From a virus (taxonomy: Duplodnaviria; Caudoviricetes): a stretch of 49,696 nt of DNA. Position 1 is the first letter of the stretch. Each line of letters begins with the position of its first letter. The notes under the pieces are model-generated. The model worked only from the letters and a program-made list of their open reading frames with translations, was not told the DNA's origin and searched no databases. The position numbers and the translations under genes were made by a program. Positions 1 through 49,696 of this stretch are shown piece by piece. Location: positions 1 to 49,696 of IMG/VR virus record IMGVR_UViG_3300037423_000165; one strand, given 5' to 3'.

Positions 1-126
1 TCTGGTTGGCACCATTGACGGTGCCGTTGGTGCGAGTTCCCGGCGTAATCGTCGAGAGCTGCTGAGTGAACATCGTCGGGATACCCGAGACGGTGCCCGT
101 GAAGCCGTTACGATACGTGCCGGTCA
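1..126. repeat. Terminal direct repeat, copy 1 (circular assembly overlap)
   Basis: 1-126 is identical to 49560-49685 and lies inside the coat gene, so it is an assembly overlap rather than a biological terminal repeat. Confidence 0.93.
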
Positions 127-706
127 CGAGACTGTCAGGAGCGGCGAGGTTCAGGACGGCAGTGCCGAGAGCCTGAGCGTCATCATATCCGAGGATAAGA
201 CGGAGATCAGAGTCGTCAACACCTTCCTTCTTCAGTCGGGTGTAGGCAGTAACGACATCGGTATAAGTGCCGACGTTGTTAGCCGGGGTGCCGACTTCGT
301 TATTCGGGGCAGTCTGGGCAACACCTAGGATGTAGGCGTCGATGACTTCCGCGAGCTGAGTGGCGGCATTCTTGAGCGCCTGCGACTCACGGGCATCACC
401 GATATCGCGGATTTTGACGAAGTCGTCCCAACCCATGCTCGAACCGAAGACGTCCTGAACAGTGAACTGCTCTGAACCGAAGGTGCTATCCTGAACACCG
501 GCAGTAAGGTCCTGCACACCGGAACTCGTGCGAGTCACGACGTAGCGGGGACCGACCTGTTCGGCGACCTTCAGGCCGTTGGTATCCGACATCTCGTCAT
601 TATACTGACGCCATGTCACGACATCCTTGGCAAGGAGGTTGTTCTGGAACGTAGCCGCGAAGGCATTAAGAACCAACTTCTGTTGGTCAACAGTAATAGT
701 AGCCAT
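1..706 (-). CDS. Major capsid protein (P22 gp5-like coat), N-terminal part; continues at 49559..48961
   Basis: ATG at 706 after a purine-rich RBS; reads MATITVDQQKLVLNAFAATFQNNL... open to the window edge and joins in frame through the overlap (434 aa total); follows portal and scaffold. Confidence 0.88.
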   Translation of the reverse strand, partial: MATITVDQQKLVLNAFAATFQNNLLAKDVVTWRQYNDEMSDTNGLKVAEQVGPRYVVTRTSSGVQDLTAGVQDSTFGSEQFTVQDVFGSSMGWDDFVKIRDIGDARESQALKNAATQLAEVIDAYILGVAQTAPNNEVGTPANNVGTYTDVVTAYTRLKKEGVDDSDLRLILGYDDAQALGTAVLNLAAPDSLVTGTYRNGFTGTVSGIPTMFTQQLSTITPGTRTNGTVNGANQ

Positions 707-757
707 ATTTCCTTTTCTTTTCTAGGCTGATTGTTAACCTTCGCGGAGAGATAGAGA

Positions 758-1744
758 CTATCGTCTCTGATAAAATTCTCTCTCGAAGGCATCTAGGTCA
801 TCAGTATCCGGCTGAACGGCAAACCGTCCATGCGCTCCACGAGTCCGAGTTTCAGGCGGAGTAGTGGCCTTAGATACTGTCTTTTTAGGTTGCGGCGTCT
901 CTTCGTCAGCCTTAGTGAAGCGAGCTTCAAGACGACCAATTGAGAGGGTGGCAGCAGCAGGACCAGACGCAACAATCTTCTGGGCCTCGCCGATATTTTG
1001 GGAGAGATGGTTCATGATTTCAGGGCCGAAATCGGAATTCATGATAACCGAAGCAAGATACTCACCGTAACCCGGTTCGACGTCCTTGAAGACATCGGCG
1101 AGTTGTGCGATATTCTGACGGATTTCAGGAATTTCCTTTTCGGCAGCTTCAAGCTTCTCATTCCACTTAGCAGAGATTTCCTGCTGAGCGGCTTCCGCCT
1201 GCTTCTGAACTGCCAGACGCTCCTCCGCTTCCTTGGCGACACGAGTCTCTTCGGCAATCGTGAACTTCGTTAGATCACGGATGAAAAGAGGATCGAACTC
1301 ACCGAGTTCGTAGACCGGAGTGCCGTCTTCCTTGACGGCATCTGGGTTTGGAGCACTGGTTGGAGTCTCGGCCTTAACCGGCTCCTTAACCTTCTCTTCC
1401 TGACGGGGCTTACTAGCTTCGAATTCACGACGAAGGGCTTCAATTTCCCTACGAAGTTCATACTTCTCAGCAGTTAGCTCGTCAATCCTTTCCTTAGCAG
1501 ACTTCTTTGCCTTCGGCTTCGGAGCCTCTTCGGGCTCTTCATCCTCGACTTCTTCGCCTTTCGGCGCATCGTCTTCGTCGGTTTCGAGTTCGGTCTCGGT
1601 GACTTCCTCGGCGTCTTCTACCTTGACCTCTTCCTTCTGGTCCTCATCTGCTACCTTCTCAGGGGCATCTGGACGCTGGAAGAACTCATTCTCAAAGGCA
1701 TCTAGGTCGTCGGTGTTATCGACGTGGTTTTCACTGTCGGACAT
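758..1744 (-). CDS. Capsid scaffolding protein
   Basis: 328 aa, acidic and coiled-coil-like, located between portal and coat. Confidence 0.75.
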   Translation of the reverse strand: MSDSENHVDNTDDLDAFENEFFQRPDAPEKVADEDQKEEVKVEDAEEVTETELETDEDDAPKGEEVEDEEPEEAPKPKAKKSAKERIDELTAEKYELRREIEALRREFEASKPRQEEKVKEPVKAETPTSAPNPDAVKEDGTPVYELGEFDPLFIRDLTKFTIAEETRVAKEAEERLAVQKQAEAAQQEISAKWNEKLEAAEKEIPEIRQNIAQLADVFKDVEPGYGEYLASVIMNSDFGPEIMNHLSQNIGEAQKIVASGPAAATLSIGRLEARFTKADEETPQPKKTVSKATTPPETRTRGAHGRFAVQPDTDDLDAFEREFYQRR

Positions 1745-1777
1745 TAATGCATCCTTTCGGACGTTCCCAATTGCAGG

Positions 1778-3994
1778 CTACTTGGAGGGCTTGGGTTTAG
1801 GCGCTCCGCCCGGTAAAGTCTTAGCCTTGGCAGTCTTATCAGCTAGCTCGGCTTTGCTTTGTATTTGTTTATCCTCTGAAACCATGCTCATGGCACGGTC
1901 GAGGTGACCTGTTTCAATCTCAGCTTCATGCTTAAGCATATCGATCTCGGCTTCCTTGTCGGCTGCCGCGATATCAGCAAGGACCTTCAACCGTTCGGTT
2001 TCAGCCTTGAAGTGATTGATCTGATTTTCTTTCTCCTTAGCAGCCATTTGCGTCTTGAGCATCTGGTTCTCTTGAGTAAGCTGCTGAAGCTTCTGCATTC
2101 CTTCCTGCATCTGCTCTTGCATCTGGGCCTGTTGCTGCATCATACCATTGATGTCAGGCTGGTTGCCCATCTCTGCCCTCTCCTTATCAGAGAGGAGCTG
2201 CGGAGGAACAGTCTTCTGAAGACGCTCTGAAAGCTCTTCGGCTCCCGGCCAATCCTGCGCCTTAACGACGAGATCACCGGCGATTTGCATCAGCTCAGGA
2301 TAGACCTGAATGGCTTCCATCATCGCTTGAGCTGCTTCGACGCGGCGGGTGGTGTAAGAAGCACCAGTAGTAACTGCGACGTCGTAATTGCCGACTGCTA
2401 GGTTCGGAGATTTAGGGTCCATCGGATCATTGATCTTGACGAACTTAGTGGCTTCATCTGCACCGATGACACGAATGACACGAGTGCCGTCGTAAATCTG
2501 ACCAATGAGCTGGTTGATGACGTCACCCGCCTCTAGGATAGCGGCGTTACCGTTATCGTAGTAGGTGAGGGAAGCGATGTCGCCTTCACGCTGACGAGCC
2601 TGAATAGCACGACCCGAGGTCTCGTTGCTCTTGATACCCAGTGAGGCATCGTGGATGCCTGTGACATCCTTCATGTCCTGAGTATTAATCTGGGCTTCGT
2701 TGAGAAGCGCCATTTGAAGCTGCGGTGGGTCTACTCGCTGGACATTGCGACCGAACTCTGCTTCATCATTGAAGATAAGCAGCGGGTCGCGGGTCTGGTG
2801 AGCCTTGCGGATAGTATCTTCGCGGCCCTCGACGGCTTCCTCAGTCGCCATCCACTGCGCCTTCGGTGCATAGCCGAGTTGCTCAGCGGCAACCGACCGC
2901 CAGAAGTTACGCAGACGAGCCGCATCCTTCATGAAGCGGACTAGACCATAGCGGATACGACGATCAGCGATGCTGCCGTATCGGCCAGCCATGCGAACGA
3001 TAGGAAGACGATTGAGCTTCCACTCGTAGGGACCGGCTAGAATTTGGTGCCCAGTGACGAGATGCATCTGGGCATAACGACACGGTGCCAAGCGAGTCTT
3101 CTGGATGTTACCATACTTCTGAATGGCTTCATCGATTACATCGCTAAGCTGTCCACTGTCTGGGTAGTCATCCTCGTCGAATGCATGGACGCTTCCATCC
3201 TCGAACATCACGAGCATCCGCTTGCGCTCGATCATCCGCCAATGTTCAGTTACACGGACGGCGCCAAGCTCAATCCAGCCTGACGCAGAGAGAAAGCGGT
3301 TCTCCTTATCGGAGAGAGTTGAGGGGTCGGCATCGGGCCAACGCTCTCTGAACTCTTTCGTCGGAATTAGATCATCTACAAAGCAATGTGTGGCATCACG
3401 GCCAGTCGGGTCAATAGAAAGTCTGTCCCAGACAACGCTAAGAGCATCGTCGATAGGCTCAACAGTGATGTCTTGATCGAAGACGTCCTCAGCAGTATAG
3501 CGAACGCCGATGCGAAAGGCACCGTCCCCGCAAGTAACACAAGACTCGAAAGCACTGTCGTAGACACGGTCTGCCCTATTCTTAGTTTCAATTGCACGGA
3601 TAAGGTCCGAACGGACATCGGCAACATCCTTGTCACCATTCTCGGCGGGAAGAACCTTAATACCGTTCTTGTTCTCGCGCCAGTCACCAACTAGCTGAGC
3701 AGTGAACTGAGGGATGGTGTTAATGGTAAGGCACGGAAGACCCTGCCTCTGCTGAAGAACAGCGGGATCCCATTGCTCACCGGCGGCGAACTTCTTATCC
3801 TCAAGGGCGGCACGACGATTGTCGGCATCCGCCTCGATATCCGCTGCATAAGTCTCGCGCATATCCTCAAGGTAATCCTCGACACTATCGAAGCCCTCAG
3901 GGATGTAGCTTTTCTTAGGCGCATCAATCGTCTCCGAACCGAAGTTCAGGCGAGAGATTTCACCTTCTTTTTCTTCTTTCACTAAACCATCCAT
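1778..3994 (-). CDS. Portal protein (P22-like)
   Basis: 738 aa; F-x-x-G-x-QW, P-x-LT-x-N, ETSGRAI-x-ARQ motifs; Q/M-rich C-terminal barrel; directly downstream of terL. Confidence 0.92.
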   Translation of the reverse strand: MDGLVKEEKEGEISRLNFGSETIDAPKKSYIPEGFDSVEDYLEDMRETYAADIEADADNRRAALEDKKFAAGEQWDPAVLQQRQGLPCLTINTIPQFTAQLVGDWRENKNGIKVLPAENGDKDVADVRSDLIRAIETKNRADRVYDSAFESCVTCGDGAFRIGVRYTAEDVFDQDITVEPIDDALSVVWDRLSIDPTGRDATHCFVDDLIPTKEFRERWPDADPSTLSDKENRFLSASGWIELGAVRVTEHWRMIERKRMLVMFEDGSVHAFDEDDYPDSGQLSDVIDEAIQKYGNIQKTRLAPCRYAQMHLVTGHQILAGPYEWKLNRLPIVRMAGRYGSIADRRIRYGLVRFMKDAARLRNFWRSVAAEQLGYAPKAQWMATEEAVEGREDTIRKAHQTRDPLLIFNDEAEFGRNVQRVDPPQLQMALLNEAQINTQDMKDVTGIHDASLGIKSNETSGRAIQARQREGDIASLTYYDNGNAAILEAGDVINQLIGQIYDGTRVIRVIGADEATKFVKINDPMDPKSPNLAVGNYDVAVTTGASYTTRRVEAAQAMMEAIQVYPELMQIAGDLVVKAQDWPGAEELSERLQKTVPPQLLSDKERAEMGNQPDINGMMQQQAQMQEQMQEGMQKLQQLTQENQMLKTQMAAKEKENQINHFKAETERLKVLADIAAADKEAEIDMLKHEAEIETGHLDRAMSMVSEDKQIQSKAELADKTAKAKTLPGGAPKPKPSK

Positions 3995-5397
3995 GACGTG
4001 TCAGAGACACCTTGATAAGGGTTGTTCTTCTTGCCGGTTATATTCTTGAGTTCGTAAGGCTTTTCTTCTACGTCCTTCTTACGACGACCGACGATTTTAT
4101 CGAATAGAGCAGTCATGCCCCAAACGAGGGCATCCATGCGGTCAGGTGAACCATCACGACCTCTATCGAAGTCTACCGAGAAGGAACACATTTGATCTTC
4201 TAGCTCATTGAAGATGCCAACATGATGAATTCTACCTTGTTCGTAGAGAGCAGAGATAGGTTCGGCCCTAACGGCTTTCCCTCGCGATGCGTGGACAAGC
4301 GTAACAGGAACGTCTCGGTTGGCGGCTTTAAGAACTGCCTCCACCATCTCACCGCCTTGGTTCTTTTCAGCAACAATCCTATCGGCATCGAACTCTCTAT
4401 ATAGTGCGACAGCAGCCCTAGCCCATTCATCAGGAGCACCGCGGAGGCTTCGGTCGGCGAGGACGTAGCCGCGAGTGAACCCATCTGCATCTTTAGCAAT
4501 GCCAACTGCGACGATACCGGTTTCATCCGAATTCTCTTCAGAGGAAGTGGCAGGATCGACAGCAACGACAACTCTATCGAGGGTGGCCGGTGCTTCTCTC
4601 TTCCTGTTATCATCGATAGATGTGCGAGTCCAAAGGGCACCGGGGACATCTTCGAGGACTTCTCCTTCGAGCTCCTGCCGACCCAGACGGGTTCCGGCGT
4701 AGCGGTCGTAGAGGAAGTCAATGGCCGACTTAGCAAGGTTGGCTGCGTTATCCATCGTGGCACCACGGGTGATAAAGACGCTCTTGTCGTTAATGAGCTT
4801 CTTAATCAGGCCGACAGGCCGAGGAGTAGTCGTGACGATTTGCTTGGGATGAATGCCGAGACGAAGACCGAACTGAAGCTGATCCCATGACTCCTGCATA
4901 TACTTAAACTTAGCAAGTTCATCGACCCATGCCCCATCATGCTGCGGTCCACGGAGCTGATCTGGCTCGGTGGCGTTATAAGTAAAGGCTACTGCCCCGT
5001 TAGGCCACGTAATCTTACGATTGGTCTTCTCGTAGACGGGCATGAAGTCCTTTGGGTGACACTTCAGAATGGCATCAACCATGACGTCTCGGGCATCAGC
5101 TGCCGTCTCAGCGACGAGTGCGATGCGAGAACAACGTGAGGCCGACAGGGGAGTATCACCACACACCCAAGAGCGAATGGTCTCTGCCCCTGTCCTCGTC
5201 TTACCGAACCCACGTCCGGCAAGGATAAGCCATGTAGTCCAATCTCCTTCCGGCTCGTGCTGATTAGGCCGAGCCCAGAAGTTCCAATCATACTTCAATC
5301 GCGCCATTATCTCTGGCGACATCTCGGACATGAGCTTTTCTCGCTCTTCTTCCGGGAGGTTCGCTAGGATTTGGGCTGGTGATAGATTACGTGTCAT
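3982..5397 (-). CDS. terL: Terminase large subunit
   Basis: Walker A AGRGFGKT, LRGPQ..WVDE Walker B, TTTP, nuclease VAVDPA, EKNQGG and SPDRMDA. Confidence 0.97.
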   Translation of the reverse strand: MTRNLSPAQILANLPEEEREKLMSEMSPEIMARLKYDWNFWARPNQHEPEGDWTTWLILAGRGFGKTRTGAETIRSWVCGDTPLSASRCSRIALVAETAADARDVMVDAILKCHPKDFMPVYEKTNRKITWPNGAVAFTYNATEPDQLRGPQHDGAWVDELAKFKYMQESWDQLQFGLRLGIHPKQIVTTTPRPVGLIKKLINDKSVFITRGATMDNAANLAKSAIDFLYDRYAGTRLGRQELEGEVLEDVPGALWTRTSIDDNRKREAPATLDRVVVAVDPATSSEENSDETGIVAVGIAKDADGFTRGYVLADRSLRGAPDEWARAAVALYREFDADRIVAEKNQGGEMVEAVLKAANRDVPVTLVHASRGKAVRAEPISALYEQGRIHHVGIFNELEDQMCSFSVDFDRGRDGSPDRMDALVWGMTALFDKIVGRRKKDVEEKPYELKNITGKKNNPYQGVSDTSWMV

Positions 5398-6146
5398 CGT
5401 CTCATGCGGAAAGATGGATTACCCCATAGGAATGGACGACCGAAATTAAACTCACTAGTCATCTTATTTGATGTAAAGACGATTGTAACTGTTTCCGGCA
5501 TAAAAGCATCGGCATCAGTAAACAAACTAGGAAGTAGCGTAACTGTCCCGCCGGTTTGCGTAATAGTCGGAGCAAAGAAGCCCTGAGAATTAGTAAATAA
5601 TCCGGGGAGTAGGTTCCCGGTAGCAGCGACAGTCGGTCCGAAAAAGGTCTGGGAGTTACTAAATAGACTCGGTGTGAGAGTTTTAGTAGCCAGAGCCACT
5701 GGGGTAAAGAAAGTATCGGCGTCAGTATAGAGACTTGGGGCGAGTGTCTTTACTGCTAGTAATACCGAAGAGAAGAAAGTCTGACTATTCGTATATAACG
5801 AAGGAGATAGAATATTCACCGGCAGGAGTGTCGGTGAGAAGAAAGTATCTCCATCGGTAAATAGCCCCGGCAAGAGCGTCACTGTTCCACGAGTAACAGT
5901 CGGAGCAAAGAACGTCTGGGAGTTAGTAAACAGACTCGGGTTAAGAATAGCCGAGACTGATGGGGAGAAGAAGGTTTGAGAGCTAGTGTATAGCGCCGGA
6001 GTTAGTGAGTAGGTCGCTAAAACCGTCGGGGTAAAGAAGGTATCGGCGTTAGTGAATAATGAAGGAGTTAATGTTTGATTACTAGGTCCGCTAGGGACTC
6101 CATCGTCCGCAAACGGAAGTTGAGCGAACGAAAGATACCCGAACAT
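5394..6146 (-). CDS. Repeat-rich putative virion fibre protein
   Basis: Nine tandem 20-25 aa repeats LxPxL(F/Y)T(N/D)xxxFFxPxV; S/T-rich. Confidence 0.6.
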   Translation of the reverse strand: MFGYLSFAQLPFADDGVPSGPSNQTLTPSLFTNADTFFTPTVLATYSLTPALYTSSQTFFSPSVSAILNPSLFTNSQTFFAPTVTRGTVTLLPGLFTDGDTFFSPTLLPVNILSPSLYTNSQTFFSSVLLAVKTLAPSLYTDADTFFTPVALATKTLTPSLFSNSQTFFGPTVAATGNLLPGLFTNSQGFFAPTITQTGGTVTLLPSLFTDADAFMPETVTIVFTSNKMTSEFNFGRPFLWGNPSFRMRR

Positions 6147-7142
6147 TTACAATCCTGACCTCACATAGTATCCACCCCATTCGAGAACCATCGCCGTTCC
6201 TGTGTTAGTGCCATTAAGGCCACCAATCAACTGCGGGAATAGAAGCGCGCCAGTCGCGGGGACGTCAGTAGCGGTTGTTCCAAACCAGATTGCTCCGGTG
6301 TCAAGCCTCATTAATAAAGCCTTGATGCTCAGACTTCCGGGTTCATTCCAGATAGCGGTCTCATACCAACCATTGGCGACAAGAGGTATTCCTGTATCAG
6401 TCTTGGTGCCAGAACCTACATTGCTGTTAACGAGAAGCTGGATATTGGTGTCGGTGGAGTCTAAGGCGAAACCGGCATAGTTAGCCGTCAAGGCCGAGGG
6501 TTCAATTGTGGATGCGACGTAAGTAGTCGCAGTCATTCCTGAGAATAATCTAGGACCAGTCGGGATAGTCGAGCAACCAAACCTAGCGACGTATTCCCAA
6601 CCGCCGTGTCCTGAAGTCGAAGACGATGTGGCTGATGGAGTAGTCGAGGTAAAACCGGCTTGGGCATTAGCCGTCGTAGCCGAGGTTGACTTAATCCTGC
6701 CTTGTTCCGTCAGGAAGTTAGTCGCAGCAATCGCTGAAGCCGCACCAGTTCCAGTCGTTGCAATCGTTCCTAAGCCGATGGAAGAAGCAGTCGTTCCACT
6801 GAGGATAGGTATTGCGAACCTATGTCCGTAGCCACCGATTAAGCCTTGGACTTCACGGGCATCAATTACCATCGCAGCCGTTGCCGTCGATGCTAGAGAC
6901 AGTGCCGAACCAGACGAACTATCGAATAGCTGAGTGCTTGCCCTAGAAAGGGTAGTTCCGTTCCAATAACTCCAAGTCAGCTCCCAAGAACTGCCGTCTT
7001 CATACCGGACAAGACCTATCCAACCAGTCGGGACATTACTCCATGCCCTATATCCTGAGGATGCGGCATTAGGAGTGAAGGCTCCTGTTCCGGGGGTTCC
7101 TGAGGTAGTCCCCTTGATTGCATTATAAAATGGGGAGGGCAT
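6147..7142 (-). CDS. Putative virion structural or fibre-tip protein
   Basis: 331 aa, G/S/T-rich, beta-strand-like; coupled to its neighbours. Confidence 0.55.
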   Translation of the reverse strand: MPSPFYNAIKGTTSGTPGTGAFTPNAASSGYRAWSNVPTGWIGLVRYEDGSSWELTWSYWNGTTLSRASTQLFDSSSGSALSLASTATAAMVIDAREVQGLIGGYGHRFAIPILSGTTASSIGLGTIATTGTGAASAIAATNFLTEQGRIKSTSATTANAQAGFTSTTPSATSSSTSGHGGWEYVARFGCSTIPTGPRLFSGMTATTYVASTIEPSALTANYAGFALDSTDTNIQLLVNSNVGSGTKTDTGIPLVANGWYETAIWNEPGSLSIKALLMRLDTGAIWFGTTATDVPATGALLFPQLIGGLNGTNTGTAMVLEWGGYYVRSGL

Positions 7143-7151
7143 GTCGTCCCC

Positions 7152-7565
7152 TTAGAGCTGGACGATGCCAGAAGCGTTCCAAGTAATACCGATATTACCA
7201 CCATTCGGAGTTACCGGAAGGCCGGTTACCGAGGTATCGATATAGGCAACGAGTCGCCAAGTCGTATTGGCTCCGGCATTCTTACGATACAGAACTAGCG
7301 CCTCGACGGATGCACCGGAGACAGCAGTAAACGTGACGTCGTTACCGTCGATCAAGCCGTTCGTGATCGTAGTTGACGTGATTTCCTGATCGGTTCCTAC
7401 GATACCTGAGAGATCGGAGTAGAACTGATGGGCTGAGTTATAGGTATACGTCCCCGTATCGACGAGGGCGACATACAGACCAGTCGAGCCTGAACCATTC
7501 AGGGCGGAGTTGGCATCTGCATTGAGGAGTGACTGCTTGTATTTCGGATAGATTGCGTTAGCCAT
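7152..7565 (-). CDS. Putative virion decoration or fibre-base protein
   Basis: 137 aa; MANAIY...DVTFTAVSG...LVAYID...PNGGNI-x-I-x-W pattern recalls small phage structural proteins. Confidence 0.55.
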   Translation of the reverse strand: MANAIYPKYKQSLLNADANSALNGSGSTGLYVALVDTGTYTYNSAHQFYSDLSGIVGTDQEITSTTITNGLIDGNDVTFTAVSGASVEALVLYRKNAGANTTWRLVAYIDTSVTGLPVTPNGGNIGITWNASGIVQL

Positions 7566-7571
7566 TATGGA

Positions 7572-7829
7572 TTACCTGTATGGTTTATCATTGGTGTTAT
7601 CGGGGATCATTGAGAAAGATTGATCCTTTAGAATTTTAGCCTTTATGGCTCGAATATACATGATATCTGGGAGGGTCATTCCCCGATTATACATATCTTG
7701 TTCGTGATCTGAAAGGATTATGTGGTTCCTATTATAAGGACCATCTGGCATCGAGGGACCGAGTAGGGCGGTTTGAAGCGGAGTGATATCGACGAAATTC
7801 CTTGACTCCCGCTCGCCGTTTAGTTTCAC
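7572..7829 (-). CDS. Hypothetical protein
   Basis: 85 aa ORF overlapping the terS stop, preceded by GGAG. Confidence 0.55.
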   Translation of the reverse strand: MKLNGERESRNFVDITPLQTALLGPSMPDGPYNRNHIILSDHEQDMYNRGMTLPDIMYIRAIKAKILKDQSFSMIPDNTNDKPYR

Positions 7830-8374
7830 TTCTTGTCTCCGGGAGTCGGAGCCTTCTCCGCTCTATCAGCAAGAGTCTTCAGGAGGTCTGTGAACTTCTG
7901 GGCTTCTTCGTTGATCTGTTGGATTTCAATAGCTCCGCCGTCCTTACCGGTGATCTCCTGTTTGTCAGTGAGCATACCCTTGTGGCGAGCTAGAAGCTCA
8001 AGCCCTCGGAGGACGGCAGTGAGATTGACGATATCTTCGGCTTTGTCGATAGTCTTGACGATCTTCTGAATGATATAGTTCTCATCGACGATAGTGATGT
8101 TAGTCTCTTTCTTCCTTGAGAGATGGTCGATGTAGTAGGCGACACCCTTGTGCTTCAGAAGAGCCGTCGCTTGAGCGTCAGAGCGGTGAGGAGAATAACC
8201 GGCACGGGCGGCAGCGGCGGCCCCGTTGAAGTCATAGACGTATTCCTCAGCAAACCGCTTCTGTCGGACAGTCAAGGCACACAAAAGGGCCTCAAGGTCA
8301 TTGGCTTCAATTGCTTGAAGGACGGCCCGAGGTTCTGGACGCTTACTGTTATGAGGGTATTTAGCTTTGCCCAT
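7826..8374 (-). CDS. terS: Terminase small subunit
   Basis: LTVRQKRFAEEYVYDFNGAAAAARAGYS HTH motif, LELLARHKGM, EITGKDGGAI tail; ATG 8374 preferred over TTG 8443. Confidence 0.9.
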   Translation of the reverse strand: MGKAKYPHNSKRPEPRAVLQAIEANDLEALLCALTVRQKRFAEEYVYDFNGAAAAARAGYSPHRSDAQATALLKHKGVAYYIDHLSRKKETNITIVDENYIIQKIVKTIDKAEDIVNLTAVLRGLELLARHKGMLTDKQEITGKDGGAIEIQQINEEAQKFTDLLKTLADRAEKAPTPGDKK

Positions 8375-8536
8375 AAGACCTGAAGGGGAGGGGGAAAGGG
8401 GGTAGGGAAGACATAAGAATAATATAATAATAATAGTAGACAAAATAATCTAGAAGATTATAAGAAGAATAGTAAGAAGTAGAGTAACTACTAACATTCT
8501 TATAATTTACTACTATTTCTTCTACCTTATATATAC

Positions 8537-8565
8537 ATTATATCCATTTCCCGCGTGAATGTCAA
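8537..8565 (-). promoter_or_regulatory. Sigma70 consensus promoter for the packaging/structural arm
   Basis: TTGACA-17 nt-TATAAT on the minus strand in an AT-rich intergenic region. Confidence 0.85.
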
Positions 8566-8621
8566 GCATTTTTTTATAATTCTATCGATTTTGTGCATAT
8601 TTAGACGTATTCCGCCCTTGA

Positions 8622-8635
8622 GTGAGCAAGCTCAC
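8622..8635. repeat. GTSAGC-N2-3-GCTSAC mini-hairpin family; other copies at 10164, 11116, 12588, 15350, 26038, 35825
   Basis: Seven intergenic copies read directly (15350 has one terminal mismatch). Confidence 0.75.
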
Positions 8636-8654
8636 GGCCCCAAACGCTATCAGT

Positions 8655-8672
8655 TTGGCACTCAAGTGCCAA
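8655..8672. promoter_or_regulatory. 18-bp palindromic box TTGGCACTCAAGTGCCAA, copy 1
   Basis: Exact or near-exact copies at seven intergenic sites. Confidence 0.8.
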
Positions 8673-8905
8673 TATGACTATGCTAGTTTTGTATTTTTTT
8701 ATTCTCAGATGAGGTCGCTTTCTTCTCGCATAAAGTGTCATGATATCTCATGCCCCCCCCCTAACCAAATAGGCTCGTTCTGGGCAGCCGGGGGAGCCGG
8801 TATGGTTTGAGACGAACCGTGCATAAACAGCGATGAGTTGAGGAACGTAGGGCAGGACCATGCGTTGAGTTAGTTGAGGCATACTGTCTATCGTATGTCT
8901 CCGTT

Positions 8906-8923
8906 TTGGCACTCAAGTGCCAA
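8906..8923. promoter_or_regulatory. 18-bp palindromic box, copy 2
   Basis: Exact TTGGCACTCAAGTGCCAA. Confidence 0.8.
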
Positions 8924-9112
8924 TCTGCTGCGACGGACCCGCCGAGAGGCGATGCCATAGCAGGCTCTTTCAAACCGTGAACCCTAGCTAGAGTGAGGCA
9001 CTTCGCCTCACGACCTAGAGACCGGCCCGCAAGGACTGGAACGGGGAGGCTTGCAAGTGGAAGCAAGAAACCCGGACCGAGCCAAGGCGGAAACCCGGTA
9101 AAGGAGAATGAA

Positions 9113-9985
9113 ATGGCACAGAAGAACACAAATACGAACACTGTTGCGCAGAATGCCTCGCAGACGGCTTCAGAAGCCCCTCAGGAGGCAAATCCCGCAA
9201 TCAGGAACAATAACGACCTTTTCGCTCTTGTCCGCGCTACGGACGGCCAGAGCGTCCAGAACAAGGTCGCTTTCATGGGCGATATTCGTCAGAAGCTCGC
9301 TCAAGTCGCCGACGAAGCGAAAGCCAACGGCGAGCAGGCGAAAGAGACGGAGGGGCTTGCAGCGAGTGCCGCAACCCGGCTTTATATCGCCCGCATCAAC
9401 GGCACGATTACCGGCGACGAACTCACCAGCCTTCTCGGCGATACTTTCGGGTATAAGCCGAAACAGGACGGAACGCCCGGCAAAACCCCGGCAGGCGTCG
9501 GCGAAGCAATTCGCAAGCGGATCGTCAGGGCGGTTCAGGGATACGATTTCGTCCATGGTGCCGACGGCGGCCGCTTCTTCGAAACGATGGATGCGGATGC
9601 AGTCGCCCCGGTCATCTCGGCGATTGGTCGCGTCAAGAAGAACGAGAAAGGCGAGACTGTCTCGGACGGGATTTCCGTCTGGGATGCTTATATCAAGCTC
9701 GGTGATATCAAGTCGCAGGGCACGGTTCGCCTTCCCTTCGCCTTCGACGCGAAGAAAATCCTGAGCCTCACCGAAAGCCTTTCGGAGGCCGGGGCTCGTG
9801 GTAAGCTCTTGTCGAACCCGTCGCTATTGAAGGCTTATGCCGGATTGGCGGACCAACTGACGCTTCTTCGTCAGATCGGCGACGACGAGCTTGCGGAAGT
9901 AAAAGCGGCTCTTGGCGTCGATGACGGTGAGAGCGAGCCGGAGGCGGACACAGAAACCGTCGAAGGCGAACAGATGGCGGCTTAA
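9113..9985 (+). CDS. Hypothetical early protein (290 aa)
   Basis: AAGGAG RBS before ATG 9113; GC-rich codon usage; first gene of the plus arm. Confidence 0.8.
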   Translation: MAQKNTNTNTVAQNASQTASEAPQEANPAIRNNNDLFALVRATDGQSVQNKVAFMGDIRQKLAQVADEAKANGEQAKETEGLAASAATRLYIARINGTITGDELTSLLGDTFGYKPKQDGTPGKTPAGVGEAIRKRIVRAVQGYDFVHGADGGRFFETMDADAVAPVISAIGRVKKNEKGETVSDGISVWDAYIKLGDIKSQGTVRLPFAFDAKKILSLTESLSEAGARGKLLSNPSLLKAYAGLADQLTLLRQIGDDELAEVKAALGVDDGESEPEADTETVEGEQMAA

Positions 9986-10137
9986 GCCGTCGAGACAGCT
10001 AGGGTTCACTCTTGCAAGCCTCATGGGGAGGTAAGTGAGGGTGAACCCTAATGGTCCCGCAAGAGAAGCCGGAAACGGTAACTCTTGCGGGGCTTAGTCG
10101 TATCTTAATTCTGCGTGGAACAAAAGGGGAACGAGGA

Positions 10138-10155
10138 TTGGCACTTGAGTGCCCA
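10138..10155. promoter_or_regulatory. 18-bp palindromic box, copy 3
   Basis: TTGGCACTTGAGTGCCCA, reverse orientation, one mismatch. Confidence 0.75.
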
Positions 10156-10196
10156 AAACTATAGTCAGCTTTGCTGACGTAACTATAATCGGAATA

Positions 10197-10266
10197 ACTA
10201 GATTTAGGCGGGCGGTGGCCGGTTGAAGCCTCCACTAAAACCCGTCACCGTCCACCTAAGTCTAGT
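10197..10266 (+). ncRNA. Candidate hairpin RNA with anti-RBS loop
   Basis: 28-bp stem (23 Watson-Crick, 3 G-U, 2 mismatches) with loop GAAGCCTCCACTAA; TATAAT at 10184-10189 just upstream. Confidence 0.6.
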
Positions 10267-10295
10267 CCTAGTCCTATAATCAAGTGGAGGTGATT

Positions 10296-10466
10296 ATGAG
10301 AGTTACGGCAAAACAATGGTTGAAGCCCAACAATGGGCATCGCCGTTTCATCCTACCTATTCCTAGAAAGTGTTGGAGGTGCAACGGCACCGGCACGATG
10401 CTGTGGGTGGATTGGTCGCATGGCGTCAACAAACCCATGCCATGCACGGTTTGCAAGAAGAATTAG
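10296..10466 (+). CDS. Small zinc-finger protein
   Basis: CWRCNGTG...CTVC; GGAGGTG RBS. Confidence 0.65.
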   Translation: MRVTAKQWLKPNNGHRRFILPIPRKCWRCNGTGTMLWVDWSHGVNKPMPCTVCKKN

Positions 10467-10477
10467 TGGAGGCTATA

Positions 10478-11116
10478 ATGGGAAAGAAGGGTGGAGGTTC
10501 TTTCTATCGTCCTGTGATGTCGTCATCGGCAGGGATGTTCGCCAAGAAGGGCAATCCTTGGGTAACAAGGAGGGAGGGCGAACGTGACTTCAATCGACAA
10601 GTCGAAGTCGAGAACCCCGACATGGATGCCGATAGGCAGAGGAATGCCCGAATAGAGAAGCAACCGAAGGAGGTTCAGGACCGATTGAAGCGCCTAGACG
10701 TCAAAATGACTATGCGTGAAGCAATCGAGACTGAACGCTCTATCCGGATGGATAGCTATTTCGCCCAGAAGATAGCTAAGCCGAAAGCCGGTGAATGGCC
10801 TAAGGCTGGCAAAGACTTCACAGTTGAGCGTCGCCCGTCGCTGCAACAGCGGTTGGCGAATATCGCGATCAGGACTCGGCGAGAAGTCAATGCACTCGAA
10901 AATTCAAAGAGGACGACGATTGTCTCTGGGCAATCTTTATCTTCTCTAGAGGCTAGGGTTGACGGAACTGCGAAGATAGCTTGTCCTCGCGGTTGTGGGT
11001 ATACCACCCATGACAGCAGAAATATCAGCAAGCATCTTCAGAAATTCAGAAACTCTTGCTGCACTCATACTCGTTGCAACTGCGATGACTGTAAGAGAGC
11101 TCGTAACGAGATTTAG
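10478..11116 (+). CDS. Hypothetical protein with C-terminal Cys/His cluster
   Basis: GGAGG RBS before ATG 10478; CPRGC...H...CCTH..CNCDDC. Confidence 0.7.
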   Translation: MGKKGGGSFYRPVMSSSAGMFAKKGNPWVTRREGERDFNRQVEVENPDMDADRQRNARIEKQPKEVQDRLKRLDVKMTMREAIETERSIRMDSYFAQKIAKPKAGEWPKAGKDFTVERRPSLQQRLANIAIRTRREVNALENSKRTTIVSGQSLSSLEARVDGTAKIACPRGCGYTTHDSRNISKHLQKFRNSCCTHTRCNCDDCKRARNEI

Positions 11117-11149
11117 TGAGCAAAGCTCACACAAATAGTGGAGGCTGTG

Positions 11150-11278
11150 ATGAAACATTACATCGTCGTTCCTAAAAAACTTCTCAAAATAGCCTTGGAA
11201 TGGGAATACCAAAAAGGGCTATTCTTCGATATAGTCGCAACCCATGACAATTTCGGACGTCTGACTCTGTGGGGTTAA
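11150..11278 (+). CDS. Small hypothetical protein (42 aa)
   Basis: TAGTGGAGG RBS; MKHYIVVPKK...LTLWG fills the intergenic gap. Confidence 0.5.
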   Translation: MKHYIVVPKKLLKIALEWEYQKGLFFDIVATHDNFGRLTLWG

Positions 11279-11290
11279 CCATAGGAGGAA

Positions 11291-11797
11291 ATGATGGAAC
11301 TTGAAACTCTAAAGCTCTTATTGGATCGTATCGATGAGTGTGAATATGCAACTCTCGACAGCACTACGTATCCAATACCGGGGCTTCGCAAAGTCACTAC
11401 GGGGACTCGCGTCCTCTTGTTCACAAATAAGAACGGAGTCTCTGGTTATGGCGAAATGGTCAAGCGTCGTCTCATCGAAGCTGGCAAGGACCCCCGTAAC
11501 TTTAGCCTCGGCGATCTTCCTTGGGGCGAGAGAATTCCAAATTCTCCGCTTATCATTTGTCGCGGCAATCATTACCTACAGACAATTGTCCTCGAACCCG
11601 GACAGTCTGTTGGATACGCAGGAAACCGGGAGGTCAATCTTGAAGACTTCGTTACTCCTAGGCGAACAAATCAAGGACTCCCGAAGGGCGATGAAGTCAT
11701 TGTCGCGACGTATCGGCTCGATCACATCGACCGCATCGCGCTTATGGGCGAGGTTCTAGTCGGCAATGCCGTAGGGTTGACGCCTCTAGGGACTTAA
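11291..11797 (+). CDS. Hypothetical phage protein
   Basis: 168 aa ORF with AGGAGG RBS. Confidence 0.75.
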   Translation: MMELETLKLLLDRIDECEYATLDSTTYPIPGLRKVTTGTRVLLFTNKNGVSGYGEMVKRRLIEAGKDPRNFSLGDLPWGERIPNSPLIICRGNHYLQTIVLEPGQSVGYAGNREVNLEDFVTPRRTNQGLPKGDEVIVATYRLDHIDRIALMGEVLVGNAVGLTPLGT

Positions 11798-11806
11798 TTA
11801 CTTAAT

Positions 11807-11824
11807 TTGGCACTTGAGTGCCAA
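11807..11824. promoter_or_regulatory. 18-bp palindromic box, copy 4
   Basis: Exact TTGGCACTTGAGTGCCAA abutting the RBS of the next gene. Confidence 0.8.
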
Positions 11825-11834
11825 GGGAGGTTTT

Positions 11835-12290
11835 GTGGAGAAAGTTCATATCGGGAAGTTCTTTGTGTGGACTAAGGACGGCCGTAGGCCGCGATATGCC
11901 CATGTAACCTATGCCTCGGCCTTGAAAGAGGCCAAGAGGCTTGCAGCATTGAACCCCGGAAAGAGGTTTATTGTTCAAGAGTTCCACGATAAAGTCTTCG
12001 TGGATGTGGAGACGGCGCCTGCCACTGATGGAGAAGTGGCGCTAACGATGGAGAAAGTCATGAAGAAAACTCTTTGGGCCGGTGTCGTAAACGGGCAGAT
12101 CGGGTTCTTCTCTCAGAACCCCGACGGGAACGTCGAAGGACTTCAGGCAAGCCGGAAGTTCTACGTTGAGAACAACACTCTCACCGACGACCAAGGCTCG
12201 ATCCTCGACAACACCGCTCACGGCGGCGGTCAGAACACGACCGACATCGCTCATCAGACCGCAAATAAGGTGTCACAGCCGACGAGTTAA
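11835..12290 (+). CDS. Hypothetical protein; possible internal in-frame start at ATG 12060
   Basis: GGGAGG before GTG 11835; second RBS GATGGAGA before ATG 12060. Confidence 0.6.
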   Translation: MEKVHIGKFFVWTKDGRRPRYAHVTYASALKEAKRLAALNPGKRFIVQEFHDKVFVDVETAPATDGEVALTMEKVMKKTLWAGVVNGQIGFFSQNPDGNVEGLQASRKFYVENNTLTDDQGSILDNTAHGGGQNTTDIAHQTANKVSQPTS

Positions 12291-12375
12291 TTCGGCTGCC
12301 TATCGGTAGAAAGAAACCCGTATTCTCAAACACAGGAGAGGTTTATGAAGTAATTCATTTGCTCTTCTCGCTACA

Positions 12376-12420
12376 GACCCCCTTCGGAGCCTAAAAACTT
12401 CGGAGGGGGTTTTATTTTAA
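12376..12420 (+). terminator. Rho-independent terminator
   Basis: ACCCCCTTCGGAG / CTTCGGAGGGGGT stem followed by a T-rich tract. Confidence 0.85.
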
Positions 12421-12620
12421 GTAGAACGCGATTACACTATTCAGATGGGTGCATAGTCCAACAGGGTCTGGTGATGAAACTAGACGTTAGCTACATCTAT
12501 GCATCCTTCTGAGTAGTGCTTGGGTTACAAAACGGCATGGGCTGCCCCTCTCTTCGCGAGAACCTGCCGTGGCGCTACTCATATCAAGTCAGCTATGCTG
12601 ACGTATTAGTGGAGGAACTT

Positions 12621-12887
12621 ATGTTCAGGCTGTTTTCACGTCAATCACTTCCTATCCATACTCCTGCCACTCAATGGCATGTTCCTTTGGATTGGCGTAA
12701 CAGCTTAACTAAGCCACCTTATTCCATAACAACCTTCTGGGAAGACCTGCCTAGGCATTGCTATGTCTGTGGTTCAGAGACTTCTCATGAGGAACTAGAC
12801 CCGATGTATATCGAAGGCGAGTTTCAGTATATGAAAAGGGTTCAGTTCTGTCCAAAAGGTTGTGGCTTCACAGTTTGGATTGCATAA
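12621..12887 (+). CDS. Hypothetical zinc-ribbon protein
   Basis: GGAGG RBS; CYVC...CPKGC. Confidence 0.65.
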   Translation: MFRLFSRQSLPIHTPATQWHVPLDWRNSLTKPPYSITTFWEDLPRHCYVCGSETSHEELDPMYIEGEFQYMKRVQFCPKGCGFTVWIA

Positions 12888-13005
12888 ACCTTTCGGGCGT
12901 CCCATTAGACAATTTGTCGGGAGCCTTGCTAGCAGCTACCTCCTCCCCGTGCTAGCTCAGGCTTAAAAGACCCGTAATTTCAAGGAGGAGACTTGGGAGG
13001 ATGTA

Positions 13006-13518
13006 ATGTTCAAATTCTTCAACAAACCTCGCGTTTCTCCACTTGAGAAGTGGGCCAACCATAACGCCAAGAAGGCATCTGCCGATGATCTAATCGCGGG
13101 TGCAATCATTGCTTCCTTCGCCAAGGACCACAAGCACTGGAAATTCATCGGCAATTTCAAGCAGGACCATTCTAGCAAACATTACTTCGCATCTACATCT
13201 CTCTCTCGTCAGATGGGCAATAAGAAGCACATCAAGATTGAGTTCTTGTTCAGACATATGGAGTATGAGGAGGGGCATCGCTACCGCGTTTTCGGCTGTG
13301 AAGTCAACGGTGTCAGGATTTCCGACAAAGCCTTCAAGGCTATTCTGACTGCTTGGCAGGGCATTCGAGAGAAGGTCAAGGCAGCCGAAGAAGTGGCAGA
13401 AAAAGCCAAGGCAGAGATGGAGGTCAACGAGACCAAGTGGAACCTTGCCGAAGAGCTTCTAGGCATGAAACGCAACGGACTCGGTGTGCTTATGCCGGTC
13501 AAGACGGCGGAGGAATAA
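13006..13518 (+). CDS. Hypothetical protein
   Basis: 170 aa ORF with GGGAGG RBS. Confidence 0.75.
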   Translation: MFKFFNKPRVSPLEKWANHNAKKASADDLIAGAIIASFAKDHKHWKFIGNFKQDHSSKHYFASTSLSRQMGNKKHIKIEFLFRHMEYEEGHRYRVFGCEVNGVRISDKAFKAILTAWQGIREKVKAAEEVAEKAKAEMEVNETKWNLAEELLGMKRNGLGVLMPVKTAEE

Positions 13519-13785
13519 ATGCTTGATCTAATCATACCTTTGTCAGTTCTTGGACTTGTCTCGTATCTTATAATTGGCGGAGTGACTCACGAATTATCTC
13601 GTGGCCGCTTCGGCAGATACGATGATGATGAGCACATTATCTGTGCTATGTTCTGGCCGATATATCTGCTCTATCTGACGTTCTGCGTCGCCGCAGTCTT
13701 TGCGATTGCTGCTTTCTTCCGACTGATTAGCCGGTTAATCAGGAAGGCTCTTCGTGACGGCGGTAGTGTTAATATCGTAAAATAG
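13519..13785 (+). CDS. Small membrane protein
   Basis: Two hydrophobic segments and an FWP motif. Confidence 0.65.
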   Translation: MLDLIIPLSVLGLVSYLIIGGVTHELSRGRFGRYDDDEHIICAMFWPIYLLYLTFCVAAVFAIAAFFRLISRLIRKALRDGGSVNIVK

Positions 13786-13795
13786 GGAGGTCAAT

Positions 13796-14026
13796 GTGTT
13801 CTTCATTTACTGTTTTCTGGCCTTCCTGGGCTATGTCTTCTCCTGCGTGATCGCAGATAAGGTCATGAGGTGGATGGGGTTCGAAAATCCTGAACTTGTG
13901 CCGGTGTTCTGGCCACTTGCATTGGTGGTCGCAGTTGCAATTGTCCTTCCTATTTGTGCTATGCTTTGGTTGGTCAATGATCTGCCGAAGAAACTGAAGA
14001 AATCGGACGCGAGTATCGTCAAATGA
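13796..14026 (+). CDS. Small membrane protein
   Basis: Two hydrophobic segments, FWP motif, GGGAGG RBS. Confidence 0.65.
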   Translation: MFFIYCFLAFLGYVFSCVIADKVMRWMGFENPELVPVFWPLALVVAVAIVLPICAMLWLVNDLPKKLKKSDASIVK

Positions 14027-14289
14027 ACACCATCGACCGCATAAATCGGCTCATCGGCCAGACGCCACTAGGCTCTGTAAGGGTTGGCGCGGGGTCGAGG
14101 CTTCATTCGATCCTCAATTCTATCGATAGCGCCATTGGCGCGGATACCGAATGGGTTAGAAAGGACAGTTGCCGCTGCTCGGCGCACATCAACGGAGCCT
14201 GCGGAAATAGGCGCGCCGTTGGCGCTCGTGTCAAAATGCTCGAAGAAATTACAGCTCTGAACGACTTAAAGCAGCAATTTGCTGTTTAG
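14023..14289 (+). CDS. Hypothetical protein
   Basis: ATGA overlap with the upstream stop. Confidence 0.6.
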   Translation: MNTIDRINRLIGQTPLGSVRVGAGSRLHSILNSIDSAIGADTEWVRKDSCRCSAHINGACGNRRAVGARVKMLEEITALNDLKQQFAV

Positions 14290-14299
14290 AGTTCTGTAA

Positions 14300-14317
14300 T
14301 TGGCACTCAAGTGCCAA
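14300..14317. promoter_or_regulatory. 18-bp palindromic box, copy 5
   Basis: Exact copy upstream of the gamma-glutamylcyclotransferase gene. Confidence 0.8.
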
Positions 14318-14334
14318 AGTGTGAAGAGGTAGCC

Positions 14335-14781
14335 ATGCTTAAGAACGATCTACTTTTCGTTTATGGCACTTTGCGGGCAGGGGAGCGGATGGATATCAGA
14401 AACCAGAAGCTAAACGCCGAGGTGACATTCATTAGCAAAGACAAGATTAACGGGAATATGTATCACCTAGGGACATTTCCCGGAGTAAAAGAAGTTAACA
14501 GTCGCTTCGACCCCAATGATCCGATTGTCATTGGGGAGGTATTTAAGATACGCGGTTCTTCTATCATCGCCATCTTGGATGCCTACGAAGGCTACAATGC
14601 AGACAATCCATCACTCGGTCTTTATGACAGATGCCAAGTGATGACCGAGCGAGGGAGGTTAGTTTGGGTTTACACCTTCAACGGCATGGTGTTGCCAGAG
14701 CAACGCATCGAGAGCGGAGATTGGTGCCGCAACAGAGAGACCTTGGGCTCTGGCCGCAGCCTGTCCGCGTGGGGCCGGTAA
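14335..14781 (+). CDS. Gamma-glutamylcyclotransferase (AIG2-like)
   Basis: LFVYGTLR, GEVF, LDAYEG, Y-x-R, WVY and I-x-SGDW motifs. Confidence 0.92.
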   Translation: MLKNDLLFVYGTLRAGERMDIRNQKLNAEVTFISKDKINGNMYHLGTFPGVKEVNSRFDPNDPIVIGEVFKIRGSSIIAILDAYEGYNADNPSLGLYDRCQVMTERGRLVWVYTFNGMVLPEQRIESGDWCRNRETLGSGRSLSAWGR

Positions 14782-14941
14782 GACCGGAGATAACGCAGAA
14801 GCTCATAAAAGAGCTGCTCGAGGATAGGATGCTTCATGCGTCGTTACTTAGCAAGTCTGACGACCCGAAGATGTCACACGCTGCTGCTATGGTGTTCTTC
14901 ACCCTTCAAGCACTGCAAAAAGAACTGACGAGGAGGTTACG

Positions 14942-15346
14942 GTGAGGATTTCATTACATGGTGGAGATTGCTGCGGCATCAAGCATATTCATAATCTTGG
15001 ATACTATCCTCACGTAGGAATTGCATCAAGACGGGCTCTTCCAGTGAATACGTCGTTCGGTCAGAAGGCGGTGCGATCCGTCAATGACATGCGACACGCT
15101 AACAAGAAGGCTGATTGCGATTTCTACAATCTCTCTGCTCCTGTTGAGACTTACGAGAAACGTTTCAAGCGTTTCGTTTCCTTCATCAAGGAGCATCGAG
15201 AGCATGGAATTATTGAAGTCACCATCAATATCTTTTCACAAAAAGCATGGAAACCTGTTCTAAAGGAACAGGGGTTTAAGACGGTGTCTTCTGGAAATAA
15301 CTCTAACACCGGTAATATAATCGAAATCTGGCATCTGGTTTATTAA
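14942..15346 (+). CDS. Hypothetical protein (CC motif; GNAT-like C-terminus)
   Basis: GAGGAGG RBS before GTG; DCCG...WKPVLKEQGF...NNS. Confidence 0.65.
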   Translation: MRISLHGGDCCGIKHIHNLGYYPHVGIASRRALPVNTSFGQKAVRSVNDMRHANKKADCDFYNLSAPVETYEKRFKRFVSFIKEHREHGIIEVTINIFSQKAWKPVLKEQGFKTVSSGNNSNTGNIIEIWHLVY

Positions 15347-15378
15347 GGCGTGAGCGAAGCTCAGTTTAGGGAGGTTGT

Positions 15379-15639
15379 ATGGCTACTAAGAAAACAGTTA
15401 CACCGAAGAAAAGAATGCCGCCGAAGATAGTTATCTGTGACGAGCAAGGGCATATGATTGCAAAGGGTGTTTCTGAACAAATGGCTCTCGAAGCTGCTGC
15501 TAAATTGGTTCAACCCCATCATAGTAATGGGCATGGAAGTGGATATCCATTCGTCGGTATCTATCAACTTGTGAGCGTCGTTCGCCGGAAGACAGCGCCG
15601 GTAGAAATCGAAGAAATTTCATGCTGTAGGGAGAAGTAA
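15379..15639 (+). CDS. Hypothetical protein
   Basis: GGGAGG RBS, 86 aa. Confidence 0.65.
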   Translation: MATKKTVTPKKRMPPKIVICDEQGHMIAKGVSEQMALEAAAKLVQPHHSNGHGSGYPFVGIYQLVSVVRRKTAPVEIEEISCCREK

Positions 15640-15640
15640 G

Positions 15641-16420
15641 ATGGAAGTATTACGTTTTGGAAGCACAATTCCGGGGGGTTACTGGGGCTGTTGCGCCGGT
15701 GATATCATCCAGAACTGCAAAGTCGATCCCGATGCACAAGCGAGCATCTCACTCGTCGATGGTGACGGCGGCGTCTTCATGCAGAAGTTTCTCGGAAAGA
15801 CATTCCGGGAGATTTTCGAGAGCCGTCTTCGTATCGGGACATTCTCGACACGGGACATGCCTAACCATTTCTTCCTTGTCGTCCTCGAAGCCAATCAGAT
15901 TTCGGGCGGCAATGGCGCGAAGTGGCTGGCTATCCTCAAGGAACATGGCTTCGAGTTCATCAGAACGGTCAATAACTCCGTCTGGAACAAGAACAACTAT
16001 GTCTTCGGCCTGTTCCGCAACACCGGCCCGAACGCCGTCAAGGACCAGTTCACGCCGCCGCAGGCGTGGCTCGATCTTCCGAGCAACGGCAAGAAGGAAC
16101 TTTATGAGTTCCTTTCGACCGCTGACCGCAAGAGCCTGACAGAAAACTACGCCAAGGTGGATCAGAAGGTCTGGGACAAGGTCGGTCCGGCGAAGCTCTA
16201 TTCACAGCAGGAGCTCGAAGAAGCAGGCGTTCCTATCACGCTCGCTGCGATAAGGACTCCGTTCCCGCCGCAGGGACCGACTGCCCGTGCCAAGGCTATC
16301 GAGCAATTTCAGAAGGGCGCCGGAGAAGGCAAGCAGCCGAATACCCACAACACCGGCACTACCGGCGAGGTCATGCCGAAGTCCAAGGTGACGGCAACTC
16401 CGCCTGCCACCAAGGCATAA
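15641..16420 (+). CDS. Hypothetical protein (CC motif; GNAT-like segment)
   Basis: 259 aa with strong codon bias; GCCA...WLAILKEHGF...NNS. Confidence 0.75.
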   Translation: MEVLRFGSTIPGGYWGCCAGDIIQNCKVDPDAQASISLVDGDGGVFMQKFLGKTFREIFESRLRIGTFSTRDMPNHFFLVVLEANQISGGNGAKWLAILKEHGFEFIRTVNNSVWNKNNYVFGLFRNTGPNAVKDQFTPPQAWLDLPSNGKKELYEFLSTADRKSLTENYAKVDQKVWDKVGPAKLYSQQELEEAGVPITLAAIRTPFPPQGPTARAKAIEQFQKGAGEGKQPNTHNTGTTGEVMPKSKVTATPPATKA

Positions 16421-17200
16421 GAGCACGCAGGGTCGCGCCCTGCTATTTTAGTGCTTTGGAGGATGGCAAAGGCAGTAGCCAAGTAGGGCTAATTACCCTC
16501 GCGGCAAAACCGGATAAAGCCTGACAGAAAGAAAATGAGCACCGAGCGGGTGCAAGGCCCGCACAGTTTTCAGTTTCGGGGGTAGCGACGGCGGGGTAAG
16601 GTGCCTGTCCGCAGCCCAAATTTCGGCAAGCAAGTTACAGACTGATGTAACCTGAGTCTGACTAGTGCTCGCTACCTCCGAATTTCTTTTCAGATAAACT
16701 AGCCAGACCCCGAGGCCGCCTTCTAAGAGAAGAGGGTTCGAGTCCCTCTCGCCTCTGAGCCACCTTCGAACCGGGCTTCATCTAGCCCTGTGGTATCAAT
16801 TGAAGTGTCTGGCAATGCACTGCCCTGACAAACTGACGAGGTCGCACCGTAGGCGGATAAGTCAGCGCGTCTGGTAGATAAGTCATCCGGCCTTCACCGG
16901 CCCGCGCCCCTGCTGACTTCGCAAGGCGTCATAGTTCCCGATTTCTCTCGAAAGCCCTTTGTCACCTAGCAAGTGACGCACACAGGGGTCCAAGATTGTT
17001 TGTCGGATTGTGTCTATGACACGAGTTTCATGCTCTCCGCATGATTTCGTAGTAGGGAAAGGTAACCGGCAGAGGTGTTCGCCGTAGTAAGCGACGGAAT
17101 GTCTGGCTAGTTCATCCGCCCGTCTATACGGCGGGCTATGTGTGGGGGGCAAGGCTCTCCATCGGCTACGTCCCCCACACCCCCTCACTCTTGATGGAGA
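16421..17200 (+). ncRNA. Candidate large structured non-coding RNA(s)
   Basis: No credible ORF; long-range helices 16575-16588/16669-16682 and 16693-16708/17101-17116; many internal hairpins; tRNA-like T-arm at 16731-16749. Confidence 0.6.
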
Positions 17201-17206
17201 AGAGTT

Positions 17207-17431
17207 ATGGCAGGATATGTCACAAAATGGATACCCCCCTCCACTATCGATGACTTCATGTATGAGGTCCAGTGGAACCTCTGGGCGGGGGAGAAAGAAC
17301 GTGCGAGGCGTCAAATTCTCTGGATAATGGATCGATACTTAGGAGACGACAATGAAGAAGCCCCCGTCAGCAAAGGCCAAGGCCGCGAAGGCGAAAAGGG
17401 AGAAAATCACAGGGAATGTCACATCGGGTGA
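17207..17431 (+). CDS. Hypothetical protein
   Basis: GATGGAGA RBS; overlaps the next ORF. Confidence 0.5.
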   Translation: MAGYVTKWIPPSTIDDFMYEVQWNLWAGEKERARRQILWIMDRYLGDDNEEAPVSKGQGREGEKGENHRECHIG

Positions 17432-18644
17432 CGTCCGTGAACGGATCGAAGAGAGTTACGACAGAACATGGAAGCGCGATGGCCCCGGTGACCTGATGGA
17501 AGCATCGTATCCGGGCAATAAGTCTATCCATGATTTTCTGACGGCGGAGGAAGCTCGGGCTCAAGAGGAGAAAATCCTCGGGAGACGGCCTGCCTGCCTC
17601 GATGCAGTCCGAGTTCGCTCGGACGCCGAATTGGACGACGATGTCCCAGATTTCCTTCATACGGCAGCTAAGGCAGGGCCGCCTAGCTTCCCGTCGGATA
17701 CTCCTGTTCTCGATCATCTTGGTCGAACTCCAAAGGAAAGAAAGGAACGCAAAATAATGGATGCAATTGCGCTAGGTGAGAAAGTTCACCCGGCATCCAC
17801 TAACGCCCTCGTCGTCGGCGGCAAAACAATCGATCTTAACAAGCGGGTAATAACGCTGATGAAGGACCACGATCTACAATACCCCGATCTATACATGGCG
17901 GTCTACGTAGCAGGAGACTGGGCCGTTCCAGATGATGAGGCCCGCTTTGCACGACTGTTCTCTCGTTGTGGCTGCTACAAGGCAGACACCGTTGAAGAAG
18001 CAGACTTGGTCGTATTTGGCGGTGGCAGCGACGTCGAACCTTCACTATACGGCGAGGACAACGCCAATATGCATGAGTCGGTCTATTTCAGTAAGGACCG
18101 CGATAATGCAGACATGAAGATTTACACCAAGGCGCTGGAATTAGGCATTCCGATGATGGGCGTATGTCGCGGAGCACAGTTCCTTCACGTCATGAACGGT
18201 GGCAAACTCTATCAGGACGTCAACGGGCACAATGGTGCCCATAAGGCATTCTGTCTGCGCGAGAAGATGCTCATTGAGAATGTCTCATCGGTTCATCATC
18301 AACAGTGCATGTTCAACAAGGAGATGGAAGTCTTGATGACGACTTCTACCGTCTGCACTACCCGCCATATCGACAAGGATAAAACGGACAAGAGACCACG
18401 GCTTGACGTCGAGGCATTCTTCTATCGCGACACCGGCTGCTTTGGCGTCCAAGGACATCCAGAATACGCCAATTACAACAGGTTCTCTGTGTGGTGCATG
18501 GAGACCGTCAGCAATCTATTCCTGACTTCGCCGGACTTTACGTGGGAAGGAAAACGCCTGCGAATGACAAAGGAAGCCCGTGATGCCAAGGCGATTGCCG
18601 CAGCATATATCGAAAACGCTTACAATCAGACCAAGGAGGTATAA
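17352..18644 (+). CDS. Class I glutamine amidotransferase / peptidase C26-like protein
   Basis: FGGGSDV-x-P..YGE, nucleophile elbow GVCRGAQ, SVHHQ, GVQGHPE triad; start uncertain. Confidence 0.9.
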   Translation: MKKPPSAKAKAAKAKREKITGNVTSGDVRERIEESYDRTWKRDGPGDLMEASYPGNKSIHDFLTAEEARAQEEKILGRRPACLDAVRVRSDAELDDDVPDFLHTAAKAGPPSFPSDTPVLDHLGRTPKERKERKIMDAIALGEKVHPASTNALVVGGKTIDLNKRVITLMKDHDLQYPDLYMAVYVAGDWAVPDDEARFARLFSRCGCYKADTVEEADLVVFGGGSDVEPSLYGEDNANMHESVYFSKDRDNADMKIYTKALELGIPMMGVCRGAQFLHVMNGGKLYQDVNGHNGAHKAFCLREKMLIENVSSVHHQQCMFNKEMEVLMTTSTVCTTRHIDKDKTDKRPRLDVEAFFYRDTGCFGVQGHPEYANYNRFSVWCMETVSNLFLTSPDFTWEGKRLRMTKEARDAKAIAAAYIENAYNQTKEV

Positions 18645-19892
18645 ATGTGTGGCATCGTGGGTATCGCGGGTAATCTATTCTCGCGAGAAGAGATGACCAT
18701 GAAGCGACTGTTGTTGCTGGACAGTCTTCGCGGCATGGACTCTACCGGCATGGCAGCAGTCAGGATGGGAGGAAAATACGTCGTAACATCGAAGAAGGCA
18801 TCTCACTGTTTCAATCTCTTCGATGCGAAGAGTTTCTGTGACGCCTTGAACGGAATATCTAGCCTTGCCTTCATTGGGCACAATCGTTCGGCGACGGTCG
18901 GTGGCATCAAGGATGTCAACGCCCATCCTTTCCAGATCGATCATATCACAGGCGTCCATAATGGAACTCTCGAAGATAGCGACAAGCGACTGCTTGAAGA
19001 TATCGTCGGCGAGAAGTTCAATACCGACTCCGAAGCTCTATTCGCAGCTATCGCCAAAATCGGGGTGAAAGAAGTCATTCCGAAAATCACGAAGGGCAAG
19101 GATATGGCGAAGGGAGCGTGGAGTCTTGTCTGGTGGGATACCACTGATATGACGCTGAACTTCCTTCGGAACGAACATCGTCCTATGTGGTATTGCTATT
19201 CCGACGACTTCAAGCAAATCTTCTGGGCATCTGAATTCTGGATGCTCGATGCTGCCTTGCAGAAGTCAGGAAACTACTCTCTCTTCAAGAAGCAGTCCAC
19301 CAAGGACCCGGAGAAGAGTTTCCGGTTCTTCCAGACCGATCCCGACGTCCTGTATTCAGTGAATGTCGAGAAATTGGCGAAGGGCGGAAAAGACCGCCCT
19401 AAGCTCTCTGTCACAAAGCTAGCTGGGAAGGAGCCGGTGGCGGCTGCGCCCGGCGCCCCTTTCGTATTCAGGGGGACTTCGCAACAGCATGGGAGCGGAT
19501 GTGGCAACGGCACAACGAGCGGCACCCATACGCCGCTCTCGAAGAGGAATACCAAGACAACGACGACCCTCAAGAATACCTTATCCGCTAAGGACGGAGG
19601 GTCAATTACTCTTTACGGCGATCTTCAACGGCCATATGCTGGCTATTACAACCGGCAGGGTTTCCACTTCCTAGGCACCGCCTATAGCGGAAGGTCTAAC
19701 GGACCGGAATGCAGTTGGTGCCATGAAACAGTTCCGTATGGCCAACCGGGGTTGACGATTTACAGTCGGGATAACGTCATCCTCTGTGCGAAATGCTCCG
19801 GGCACAATCCGACGGAGTTCACGCTGACGTCAGATTTCGCCCCTGCCACACGGATTTACGTCCCGAAGCTTGAATTCCAGAAATTTCTATAG
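18645..19892 (+). CDS. Class II (Ntn) glutamine amidotransferase
   Basis: N-terminal MCGIVG, RGMDSTG, GHNRSATVG, NAHPF, HNG, TDSE; C-terminal CxxC...CxxC. Confidence 0.93.
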   Translation: MCGIVGIAGNLFSREEMTMKRLLLLDSLRGMDSTGMAAVRMGGKYVVTSKKASHCFNLFDAKSFCDALNGISSLAFIGHNRSATVGGIKDVNAHPFQIDHITGVHNGTLEDSDKRLLEDIVGEKFNTDSEALFAAIAKIGVKEVIPKITKGKDMAKGAWSLVWWDTTDMTLNFLRNEHRPMWYCYSDDFKQIFWASEFWMLDAALQKSGNYSLFKKQSTKDPEKSFRFFQTDPDVLYSVNVEKLAKGGKDRPKLSVTKLAGKEPVAAAPGAPFVFRGTSQQHGSGCGNGTTSGTHTPLSKRNTKTTTTLKNTLSAKDGGSITLYGDLQRPYAGYYNRQGFHFLGTAYSGRSNGPECSWCHETVPYGQPGLTIYSRDNVILCAKCSGHNPTEFTLTSDFAPATRIYVPKLEFQKFL

Positions 19893-19899
19893 GTGAGCC

Positions 19900-20940
19900 A
19901 TGAAGAAAGTTGTTATTTATCCAGACGGAAAATATCAGTATGTTAATACTGCGACGGGTAAAGTCGTTAACTACGAGACTTATTCCGCTTGGAAGCATTC
20001 GGTTCAATACAGTTCCCTTATCCCGGTAGTCGATCACTATGGAAATCCAATTACCACACCAGCCGCTATGAAAAAAATGGCGATCGATACCTCTGACATC
20101 CTTAAGGCCCGCCCGAACTTCTTGTTCGGCGCCGACCCGGAAGGCTTCGTCGTCGATAAGAATGGCAAGGCTGTCGCCCCATCTTTCATCCCCGGAACGA
20201 AGGAAGAGCCGTATAAAGTCGATGGAGGCGCAATCCAACGCGACGGCATGGCGGCAGAATTCAACGTCGATGCCGCGAATACCTTCCGAGAATGGAACTC
20301 GAACTTCGAGAAGGTCCTGAAGGCGCTCGACGGTTTCCTGCCGAAAGACCACACGATGTCTTGGGTTCCGTCGGTGGAATTCGATCCGGAAGTTTTCGAT
20401 AACGCCCCGGATGACTTCAAGGAGCTCGGCTGTTCCCCCGACTGGAATGCGTGGGAGGAAAACCTCAATCCGCCTCCGTATTGCGAGGATAAGCCTTATC
20501 TTCGGACTGCTTCCGGTCACATCCACATCGGGTGGGGGGAGAATTACTCTCTGGATGATGCCCTTCATCAGCGTAACTGCTTCGATTTCGTCAAGCAACT
20601 CGACTGGTATCTCGGCGGCTGGTCCCTTAAGTATGACTCCGATCCTCTTCGCCGTTCTCTATACGGCAGAGCCGGGGCCTGCCGCCTGAAGACTTATGGC
20701 GTCGAATACCGCGTTCTCAGTAACTTCTGGATTGTCAATGAGTCTCGACGGAAGTCCGTCTGGAACCGTATGCAGCTTGCAATCCGGGCAATGGAGGAGC
20801 GTTTCATGCCGGAGCGAGCCCCTTCGGACTTCAACGCCAAGCTGATCGAAGCCATTAACACCGGAACAATGGAGGATGACTTCAAGAAGGCTTGTCGATT
20901 TCCATTTCAAACAGTTAGCGCAGCCCAAGCTAGCTTCTGA
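19900..20940 (+). CDS. phiEco32-like COOH-NH2 ligase type 2
   Basis: GADPE-x-F, DGMAAEFN, GCSPDWNAW, RTASGHIHIG, RRSLYG, GVEYRVLSNFW. Confidence 0.9.
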   Translation: MKKVVIYPDGKYQYVNTATGKVVNYETYSAWKHSVQYSSLIPVVDHYGNPITTPAAMKKMAIDTSDILKARPNFLFGADPEGFVVDKNGKAVAPSFIPGTKEEPYKVDGGAIQRDGMAAEFNVDAANTFREWNSNFEKVLKALDGFLPKDHTMSWVPSVEFDPEVFDNAPDDFKELGCSPDWNAWEENLNPPPYCEDKPYLRTASGHIHIGWGENYSLDDALHQRNCFDFVKQLDWYLGGWSLKYDSDPLRRSLYGRAGACRLKTYGVEYRVLSNFWIVNESRRKSVWNRMQLAIRAMEERFMPERAPSDFNAKLIEAINTGTMEDDFKKACRFPFQTVSAAQASF

Positions 20941-20957
20941 GTGACGCAGGAGGATTT

Positions 20958-21752
20958 ATGCAATACAAGAATTTCTACGAGAACGCAAAGGAGGCAAATC
21001 TTCGCTTGCGTAGCACTGTCATCTGGTATGACGGGCCGGGTGAGAAGGGACCGTATTTCGTCCTCGGTATCTGCGATCACAGCAGCGGTGATCTTAAGAT
21101 TTACATGAAGAAACTGGGGCAGAAATATATGAATATCCCCAGTGTCCTTCCTCCGAATGAACAATATGGCACTGAAATCACAAGTCTCGGCAGCCATATG
21201 GATAAGTTCATGAAGGACTATCCTTCGTTCAATATGGTCCGCAAGGACCTGTCTTCGCCCCATTTTCGCGGATTTCGACCATTCCCGCTCGGCATGATGA
21301 ACGAAACGACAAAGAATAAGAGCGGCAAGCCGGTCGATTGTGAGACGTTATTCATTGAACGACAGCCTAATCGCAATACGCAGCAAGGGCTAATCAAGAC
21401 GATGCTCTTCATTACACCTGTTACGGCTGCCGCCAGTAAGGTTAGTCCGGCTACTCATAACTTTAATTTGTGGTCGGAAGATTTCTATGCATGTATCATG
21501 GGAGATTATCCATCCATCGATACGTGCATCAGCAATATGCGTGATCCGAATATCGCCAACGAGGCGGCGGCATTCCATCGTAACTTCGCTATCGTTCGGG
21601 GTCCGATCGGGATGCTCTTCCTGTCGTATAAGGGCGATATCGTCGGGGTTCTGGACAATAAGAACCTCTCGCAAATCACCGTCGATAACGAATTCAAATA
21701 TACGAAGGAAGCCATCGCCGAACTCCATATGTTCGGTAATATCAAGTCGTAA
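20958..21752 (+). CDS. Hypothetical protein within the amidoligase cluster
   Basis: 264 aa, AGGAGG RBS; PFPLG-x-x-N and R-x-P-x-R..QQGL motifs. Confidence 0.75.
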   Translation: MQYKNFYENAKEANLRLRSTVIWYDGPGEKGPYFVLGICDHSSGDLKIYMKKLGQKYMNIPSVLPPNEQYGTEITSLGSHMDKFMKDYPSFNMVRKDLSSPHFRGFRPFPLGMMNETTKNKSGKPVDCETLFIERQPNRNTQQGLIKTMLFITPVTAAASKVSPATHNFNLWSEDFYACIMGDYPSIDTCISNMRDPNIANEAAAFHRNFAIVRGPIGMLFLSYKGDIVGVLDNKNLSQITVDNEFKYTKEAIAELHMFGNIKS

Positions 21753-21776
21753 GCTAGTCTTACTCAAGTCGTAATC

Positions 21777-21794
21777 TTGGCACTCAAGTGCCAA
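21777..21794. promoter_or_regulatory. 18-bp palindromic box, copy 6
   Basis: Exact copy upstream of the amidoligase gene. Confidence 0.8.
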
Positions 21795-21811
21795 TAGAAA
21801 AGGAATAGCTC

Positions 21812-22942
21812 GTGGGTTCTAACATCTTCGTTCAGCGTTCTGCCCAAGAGACGCCGGGCCTTAACATCGCCTTTCTTCTTGGGTTGGGAGAGAAGGTCTT
21901 CCAGAAAGGAGAAGTCGGCATCGAGATTGAAGTCGAAGGGAAAAATCTCCCCGGCGTCAGTCATGAGCCTCCGCCTTCTCCGTGGCTTTACAAGCCAGAT
22001 CATTCTCTACGGGGAGAGGAGAATGGCGAGTATGTCTTGAAGAAGGCTATCACCTTCAAGGAGGTTCCGCAGACACTCAGCAAGCTCTGGGATGCCTTCG
22101 AGACAGCCAAGACGAAGTTCGACGACTCCAATCGGACTTCGGTTCATATCCACCTGAACTGTCAGCGGTGGCACATCAACCGACTAGCGGCATTCTCGGC
22201 GCTTCACTTCATTCTCGAAGACGTCTTGACGGAGTGGTGCGGTGCCCATCGCGTCGGCAACCTATTCTGCCTTCGTGCCAGAGACGCCGGAGCCATTATC
22301 ACCTATCTGAAGAACTTCATCGAGGCAGATGGGAACATTCCGCTCCCCGACGGCCTTCACTATGCCGGATTTAACGTCCAAGCTCTTCAGAAGTTCGGTT
22401 CGGTGGAAGTGCGGACGCTTCGTGGCGTATCCGATCCTAATGTAATTCAGGATTGGGTGGCTATCTACGAGCGGCTGTATTCTCTGTCGGGGGACTTCAA
22501 GGACCCAACTGAGATTTGCGATTGGTTCTCGGCGGAAGGACCGACTGCCTTCTTCTCAAGGGCCCTCGGACCAATGGCGAGCGTCGTCAGGAACGGCGTA
22601 ACCATGACTGACGAAGAGATTTCGGACAGCATGTATGCCGGTATTCGAAGGGCTCAGGATATCGCCTTCTGTCGGGATTGGTCGTTGTTCAAGAAGCTCG
22701 ATATTTCCGACAATCCTTTCGGGCTTAGCAAGAAGAAGCTCGTTGAGAAAGCAATGGCGGCTAACGGATACTCGGAAGACGTCGAACCTGACTATCCGGG
22801 AGAACCGGTGCCAGAATATGACGACATAGAGCTTACTATGGCGTCTCCGGCGTCCCCTCAGAGTTTGGCGTCATTTTATTTCAGTAACCCAAATACATTT
22901 CTGTCAGGGGGAAGTGCCTCACCCTCTGGTTGGTCAGAATAA
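21812..22942 (+). CDS. Putative amidoligase (Amidoligase_2 family)
   Basis: GIEIEVE, D-x-SL, EYV, RTSVHIHLN, N...KFGSVEVR. Confidence 0.88.
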   Translation: MGSNIFVQRSAQETPGLNIAFLLGLGEKVFQKGEVGIEIEVEGKNLPGVSHEPPPSPWLYKPDHSLRGEENGEYVLKKAITFKEVPQTLSKLWDAFETAKTKFDDSNRTSVHIHLNCQRWHINRLAAFSALHFILEDVLTEWCGAHRVGNLFCLRARDAGAIITYLKNFIEADGNIPLPDGLHYAGFNVQALQKFGSVEVRTLRGVSDPNVIQDWVAIYERLYSLSGDFKDPTEICDWFSAEGPTAFFSRALGPMASVVRNGVTMTDEEISDSMYAGIRRAQDIAFCRDWSLFKKLDISDNPFGLSKKKLVEKAMAANGYSEDVEPDYPGEPVPEYDDIELTMASPASPQSLASFYFSNPNTFLSGGSASPSGWSE

Positions 22943-22969
22943 CGAGGCTAATAGAAGATGGAGTGTGAA

Positions 22970-23911
22970 ATGAGCAAGTTTTGGATTTTCCCGTATGCGC
23001 AGGGCTCCGAAGGAGCTAAGCTTCTTGCCGAAGAACTCGGCTGCAAGCGCATCCTCCGCGAAGGCTCGACCTTCAAGAAGAAACCGGATGATGTCGTCAT
23101 CAACTGGGGGGCATCCGACTGCCCGGCGAATTACGATGCCTTGAACAAGAACGTTAAGAGCATTCTGAACAAGAAGACGTTCTTCGAACGGCTAAAGGGG
23201 ACCGATCTGACTCCGAAGTTCGCAACGAACAAGCTCGATGCGGCGGACAACCTCGGCTTCCCGATCATCTGTCGGACTAAGCTCGAAGGCAAGGATGGGG
23301 AAGGCATCGTCATCGCCGAGAAATTCAGTCAGCTCGTCGAGGCGAAACTCTATACGCAATACGAGGACAAGACGTCCGAGTATCGTGTCCATGTCGGTCG
23401 TGGTCCGACGGGCTATGTCGTCATCGGCGCTCAGAAGAAGCTCAAGAAGCTTCAGCCCGAGGGCAGCAATCTCAGCCCCGATCCCCGCCTGATGGTCGGT
23501 GATGACCACGGGCTCGTCTGGACGGTCAATGGGCAACCTTGTCACATCCCCGCACAGGTGTCGGATTGTGTCAAGAATGCGTTCGAGAAATTCCCCGAAC
23601 TCACCTTCGCAGCATTCGACGTCATCTACAACAACTCCACCGGCAAGGCGTATGTCCTCGAAGCCAATTCGGCACCGATGGGAACTCCGGAGACAATGAA
23701 GCGTTATGCAAAGTTCTTCCGATCTCTCTACCCGAATGCATCTTCAAGCTCAGCGGGAGCAGCGGCTGCGCCAGCAGCAAGTCCGGCTGTTTCGGCACCT
23801 GTGTCAAGCTCCGGCTCCGGAACACCTAACGGAGTCATCCCCACTATCAACTACGAACAGGTAGTGGCAGCGCAGCAGATCATCAATGCCTACATCCAGC
23901 AGCACAGTTAG
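22970..23911 (+). CDS. ATP-grasp amidoligase
   Basis: VINWG, NK..F, G-x-x-G-x-GI, EYRVHV, AFDVIY, VLEANSAP. Confidence 0.88.
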   Translation: MSKFWIFPYAQGSEGAKLLAEELGCKRILREGSTFKKKPDDVVINWGASDCPANYDALNKNVKSILNKKTFFERLKGTDLTPKFATNKLDAADNLGFPIICRTKLEGKDGEGIVIAEKFSQLVEAKLYTQYEDKTSEYRVHVGRGPTGYVVIGAQKKLKKLQPEGSNLSPDPRLMVGDDHGLVWTVNGQPCHIPAQVSDCVKNAFEKFPELTFAAFDVIYNNSTGKAYVLEANSAPMGTPETMKRYAKFFRSLYPNASSSSAGAAAAPAASPAVSAPVSSSGSGTPNGVIPTINYEQVVAAQQIINAYIQQHS

Positions 23912-24252
23912 GATCAGCGGCCTGACGATGACGGAGGCGAGCAGGGTTATCGCTCGCCTCCACTTCATGCAGAAAATCGGAGTCCTTTCAAAGGAGATAA
24001 AAATTGAAAGACATCGCGAAGATATTGAAGACGGCTTGGCCGTTGAACGCCCCCGACACCTCCAATTCACGGGACTATAACCATGCTATTCGCCTTAACA
24101 GCACCCTTGGTGCCTCAGAAGGAGCCGTGCCGCTGCCGGGTGTGCCGGAGCGACCTCTGTGACATCGTTCCCTGCGAGTTGCAGGATGCAATCGAGTTTA
24201 CGGTTCAATATTCTGCCGAAGAGATTGAGCAGATTACGAAAGGAATGGAAGA

Positions 24253-24609
24253 ATGAGCAAGTTCAGAGTCGGTGAGACCTACGACAACAAGTCAGGCGAG
24301 CGCGTCCGTATCATCTGCGATGACGCCGGTATCGTATTTTATGACAAGATTTGCAATCTAGTCGGAGTAGTTACCCGTAAGAACGGCCGTAACCCGAGCG
24401 TCGTTCTTTACTATGATGATGACGGTAATTACTCTGCAAGCACAGCACCCTCTTACGCTATTCACAGTCTCATTTCCAACGAGCCAAGCGAAGAAGAACT
24501 AGCTCTTATCGAGAGCTTGAATGCACTCGCTTCCGGCAGCATCACGGAACGTGACCGTCAGGCCGAGATGCTAAAGGTCATTCGTCAGCTTCGGAACGGA
24601 AAGAAGTAA
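24253..24609 (+). CDS. Hypothetical protein
   Basis: 118 aa ORF in a run of short coupled genes. Confidence 0.65.
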   Translation: MSKFRVGETYDNKSGERVRIICDDAGIVFYDKICNLVGVVTRKNGRNPSVVLYYDDDGNYSASTAPSYAIHSLISNEPSEEELALIESLNALASGSITERDRQAEMLKVIRQLRNGKK

Positions 24610-24826
24610 TGGAGCATCCAGTTCGACATACCGTCGTCTTCGGACTTCTCGCCCTCGCCACTATCGGCGTAATCATGGGGATGTAAATGACGCAGCGTAA
24701 CACCGAAGAACGCAAGGCTGAATTGAAGGCAAGGCGGGAGCGGCAACGTTCCCGTCAGCCCGACCGTGACGCCCGGCTGGTTTACTTCTCGAAGAACAGC
24801 CTCCCCGAATACAAGAAGGATTGAGT

Positions 24827-25156
24827 ATGAAGAAAGCCAAGCTGCCTGATAAGAAAATGGTCAAGCGCTACAGCGATAATCTTGATTGGGATTTGGATGG
24901 ACTTACTATCCCTGAGGCGCAAAATCTGCTGTCCGAAAGAGAGAGATATCTATTTGAGAAATATCCTGATGCTGAAGTAAGACTCTCCTACGACCCCCAA
25001 GAGTGGGAAAATGGGTATGAGTTGAACATCGTTGCTCAGACTCTCGAAACTGACGAGGAATATGATAAACGTGTAGCCCTTATAAAAGAACAAGAGGCGG
25101 CGAGATTTGATAGAGAGCGTAAGGAATACGAACGGCTAGCTCGCAAGTTTGGTTAG
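24827..25156 (+). CDS. Hypothetical protein
   Basis: AAGGA RBS; acidic with a C-terminal coiled coil. Confidence 0.65.
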   Translation: MKKAKLPDKKMVKRYSDNLDWDLDGLTIPEAQNLLSERERYLFEKYPDAEVRLSYDPQEWENGYELNIVAQTLETDEEYDKRVALIKEQEAARFDRERKEYERLARKFG

Positions 25157-25170
25157 AGAAAGGACTGACT

Positions 25171-25542
25171 GTGCTATGGTTACTTCTGGCACTGTTTACA
25201 AAGCACCTAATCTTCGACTTCCTGTATCAGCCGCCGTATCAGTGGATGAACAAGGGGACATACGGGCATCCGGGCGGTGTCGTTCATGCCGGACAACACT
25301 CACTTGCAACAATGGCGATATTGTTTGCATCGACTCTCTTTGCTTTTCCTGTTACGTTCAAAGCGATTTGTGCGATTGCGGTTAGCGAGTTCGTCGTCCA
25401 CTACCACATGGACTGGTTCAAAATGTGGTATAATAAGAAGAAGGGTTGGGCCTGTAACACTCATCCTGAGTTCTGGTATCTCACTGGCATCGACCAGTTC
25501 GTTCACTCAATTACTTATCTGGGTATAGCAGCCCTAGTTTGA
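25171..25542 (+). CDS. DUF3307-like membrane protein
   Basis: KH-x-x-x-DF-x-x-Q, H-x-x-x-H, HY-x-x-DW-x-K and G-x-DQ-x-x-H pattern. Confidence 0.8.
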   Translation: MLWLLLALFTKHLIFDFLYQPPYQWMNKGTYGHPGGVVHAGQHSLATMAILFASTLFAFPVTFKAICAIAVSEFVVHYHMDWFKMWYNKKKGWACNTHPEFWYLTGIDQFVHSITYLGIAALV

Positions 25543-25600
25543 TAGTATCAATCCGGGTGGGATGCGTATGAAGGCCCACCATAGCTGTAAGGAACACCAT

Positions 25601-25816
25601 ATGCGTTGCCATATCTGTGACCGGCTCTTGGACGAGCCGAAGATGAACCCCGATATCGGTGAGTTCGACCCATGCCCTACCTGCATGGCGGTGATAGATG
25701 ATGCCGTAGGCACCTTCACCGAGAAGCCCGCAGCAGACGAGGGTGCCCTAGGCATCGACCCCCTGTGGGACGAAATCTTCCCCCCAATGTATGACCCCTT
25801 TGAGGCAGCCGAATGA
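25601..25816 (+). CDS. Small zinc-ribbon protein
   Basis: MRCHICD...CPTC with AAGGA RBS. Confidence 0.65.
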   Translation: MRCHICDRLLDEPKMNPDIGEFDPCPTCMAVIDDAVGTFTEKPAADEGALGIDPLWDEIFPPMYDPFEAAE

Positions 25817-25962
25817 CTGCCCCGCAGACCGACACAGAAGACGATTGGAGTGACTTCTGGGACGATGACCAAGAGGTCCACGAACCCACAGTCACCACTT
25901 GTCCCGGTTGCCCTTGCCCCGTAACTGGGCCGGGCGCTTGCTTCTGTGATTGAAAATAGTTC

Positions 25963-25990
25963 TTGACAAAACTCAAAAAGAGGGTATAAT
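25963..25990 (+). promoter_or_regulatory. Sigma70-type promoter upstream of the replication genes
   Basis: TTGACA-16 nt-TATAAT. Confidence 0.8.
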
Positions 25991-26069
25991 AAACTATAGG
26001 TTGCAAGCGGTAAACCTATTATATCCCCTCTAAGCATGTGAGCCTTGCTCACTACAGAATGGAGGCGGA

Positions 26070-26300
26070 ATGCCTAATCCAAATGAACTACAGAGGCTTC
26101 ATGAAGAAGCCCTGCACGAAGAGAGGGAGACTATTATTTCCTCCCTCAAATCAGGTAACCTTCCCCGCTACTTCATCAGTCGTGGCGGTGTCCCTGACAA
26201 GGGCACTAAGGCCCTGAAGGAAGGTATGCTTCGTCGTCTCCGAGAAATCGAGAACGAACTGGGCATTCAGTCGAAACCATATAACAGCACGGAGTTTTAA
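26070..26300 (+). CDS. Hypothetical protein
   Basis: GGAGG RBS; first ORF after the promoter. Confidence 0.65.
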   Translation: MPNPNELQRLHEEALHEERETIISSLKSGNLPRYFISRGGVPDKGTKALKEGMLRRLREIENELGIQSKPYNSTEF

Positions 26301-26450
26301 ATTTGCTGCCATTCAGCCCTGAAGGGGCAATAAAATTCCTCGAAGAAGCTGCTAAGTATTTCTCCAATCGCCCTGTCAACGGAGAAGACAGCGCCTACTG
26401 GGCTAATGTCTACAACGCCGAATGGTGCAAAAGAATTGCGAAATACATAA

Positions 26451-28112
26451 GTGAGCAGTAAATTCGTAGAACACGGACCGTGTGAAGTATGCGGTTCATC
26501 AGATGCAGTCGGGTGGTATTCAGATGGTCACGGAGTTTGCTTCTCCTGTAACCGATACTACCCGACATATGACCCTAGAACAGAAGAGACAAATCTATTG
26601 TCCGAAACACAACCACTACAGAAGAATATCACCCCTCTTGCTACTGTCTTCCGTGCACTCCCTAAGCGAGGCATTTCAGAAGACGCAGTCAAGAAGTATG
26701 GCATCGATGTCTGCATGGACGCAGATAAAGATGTCGCCCACCGCTATCCATTCTTCAAGGATGGACAGCATGTCGCCAATCAAATCCGAAAGCGAAGTGC
26801 TAAAGGTTTTTACTGGGAAGGAAATCCCAAGGATGCCGAACTCTTCGGTCAACACCTATTTCCCAAGGGCGGACGAGCTATCACCATCGTCGAAGGTGCT
26901 CTTGATGCCCCCTCCGCGTGGATACTTTTGGGTAGTCGTTATCCTGTCGTTGCTGCTATCAGCGCAGCAGGTGCTTTCGAACAGTGCAAAGCCCAATACG
27001 AATATCTTGATAGCTTCGAAGACATTGTAATCTGCTTCGACAAAGATGAAGCAAAGAAGCGTCCAGATGGTTCGTCGTATTATCCCGGTCAGGAAGCGGC
27101 CAAGAAGGTGGCGGAACTATTCGCTCCTGGCAAGGCTCGCATATTGACTCTTCAGGAAGGCAAGGACCCAAATGAATACCGACAGAAAGGCATCGACCCT
27201 AAGGTCTTCGTCAACGAGTGGTATCGAGCACCAAAGTTCAAGCCCGACGGTCTTATCCCCGGCACAGATATGTGGGATAGAATTACAAATCGGCCAACAC
27301 ACTTTCAAACGCCATATCCATTCGCGGGGCTTAACAAGCTTACTTATGGCCTTAGGCTTTCCGAGTTTGTCGTCATTAACGCCCAGACTGGTGTCGGTAA
27401 GACTTCACTTTTAAAGGAAATCGAATATGGCATTCTCATGCATCCCGAAGTTAGAGAAAAAGGCTACGGTATCGGCTTCCTCCACTTGGAAGAGTTGGAC
27501 TCTGACTTGGCCCTCGGGCTTATGTCTATCCATGCTAATAAACGCTTCGGCCTCCCCGATACGGAAGCATCGGAGAGTGAGCTTCGTGAAGCATTCAAGG
27601 AAGTTATCGACACGAACAGAGTTATTATTTACGACCACTTCGGTTCGAACGAAATCGACGCTATCGTCGCCAAAGTCCGGCACATGGCTGCCCTCGGTTG
27701 TAAATATATCGTTCTCGACCACTTGAGTATCGTCGTTTCAGACCAGTCCGGCGATGAAAGGAAACAGCTCGATGAAATTTCTACCAAGCTTAAAACCCTT
27801 TGTATGGAAGCCAACATCGCACTTATCGCTGTCATTCATCAAAATCGGCAAGGACAAATTCGTGGCACTGCGGGTGTTGAACAGTTGGCGAATATCGTTC
27901 TACGTCTGGAACGCGACCTCTCTTCCTCTGACCCGTGGCGTCGAAATGTCACTAAGGTTTGGTGCGAAAAAAATAGGTTTTGTGGCCGAACGGGTCCCGC
28001 CTCTTGGCTCTTCTTCGACGACATCACGGGTCGGATGCAAGAACTCGACGAAGCAGCCATTACGAAATACGAAGAAGGACAGACATTGAATGACTCAGAT
28101 TTCCCGTTCTGA
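26451..28112 (+). CDS. DNA primase-helicase (T7 gp4-like)
   Basis: Zinc finger CEVCGSSD...CFSC, TOPRIM IVEGALDA / CFDKD / KDPNE, Walker A AQTGVGKT, LDHL, KNRF. Confidence 0.96.
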   Translation: MSSKFVEHGPCEVCGSSDAVGWYSDGHGVCFSCNRYYPTYDPRTEETNLLSETQPLQKNITPLATVFRALPKRGISEDAVKKYGIDVCMDADKDVAHRYPFFKDGQHVANQIRKRSAKGFYWEGNPKDAELFGQHLFPKGGRAITIVEGALDAPSAWILLGSRYPVVAAISAAGAFEQCKAQYEYLDSFEDIVICFDKDEAKKRPDGSSYYPGQEAAKKVAELFAPGKARILTLQEGKDPNEYRQKGIDPKVFVNEWYRAPKFKPDGLIPGTDMWDRITNRPTHFQTPYPFAGLNKLTYGLRLSEFVVINAQTGVGKTSLLKEIEYGILMHPEVREKGYGIGFLHLEELDSDLALGLMSIHANKRFGLPDTEASESELREAFKEVIDTNRVIIYDHFGSNEIDAIVAKVRHMAALGCKYIVLDHLSIVVSDQSGDERKQLDEISTKLKTLCMEANIALIAVIHQNRQGQIRGTAGVEQLANIVLRLERDLSSSDPWRRNVTKVWCEKNRFCGRTGPASWLFFDDITGRMQELDEAAITKYEEGQTLNDSDFPF

Positions 28113-28250
28113 GCAAATGCTCATCAAAGCTTATCGCAAGATGCGAAAGGCTTGGCTGAAGTCTAGTAATACTGAGTTCGAAGAGCCTCTAGTAGATTTT
28201 CTTGAAGAATTCGAGGCTCATTTTCATCAACACTTTCCGCTAGGAAACTA

Positions 28251-28442
28251 ATGCAAATCAGTCTTTCTAAAGCGCTGGCAATTATCGACCAGCACAGGGG
28301 AGAAATCCTCAAAGAACGGAAGCAGCATGTCAAGGGAACAGACCAGTATGGTTCACTATCCCGCCGACTAGCCCTGCTCAATCAACTGAAGAAGGAGTTT
28401 TCGCATCTACCTGACACCGACCAAATCCCACTGGGCCTGTGA
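28251..28442 (+). CDS. Hypothetical protein
   Basis: 63 aa, AGGA RBS; overlaps the polymerase 5' end. Confidence 0.5.
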   Translation: MQISLSKALAIIDQHRGEILKERKQHVKGTDQYGSLSRRLALLNQLKKEFSHLPDTDQIPLGL

Positions 28443-30309
28443 TATCGAGGCAGACAACCTGCTCGATAAGGCTACTCGTATCTGGTGTGTTTGTGTCGAG
28501 AACGTAGTTACAGGAGAGAAGGAAAGGTTCACTGATGCCAGCTCGTTTAACAAGTGGCTTCGACAAAATACTGGACTGGATAGTAGAGGCCCTATTTTGG
28601 TTGGGCACAACTTCATTGCTTATGACCTCGTTATGCTTAATCGTTTCTGGCATTCACGAATTCCTATTTCCCGAGTCGTGGACACTTTCGTTCTTAGCCA
28701 GCTTTATTCCCCCAGTTATTCTGGTGGGCATAGCTTGGATGCTTGGGGACAAAGACTAAAACATCCCAAGACAGAACACGAGGACTTCTCATGTCTTACT
28801 CCCGAAATGTTAGAATACTGTGCAAACGATACTTCGCTTACGGCGCTCCTTTTCCGAAGGCTGAGTATCCGAATGCGGCAATTCGGATTTACGGAAAATG
28901 GCGCAACCATAGAGCATCTCGCTTGGAACATCGTGCAAAACAAGCAAAGGAAGAACGGCTTTCCGCTTGATTACGAGAAGGCCCACTTACTCTACACCGA
29001 GCTTCGTGCTCGCGAAGAGGAACTAAGAAAGGAAATCCATGGACTCTGGCCCCCTGAACTTCTCCCGGTTGGAGAGTATAAGTCAGGTCGTAAGCAGAAT
29101 GGAGATTACTCAGCACAGTATCTCCGCCATAAGGAACAATTCCCACGCCTCGAATGGATTGATGACCGGCGATATCGAGCGTATGACTACGTTGAGTTTA
29201 ACCTTGGAAGCCCTAAGCAAAGAACTGAGAAGCTACTTGAGCTAGGGTGGATACCGACACAATTCACCAAGAAGACAGATAAAGGAGGCGGGGGTAACCC
29301 GAAGGTCGATGAAGACAGCCTACTTGCATTCGCCGAAAGTTCGGGGCAAAAGGAAGTCGCGGCCCTCGCCAAATGGATTGTCGTTAACTCACGCGGAAAT
29401 ATGGTTGCCACATGGATGGACGCCTACCGACCCGAAACTAAGGCAATACATGGTAGGCTCTTTATTGCGAGCACCCTTAGATATCGACATTCCCATCCTA
29501 ATTCAGCTAACATCCCTGCGGTCCGAACAGCTAAGAATGAGGCTGGCGAAGATGAAATCCTTCGCGGTGAAGCTGGCGCTTGGACTTACGAAGCTCGTGA
29601 TTTGTGGACTTGCGGTGACCCTGATACTTGGTCTCTGGTTGGAATTGATGGAACTGGCATCCAGAATAGATGCCTTATCCACCATCTCATCTGCACCGTA
29701 GGTGAAGAGGCCGTAAGGCCATTTAAAGACTTAGGCTTGTCGGGTGATATCCACAAGCATAACATCGAAGTGTTAGGACTTGCTAACAAAGCTGCGGCTA
29801 AGAAGTTCTACTACACTCTGATGATGGGCGGACAGGGCAAGCGGCTAGCAGCCGACCAAGCCCAGTTCGGAACTAAGATGACGCCCGAAGAGGGAACGAT
29901 ACTACGCGACAAGATGATTGCGAGTATCCCCGGCTTCGGTATCCTCATCAACAAGTTGCAGAAGCAGCTTGAGAATACGGGACGCATCACGCTCTGTGAT
30001 GGAACACCCATCCTCGTCCCTTCCCCCCACATGGTTATCCCCTACCTTCTACAAGGGGACGAGTCGCGCCTGATGAAACAGGCGATGATTTACGTCGATG
30101 AAGAAGTTCGGAGAGTTGGACTTCAGAACGACATCCTGAAAGTAGCTGACATTCACGACGAGTGGCAGTTTAGAGTTAGGAACGAACTTGTTGAACGCTT
30201 CATTACCTTGGCTCTGCCTTGCTTCCCTCGTGCTGGTAAGAGTTTCGGCTACAAGATACTTATCGAGGGCGATGCAAAGGTAGGCAAGACATGGGCAGAG
30301 ACTCACTAG
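28405..30309 (+). CDS. DNA polymerase family A with 3'-5' exonuclease (T7 gp5-like); non-canonical start inferred
   Basis: ExoI DIE at 28441, ExoII GHN...YD, ExoIII YC-x-x-D, motif A GIDGTGIQNR, motif B, motif C HDE; AAGGAG lies 7 nt before ATC 28405. Confidence 0.93.
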   Translation: MYLTPTKSHWACDIEADNLLDKATRIWCVCVENVVTGEKERFTDASSFNKWLRQNTGLDSRGPILVGHNFIAYDLVMLNRFWHSRIPISRVVDTFVLSQLYSPSYSGGHSLDAWGQRLKHPKTEHEDFSCLTPEMLEYCANDTSLTALLFRRLSIRMRQFGFTENGATIEHLAWNIVQNKQRKNGFPLDYEKAHLLYTELRAREEELRKEIHGLWPPELLPVGEYKSGRKQNGDYSAQYLRHKEQFPRLEWIDDRRYRAYDYVEFNLGSPKQRTEKLLELGWIPTQFTKKTDKGGGGNPKVDEDSLLAFAESSGQKEVAALAKWIVVNSRGNMVATWMDAYRPETKAIHGRLFIASTLRYRHSHPNSANIPAVRTAKNEAGEDEILRGEAGAWTYEARDLWTCGDPDTWSLVGIDGTGIQNRCLIHHLICTVGEEAVRPFKDLGLSGDIHKHNIEVLGLANKAAAKKFYYTLMMGGQGKRLAADQAQFGTKMTPEEGTILRDKMIASIPGFGILINKLQKQLENTGRITLCDGTPILVPSPHMVIPYLLQGDESRLMKQAMIYVDEEVRRVGLQNDILKVADIHDEWQFRVRNELVERFITLALPCFPRAGKSFGYKILIEGDAKVGKTWAETH

Positions 30310-30429
30310 AACCTGTCTGGTGCGAGTGGTGTGGAGATGAAAGCACCGGCGACCCTGAGTATGAATACTTCTGCTCAGATGAATGTAGGAAGGCTGATAA
30401 TGATAGTTGGCTAGACTATCAAAAAACAC

Positions 30430-30458
30430 TTGACAAGAGTAAGAATAAGTAGTATTAT
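30430..30458 (+). promoter_or_regulatory. Sigma70-type promoter upstream of ssb
   Basis: TTGACA-17 nt-TATTAT. Confidence 0.78.
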
Positions 30459-30493
30459 ATACTATAGGTTGTAGTATATGTTAGGAGAATGTT

Positions 30494-31057
30494 TTGAATA
30501 AAGCAGTTGAATTTACTATCCGTGGTCAGATTGATTGGTGCAAGCTACTCGGTCCAGCACGGCCTTACAGCGGTGACCCGAAGTTCGACAAGGGACCTAG
30601 CTGGTCAGTAGAGATTAACCCCGACAGTAAGTCCCGCGAGAAGATTGCGGAGCATGGCCTTGAGGGGAAGTTCAAGATGGACAAGGCAAAGAAGAAGGAC
30701 GGGACTCCGACTAAGAACCCCCGCCCCTATGACTTCCTTCGCCTGACCATTCTTGAGAACAAGAAGGACGGAACCAAGAATAAGAACCCCGAGGTCAAGG
30801 ATGCATCAGGCACCCTGTGGAACCAAGAGGTTGAGATTGGTAACGGTTCGGTAGCAGACATCCTCGTTCGCTACGTCGATTACGGCACGACGCAGGGCCT
30901 CTACTTCAAGAAGATGCGTGTCCTGAAGCTCGTAGAGTTCTCAGGTGGTTCGGACTTCGAGCCGCTGAGTGAAGACGACGAGTTCTTCGGGGCTTCAGAA
31001 GGTGAAGTCGAAAGCGAAGCCTCGGGCGACGACAACCTCGACGATATTCCAGAGTAA
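30494..31057 (+). CDS. ssb: Single-stranded DNA-binding protein (T7 gp2.5-like)
   Basis: P-x-V-x-D..G...IGNGS motif and acidic C-terminal tail; follows the polymerase. Confidence 0.8.
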   Translation: MNKAVEFTIRGQIDWCKLLGPARPYSGDPKFDKGPSWSVEINPDSKSREKIAEHGLEGKFKMDKAKKKDGTPTKNPRPYDFLRLTILENKKDGTKNKNPEVKDASGTLWNQEVEIGNGSVADILVRYVDYGTTQGLYFKKMRVLKLVEFSGGSDFEPLSEDDEFFGASEGEVESEASGDDNLDDIPE

Positions 31058-31211
31058 TGAAGGTCTTCTGAAGAGTTCCCGGCGTTAAATCCGGAAGGCT
31101 TCGGATAGGGGCCGTTGCCCTGACTTAGCAACGGTGGCAGTAGGTTTGGCGCAAGCTTACACACAAAGCAGGGTGGACGCACCCATTGCGCCCCATTTTA
31201 AAGGAAGCAAT

Positions 31212-31370
31212 ATGAACGACAACTATACCACCGACAACACCAAGACCGCGATTGTTACTGCCCTCGTTACTGAGGCCGGTCTTACGCTCACCGACGCCAA
31301 CAAGGCCGTCGAGTTCCTTACGACTGAGGGAGTCATTGATTTCCCCGTCGCCAATGAGCTTTACGCCTAA
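31212..31370 (+). CDS. Small hypothetical protein
   Basis: AAGGA RBS before ATG 31212. Confidence 0.55.
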   Translation: MNDNYTTDNTKTAIVTALVTEAGLTLTDANKAVEFLTTEGVIDFPVANELYA

Positions 31371-31597
31371 TGCTTAGCTGGCTCAAGAACATCTTCACCG
31401 CCGAGGAAACCCCTCTTCAGCTAACTGAAACGCATGAGTTCGGTGTCAGCACCGACGGGATTGCAACCATCCGCCAGATGAAGAACGGTAAGTTCCGTCT
31501 TCTCGTCAACGGCAACGAAGTCATCGGCACCTACGCCCGCCTTCGTGATGCTCGCCGTGGCGCTACACGGAAAGGACTTACTGTTGTCGAAGCTTAA
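31370..31597 (+). CDS. Hypothetical protein
   Basis: TAATG coupling, 75 aa. Confidence 0.65.
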   Translation: MLSWLKNIFTAEETPLQLTETHEFGVSTDGIATIRQMKNGKFRLLVNGNEVIGTYARLRDARRGATRKGLTVVEA

Positions 31598-31844
31598 TCC
31601 TTTTGCTGACTGGTATGACATTTCAAGCGAGAAGTTTCGTGAGTATGTCAGTGAGAGTGGCAGCATCTATCGGGTAGACGCCCCGCAGAAGCTCAAGCTC
31701 AACAAGGTCAGCGGCACTCATTACATCCTAGACGGAACGGGCGTTGTTCATACGCTCACCCGTGGAACCTTCATGGCTTGTCGTTTTCTTGACACCAACG
31801 GTGTCTCATTTACGTCAACGAGTGACGGCGACACGAAGCGATAA
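31584..31844 (+). CDS. Hypothetical protein
   Basis: AAGGA before TTG 31584; start uncertain. Confidence 0.55.
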   Translation: MSKLNPFADWYDISSEKFREYVSESGSIYRVDAPQKLKLNKVSGTHYILDGTGVVHTLTRGTFMACRFLDTNGVSFTSTSDGDTKR

Positions 31845-32749
31845 TGGACCCGAAAACCCTTCCCGAGGGTGGCGTAGCCACCGAAGGTCGTGACCCTAGG
31901 TCACTTCCCGAGGATATCTATAAAATCCTCGACGACGGGACGGACCACGAAGTATCAGAAGACAACGTTCAGTGGGCGGGGGAGGTCTTCAAGGAACTTC
32001 TCCGTTCACGTTTCAAGAAGAAAGAAGAACGCCGTGGCGAGAAGGCTATTTACTTCTCGTCTCTTGGGAAGAAGGATCGTCAGGTCTGGTATGCCGCTAA
32101 TAAGCCGGAGATCGCTGAACCCCTTCTTCCTAAGACTAAGTTCAAGTTCCTCTACGGCGATGCTCTCGAAGTTCTCCTTCTCTTTCTAGCTAAGGAAAGT
32201 GGCCATGATGTCACTCACCTCCAACACCGCGTTGAAATCGATGGTATCGGCGGCTATACTGATGCCGTTATTGACGGGGTGCCTGTTGATTGCAAATCCG
32301 CAAGCCCCTTCGCCTTCGACAAGTTCAAAGATGGACGCTTCGTCTTTGACGACCCCTTTGGATACATCCGACAACTCTCTGGATACGCCCATGCTCTCGA
32401 TAAGAAAGACAGAGCAGGCTTCCTCGTTGCAGACAAGGTTCATGGTGACATCTGCTTCGCAGAAATCGACGAGCATGACATCGCAGCGAATGAACCCAGA
32501 GGACGAATTGAACATCTGCGCTCTGTTGTTGCTACCCCCGAACCTCCCTCAAGATGCTACGAACCCGTTCCGGATGGAAAGTCCGGAAATCTCAAGCTAC
32601 CGACCGGATGCTCATACTGTGCATTCAAAGACGAGTGCTGGAAGGACAGTAACGGCGGACAAGGCTTGAAGAAATACTTCTACGCCTCCGGCCCTCGATA
32701 TCTCACAAGGGTAGTAAAGCCTCCCAAGGTAGAGGAAGCAAATGGGTGA
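31844..32749 (+). CDS. PD-(D/E)XK exonuclease (RecB/Cas4-like)
   Basis: G-x-x-DAVIDG..VDCKSAS, YIRQLSGY, C-terminal CSYC-x-FK-x-x-CW. Confidence 0.88.
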   Translation: MDPKTLPEGGVATEGRDPRSLPEDIYKILDDGTDHEVSEDNVQWAGEVFKELLRSRFKKKEERRGEKAIYFSSLGKKDRQVWYAANKPEIAEPLLPKTKFKFLYGDALEVLLLFLAKESGHDVTHLQHRVEIDGIGGYTDAVIDGVPVDCKSASPFAFDKFKDGRFVFDDPFGYIRQLSGYAHALDKKDRAGFLVADKVHGDICFAEIDEHDIAANEPRGRIEHLRSVVATPEPPSRCYEPVPDGKSGNLKLPTGCSYCAFKDECWKDSNGGQGLKKYFYASGPRYLTRVVKPPKVEEANG

Positions 32750-33299
32750 AAAGAATTGTGCCCATTGCGCAAAAATCTTTGAAACCATTCGCATTAATCA
32801 ACATTTATATTGTTCAGCTACGTGCAGAGATAAAGCCCGCAGAGAACGAGCAACACCCGAGAGAATAATACAGCTTAAAATAGCCAATGAAAAGTGGTTA
32901 ATGTCTAAACAGGATTATATGAGAGAATACCACTTAAAACGAAAGTTTGGTATATCTCAAGAACAATACGACGAACTTCTTGAAAAACAGGGCGGAGGCT
33001 GCGCTATTTGCGGCAAACTCCCTGAAAAAGAAGGGCGAAAATTGGCGGTAGACCACTGTCATAAACCTCCATATGCAATTAGAGGCATCCTCTGTTTTTT
33101 CTGTAATCATAAAATCATTGGTCGGCAAACAGACCCCGAAATCTTTCGAAAAGCTGCCGATTATTTATCACAAGATACCGGGCTGTATGCTCCTAAGAAA
33201 AATAAGAAGGCGAGAACGCCTCGAAAGGAAAGACAATCTCGTGGAAAAAGCGCTAGTAATGTCGGAAAGCGGAGACTGGTTCCTGGTCCCGTGGGATAA
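32742..33299 (+). CDS. Recombination endonuclease VII-like nuclease
   Basis: QGGGCAIC...LAVDHCH...IRGILCFFCN; N-terminal CxxC..YCS-x-x-C. Confidence 0.88.
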   Translation: MGEKNCAHCAKIFETIRINQHLYCSATCRDKARRERATPERIIQLKIANEKWLMSKQDYMREYHLKRKFGISQEQYDELLEKQGGGCAICGKLPEKEGRKLAVDHCHKPPYAIRGILCFFCNHKIIGRQTDPEIFRKAADYLSQDTGLYAPKKNKKARTPRKERQSRGKSASNVGKRRLVPGPVG

Positions 33300-33388
33300 A
33301 CGTGAAACATTTTGGGAGGATGAACTAGAAGAGAAGGCAGATTACGCCGATTATATCGGCAGTCCTTCTTCGGTAAAGATTAAGGACT

Positions 33389-34120
33389 ATGCTCTTGAAG
33401 ACTAAACTGCCAGACCAAAACGTATTGATCCTTGACATTGAATGGAAACCAACTAAGGCTTACGTCTGGGGACCATTCAAACAGTTCATCTCTGATGCCG
33501 CTGTTCTCGAAGACGGAGGCTTACTCTGCGTCGGATTGAAGTGGCTAGGAGATAAGAAGACATACATCTTCTCGGAGTGGGAACACGGCCACGTCGAGAT
33601 GATTAAGAAGACATACGAGTTTATGGAGAAGGCTGACGTCATCGTTGGTTATAACTCCGATAAGTTCGACATCCCTAAGTTGATGGGGGAGGGACTTCTT
33701 CACGGCATCGCCCCCGTCGCACCGACAACCTCCATCGATCTCTACAAGGGCATCAAGAAGATGGGGTTCTTTCGTAACAGCCTTGGCTTCATCGCCCCAT
33801 TCCTCGGCATCGGTCGTAAGATGGAACACGAAGGCATGGCTCTGTGGATTAAAGTAATCAATGGCGACGAACGAGCTCAGCGACGAATGGGACGATATTG
33901 CGGCCAAGACGTCCGACTTACTGAAAGACTATATCTCAAAATTCGACCATATCTCCGAAATCACCCTCACTTGGGTAAGACCGGAGCCGCAGAGTGCCCC
34001 GCATGTGGAGGCGCGCATAATCACAGTCGAGGAACAGTCCGAACCCGTCTCTTCAAGAAACAGCGGCTTCAGTGTCAAGATTGCGGGCATTGGCATTTTG
34101 GAAAGCAAAGCAAAATCTAA
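33389..34120 (+). CDS. RNase H-like / DnaQ-type 3'-5' exonuclease with zinc ribbon
   Basis: LDIE, GYNSDKFD, IDLY, YCGQDV, CPACG...CQDCG. Confidence 0.85.
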   Translation: MLLKTKLPDQNVLILDIEWKPTKAYVWGPFKQFISDAAVLEDGGLLCVGLKWLGDKKTYIFSEWEHGHVEMIKKTYEFMEKADVIVGYNSDKFDIPKLMGEGLLHGIAPVAPTTSIDLYKGIKKMGFFRNSLGFIAPFLGIGRKMEHEGMALWIKVINGDERAQRRMGRYCGQDVRLTERLYLKIRPYLRNHPHLGKTGAAECPACGGAHNHSRGTVRTRLFKKQRLQCQDCGHWHFGKQSKI

Positions 34121-34548
34121 TGGACAAATGGGATTTGCGGTTCCTCAAGGCCGCCGAGGAAGTAGCGAGCTGGTCAAAGGATCCCTCGACGAAGGTCGGG
34201 TGCGTAATCGTAGACCCAGAAAAACAAGTGAGGATGGGGGAGGGGTTTAACGGCTTCCCCCGCTTCATGAGTGACAGCAAAGAACTCTACGAAGACAGAG
34301 ATGTCAAGTATTCTAGGACGCTCCACGCAGAGTTAAACGCCGTCCTCTTCTCACAAAAGACAGAAGGATGCACAGCTTATGTATCCCACCCTTGTTGCAC
34401 TGCTTGTGCTCTTGTTCTTATTCAATCTGGTATTAGCCGGGTTGTTGTTAGGCGACCTACTCCGGACCTGCTTTCTAGGTGGGAAGAGAGCATTAACAAA
34501 GCTGAAGGCTTCTTTGACGAAGCCGAAGTAAGTTATGAGTTAGTATAA
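34120..34548 (+). CDS. dCMP deaminase
   Basis: SKDPSTKVG, GFNGFP, HAE-x-NA, PCCTAC..LIQSGI. Confidence 0.92.
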   Translation: MDKWDLRFLKAAEEVASWSKDPSTKVGCVIVDPEKQVRMGEGFNGFPRFMSDSKELYEDRDVKYSRTLHAELNAVLFSQKTEGCTAYVSHPCCTACALVLIQSGISRVVVRRPTPDLLSRWEESINKAEGFFDEAEVSYELV

Positions 34549-34854
34549 TGGACGAGAGACTGAATAGAATTATTGATTACTTCGAGGCATGGGACTTGGT
34601 GCAATTACTAGGTCTTAGCACCGGAGATATTGTCTCGTCCTTTCCTGACGACATCGAGGATAAACTCGAAGCTCTAGAAGATATCATGGAGATTTACGAA
34701 TGACGATTTCAGTTACAGTTCGAACCACAAAGGAAAATGGTGCGACAGTTGAGGAAATCAGAGGACCGGGCGGAACTAAGACAGAAGTGCCTAAGGATAG
34801 TGAACGACTGTTTCACGTTTGGGGAGAAGGTTTCATTACGGTTCGGGAGAGTAA

Positions 34855-35394
34855 GTGACTAAGAAGCTCTACCTGATAGGTTCGCTTCGTAACGAACGAA
34901 TACTATCCCTAGGCAACAAGATACGAAAGGACAACCCCGACTTTGAAGTTTTCGATGACTGGTATTCTGCTGGCCCTGAAGCAGATGACTATTGGAAAGC
35001 TCACCAGCGGGCTAAAGGGCTCTCGTATCGAGAGGCTCTGGCAGGCCCGGCGGCAAGAAATGTCTTTAACTTTGACAAAAGGCATCTGGACAGCAGTTCT
35101 CATGCTCTACTTGTCCTCCCTGCTGGACGTTCTGGGCATATGGAGATTGTCTATGCTGCTTACGGCGTCGGCTGTAGCACTGCTATTCTCCTCGATTCCC
35201 AAGACGACCGATGGGATGTAATGTATCAATTCATCCCGAACGTTCTACACTCAGATAAGGAAATCAATAAGTGGCTGACATCGAAGCGACCCTCGCAGAA
35301 AGAGGCACTCGTTATGGATCATTCGAAGAACATGCCAAGATCAGCCAAGCCCTCACCCGTGCCATGGTCGCAAGTCGCAATTGGAATAGACTAG
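34855..35394 (+). CDS. Nucleoside 2-deoxyribosyltransferase-like protein
   Basis: LYL-x-GS, F-x-x-D...L, G-x-SGH-x-E-x-x-YA pattern. Confidence 0.7.
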   Translation: MTKKLYLIGSLRNERILSLGNKIRKDNPDFEVFDDWYSAGPEADDYWKAHQRAKGLSYREALAGPAARNVFNFDKRHLDSSSHALLVLPAGRSGHMEIVYAAYGVGCSTAILLDSQDDRWDVMYQFIPNVLHSDKEINKWLTSKRPSQKEALVMDHSKNMPRSAKPSPVPWSQVAIGID

Positions 35395-35555
35395 ACGATG
35401 ACATGAGAGAGGCGCTCCACATTATCAACAATAAAATTGGACGCATTCTAAACGGAGACCCGTGGTATCACGATAGTTGGCACGACATCGTTGGTTATGC
35501 GAAGTTAGTCGCCGATAGATTGGAAAATGATGATAGAAACCGAAGTAATGGCTGA
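35271..35555 (+). CDS. DUF6378-like protein
   Basis: TL-x-ERG-x-RYG-x-F...KIGRILNGD...DSWHDI-x-GYA. Confidence 0.8.
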   Translation: MADIEATLAERGTRYGSFEEHAKISQALTRAMVASRNWNRLDDDMREALHIINNKIGRILNGDPWYHDSWHDIVGYAKLVADRLENDDRNRSNG

Positions 35556-35817
35556 GGGTTGGGAGAATATCGAAGAGCAGGAAGAAGAGGATGATCTCTT
35601 CAAGGATGTCTATGTCGAAACTGCGACGGGATATCTATACGAAGTCCAGTTCTTCGATACTTTCTGCCTAGTTAGAATTGCCTCCCCTAACGTCTACGGG
35701 GAAATCAGGAAGATATCCCATGTCGATTTCTCCGGACGATTTCATGAGTTCACAGGAGACGTCGATGATCTCCATGATTTCTTGCGCGGAGCAAGTCCTG
35801 ATTTCATCATAGGTTGA
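35527..35817 (+). CDS. Hypothetical protein
   Basis: Acidic 96 aa ORF; start uncertain. Confidence 0.6.
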   Translation: MMIETEVMAEGWENIEEQEEEDDLFKDVYVETATGYLYEVQFFDTFCLVRIASPNVYGEIRKISHVDFSGRFHEFTGDVDDLHDFLRGASPDFIIG

Positions 35818-35905
35818 TACGAAAGTGAGCGAGCTCACGCAATGAATATCCACTACTACGACGACAAGACTCGTCGGAAGATACGAAGGTTGGAGAAAGA
35901 GAAAC

Positions 35906-36259
35906 ATGGAAACGAGAGAACAGCAAATCGCCGAGTTGATGTCGGAAAACGAAAAACTCCAATACGACGAAGGAGACGAGCAGAAGATTTTCGACCGTAG
36001 CCAGCACGTTACTCAGTCGTTCATCAACCTCCTAGGGGCCACGGCTACCTTCCGTGACGAGCTTGCCGCCGAGGTTGATGCAGACTCCGCAGCTAAGATG
36101 TCTACTATCCGACAGGACATGGTTGAGGCATATGTCACTGCGATGTATGATCTCTATCGGTTGGGTATCACCCTGAGAATTTCGGATGAAGCCCTTACTC
36201 GATATCTTGATTACCTAAAAGGACCCGAGGATAAGCCTCTGGTAATGGCAGGCCTATGA
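35906..36259 (+). CDS. Hypothetical protein
   Basis: 117 aa helical ORF. Confidence 0.65.
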   Translation: METREQQIAELMSENEKLQYDEGDEQKIFDRSQHVTQSFINLLGATATFRDELAAEVDADSAAKMSTIRQDMVEAYVTAMYDLYRLGITLRISDEALTRYLDYLKGPEDKPLVMAGL

Positions 36260-36385
36260 GTCGAGAAGAAGAACTTCGCCAACTAGAAGCCCTGATTAAG
36301 GCAGGGTTCTCTCGACCAGAAGAGCGAAGACGATACTCCGAGCTGAAAAGTCAGTAGATAAGTCACCGAAGGTGATGTAGATACT

Positions 36386-36428
36386 AAAAAACCCCCTCCG
36401 GCAATTAAGCTAGAGGGGGTTTCTTTTT
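36386..36428. terminator. Bidirectional Rho-independent terminator
   Basis: A-tract, ACCCCCTC...GAGGGGGT stem, T-tract at the convergence of the two arms. Confidence 0.88.
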
Positions 36429-36441
36429 GTCTTAGTGGAAC

Positions 36442-36768
36442 TTAATTGTTGTGATCTGCGTTCCACCCGTTGGCATGTCCGAATTCATGGCAGAGTAGGT
36501 GGGCATAGGAGTATGGGTCTTTGGTGGCTTCTGGATAGAAGCAGGGGTTAGGCATAATTACAATAGGAGTGCCGTTCTTACCTGTGAACTCACACGCCAT
36601 CAATCGCCAGCCCGGTTGAGCTACACCACAGGTATCCTTGGAGTTGGTGTTATCGACAATTATCATTACCGTAGGAGGCGGATTATCCTGATACTTAAGC
36701 GGAGGTAGGTCGTTGCTATAGGGCTTAGCTACCGCTGCTAGCGCCAGTAGAGCTGCAAAGACGTTCAT
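36442..36768 (-). CDS. Small exported protein with HExxH motif
   Basis: Signal-peptide-like N-terminus, four Cys, HEFGH. Confidence 0.65.
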   Translation of the reverse strand: MNVFAALLALAAVAKPYSNDLPPLKYQDNPPPTVMIIVDNTNSKDTCGVAQPGWRLMACEFTGKNGTPIVIMPNPCFYPEATKDPYSYAHLLCHEFGHANGWNADHNN

Positions 36769-36973
36769 ATGCCAGATCATGGTCCTTTACTTGCTTGATT
36801 GTTTCTGGGGTATCATATTTATTACTGACATCCTCTTGGTCTACCCCATGGGCTTCTGAGAACGTAATGCCCTTAGCAATCAGGCAGTAATCACTTATGG
36901 ACCGGACAGTTCCGGTCGTATTTGCTGCACAACTTATCAAGCTCAGCAGGAGCGGGATTGTTGACAGCTTCAT
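36725..36973 (-). CDS. Putative o-spanin (Rz1-like lipoprotein)
   Basis: MKLSTIPLLLSLIS-C lipobox-like signal; overlaps the 3' end of the i-spanin. Confidence 0.7.
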   Translation of the reverse strand: MKLSTIPLLLSLISCAANTTGTVRSISDYCLIAKGITFSEAHGVDQEDVSNKYDTPETIKQVKDHDLAYERLCSSTGASSGS

Positions 36974-37178
36974 GAGCTTCTTCGACATGCTTAATAACCT
37001 CTTGGTGGTTCTGTTCTTTCTCTTTGGTGATACCAGTCTGAACTACCTTCTCATGATTGCTGGTATCGATCTTCTTGCACTGAACCGTGCCGAAGACAAT
37101 GGCAGCAATTAACAGAAGGATACCGGCAGCACTAGCGGCATAGCTCCAAGAAGAAGCAAAACTAATAGGTAGCTTCAT
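36891..37178 (-). CDS. Putative i-spanin (Rz-like)
   Basis: Single N-terminal TM helix and helical periplasmic part; directly after the endolysin. Confidence 0.7.
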   Translation of the reverse strand: MKLPISFASSWSYAASAAGILLLIAAIVFGTVQCKKIDTSNHEKVVQTGITKEKEQNHQEVIKHVEEAHEAVNNPAPAELDKLCSKYDRNCPVHK

Positions 37179-37590
37179 ATAGAGCCCTTTCTTTTTCTCG
37201 ACGTTCTATAAGTCCCTCAAATACCTTGCCGTTGTCGTATTTCCACTTAGGAAACTCGGCAGCGGCTTCTTTGTATAAACCGGCTTTATGCCTACGAAGG
37301 AGAGTGCTTTGAAGAACCAAACTAGGCCCGACGTTAAAGACGAAGTCTACGAGGGCATCGAACTGACCTTGGGTGCAGGGCAAGGCATGAGCATTCACAA
37401 AGGAGACTGCATACTCCATGTCGTGCTTAAGAAGGATGTCCGCTTGGTCTTGACTAATAACTTGCCCCTCTCTAACACCACCTGTGTGTCCGTAACCGAT
37501 AGTCCAGACACCACCAGTATCCTGATAGGCACGTAGGACACATCCCTCAGAGTCTTTAGTCAGATGATAGCAATGTTCACTTGGCTGCAT
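37162..37590 (-). CDS. Endolysin, GH24 lysozyme
   Basis: EG-x-x-L-x-AY-x-D-x-x-GVWTIGYGHT, QFDALV-x-F-x-FNVG, GL-x-x-RR-x-x-E. Confidence 0.95.
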   Translation of the reverse strand: MQPSEHCYHLTKDSEGCVLRAYQDTGGVWTIGYGHTGGVREGQVISQDQADILLKHDMEYAVSFVNAHALPCTQGQFDALVDFVFNVGPSLVLQSTLLRRHKAGLYKEAAAEFPKWKYDNGKVFEGLIERREKERALYEATY

Positions 37591-37822
37591 TCTGTCTGTC
37601 CTTGAATACGTAGATTACTAGGGCGGTAAGAATTGCAGACAATCCAACGCCTAGCTCAGAGAGATTAATCTCCTTGCGGAGATGCATGTTCCATCCGACA
37701 GCACACACGAGTGTAGATAGCGACAGGAAGGCAATGCATCTGCCGCTATCTAGGTGATCGTTGGTGCTGTTATAGAATAGGTCTTTTAACCTATCTCTTA
37801 TCCAGCGGAGGGCTTTCATCAT
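37577..37822 (-). CDS. Putative holin
   Basis: 81 aa, two TM segments, basic N-terminus; directly before the endolysin. Confidence 0.6.
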   Translation of the reverse strand: MMKALRWIRDRLKDLFYNSTNDHLDSGRCIAFLSLSTLVCAVGWNMHLRKEINLSELGVGLSAILTALVIYVFKDRQNAAK

Positions 37823-38022
37823 CCCATCCTGATATGAAAGAACTTTACAAACATCCCTACGATACCGGTGCCTAGCAATAGGCTTGCAAGCCAGAATGCT
37901 CCGGCTCCCTTGTATCGCAGCGACAACAGTTCATCGATCTTAGCTTCGAGGCTGTCAACCTTAATACGCAACTCATTGACTTGCTCTTCCACACGAGCTA
38001 ACCTTTCAACCTGAGTAATCAC
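37819..38022 (-). CDS. Putative holin or antiholin
   Basis: ERLARVE coiled coil followed by a single hydrophobic helix. Confidence 0.55.
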   Translation of the reverse strand: MITQVERLARVEEQVNELRIKVDSLEAKIDELLSLRYKGAGAFWLASLLLGTGIVGMFVKFFHIRMG

Positions 38023-41000
38023 TTGAAGTCCTTATCACTGGCGTTAAAGCTACTGTCTTTAAACCCATACGGGTCGCTACTCTTGGCCTTCTTAGCCTTA
38101 GGAGTATAGGTCTGGACACCGATGCCGAAGGCATTCGGGACCGCAGTAAAGATGCCAAGAGGACCAAGGTCTTTCATGGCATGATAGGTATCCGAGACAA
38201 TAAGCGGAGCGAAGAGGTTCTCTAGCTCGCTACCTACCGTCAGCTTGTTACCGACTGGATCAGTTCCACGGAGGAGACGAGTGATCTCACCGAAGTTCGG
38301 CGACTCCTTGTTCTCCATGAAGCGATAGAGGATATCGAGACGGGTAGTCGGCTTATAAGAACCTTGCTTCTGGCCGGGGAATGCCTGACGAAGCAAAGGA
38401 AGCGTCGGGCCGATATTTCGGACGATACCCTTCAGAGACTTCTGCTGACCCATTATCATCTGAGCGAAAAAGCGGACGTAAGGTTGGAAGCCACCGGTTA
38501 CATCGAAGCGGGTATTACCGATCACGATCTTACCGAAGTCAGAAGAACGCGGGTCTTTCTCAACAGAGGCACCCGCAGCAGCAGCCAGCCCCATGACAGA
38601 GAGCATGGCAGAGGTCGCGATAAGCCCCTGCTTAATGGCGAAACCACGGACATCAGGATGAAGCCGAGCATAGAACAACGGGTTCATCAACTGAAGACGA
38701 GAAGCCATGAGCTTCGGTGAGAACAGTCCCTTGGAGAGCAGCTCGGCGTTCCTGCCGACCCACTTAACCTGTCCGCGTCCTGTCGCGGCATTGATGAACT
38801 TAGCCGCGCTCTTGAGATACTCAGGCTCCTGAACGAAGTCGATACCTAGGACTTCACCTTTCTTAACGAAGTCATCAAAGACATCAGCACGGAGTTTATT
38901 CAGGAAGGCGAGGTAGGCACGTTCAGACTGACGAACACCCGGTATCTTTTCTGCAAACTTACTGACGAAGGCTTCCTCACGATCCATGATCGAGGCCTTT
39001 TCAGCGGGCTTAGTGATTTCAAGCCCGGCCTTATTCATTAGATCGAAGGTATCTCGGTTACGAATTTCCTCCGAGAGTTCATGGAACTCCTTCTCAGAGA
39101 CGAATGACTTAAACATTCCCTTCTGATCGGCCCACCAGTGCTTCGTTCCGATAAGGAAGATACCCTGACGACCCGGAGCAGAGACGTCGAAAGAAGCCTT
39201 AAGCGTCCTAGTAGTGCCGAGAGTGTCTACGATTGCAGACTTAATGGCACCGTCGGGAACACTACCCTCTTCGTTCTCAAGCAACCGCTTCCAGACAGAA
39301 GCCTTCTGCGGCATCACGCGGGCAAGAAGAGCGACATCCGATGGAGTAGGAACTTCGCCTGCATGAAGCAAAAGATCAAGGGCACGGGCAGCACGAACAG
39401 GCTCGTAGCCCTCTAACGCCGGAGAGTTCCAGATACCATCGTGGAGGGCATCGATTTCAGATTGACTGAACTGATCGGCGATAGGCTTGATTTTAGGACG
39501 AGACATCTCGCCCTTCATGGCAGCCAGCGCCTTGAGAGTTCCCTCACGACCCGGAGTAGCCTTCTTAGCGGCGTAGGCAGCAGCAAGTCGTTGCTTGCGC
39601 TCGAAAGACATCTGAGCCTCCGCCTCGCGGCGAATTGGAGTTGACTGATCGATTAGATCGCCGAGCTTATCGACGATCACCTTCTTCTCAGTTCGAAGCT
39701 CCGGGCGTTCGTGGTCTTCCGGACTCTTTGGCTTATCCGGCCCCTTGTAGTTAGGGCCTTTCTGACGCTGACCTAGCGAGGATGAAGCAGCAGGAGGGTT
39801 ACGGTCACGATTGGCCGGACCGTAGAATATCCTGTCATTGTCCTCGGCGATTAGCGCCTTCTTGTCTTCAGGCGATAGTTTCCTCCACTCCTTATCGCCA
39901 TATTGATGGAGGGTTTTACCCTCTGGACGAGGTTCATATCGTCCTTCGTTGGCAGGAGTCTTCGTCTCGCCGACATACGGGGTATGCTTCTCATAGCCGG
40001 TATTATCGACTACAGGCTTATCCGCAATAGGTTCGGGACGGCTAAGTTCTGAGTTTCGCTCGTGAATAGTATGCTCGACATTACGCCAAATATCCACTAA
40101 GCTTGCCGTCTTATCTTTATAGGGATGGTCATCGGGAAGCATGGCGTGCATCTTCTCGGCAGTCTCTCGATTACCGCGAGCTTCTTCGAGAGTTATAGGA
40201 GACTCGTCATGAAGAACTGCATCCTCGTGATGCATTGCAGACTCGATCTTTTCATCAAGAAGATTACGAGTCTTCTGATTGTCGAGGTCCTGACGGACAT
40301 TGTCGAGGTCTACGACGTTATCTGGACCTTCTGTAGGAACATCTCGATTTCTAATGTCGGCTTCCGAGGAATAGTCAGCCGGAAAATCCAAAACATTCTC
40401 GTCAGGAATGTTATCCTGACCAGTAATGGCATTCTTCATCCCGGTGTCATTCATGGCATTCGCCATATCCTCGGGAGCCATAGGACGCACAGGACCGCCG
40501 GTAGAACCAGAGCCCTTCCGTTCGATATACTTATTCATCCCCTTGACGACATACTCCTGCGTCTCACGGGGGGCATGTTCGAACCACTTCTGACCGTATT
40601 TGTTCAAGGCCTTATCGAGATTACCCGGTCCCCAGTTATAGGCAGCAAGGGCTAGATCGGGTTCACCATACTTACCGAGCATAGCGGCGGTATATTGCTT
40701 CCCGACACGGACGTCATCTACGGCAGTCCCATTTGATTTACGGATACCGAAGCCGGGGTCACGAGCCGTATCCGGCATGACCTGTTGAGGTCCACGGGCA
40801 CCCTTAGGGGACACACGGGGATGGGCGACAGTTCCACCGCCTTCTAGATCACCGACGATGATGTTATTCAGGAGCTCGTAGTCGGGATGGACAGCACCGG
40901 CTCGAATAAGCCGACCGCCTTTGACCTTGTTTACTGCCGAGCCTACGCCCTTGGCGACACCTTCACCAGCGCCCTGAAGAGCAGCACCGGCAATAGCGGC

Positions 41001-41636
41001 TTCAGCCACCTGAGCAGGATCGAACTCATCTCGGATGCCAGTGGATAGGTCAGCGCCTTGACCGGCGGCATCAGTAAGGGCAGCCTGCCCGCCCATCAGA
41101 CCGACACGGCCAAGGGCACTCTCGCCGCCGATTGGAGTGGCGTAGAGGGGGTTGGCATCAGCGCCAATAGTTCCGGCGGTCTTAGCAGCCCAGTGAGCTA
41201 GTGCATGGACGGCACCCGGAGCCTGACGAGAGTCGTCATCGGCAACCTGTTCGGCATGATACTGCTGTGCCTCACGAACTTGCTGAACACGCTTCTTACG
41301 ATTAATAGCAACCTCGGCAGCAGCCTGTGTCGGTGACATACCATCGCGGCGAAGGCTCTCACGCTGAATGGCGTCATAGACAGGATACCCAACTGCACGA
41401 CCTACCTGAGACGGGAAGCTATCCCCTTCGGGAGAAGAACTAAAATCGAAGGCGTTTTTGATAGTTTCCCAGAGAGTCTGAGGCGGGGCATTCTTAAGCT
41501 GCTGAGGGTTCTTCTTAGCAGCAGCCATTGCTCTCCCACGACGTTCGTCGGCAGGAGTAGCTAGCTTTGTAATAACCCTAGGGTCATTGAAGTTAATCGA
41601 GATACGCTGTGGGGTATCTTCGGGGGGATTAGCCAA
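38019..41636 (-). CDS. Large internal virion (ejection) protein with lytic transglycosylase domain
   Basis: 1205 aa; SLT motifs LEGGG, SPKGARGPQQVMPDTA, ALAAYNWGPG. Confidence 0.85.
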   Translation of the reverse strand: MANPPEDTPQRISINFNDPRVITKLATPADERRGRAMAAAKKNPQQLKNAPPQTLWETIKNAFDFSSSPEGDSFPSQVGRAVGYPVYDAIQRESLRRDGMSPTQAAAEVAINRKKRVQQVREAQQYHAEQVADDDSRQAPGAVHALAHWAAKTAGTIGADANPLYATPIGGESALGRVGLMGGQAALTDAAGQGADLSTGIRDEFDPAQVAEAAIAGAALQGAGEGVAKGVGSAVNKVKGGRLIRAGAVHPDYELLNNIIVGDLEGGGTVAHPRVSPKGARGPQQVMPDTARDPGFGIRKSNGTAVDDVRVGKQYTAAMLGKYGEPDLALAAYNWGPGNLDKALNKYGQKWFEHAPRETQEYVVKGMNKYIERKGSGSTGGPVRPMAPEDMANAMNDTGMKNAITGQDNIPDENVLDFPADYSSEADIRNRDVPTEGPDNVVDLDNVRQDLDNQKTRNLLDEKIESAMHHEDAVLHDESPITLEEARGNRETAEKMHAMLPDDHPYKDKTASLVDIWRNVEHTIHERNSELSRPEPIADKPVVDNTGYEKHTPYVGETKTPANEGRYEPRPEGKTLHQYGDKEWRKLSPEDKKALIAEDNDRIFYGPANRDRNPPAASSSLGQRQKGPNYKGPDKPKSPEDHERPELRTEKKVIVDKLGDLIDQSTPIRREAEAQMSFERKQRLAAAYAAKKATPGREGTLKALAAMKGEMSRPKIKPIADQFSQSEIDALHDGIWNSPALEGYEPVRAARALDLLLHAGEVPTPSDVALLARVMPQKASVWKRLLENEEGSVPDGAIKSAIVDTLGTTRTLKASFDVSAPGRQGIFLIGTKHWWADQKGMFKSFVSEKEFHELSEEIRNRDTFDLMNKAGLEITKPAEKASIMDREEAFVSKFAEKIPGVRQSERAYLAFLNKLRADVFDDFVKKGEVLGIDFVQEPEYLKSAAKFINAATGRGQVKWVGRNAELLSKGLFSPKLMASRLQLMNPLFYARLHPDVRGFAIKQGLIATSAMLSVMGLAAAAGASVEKDPRSSDFGKIVIGNTRFDVTGGFQPYVRFFAQMIMGQQKSLKGIVRNIGPTLPLLRQAFPGQKQGSYKPTTRLDILYRFMENKESPNFGEITRLLRGTDPVGNKLTVGSELENLFAPLIVSDTYHAMKDLGPLGIFTAVPNAFGIGVQTYTPKAKKAKSSDPYGFKDSSFNASDKDFK

Positions 41637-41638
41637 GA

Positions 41639-42691
41639 TTATTCCTCGGTTGCTGCGGGTTCGACCTTCTTGATGAATACGGCATGACCAGTCTTAGGAT
41701 CGATACCGTAGTCAAACATCCTGCCGTCCGGCGCAGTGATACGCATTTTATTACCAGTCTTATCGAACTGAACTAGACCCTGTGCAGTTCGCATCGTCTT
41801 ATTAGCACGGAGCTTAGCAGGATCGTGAGCGGCAGTTTCCTGTCCTCGACGAAGATACTCACCAGTGCGGGTCTCTCTATTGCCGATTTCAGAGTTTACG
41901 TTACGCGTCTGATTGTTGACTTCTTGAGCCCTGAGGCCAAGTGACTGATTGCGATAGTTGATCTGCGACTGAGTATTACGATCCTGACGATCGTTGTCGA
42001 TCTGCTTATCAACGGAGACGGTTCCCATCCGATAGGCATTAAGGGTATCGGGGTCGTAGTCATCGGGAAGCTCATTGGGATCAAGTCCACGGGCTTCCGC
42101 ATACTTCCTCATAGTCGGAAGAAGCTTGGTATAAGTCTGCTGATCTGAGACGGAACCAAGCATCCCGGCAACTACACCACGAGCTCTATCCTCTTGGGCA
42201 GCACGGCGATATTCAGCAAGAGCCTGAGCCTGAAGGTCAGCCCGCTGATTATCTTCATACTGATTATAGAGTTCAACAGCCTTGCCTTCCTGCCCCGGAA
42301 TTCTCTGAAGACGCTTAATGGCCTTAAGAGGATCAGAGGCGAAGTCGCCCATTACATCATGAAGGTCTTCTTGAGTATGGGTGTTAGTCCCAATCAGTCC
42401 CTTGCCGTAGTGACTGCCGATGACGTCTCCTAGGAAGGTCCAGAAGTTAGGCTTGCGAGGCTTCCAACCATCACCAGTAATAGTGATAGGGTCTTCGGAA
42501 GGGGCAGTGCTGTTATTAGCAACCGGAGCCTGAGCTTGAGCCTGAGGCTGCCCTTGAGCTTGCGGCTGCCCCTTACCGGCTAAGGCCATTCCAAGCATAG
42601 CAGGAGACGACGTAGCGGCGGGGTCGATACCAGCGGCATCGGCTGCAATTCCTGACGCACCCCGTAGGAGAGCTTGTAGAAACGGGCTCAT
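41639..42691 (-). CDS. Putative ejection protein
   Basis: Middle of a three-gene ejection block; A/Q-rich. Confidence 0.6.
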   Translation of the reverse strand: MSPFLQALLRGASGIAADAAGIDPAATSSPAMLGMALAGKGQPQAQGQPQAQAQAPVANNSTAPSEDPITITGDGWKPRKPNFWTFLGDVIGSHYGKGLIGTNTHTQEDLHDVMGDFASDPLKAIKRLQRIPGQEGKAVELYNQYEDNQRADLQAQALAEYRRAAQEDRARGVVAGMLGSVSDQQTYTKLLPTMRKYAEARGLDPNELPDDYDPDTLNAYRMGTVSVDKQIDNDRQDRNTQSQINYRNQSLGLRAQEVNNQTRNVNSEIGNRETRTGEYLRRGQETAAHDPAKLRANKTMRTAQGLVQFDKTGNKMRITAPDGRMFDYGIDPKTGHAVFIKKVEPAATEE

Positions 42692-43753
42692 TTACAGTCC
42701 TTTGAAGTAAGAATAGTCAACACCGGCATAGCCATCCTTGAAGTTTTCGATGTAGGCTTCGGGCATAATTTCCTTGACTTCGTGAGCCATAGCACCGATA
42801 ACCTTAACGCCCGGATTGTCCTTATACTCGAAGCGATACTTATTCAGTCCGTTCTTGTATTCGCCGATATGTTCGATATTCATCTTCATACGAACATCAG
42901 AACCCATGGCAGCGTAGGCTCCGACACCCTGAGCAATATCGCCAAGGAGACCCTGCTTGGCTCCCTTAGAAGTTTCGGTTGAAGTTCCAGTTCCTTCTGA
43001 ATGCTGACCGGCCGAAGCAAGGACACCAGCAGAGCCAAGGCCAAGCTGACCGTAATTCTGAAGCTGCTGCATATACTGATTAAGATATGTCTGAGCCAAT
43101 CCATTTGCCATGCGGGTTACGCCAGTGGCAGTTGAGCCAGACTGAAGAAGTCCTTTAGCTGAACGATCTGCATTAATACCGTTAATACCTTGGTTTAAAA
43201 GATATTGATATCCGCCGGAATTAGCCCAATTCGACAGAGCATCGGTTTGAGACTGCGGAGTGGCAGCTGGAATAGTGGCAGCGGGGGTAGGATTTGAACT
43301 TGGCGCAGGAGTAGGATTACTCTGAAGATACTGATTGCGAGCAGAAAGAACTGAACGCGCCATGTCTTCATCTTTCCAAGGATCGCCGTGGAAACGTGAA
43401 ATATCGCTAAAGCCGGGGTCTTCATTAGGATGATTGAGGTAGTAATTCATATAGGCATTCATCTGCGACTGGCTACCAATATTACCAAGTCCGGGGCCTG
43501 TATATCCGGAAGCAGGAGATGAAGACGGAGCAGGCGAAGGCGAAGGCGAAGGCGTTCCGCCTGTAGTAGGAGCAGGGGTAGGGGTTGCCTGCGGAATACC
43601 TAGCAATGCAGCCATTGCAGAGCTAGCGCCTTGGACATTGTTAACTGTCGGCAGCAATGATCCTGCCAAGGACTGATACGCGTAGTTGCCCGACGAAGAA
43701 GTCTGCGTCGAGGAACTAGTTGACTTAGCTGGTTTACCAGTTAGAAAGCCCAA
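42692..43753 (-). CDS. Putative ejection protein (P22 gp7-like) with C-terminal peptidase S74-like domain
   Basis: GYQ....G...SA-x-GLL-x-SG segment; SD-x-R-x-K-x-NI...Y-x-F-x-Y...G-x-MA-x-EV...P-x-A...VDY. Confidence 0.7.
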   Translation of the reverse strand: MGFLTGKPAKSTSSSTQTSSSGNYAYQSLAGSLLPTVNNVQGASSAMAALLGIPQATPTPAPTTGGTPSPSPSPAPSSSPASGYTGPGLGNIGSQSQMNAYMNYYLNHPNEDPGFSDISRFHGDPWKDEDMARSVLSARNQYLQSNPTPAPSSNPTPAATIPAATPQSQTDALSNWANSGGYQYLLNQGINGINADRSAKGLLQSGSTATGVTRMANGLAQTYLNQYMQQLQNYGQLGLGSAGVLASAGQHSEGTGTSTETSKGAKQGLLGDIAQGVGAYAAMGSDVRMKMNIEHIGEYKNGLNKYRFEYKDNPGVKVIGAMAHEVKEIMPEAYIENFKDGYAGVDYSYFKGL

Positions 43754-44173
43754 TTACTTATTCCTTTTATAAAATTCATTTTTAGTCATAATCAATAGTT
43801 CGTATTGCTTGTTATGAAACGGAGGATTACCTGTCGTTACTCCGTAGCTCTTCATTCCGAGTCGCTTAGCAGCTAGAATGACTCCTCGAAGTTCTACCGG
43901 AGTAAAGCCCTTTAGGACTTCCATTCCGTAATACCGATACATCACCGAGATCATGTCCTTGGCTAGGTCCGGTCTATGCCCCTTCTTGAAATACCAGTGT
44001 CCGGTATAGACATAAGGTGAGTCGAAGGAGAATAGACCTACGCTGCCGTCTTCCTCGAACATCACGTTTCGGCTGTCGAGCCAAGCTTCGAAGTTAAATT
44101 CCTCAGGATCGAAACTATCTGGGTAGGGCTCGACAGCCTTACGAAGAACTTCGGGATCAAACGAACGGATCAA
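43754..44173 (-). CDS. GNAT-like virion assembly protein
   Basis: G-x-TP...AKRLGM-x-x-YG motif; position as for P22 gp14 or T7 gp13. Confidence 0.55.
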   Translation of the reverse strand: MIRSFDPEVLRKAVEPYPDSFDPEEFNFEAWLDSRNVMFEEDGSVGLFSFDSPYVYTGHWYFKKGHRPDLAKDMISVMYRYYGMEVLKGFTPVELRGVILAAKRLGMKSYGVTTGNPPFHNKQYELLIMTKNEFYKRNK

Positions 44174-44778
44174 GGGATGGAGCCTCCGCCGTTATAGCCT
44201 CCACCGCCACCCGGAGTTCCACCGCCGGTTCCACCAGTAGAAGTTCCACCGTCGGCAGGAGTAGTCACAAAGCCGACGAGGTGTCTACCGGCAGCAGCAC
44301 CGACCTGAGCCGTAGCTGAAGTCGTAGTAGCTACGAAGGTAGGTGTGGCATTAGCTAATGTAGTGTCGTCGTAGTAAACCCAATACGTCGTCGAGAAAGC
44401 CAGCCCATGAAGCGTAGCCCCCGTGATCGAGACATCAGGGACGTCGATGCTTCCTTGGACAGGATATACTCGTGTATGGTTAGCAATCGTGATATCGCAG
44501 TCAGTTCCGACGTCAGCCGCAGTAATGATTGTCCCCGGATTAGGATAGGAATTCAATCTAGCAGACTCACGAGCAGCGGCGGTAGCGGTGGCCTGAGCGG
44601 CATCGGCAGAAGCCTGAGCAGCAGCGATAGCGGCGACGACAGCAGACAGGTCGTTAAATGAATTCTCGATATTCTTCGCTACGGCATCCCACCATTGCTG
44701 AAAGGTCTGAGTAGGACGACCGTCGCTATCGACTAGCGCGATGTCATTACGTAGACGAGGAAGTGCTAGATTAGCCAT
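44170..44778 (-). CDS. Putative tail protein
   Basis: LVD-x-x-GRPT..F..W motif, coiled coil, Gly-rich end; follows the gp10-like gene. Confidence 0.6.
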   Translation of the reverse strand: MANLALPRLRNDIALVDSDGRPTQTFQQWWDAVAKNIENSFNDLSAVVAAIAAAQASADAAQATATAAARESARLNSYPNPGTIITAADVGTDCDITIANHTRVYPVQGSIDVPDVSITGATLHGLAFSTTYWVYYDDTTLANATPTFVATTTSATAQVGAAAGRHLVGFVTTPADGGTSTGGTGGGTPGGGGGYNGGGSIP

Positions 44779-46118
44779 TACACTCCTCCGTAAGGATCGT
44801 TAGCAACCACCTTCGAGACACGGAAGGGAACAGGATCAGTCACTCGGAACTCACATAGGACGCCGGGGTAAGAGAACATCCCAAGTCCAGTCCACTGAAT
44901 ACGCTTTCTGTATTCTCCACGAGCTCCTAATGAACGCTGCCTCCAGGCCCCCCAAGTAAAGCCTCCGTCCTTAGAGATACGCATTTCGATGATAGGATCA
45001 TCAGCGCTTACAAATGGAGTCTGACCGGGGTTGGTGCGAAGAAAGACATTATAGAGCGGAGCACCGGGGACATTGCCTAGAGCACCAGCGCGAAAGCGGC
45101 GTTCTAGTTGTGCTCCAAAGTCCGAATAGTCATCAGTGAACTGAAGCAATTTTCCATCGACAGCTGAGCCGAAGACATCGGCAGCGAAGCACTGAGGAAG
45201 GAAATTATCTTCGTCGTAGTTCTCAAACTGCGACCAAGTTCCCGAACGAGAAGAATAGACCCAAGTCTCCCCATCCAGCCGGAGAGCTAGAAACTCCGTT
45301 CCTTCTAGAATGAAAGTCCAAAGACTGCAATTAGTGGAGTCCTTGATACGGGCCTCTAGGCCGGGATAAGAAATCAGATTGTCAGGCGAAGTTACGCAAA
45401 TCTGATTACGATCAGTAACCCAAGCGAAAGTCCCGTTAAACTCTACGGCACAACCTGTGTCACGAATACCAATCTGGAAGGTTCTACCGACGAGAGGCTG
45501 GAAGGGAGCATCGGGGTCACTAGTCACCGGCCAAAACTCAACAGTCTTAGAACCAAATAGGATCAGAGTATCACCGATGTAAATACACTCCTTGAGCTTG
45601 TCAGGAGAGTTCTCAGCAGTGGCGAAGGCAAGGACATCGATGGTCGATAGTAGAGGATCAGACCAGTAGAAAGAGCCAGTGCCGCTGTCGATGATAATCA
45701 ATCGGGAAGCCCCGATGCACAGAGAGAGAGTATTAAATCCACCCGGAACAGTAACGGCGGCAAGAGTAGCACCGTCATAACCCCAGAGACTACTTCCTTG
45801 AGTAGCGAATACGAAGTCCTCGAAGCCTGCAATCTTAGCAGGGCCGGTGCCGTCAATGGCTCCCTTGCTTACTCCATCTCGCCAGAACTGACCATCGGAT
45901 ACAGCGAATAATGATCCACCTAGGACACCATCGATTGAATAGAGAGCCTTTACAGGACCATCATCAAGCACAGTTCCTTCATCCTCTATTCCCGGACGTG
46001 ACTGTAGCGTAACGCCGTCCTCGGAGACCTCGGACTCAGCGAACATATTAATAACCGGCAGCTCTGGCAGATTACCACGCTGACGGATATATGACGAGGT
46101 TCCGTAAAAGAGGTCCAT
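44778..46118 (-). CDS. Tail hub / DNA stabilisation protein (P22 gp10-like)
   Basis: FATAE-x-x-PD, LFG-x-x-TVEFW, S-x-DGG-x-TW, G-x-x-GEY-x-x-R-x-x-W-x-x-LG. Confidence 0.88.
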   Translation of the reverse strand: MDLFYGTSSYIRQRGNLPELPVINMFAESEVSEDGVTLQSRPGIEDEGTVLDDGPVKALYSIDGVLGGSLFAVSDGQFWRDGVSKGAIDGTGPAKIAGFEDFVFATQGSSLWGYDGATLAAVTVPGGFNTLSLCIGASRLIIIDSGTGSFYWSDPLLSTIDVLAFATAENSPDKLKECIYIGDTLILFGSKTVEFWPVTSDPDAPFQPLVGRTFQIGIRDTGCAVEFNGTFAWVTDRNQICVTSPDNLISYPGLEARIKDSTNCSLWTFILEGTEFLALRLDGETWVYSSRSGTWSQFENYDEDNFLPQCFAADVFGSAVDGKLLQFTDDYSDFGAQLERRFRAGALGNVPGAPLYNVFLRTNPGQTPFVSADDPIIEMRISKDGGFTWGAWRQRSLGARGEYRKRIQWTGLGMFSYPGVLCEFRVTDPVPFRVSKVVANDPYGGV

Positions 46119-46846
46119 TAGAAGGTCAGATAGTTTCTTGAATAGGGGTTGAGAGTAAGAATGGTAAGTCCATCTTCCGAAGGCATTTCTTTAATCTGAC
46201 GATACTTAGCACGGAAACGCTTTTTAGCGGCCTTGAGAATATCGACCATGTTCTGGTCGGTCTGGGCGCCATAACGAGGGTTCAGGCGGAAGGCCAACAG
46301 GGTGATGAAGTAATCATCGAAAGCCTGTGGCCACGGCATCGGATCATCTTCTGCCAGATCGCTGACCTTAGTCCAAGCCGCGATATCCGAGCGGTAGAAC
46401 CACTCACTGACGGTGTAGTTGGTATTTAGAATAACTGAGGGGGCATTCTCGATAAAGCGGCCATTGCCCTTAATCGTGATATTGTATGTTCCGAAGTTAC
46501 CTTTGATATCATTAATGCCGAAACGAGCACCATCTCTGGGATTAGGCGGAAGGAAGATAGTAGCGGCAGCACCGACATTCATGATCAATCGGGTATTCTC
46601 CGGCAGGAAGGTGCTATCGATGGTTCCCGATTGATCTTCTGCCTGAGCATAGACATTCGTCAGACCGTTGATGCCATAGTTTACAGTCTGCATCTCCTCA
46701 CCAAACTCATTGTCATACATGCCGACAATGAGATTATTAAGAGCGCCAAGTCCTTCTGCATTCTGATCGGCATCGGGAGTTTCACCGACAGCCGTGATAC
46801 CAGCCTCACGGTAGGCTTTATTGATGATATCACGAAGAGTAGTCAT
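46118..46846 (-). CDS. Head-tail adaptor (P22 gp4-like) with inserted domain
   Basis: T-x-x-DII-x-x-A-x-R-x-x-G...GL-x-x-LN start and LA-x-RL-x-P-x-YG end. Confidence 0.75.
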   Translation of the reverse strand: MTTLRDIINKAYREAGITAVGETPDADQNAEGLGALNNLIVGMYDNEFGEEMQTVNYGINGLTNVYAQAEDQSGTIDSTFLPENTRLIMNVGAAATIFLPPNPRDGARFGINDIKGNFGTYNITIKGNGRFIENAPSVILNTNYTVSEWFYRSDIAAWTKVSDLAEDDPMPWPQAFDDYFITLLAFRLNPRYGAQTDQNMVDILKAAKKRFRAKYRQIKEMPSEDGLTILTLNPYSRNYLTF

Positions 46847-48870
46847 TACGTTCCAATCACTCCATGAGTCATAAGGTCATCAATAAGCTGACCAACACGA
46901 GCAGCTAGCTGCGGCAAGGTCACAGTCGTAGTGTCAAAAGTAGCCTTTGACTTGGTGTTAGTGGCGGCATTCCAACCGGTGATACGAGGTCCAATTACCT
47001 GAGTTCCATTAACCTTAAGAACTTTACCAGAGATAAGATTAATGCAGTTCTTATCGTATTCAAACGTCTGAGTAGAATTGGTGTAATATTTAATCACCAA
47101 GTCTTGGTCAGAATACATCTGAACGGTAGAACTACCGACATTAGTCATGCTATACAGGGATGTAACTGCAAAGGCATCAGCAAGCTGCAAAGGCTTGGCG
47201 TAAGTCCGGATACCATTCTGGTCGATACGATACATAGGATTGGCATTAGTTAGTCCCAGATTGAGACGGGCATCATCGCCAGTAATAGAGATACCGGTAT
47301 CGTCATGCCGAATCCGACTAATGCCTTTAACGCCGGTAAGGATTTCACCGCCGGTAAGTAACGTCGGCCAGACAGCCTGAATAGGTCCTTGTCCGACTTC
47401 GACATACCATCCATCGAGTCGAGTCGAGGCGTTGTTGTTATCGGTTCTGATGGGGCCGCCGGAGCGATAGACAGTTCCACTGACCCACGCCGGAATGTTC
47501 TGAGTAACTGTATCGGCAGCACCGGCACCGACATAATACCACCAAGTATTGTCGGCAGTTGTGCCAGAAGGGGCGTTCGTTGAAGCACCGACTTCCTGAC
47601 CAGCAACTACGGCGTAGCGATTACCCGTGCGGCTGACCATCGACGGAGTATAGGTGCCAGCGGGCATTCCACAATTCTCGGCAATACCGTGCCAATAGTT
47701 TCCAAGGAATGAACTGTCCCACAGACCCCAACGGCGAGAATTGCTGACGTCGTTGTTACGGCCAGTTCCGGCGTTACCGTCCGAACCATCTACAAAGATA
47801 CCGTCACGGCAATTATACATGACGTTATCATGGACGTTGAAGGAATTGGCATTGCCACCATCACCGGCACCTGCCGAGATATGGATACCATTGCCTTCGT
47901 AATTCATGATGAAACAGTTGCGAACTGTTATTCCGTGAGAACGGATATGAATTCCGTGGGCTTCGGCTTCAATCGTATTGTTGAAGGCACCAGTAAATCG
48001 GAGGTTCTCAACAATACTGAAGTCAGAGGTAATCCCTGAACCACCAGATGTCGAACTAGCACCGGAAGTATCTGCCCGCTGAAAGCGAAACGCAGTCTGT
48101 CCGGTAGTCGTATTAATCGTGGTTCCTGCGAAGAAACTCGGAGTTCCCGTGCCAGATACGCGAATGGTTCCGGCGTTGAAATCCAAGGTATTGAAGTTAT
48201 AAGTCTGGGCATCCGGGAAGTGGACATGCCCTAGGTTACGGAAACCTGAAGCAGTGCTGACCCTTGAGGTCAGACACGTAATCATGTTACTCCAAGCAGA
48301 GTTATTAACGGCTGCGCTATTTGAAGGAAGAACGCCGAACCACTGAGGATTGATGATGTCGTTAATTACACGAACCCATGCACCCGATGCACCTGACGAT
48401 GCCGAGGCGGGAGCGACATAAATTCCCTTAGCGGAGTCAGCGGAGACATTAGCCGACAAATTGCCAGAGGTAAATTTAAACATACCCTCTGCACCGGTGG
48501 CAGTCAGATACACCAAATCCCCTACAGTAGCCGTTAGGGCAGCCATGGCAGTCGTAGTAGCCACCGTAGCAGGAGCATAATCTATGATGCTGCTAGTAGT
48601 GACAGGAGAGTCGTAAGGGTCGAAGTCTTGAGTAGAACCAGATAGGCTGGTAATAAAAAGTCGGATAGCTCCGGTGTAGTTAGTATAAAGAGTAGGCACT
48701 ACTCCGCCTAGACCGACGACATATGGATTAGTCGTAGGAATAGTGAAGTCTGCATCAAGATACAGGTTAACCTTAGTGGTTGTTCCCGTTTGATAAACAA
48801 AGATGCTAGCCCCATCAGCGATACCATTAGTATCGATTACGCGATTGGAGATATAAGTAATACGAGCCAT
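46846..48870 (-). CDS. Tailspike with beta-helix (pectate lyase-like) domain
   Basis: N-terminal head-binding-like domain, GAWVR..NPQWFG, repeated GIHI / N-x-x-x-x-N strands. Confidence 0.8.
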   Translation of the reverse strand: MARITYISNRVIDTNGIADGASIFVYQTGTTTKVNLYLDADFTIPTTNPYVVGLGGVVPTLYTNYTGAIRLFITSLSGSTQDFDPYDSPVTTSSIIDYAPATVATTTAMAALTATVGDLVYLTATGAEGMFKFTSGNLSANVSADSAKGIYVAPASASSGASGAWVRVINDIINPQWFGVLPSNSAAVNNSAWSNMITCLTSRVSTASGFRNLGHVHFPDAQTYNFNTLDFNAGTIRVSGTGTPSFFAGTTINTTTGQTAFRFQRADTSGASSTSGGSGITSDFSIVENLRFTGAFNNTIEAEAHGIHIRSHGITVRNCFIMNYEGNGIHISAGAGDGGNANSFNVHDNVMYNCRDGIFVDGSDGNAGTGRNNDVSNSRRWGLWDSSFLGNYWHGIAENCGMPAGTYTPSMVSRTGNRYAVVAGQEVGASTNAPSGTTADNTWWYYVGAGAADTVTQNIPAWVSGTVYRSGGPIRTDNNNASTRLDGWYVEVGQGPIQAVWPTLLTGGEILTGVKGISRIRHDDTGISITGDDARLNLGLTNANPMYRIDQNGIRTYAKPLQLADAFAVTSLYSMTNVGSSTVQMYSDQDLVIKYYTNSTQTFEYDKNCINLISGKVLKVNGTQVIGPRITGWNAATNTKSKATFDTTTVTLPQLAARVGQLIDDLMTHGVIGT

Positions 48871-48885
48871 TCTGTATCCTGATTA

Positions 48886-48903
48886 TTGACACTTGAGTGC
48901 CAG
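48886..48903. promoter_or_regulatory. 18-bp palindromic box, copy 7
   Basis: TTGACACTTGAGTGCCAG (two mismatches) between the coat terminator and the tailspike start. Confidence 0.7.
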
Positions 48904-48951
48904 AAAGAAGAAAAGGGAGGGACTGCCTGGAAGCGATGACAGTCCCTCCCT
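48904..48951 (-). terminator. Rho-independent terminator after the coat gene
   Basis: 12-bp stem AGGGAGGGACTG / CAGTCCCTCCCT with a T-rich tail on the minus strand. Confidence 0.88.
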
Positions 48952-48960
48952 CCTTAGTCG

Positions 48961-49685
48961 TTAGGCACCCGTCAGACGGACACCCATACGACGTTCGCGG
49001 ACATTCGCCGTAAGAGCGACGTCGAAACGAACCTGATGCTTGCCGGTGGCAAACGTCGAGTCCTGCCACATACGGATGGACAGGGGAACCTTAGAAAGCT
49101 GCTTACGCTGAGCCGTGCCAGTCGCCGGAAGGATAAGATCAGCCGTGTTGACTTGGATCATATTCTTCTTAGCGAGAAGACGCGGGGTATACGCAGTTCC
49201 GGCAGTTCCACGCCACGTCACGACAGCACCGTTAGCCGGAATGGCCGAGACGGTGGCATGAGCACGGTTCACGGCATTGGCACCAGTGACAGACGTGCCG
49301 TCATCGATGATAATGGCCGGGAAGATGCGGCAGCTAGCGAGAGCGCCAGCACCGTCAGCGGTGTAGTTGCCGACAACGCGGAACTGCTGAAGATGCGGAA
49401 GCGCCTGATGCTTACGGTTGTCATACGCAAAGACGTTCGCAATCGTAAAGATTTCGCCGTCCTTGACCGTGGCAGCAGCACCCAGACCAGCGAGGTTAAT
49501 CGTCTGGGTCAAATACTGACCGTTGGCAGCCGAGACTGCAACAGCCGAGTAGTTGACATTCTGGTTGGCACCATTGACGGTGCCGTTGGTGCGAGTTCCC
49601 GGCGTAATCGTCGAGAGCTGCTGAGTGAACATCGTCGGGATACCCGAGACGGTGCCCGTGAAGCCGTTACGATACGTGCCGGTCA
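48961..49685 (-). CDS. Major capsid protein, C-terminal part
   Basis: In frame with 706..1 across the overlap; G-x-x-FTIA-x-V, QFRV, IFPAII and RFD motifs of P22-type coats. Confidence 0.88.
49560..49685. repeat. Terminal direct repeat, copy 2 (assembly overlap)
   Basis: Identical to 1-126. Confidence 0.93.
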
Positions 49686-49696
49686 TGACCGGCACG

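What the first reader, a model, noticed from the sequence alone, without database searches (positions are those of the whole stretch)
10184..12623. Hairpin RNA whose loop matches a private RBS signature shared by four early genes
Seen: a 28-bp stem (10197-10224/10239-10266, three G-U pairs favouring plus-strand RNA) starts 7 nt after a TATAAT and exposes AGCCTCCACTAA. Its reverse complement TTAGTGGAGGCT occurs in the RBS of downstream genes: 12/12 at 10463, 11 nt at 11136, 10 nt at 12606 and 8 nt plus G-U at 10283. The TTAGT and CT flanks are not explained by 16S anti-SD pairing. Two other hairpins (12928, 17140) show different anti-RBS loops with their own matches. Inference: a phage translational addressing system in which stem-loop RNAs silence or time gene sets by RBS signature. 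I know of no description of this arrangement.
Basis: partly seen in the sequence, partly recalled or inferred. Interest (0 to 1): 0.82.

Follow-up and report, generated by a model that had tools for sequence, protein, structure and literature searches.

The report
Phage hairpin mirroring its ribosome-site tags
An uncultured soil phage carries a long leader hairpin whose loop is the exact complement of a tag on four early ribosome-binding sites, and loop and tag have changed together across related phages, so the RNA likely pairs with those sites and would turn down early protein synthesis, which no experiment has yet tested.

Summary
Confirmed: the 10197-10266 hairpin (26 of 28 positions paired, z -7.65) shows a loop complementary to four early RBSs (12, 11, 10 and 8 nt). 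The window is a circular podovirus genome with no close named relative. In 6 of 7 clade contigs the loop complements that phage's own RBS motif. The motif differs by lineage (GUGGAGG, GGGGAAU, GGGAAAGGA, UUUGGAGGGG), and the last was a blind prediction. The hairpin at 17140 covaries with the RBS of one upstream small gene. Against: one clade member has no match, the closest relative keeps only a 7-nt core, the TATAAT is not conserved, the 12928 loop is generic, and 16 more distant loci show no specific match. The stem resembles T7-type RNase III leader stems. Best reading (about 0.5): a likely processed hairpin RNA that represses tagged early genes in trans. Cluster K1 mycobacteriophages show the same layout: the single reversed SAS copy is a hairpin loop in the gap where Adephagia late transcription starts, although other K phages lack it. 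This scan noted similar hairpins in seven other genomes (unchecked AI notes). My literature searches found no description in print.

The parts
10118..10132 (+). GAAC-N7-GAAC box; the label 'alphaproteobacterial LexA box' is recalled, not from a call
   Evidence: 2 in the genome against 1.93 expected, so not enriched here. This box or its reverse lies within 260 nt upstream of HP1 in 6 of 6 clade members.
10138..10154 (.). One of 7 copies of a palindromic operator-like repeat
   Evidence: 7 sites, 0 expected in 100 shuffles. A lineage-specific palindrome precedes HP1 in 5 of 6 by script; G001's imperfect copy was seen by eye.
10162..10189 (+). Sigma-70-like promoter candidate ending in TATAAT, not conserved
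10197..10266 (+). HP1: long leader stem with central C.A mismatch, RNase III-substrate-like
   Evidence: Homologous stems with two-sided changes; central C.A in 4 of 6 tabulated.
10225..10238 (+). HP1 loop; CCUCCA core predicted fully unpaired
10283..10290 (+). Tagged RBS 1 (8 nt) of the 56-aa ORF starting at 10296
10463..10474 (+). Tagged RBS 2 (12 nt) of the 212-aa ORF starting at 10478
11136..11146 (+). Tagged RBS 3 (11 nt) of the 42-aa ORF starting at 11150
12606..12615 (+). Tagged RBS 4 (10 nt) of the 88-aa ORF starting at 12621
11294..11797 (+). Conserved early gene; predicted model weakly resembles Sm/WYL/Hfq barrels, a possible RNA chaperone (lead only)
   Evidence: 432 homologues; mean pLDDT 85.6; best Z 5.3, rmsd 2.9, 75 aligned (PafBC WYL), Hfq Z 4.7, all under 8
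12046..12054 (+). RBS of the 76-aa ORF at 12060, 9-nt complement of the HP3 loop
12435..12518 (+). Second long stem of the same build (central T.T mismatch) whose loop is not anti-RBS; stem kept in L001 with a different loop
12920..12965 (+). HP2: hairpin with generic anti-SD loop containing CCUCCUCCC; stem also in L001
17140..17180 (+). HP3: hairpin at the end of a 790-nt non-coding block; loop CUCCAUC kept in L001 on a changed stem

Best explanation
HP1 is a conserved leader stem whose loop complements a tag on this phage's early ribosome-binding sites, and it likely works as a processed hairpin RNA that pairs with those sites in trans and would block ribosome loading. Shown: stem, loop, tags, their joint change across lineages and compensatory stem changes. 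Inferred: host RNase III cuts near the central mismatch, as in T7 early mRNA; the stable hairpin piece accumulates as the early operon is transcribed; it then occludes the tagged RBSs, giving delayed negative feedback on the earliest genes. HP3 would do the same for one small gene 5 kb upstream.
For: Loop against RBS windows, counting matches of 7 nt or more. The window loop hits 4/17 own and 5/17 L001 windows but 1 of 77 in the other five contigs. The G003/L243 loop hits 3/19 and 4/18 but 0 of 74 elsewhere. The L291 loop hits 4/11 own with an 11-nt maximum, against 7-8 nt elsewhere. L291 was fetched after the prediction was made. Loop-shuffle p values: 0.003, 0.00015, 0.026, 0.014 and 0.005 for window, L001, L191, G003 and L243. 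Loop versus adjacent RBS over five lineages, G001 included: 2 of 120 pairings reach the observed sum. Predicted duplexes in the window are -16.4 to -21.4 kcal/mol against -9.3 to -14.7 for a generic 16S tail. HP3's best hit in 15-18 kb is the RBS of the positionally matching small gene in the window and in L191, 9 nt each in different registers; shuffle p 0.0005 and 0.0009. The stem-to-RBS linker is 7-16 nt against stems of about 21-30 bp, too short for a cis pseudoknot on an intact stem (geometric inference). Two helical turns with an internal interruption is the usual RNase III substrate build (PMC1540722 passages), and T7 early leaders fold alike. Parallel case: the reversed SAS in K1 mycobacteriophages is a hairpin loop in the Adephagia 92-93 gap, where late transcription appears to start (PMC11373665 section 19).
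Against: G001 has the stem but no match (0/13). L001's RBS keeps the 12-mer while its loop matches only 7 nt there, and the L001 and L191 loops also match other lineages' RBSs (up to 4/18-4/19 and 5/18), so they are partly generic. Of 21 loci tested, only the window, L001, L191 and G003 show a specific RBS match; L224's rank 2 comes from the palindrome. HP3 has no RBS match in G001, G003 or L243 and is not the top hit in L001. Its target's orthology between window and L191/L291 is weak, 25-37% identity at E 0.001-0.01, and the L191 target was spotted by eye first. The adjacent RBS is the most constant match, which also fits a local mechanism. In Cluster K the SAS stays unchanged where the loop is degenerate or absent (7 of 13 aligned), and AnnaSerena has 10 SAS and no such loop. 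RBS windows come from my own rough gene caller.
Confidence: 0.5

Rival explanations
1. Local gate: after a single RNase III nick the hairpin would stay tethered to the mRNA 5' end and cover mainly the adjacent RBS; the distal tags are copies with little regulatory weight.
For: The adjacent RBS matches the loop in 6 of 7 clade contigs and is the best or tied-best RBS match in L191 and L291. Internal loops can limit cleavage to one strand.
Against: In the window the adjacent site is the weakest (8 nt) and the best sites are 225 and 900 nt away. HP3's covarying target lies 4-5 kb upstream of it.
Confidence: 0.2
2. The stem is only a processing and stabilising signal; the repeated RBS is a tag for a protein or a product of gene shuffling, and the loop match is a by-product such as template-switch copying.
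For: The stem is family-wide while the specific loop is not. The 12435 stem has no anti-RBS loop. In Cluster K and EF phages RBS tags persist without an anti-tag loop. L001's RBS flanks are kept without a partner.
Against: Four lineages with different motifs each keep the match, one of them predicted blind. Matches lie up to 5 kb from the loop and sit at RBSs. CUCCAUC is kept on a changed stem.
Confidence: 0.17
3. The pairing is real but protective or activating: the loop would shield tagged phage RBSs from an SD-cutting nuclease or hand them to ribosomes, for example with the Sm/WYL-like early protein.
For: Several lineages use tags with weak generic SD pairing (-5.9 to -8.1 kcal/mol in L191, G003 and L243). 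An early protein has a weak Sm/Hfq-like fold match.
Against: Covering the SD normally represses (cuckoo and RNAIII discussion). The fold match is under Z 8. No nuclease candidate was seen among the early genes.
Confidence: 0.1

Closest known systems
T7 early-mRNA RNase III sites (R1.1 type; PMC1540722 and PMC8708148, passages read)
   Same: Interrupted two-turn stem just upstream of an early gene's RBS.
   Different: The T7 stems fold with 3-5 nt loops, whereas HP1 carries a large loop that covaries with RBS tags. Cleavage is not shown here.
Start Associated Sequences of Cluster K mycobacteriophages and Cluster EF Microbacterium phages (PMC3203893, PMC7302621, PMC11373665; passages and one section read)
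   Same: Repeated RBS-position motif conserved beyond 16S pairing on non-structural genes, with function stated as unknown. K1 phages have one reversed copy, shown here to be a hairpin loop.
   Different: SAS is a 13-mer in 11-19 copies with an unrelated sequence; here 4 copies of 8-12 nt. No covariation in K: the tag is fixed and the loop varies.
Cuckoo/CcsR sRNAs of Alphaproteobacteria and the RNAIII UCCC loops (PMC4615179, passages read)
   Same: C-rich anti-SD motif displayed in a hairpin loop. HP2's loop contains CCUCCUCCC.
   Different: Cuckoo RNAs have 2-4 adjacent hairpins with a fixed generic motif. HP1 is one long stem whose motif changes with the phage's own tags. No Rfam match.
c4 antisense RNA of phages P1/P7, sar and SviR (PMC8201110 passages; PMC12197685 parts 1-2 of 6; bioRxiv 2022.04.08.487710 passages)
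   Same: Phage or satellite RNA that base-pairs with its own element's mRNAs near translation starts.
   Different: Those control one operon or use ordinary seed regions. In what I read none is described as reading a repeated, lineage-specific RBS tag. No Rfam match.

Membership tests
T7-type RNase III processing stem | About two helical turns of duplex | tested here: met
   26 pairs over 28 positions; criterion
T7-type RNase III processing stem | Internal loop or mismatch near the middle | tested here: met
   Central C.A in 4 of 6 tabulated HP1 stems, C.C in G001, none in G003
T7-type RNase III processing stem | Located just 5' of an early gene's RBS | tested here: met
   16 nt upstream of RBS 10283; T7 comparison
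T7-type RNase III processing stem | Permissive proximal and distal box sequences | not tested
   Cleavage register and host enzyme unknown
T7-type RNase III processing stem | RNase III-dependent cleavage | not testable with these tools
   Needs RNA end mapping
Cuckoo/CcsR sRNA | CCUCCUCCC loop motif | tested here: not met
   HP1 loop core is CCUCCAC; only HP2 has the motif
Cuckoo/CcsR sRNA | 2-4 adjacent motif-bearing hairpins | tested here: not met
   Single hairpins kilobases apart; no Rfam hit
c4-type antisense RNA | Match to the Rfam covariance model | tested here: not met
   0 matches at gathering score in the window and in 7 related loci
SAS-type RBS repeat | Repeated, oriented motif at the RBS position of non-structural genes, conserved beyond SD pairing | tested here: met
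   4 of 4 plus-strand AGTGGAGG at early RBSs; 5 GTGGAGG RBSs in L001
SAS-type RBS repeat | Cluster K consensus sequence | tested here: not met
   1 match at 2 mismatches against 1.18 expected
SAS-type RBS repeat | Upstream inverted-repeat promoter element (ESAS-like) | tested here: inconclusive
   7 palindromes in the genome, one before HP1, not before each tagged gene
Base-pairing translational repressor sRNA | Discrete RNA that represses targets, with compensatory rescue | not testable with these tools
   Needs expression and reporter experiments

The most novel reading that the evidence does not exclude
Unrelated phages have repeatedly evolved an RNA addressing system: they write a private tag into the RBSs of an early gene set and carry its complement in the loop of a leader hairpin, one hairpin per tag, so that later transcription silences whole gene sets. 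The reversed SAS of K1 mycobacteriophages, in the late leader, is the RNA partner left open since 2011.
Probability: 0.35. Interest if true: 0.88.

Novelty: new variant of a known kind. Interest (0 to 1): 0.74.

Why it matters
It would give a mechanism for early-to-late translational shut-off without a repressor protein, and a function for repeated RBS motifs in phages, which papers from 2011 to 2024 list as unexplained. The window's phage is uncultured, but the same layout in Adephagia, which grows on M. smegmatis and has published RNA-seq, makes the idea testable now. A tag plus anti-tag pair would also be a compact tool for co-regulating genes.

Tried and rejected
No RNA holder listed among 7 runs. 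Laying DNA contigs gave no variants in HP1 and no cover in three further runs. Rfam: 0 matches at gathering score and only sub-threshold hits for 8400-18000. ARAGORN: 0 genes. No named phage matched the early DNA or the 15641 protein; the portal is about 35% identical to the best hits. A stem-pattern scan of viral contigs was too loose: of 124 matches in 120 loci, 4 had CCTCC and only the L001 contig was relevant. The window-HP1 row used a wrong anchor and was discarded. In one search, 2 of 23 loci had no stem above threshold and were dropped, and L206's chosen stem was not the HP1 homologue. The 150-nt identity of G003 and L243 around HP1 against 74-77% flanks was not counted as selection, because a nearby coding stretch also looks near-identical, which suggests recombination. 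The A3 tree left the deep branches unresolved, 14 of 23 open, so lineage independence rests on motif differences and divergence. ESM Atlas gave no usable hit. Pfam named only the GGACT gene among 17 early ORFs. TM4 and Pixie show no anti-SAS loop in the parts fetched; their left ends were not read. Literature searches for this arrangement returned nothing relevant in the listings; the library lacks most subscription papers, and supplements were not opened.

Full report
Setting. The window is a circular 49.7-kb phage genome, with a 129-nt end repeat. It has a P22-like portal, terminase, T7-like primase/helicase, Pol A and an amidoligase cluster. No named phage matches the early region. The finding lies near the start of the plus-strand early arm. 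Seven copies of a palindromic repeat occur in the genome. The near-identical runs listed are soil and rhizosphere DNA; one may be the source. A GAAC-N7-GAAC box or its reverse lies upstream of the hairpin in 6 of 6 relatives examined. I recall this as the alphaproteobacterial LexA box, which would hint at the host group; it is not enriched in the window itself.

Observation. The hairpin (HP1) is real: 26 of 28 positions pair, with three G-U pairs and two mismatches; z -7.65. The four RBS matches are as stated, and all four plus-strand AGTGGAGG copies are these sites. A genome-wide duplex scan puts 10463 and 11136 first among non-self hits. The TATAAT is present but is seen in 1 of 6 clade members, so I do not count it as a shown promoter.

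Relatives. Protein and pattern scans gave a small clade with the same early gene order: L001, L191, G001, G002/G003, L243 and L291. G002 duplicates G003 and was not counted separately. Each has a long stem after the palindrome and before the first small gene. The stems pair almost throughout with many two-sided changes, seven between the window and L291 in the 24 positions tabulated, and 4 of 6 keep a central C.A mismatch. Similar stems occur in more distant family members.

Covariation. The loop motif and the RBS motif differ by lineage and match within it: CCUCCAC with GUGGAGG (window, L001), AUUCCCC with GGGGAAU (G003, L243), UCCUUUCCC with GGGAAAGGA (L191), CCCCUCCAAAG with CUUUGGAGGGG (L291). 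The window loop matches 4/17 and 5/17 RBS windows in its lineage and 1 of 77 outside. The G003 loop matches 3/19 and 4/18 inside and 0 of 74 outside. L291 was fetched after I had stated the prediction and gave an 11-nt match to its adjacent RBS. Shuffle p values run from 0.00015 to 0.026, and 2 of 120 lineage pairings reach the observed adjacent-RBS score.

Results against. G001 has the stem and no match. In L001 the RBS orthologous to 10463 still matches the window's loop over 12 nt but its own loop over 7, so the flanks are not maintained by pairing there. The L001 and L191 loops also match other lineages. Of 21 loci scored, the 16 outside the clade show no specific RBS match. The RBS sets come from a rough gene caller, and the tree does not resolve the deep branches.

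The other hairpins. HP3 (17140) ends a 790-nt non-coding block. Its loop CUCCAUC is kept in L001 on a changed stem. Its best complement in the early region is the RBS of the small gene at 12060 (9 nt). In L191 the loop is different and its best complement is the RBS of the small gene in the same position (9 nt, other register); shuffle p 0.0005 and 0.0009, and 0.0036 for L001's 8 nt. Orthology of those genes is weak, and G001, G003 and L243 show no such match. HP2 (12928), examined in the window and L001 only, has a generic anti-SD loop with 8-nt matches to three strong RBSs in the window and none listed at a called RBS in L001, so I do not count it as a private address.

Mechanism. The stem has the build of an RNase III substrate: about two turns with an interruption, just before an early RBS (PMC1540722 and PMC8708148 passages; T7 folds). 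A second stem of the same build at 12435 has no anti-RBS loop, which suggests that processing is the older role and the loop an addition. With 7-16 nt between stem and RBS, an intact stem cannot reach its neighbour in cis (inference from helix geometry). The predicted loop-RBS duplexes are stronger than those of a generic 16S tail at all four sites. I therefore favour a processed hairpin that accumulates and represses tagged genes in trans (0.5), ahead of a tethered local gate (0.2), a by-product (0.17) and a protective role (0.1). Processing, accumulation and repression are all inferred. The conserved 11294 protein gives a confident model with only weak Sm/WYL/Hfq-like matches, best Z 5.3; it is a lead for a chaperone and no more.

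An outside test. Pope et al. (PMC3203893, passages) describe SAS repeats at RBSs of Cluster K mycobacteriophages, leave open an RNA or protein partner, and note one reversed copy in four K1 phages. In Anaya, Angelica and Adephagia that copy is the 10-nt terminal loop of a long hairpin. In Adephagia it lies between genes 92 and 93, where late transcription appears to start (PMC11373665 section 19); that paper has no occurrence of 'hairpin' or 'non-coding'. The region has matches in 150 records. Of 13 aligned, chosen from the 60 listed with a bias to divergent ones, 6 have the exact loop, 3 a degenerate C/U loop and 4 none. The SAS is unchanged in the three of those seven that I checked. Pixie, Pharb, TM4 and AnnaSerena lack the loop in what was fetched. 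So the layout recurs in an unrelated family, but there the loop is dispensable and does not covary.

Novelty. The parts are known: RNase III leader stems, anti-SD loop sRNAs (PMC4615179 passages), phage antisense RNAs (PMC12197685 parts 1-2; PMC8201110 passages; SviR preprint passages) and SAS repeats. The combination, lineage-specific RBS tags read by a covarying loop, did not appear in my searches, which miss most subscription papers. This scan's earlier notes describe similar hairpins in seven other genomes; they are unchecked and I do not count them as support. I reached the SAS link before seeing them. Verdict: real, covarying in a clade, untested; new variant of a known kind; interest 0.74.

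Noticed in passing
window 8977-8985, 10001-10009, 10041-10049; also L182, L191, L200, L243, L291, L174: A motif upstream of the first early gene duplicates the 3' arm of the hairpin that follows that gene. It is present in 7 of 7 clade loci and changes along with the hairpin, which suggests an alternative long-range pairing that encloses the gene.
   Followed up: partly
window 16420-17207: A 790-nt non-coding block, about 71% identical to L001 over 16694-17407, with two tRNA T-arm-like elements (near 16550 and 16735). A pattern from it finds exactly the 5 clade contigs that cover it. No Rfam or ARAGORN hit; possibly a new structured RNA cluster.
   Followed up: partly
window 12335-12353; L182:8702; L200:7040; L243:7037: RBS followed by a two- or three-codon mini-ORF (MK, MKK, MRR) just before a terminator-like hairpin in four clade members.
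   Followed up: no
window 8656, 8907, 10139, 11808, 14301, 21778, 48887: Palindromic operator-like repeat, 7 copies; each relative has its own variant, with many copies in L191 and L291. The binding protein was not identified, and no integrase or repressor was named by PHROGs.
   Followed up: partly
window 10118-10132 and upstream of HP1 in relatives: GAAC-N7-GAAC or GTTC-N7-GTTC boxes (five in L001), recalled as the alphaproteobacterial SOS box; hints at SOS-linked control.
   Followed up: partly
L268:34871, L269:33635, L285:1683: The reversed SAS of K1 mycobacteriophages is a hairpin loop within a structured, covarying leader in the gap where Adephagia late transcription starts.
   Followed up: yes
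window 11835-12290: The 76-aa ORF at 12060 is an in-frame internal start within the 151-aa ORF at 11835, with its own RBS; L191 and L291 have the short gene on its own.
   Followed up: partly
window 10276-10298: The first tagged RBS is predicted to sit in the 8-nt loop of its own small hairpin, a possible loop-loop contact with HP1.
   Followed up: no
L208, L209, L212, L251: Long tandem runs of a 6-nt TCTAGG/TCTTGG/TCTGGG unit in the early region of several distant relatives.
   Followed up: no
L206/L208, L209, L212: HP1-like stems with C-rich loops but no specific match of 7 nt or more to their own RBS set (L209 not scored); may be generic anti-SD forms.
   Followed up: partly
L006 about 5140-5080 (minus strand); L243 7370-7425: A conserved short intergenic element ending near AAACTGC in G003 and L243 that looks like a structured RNA; no Rfam hit.
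   Followed up: no
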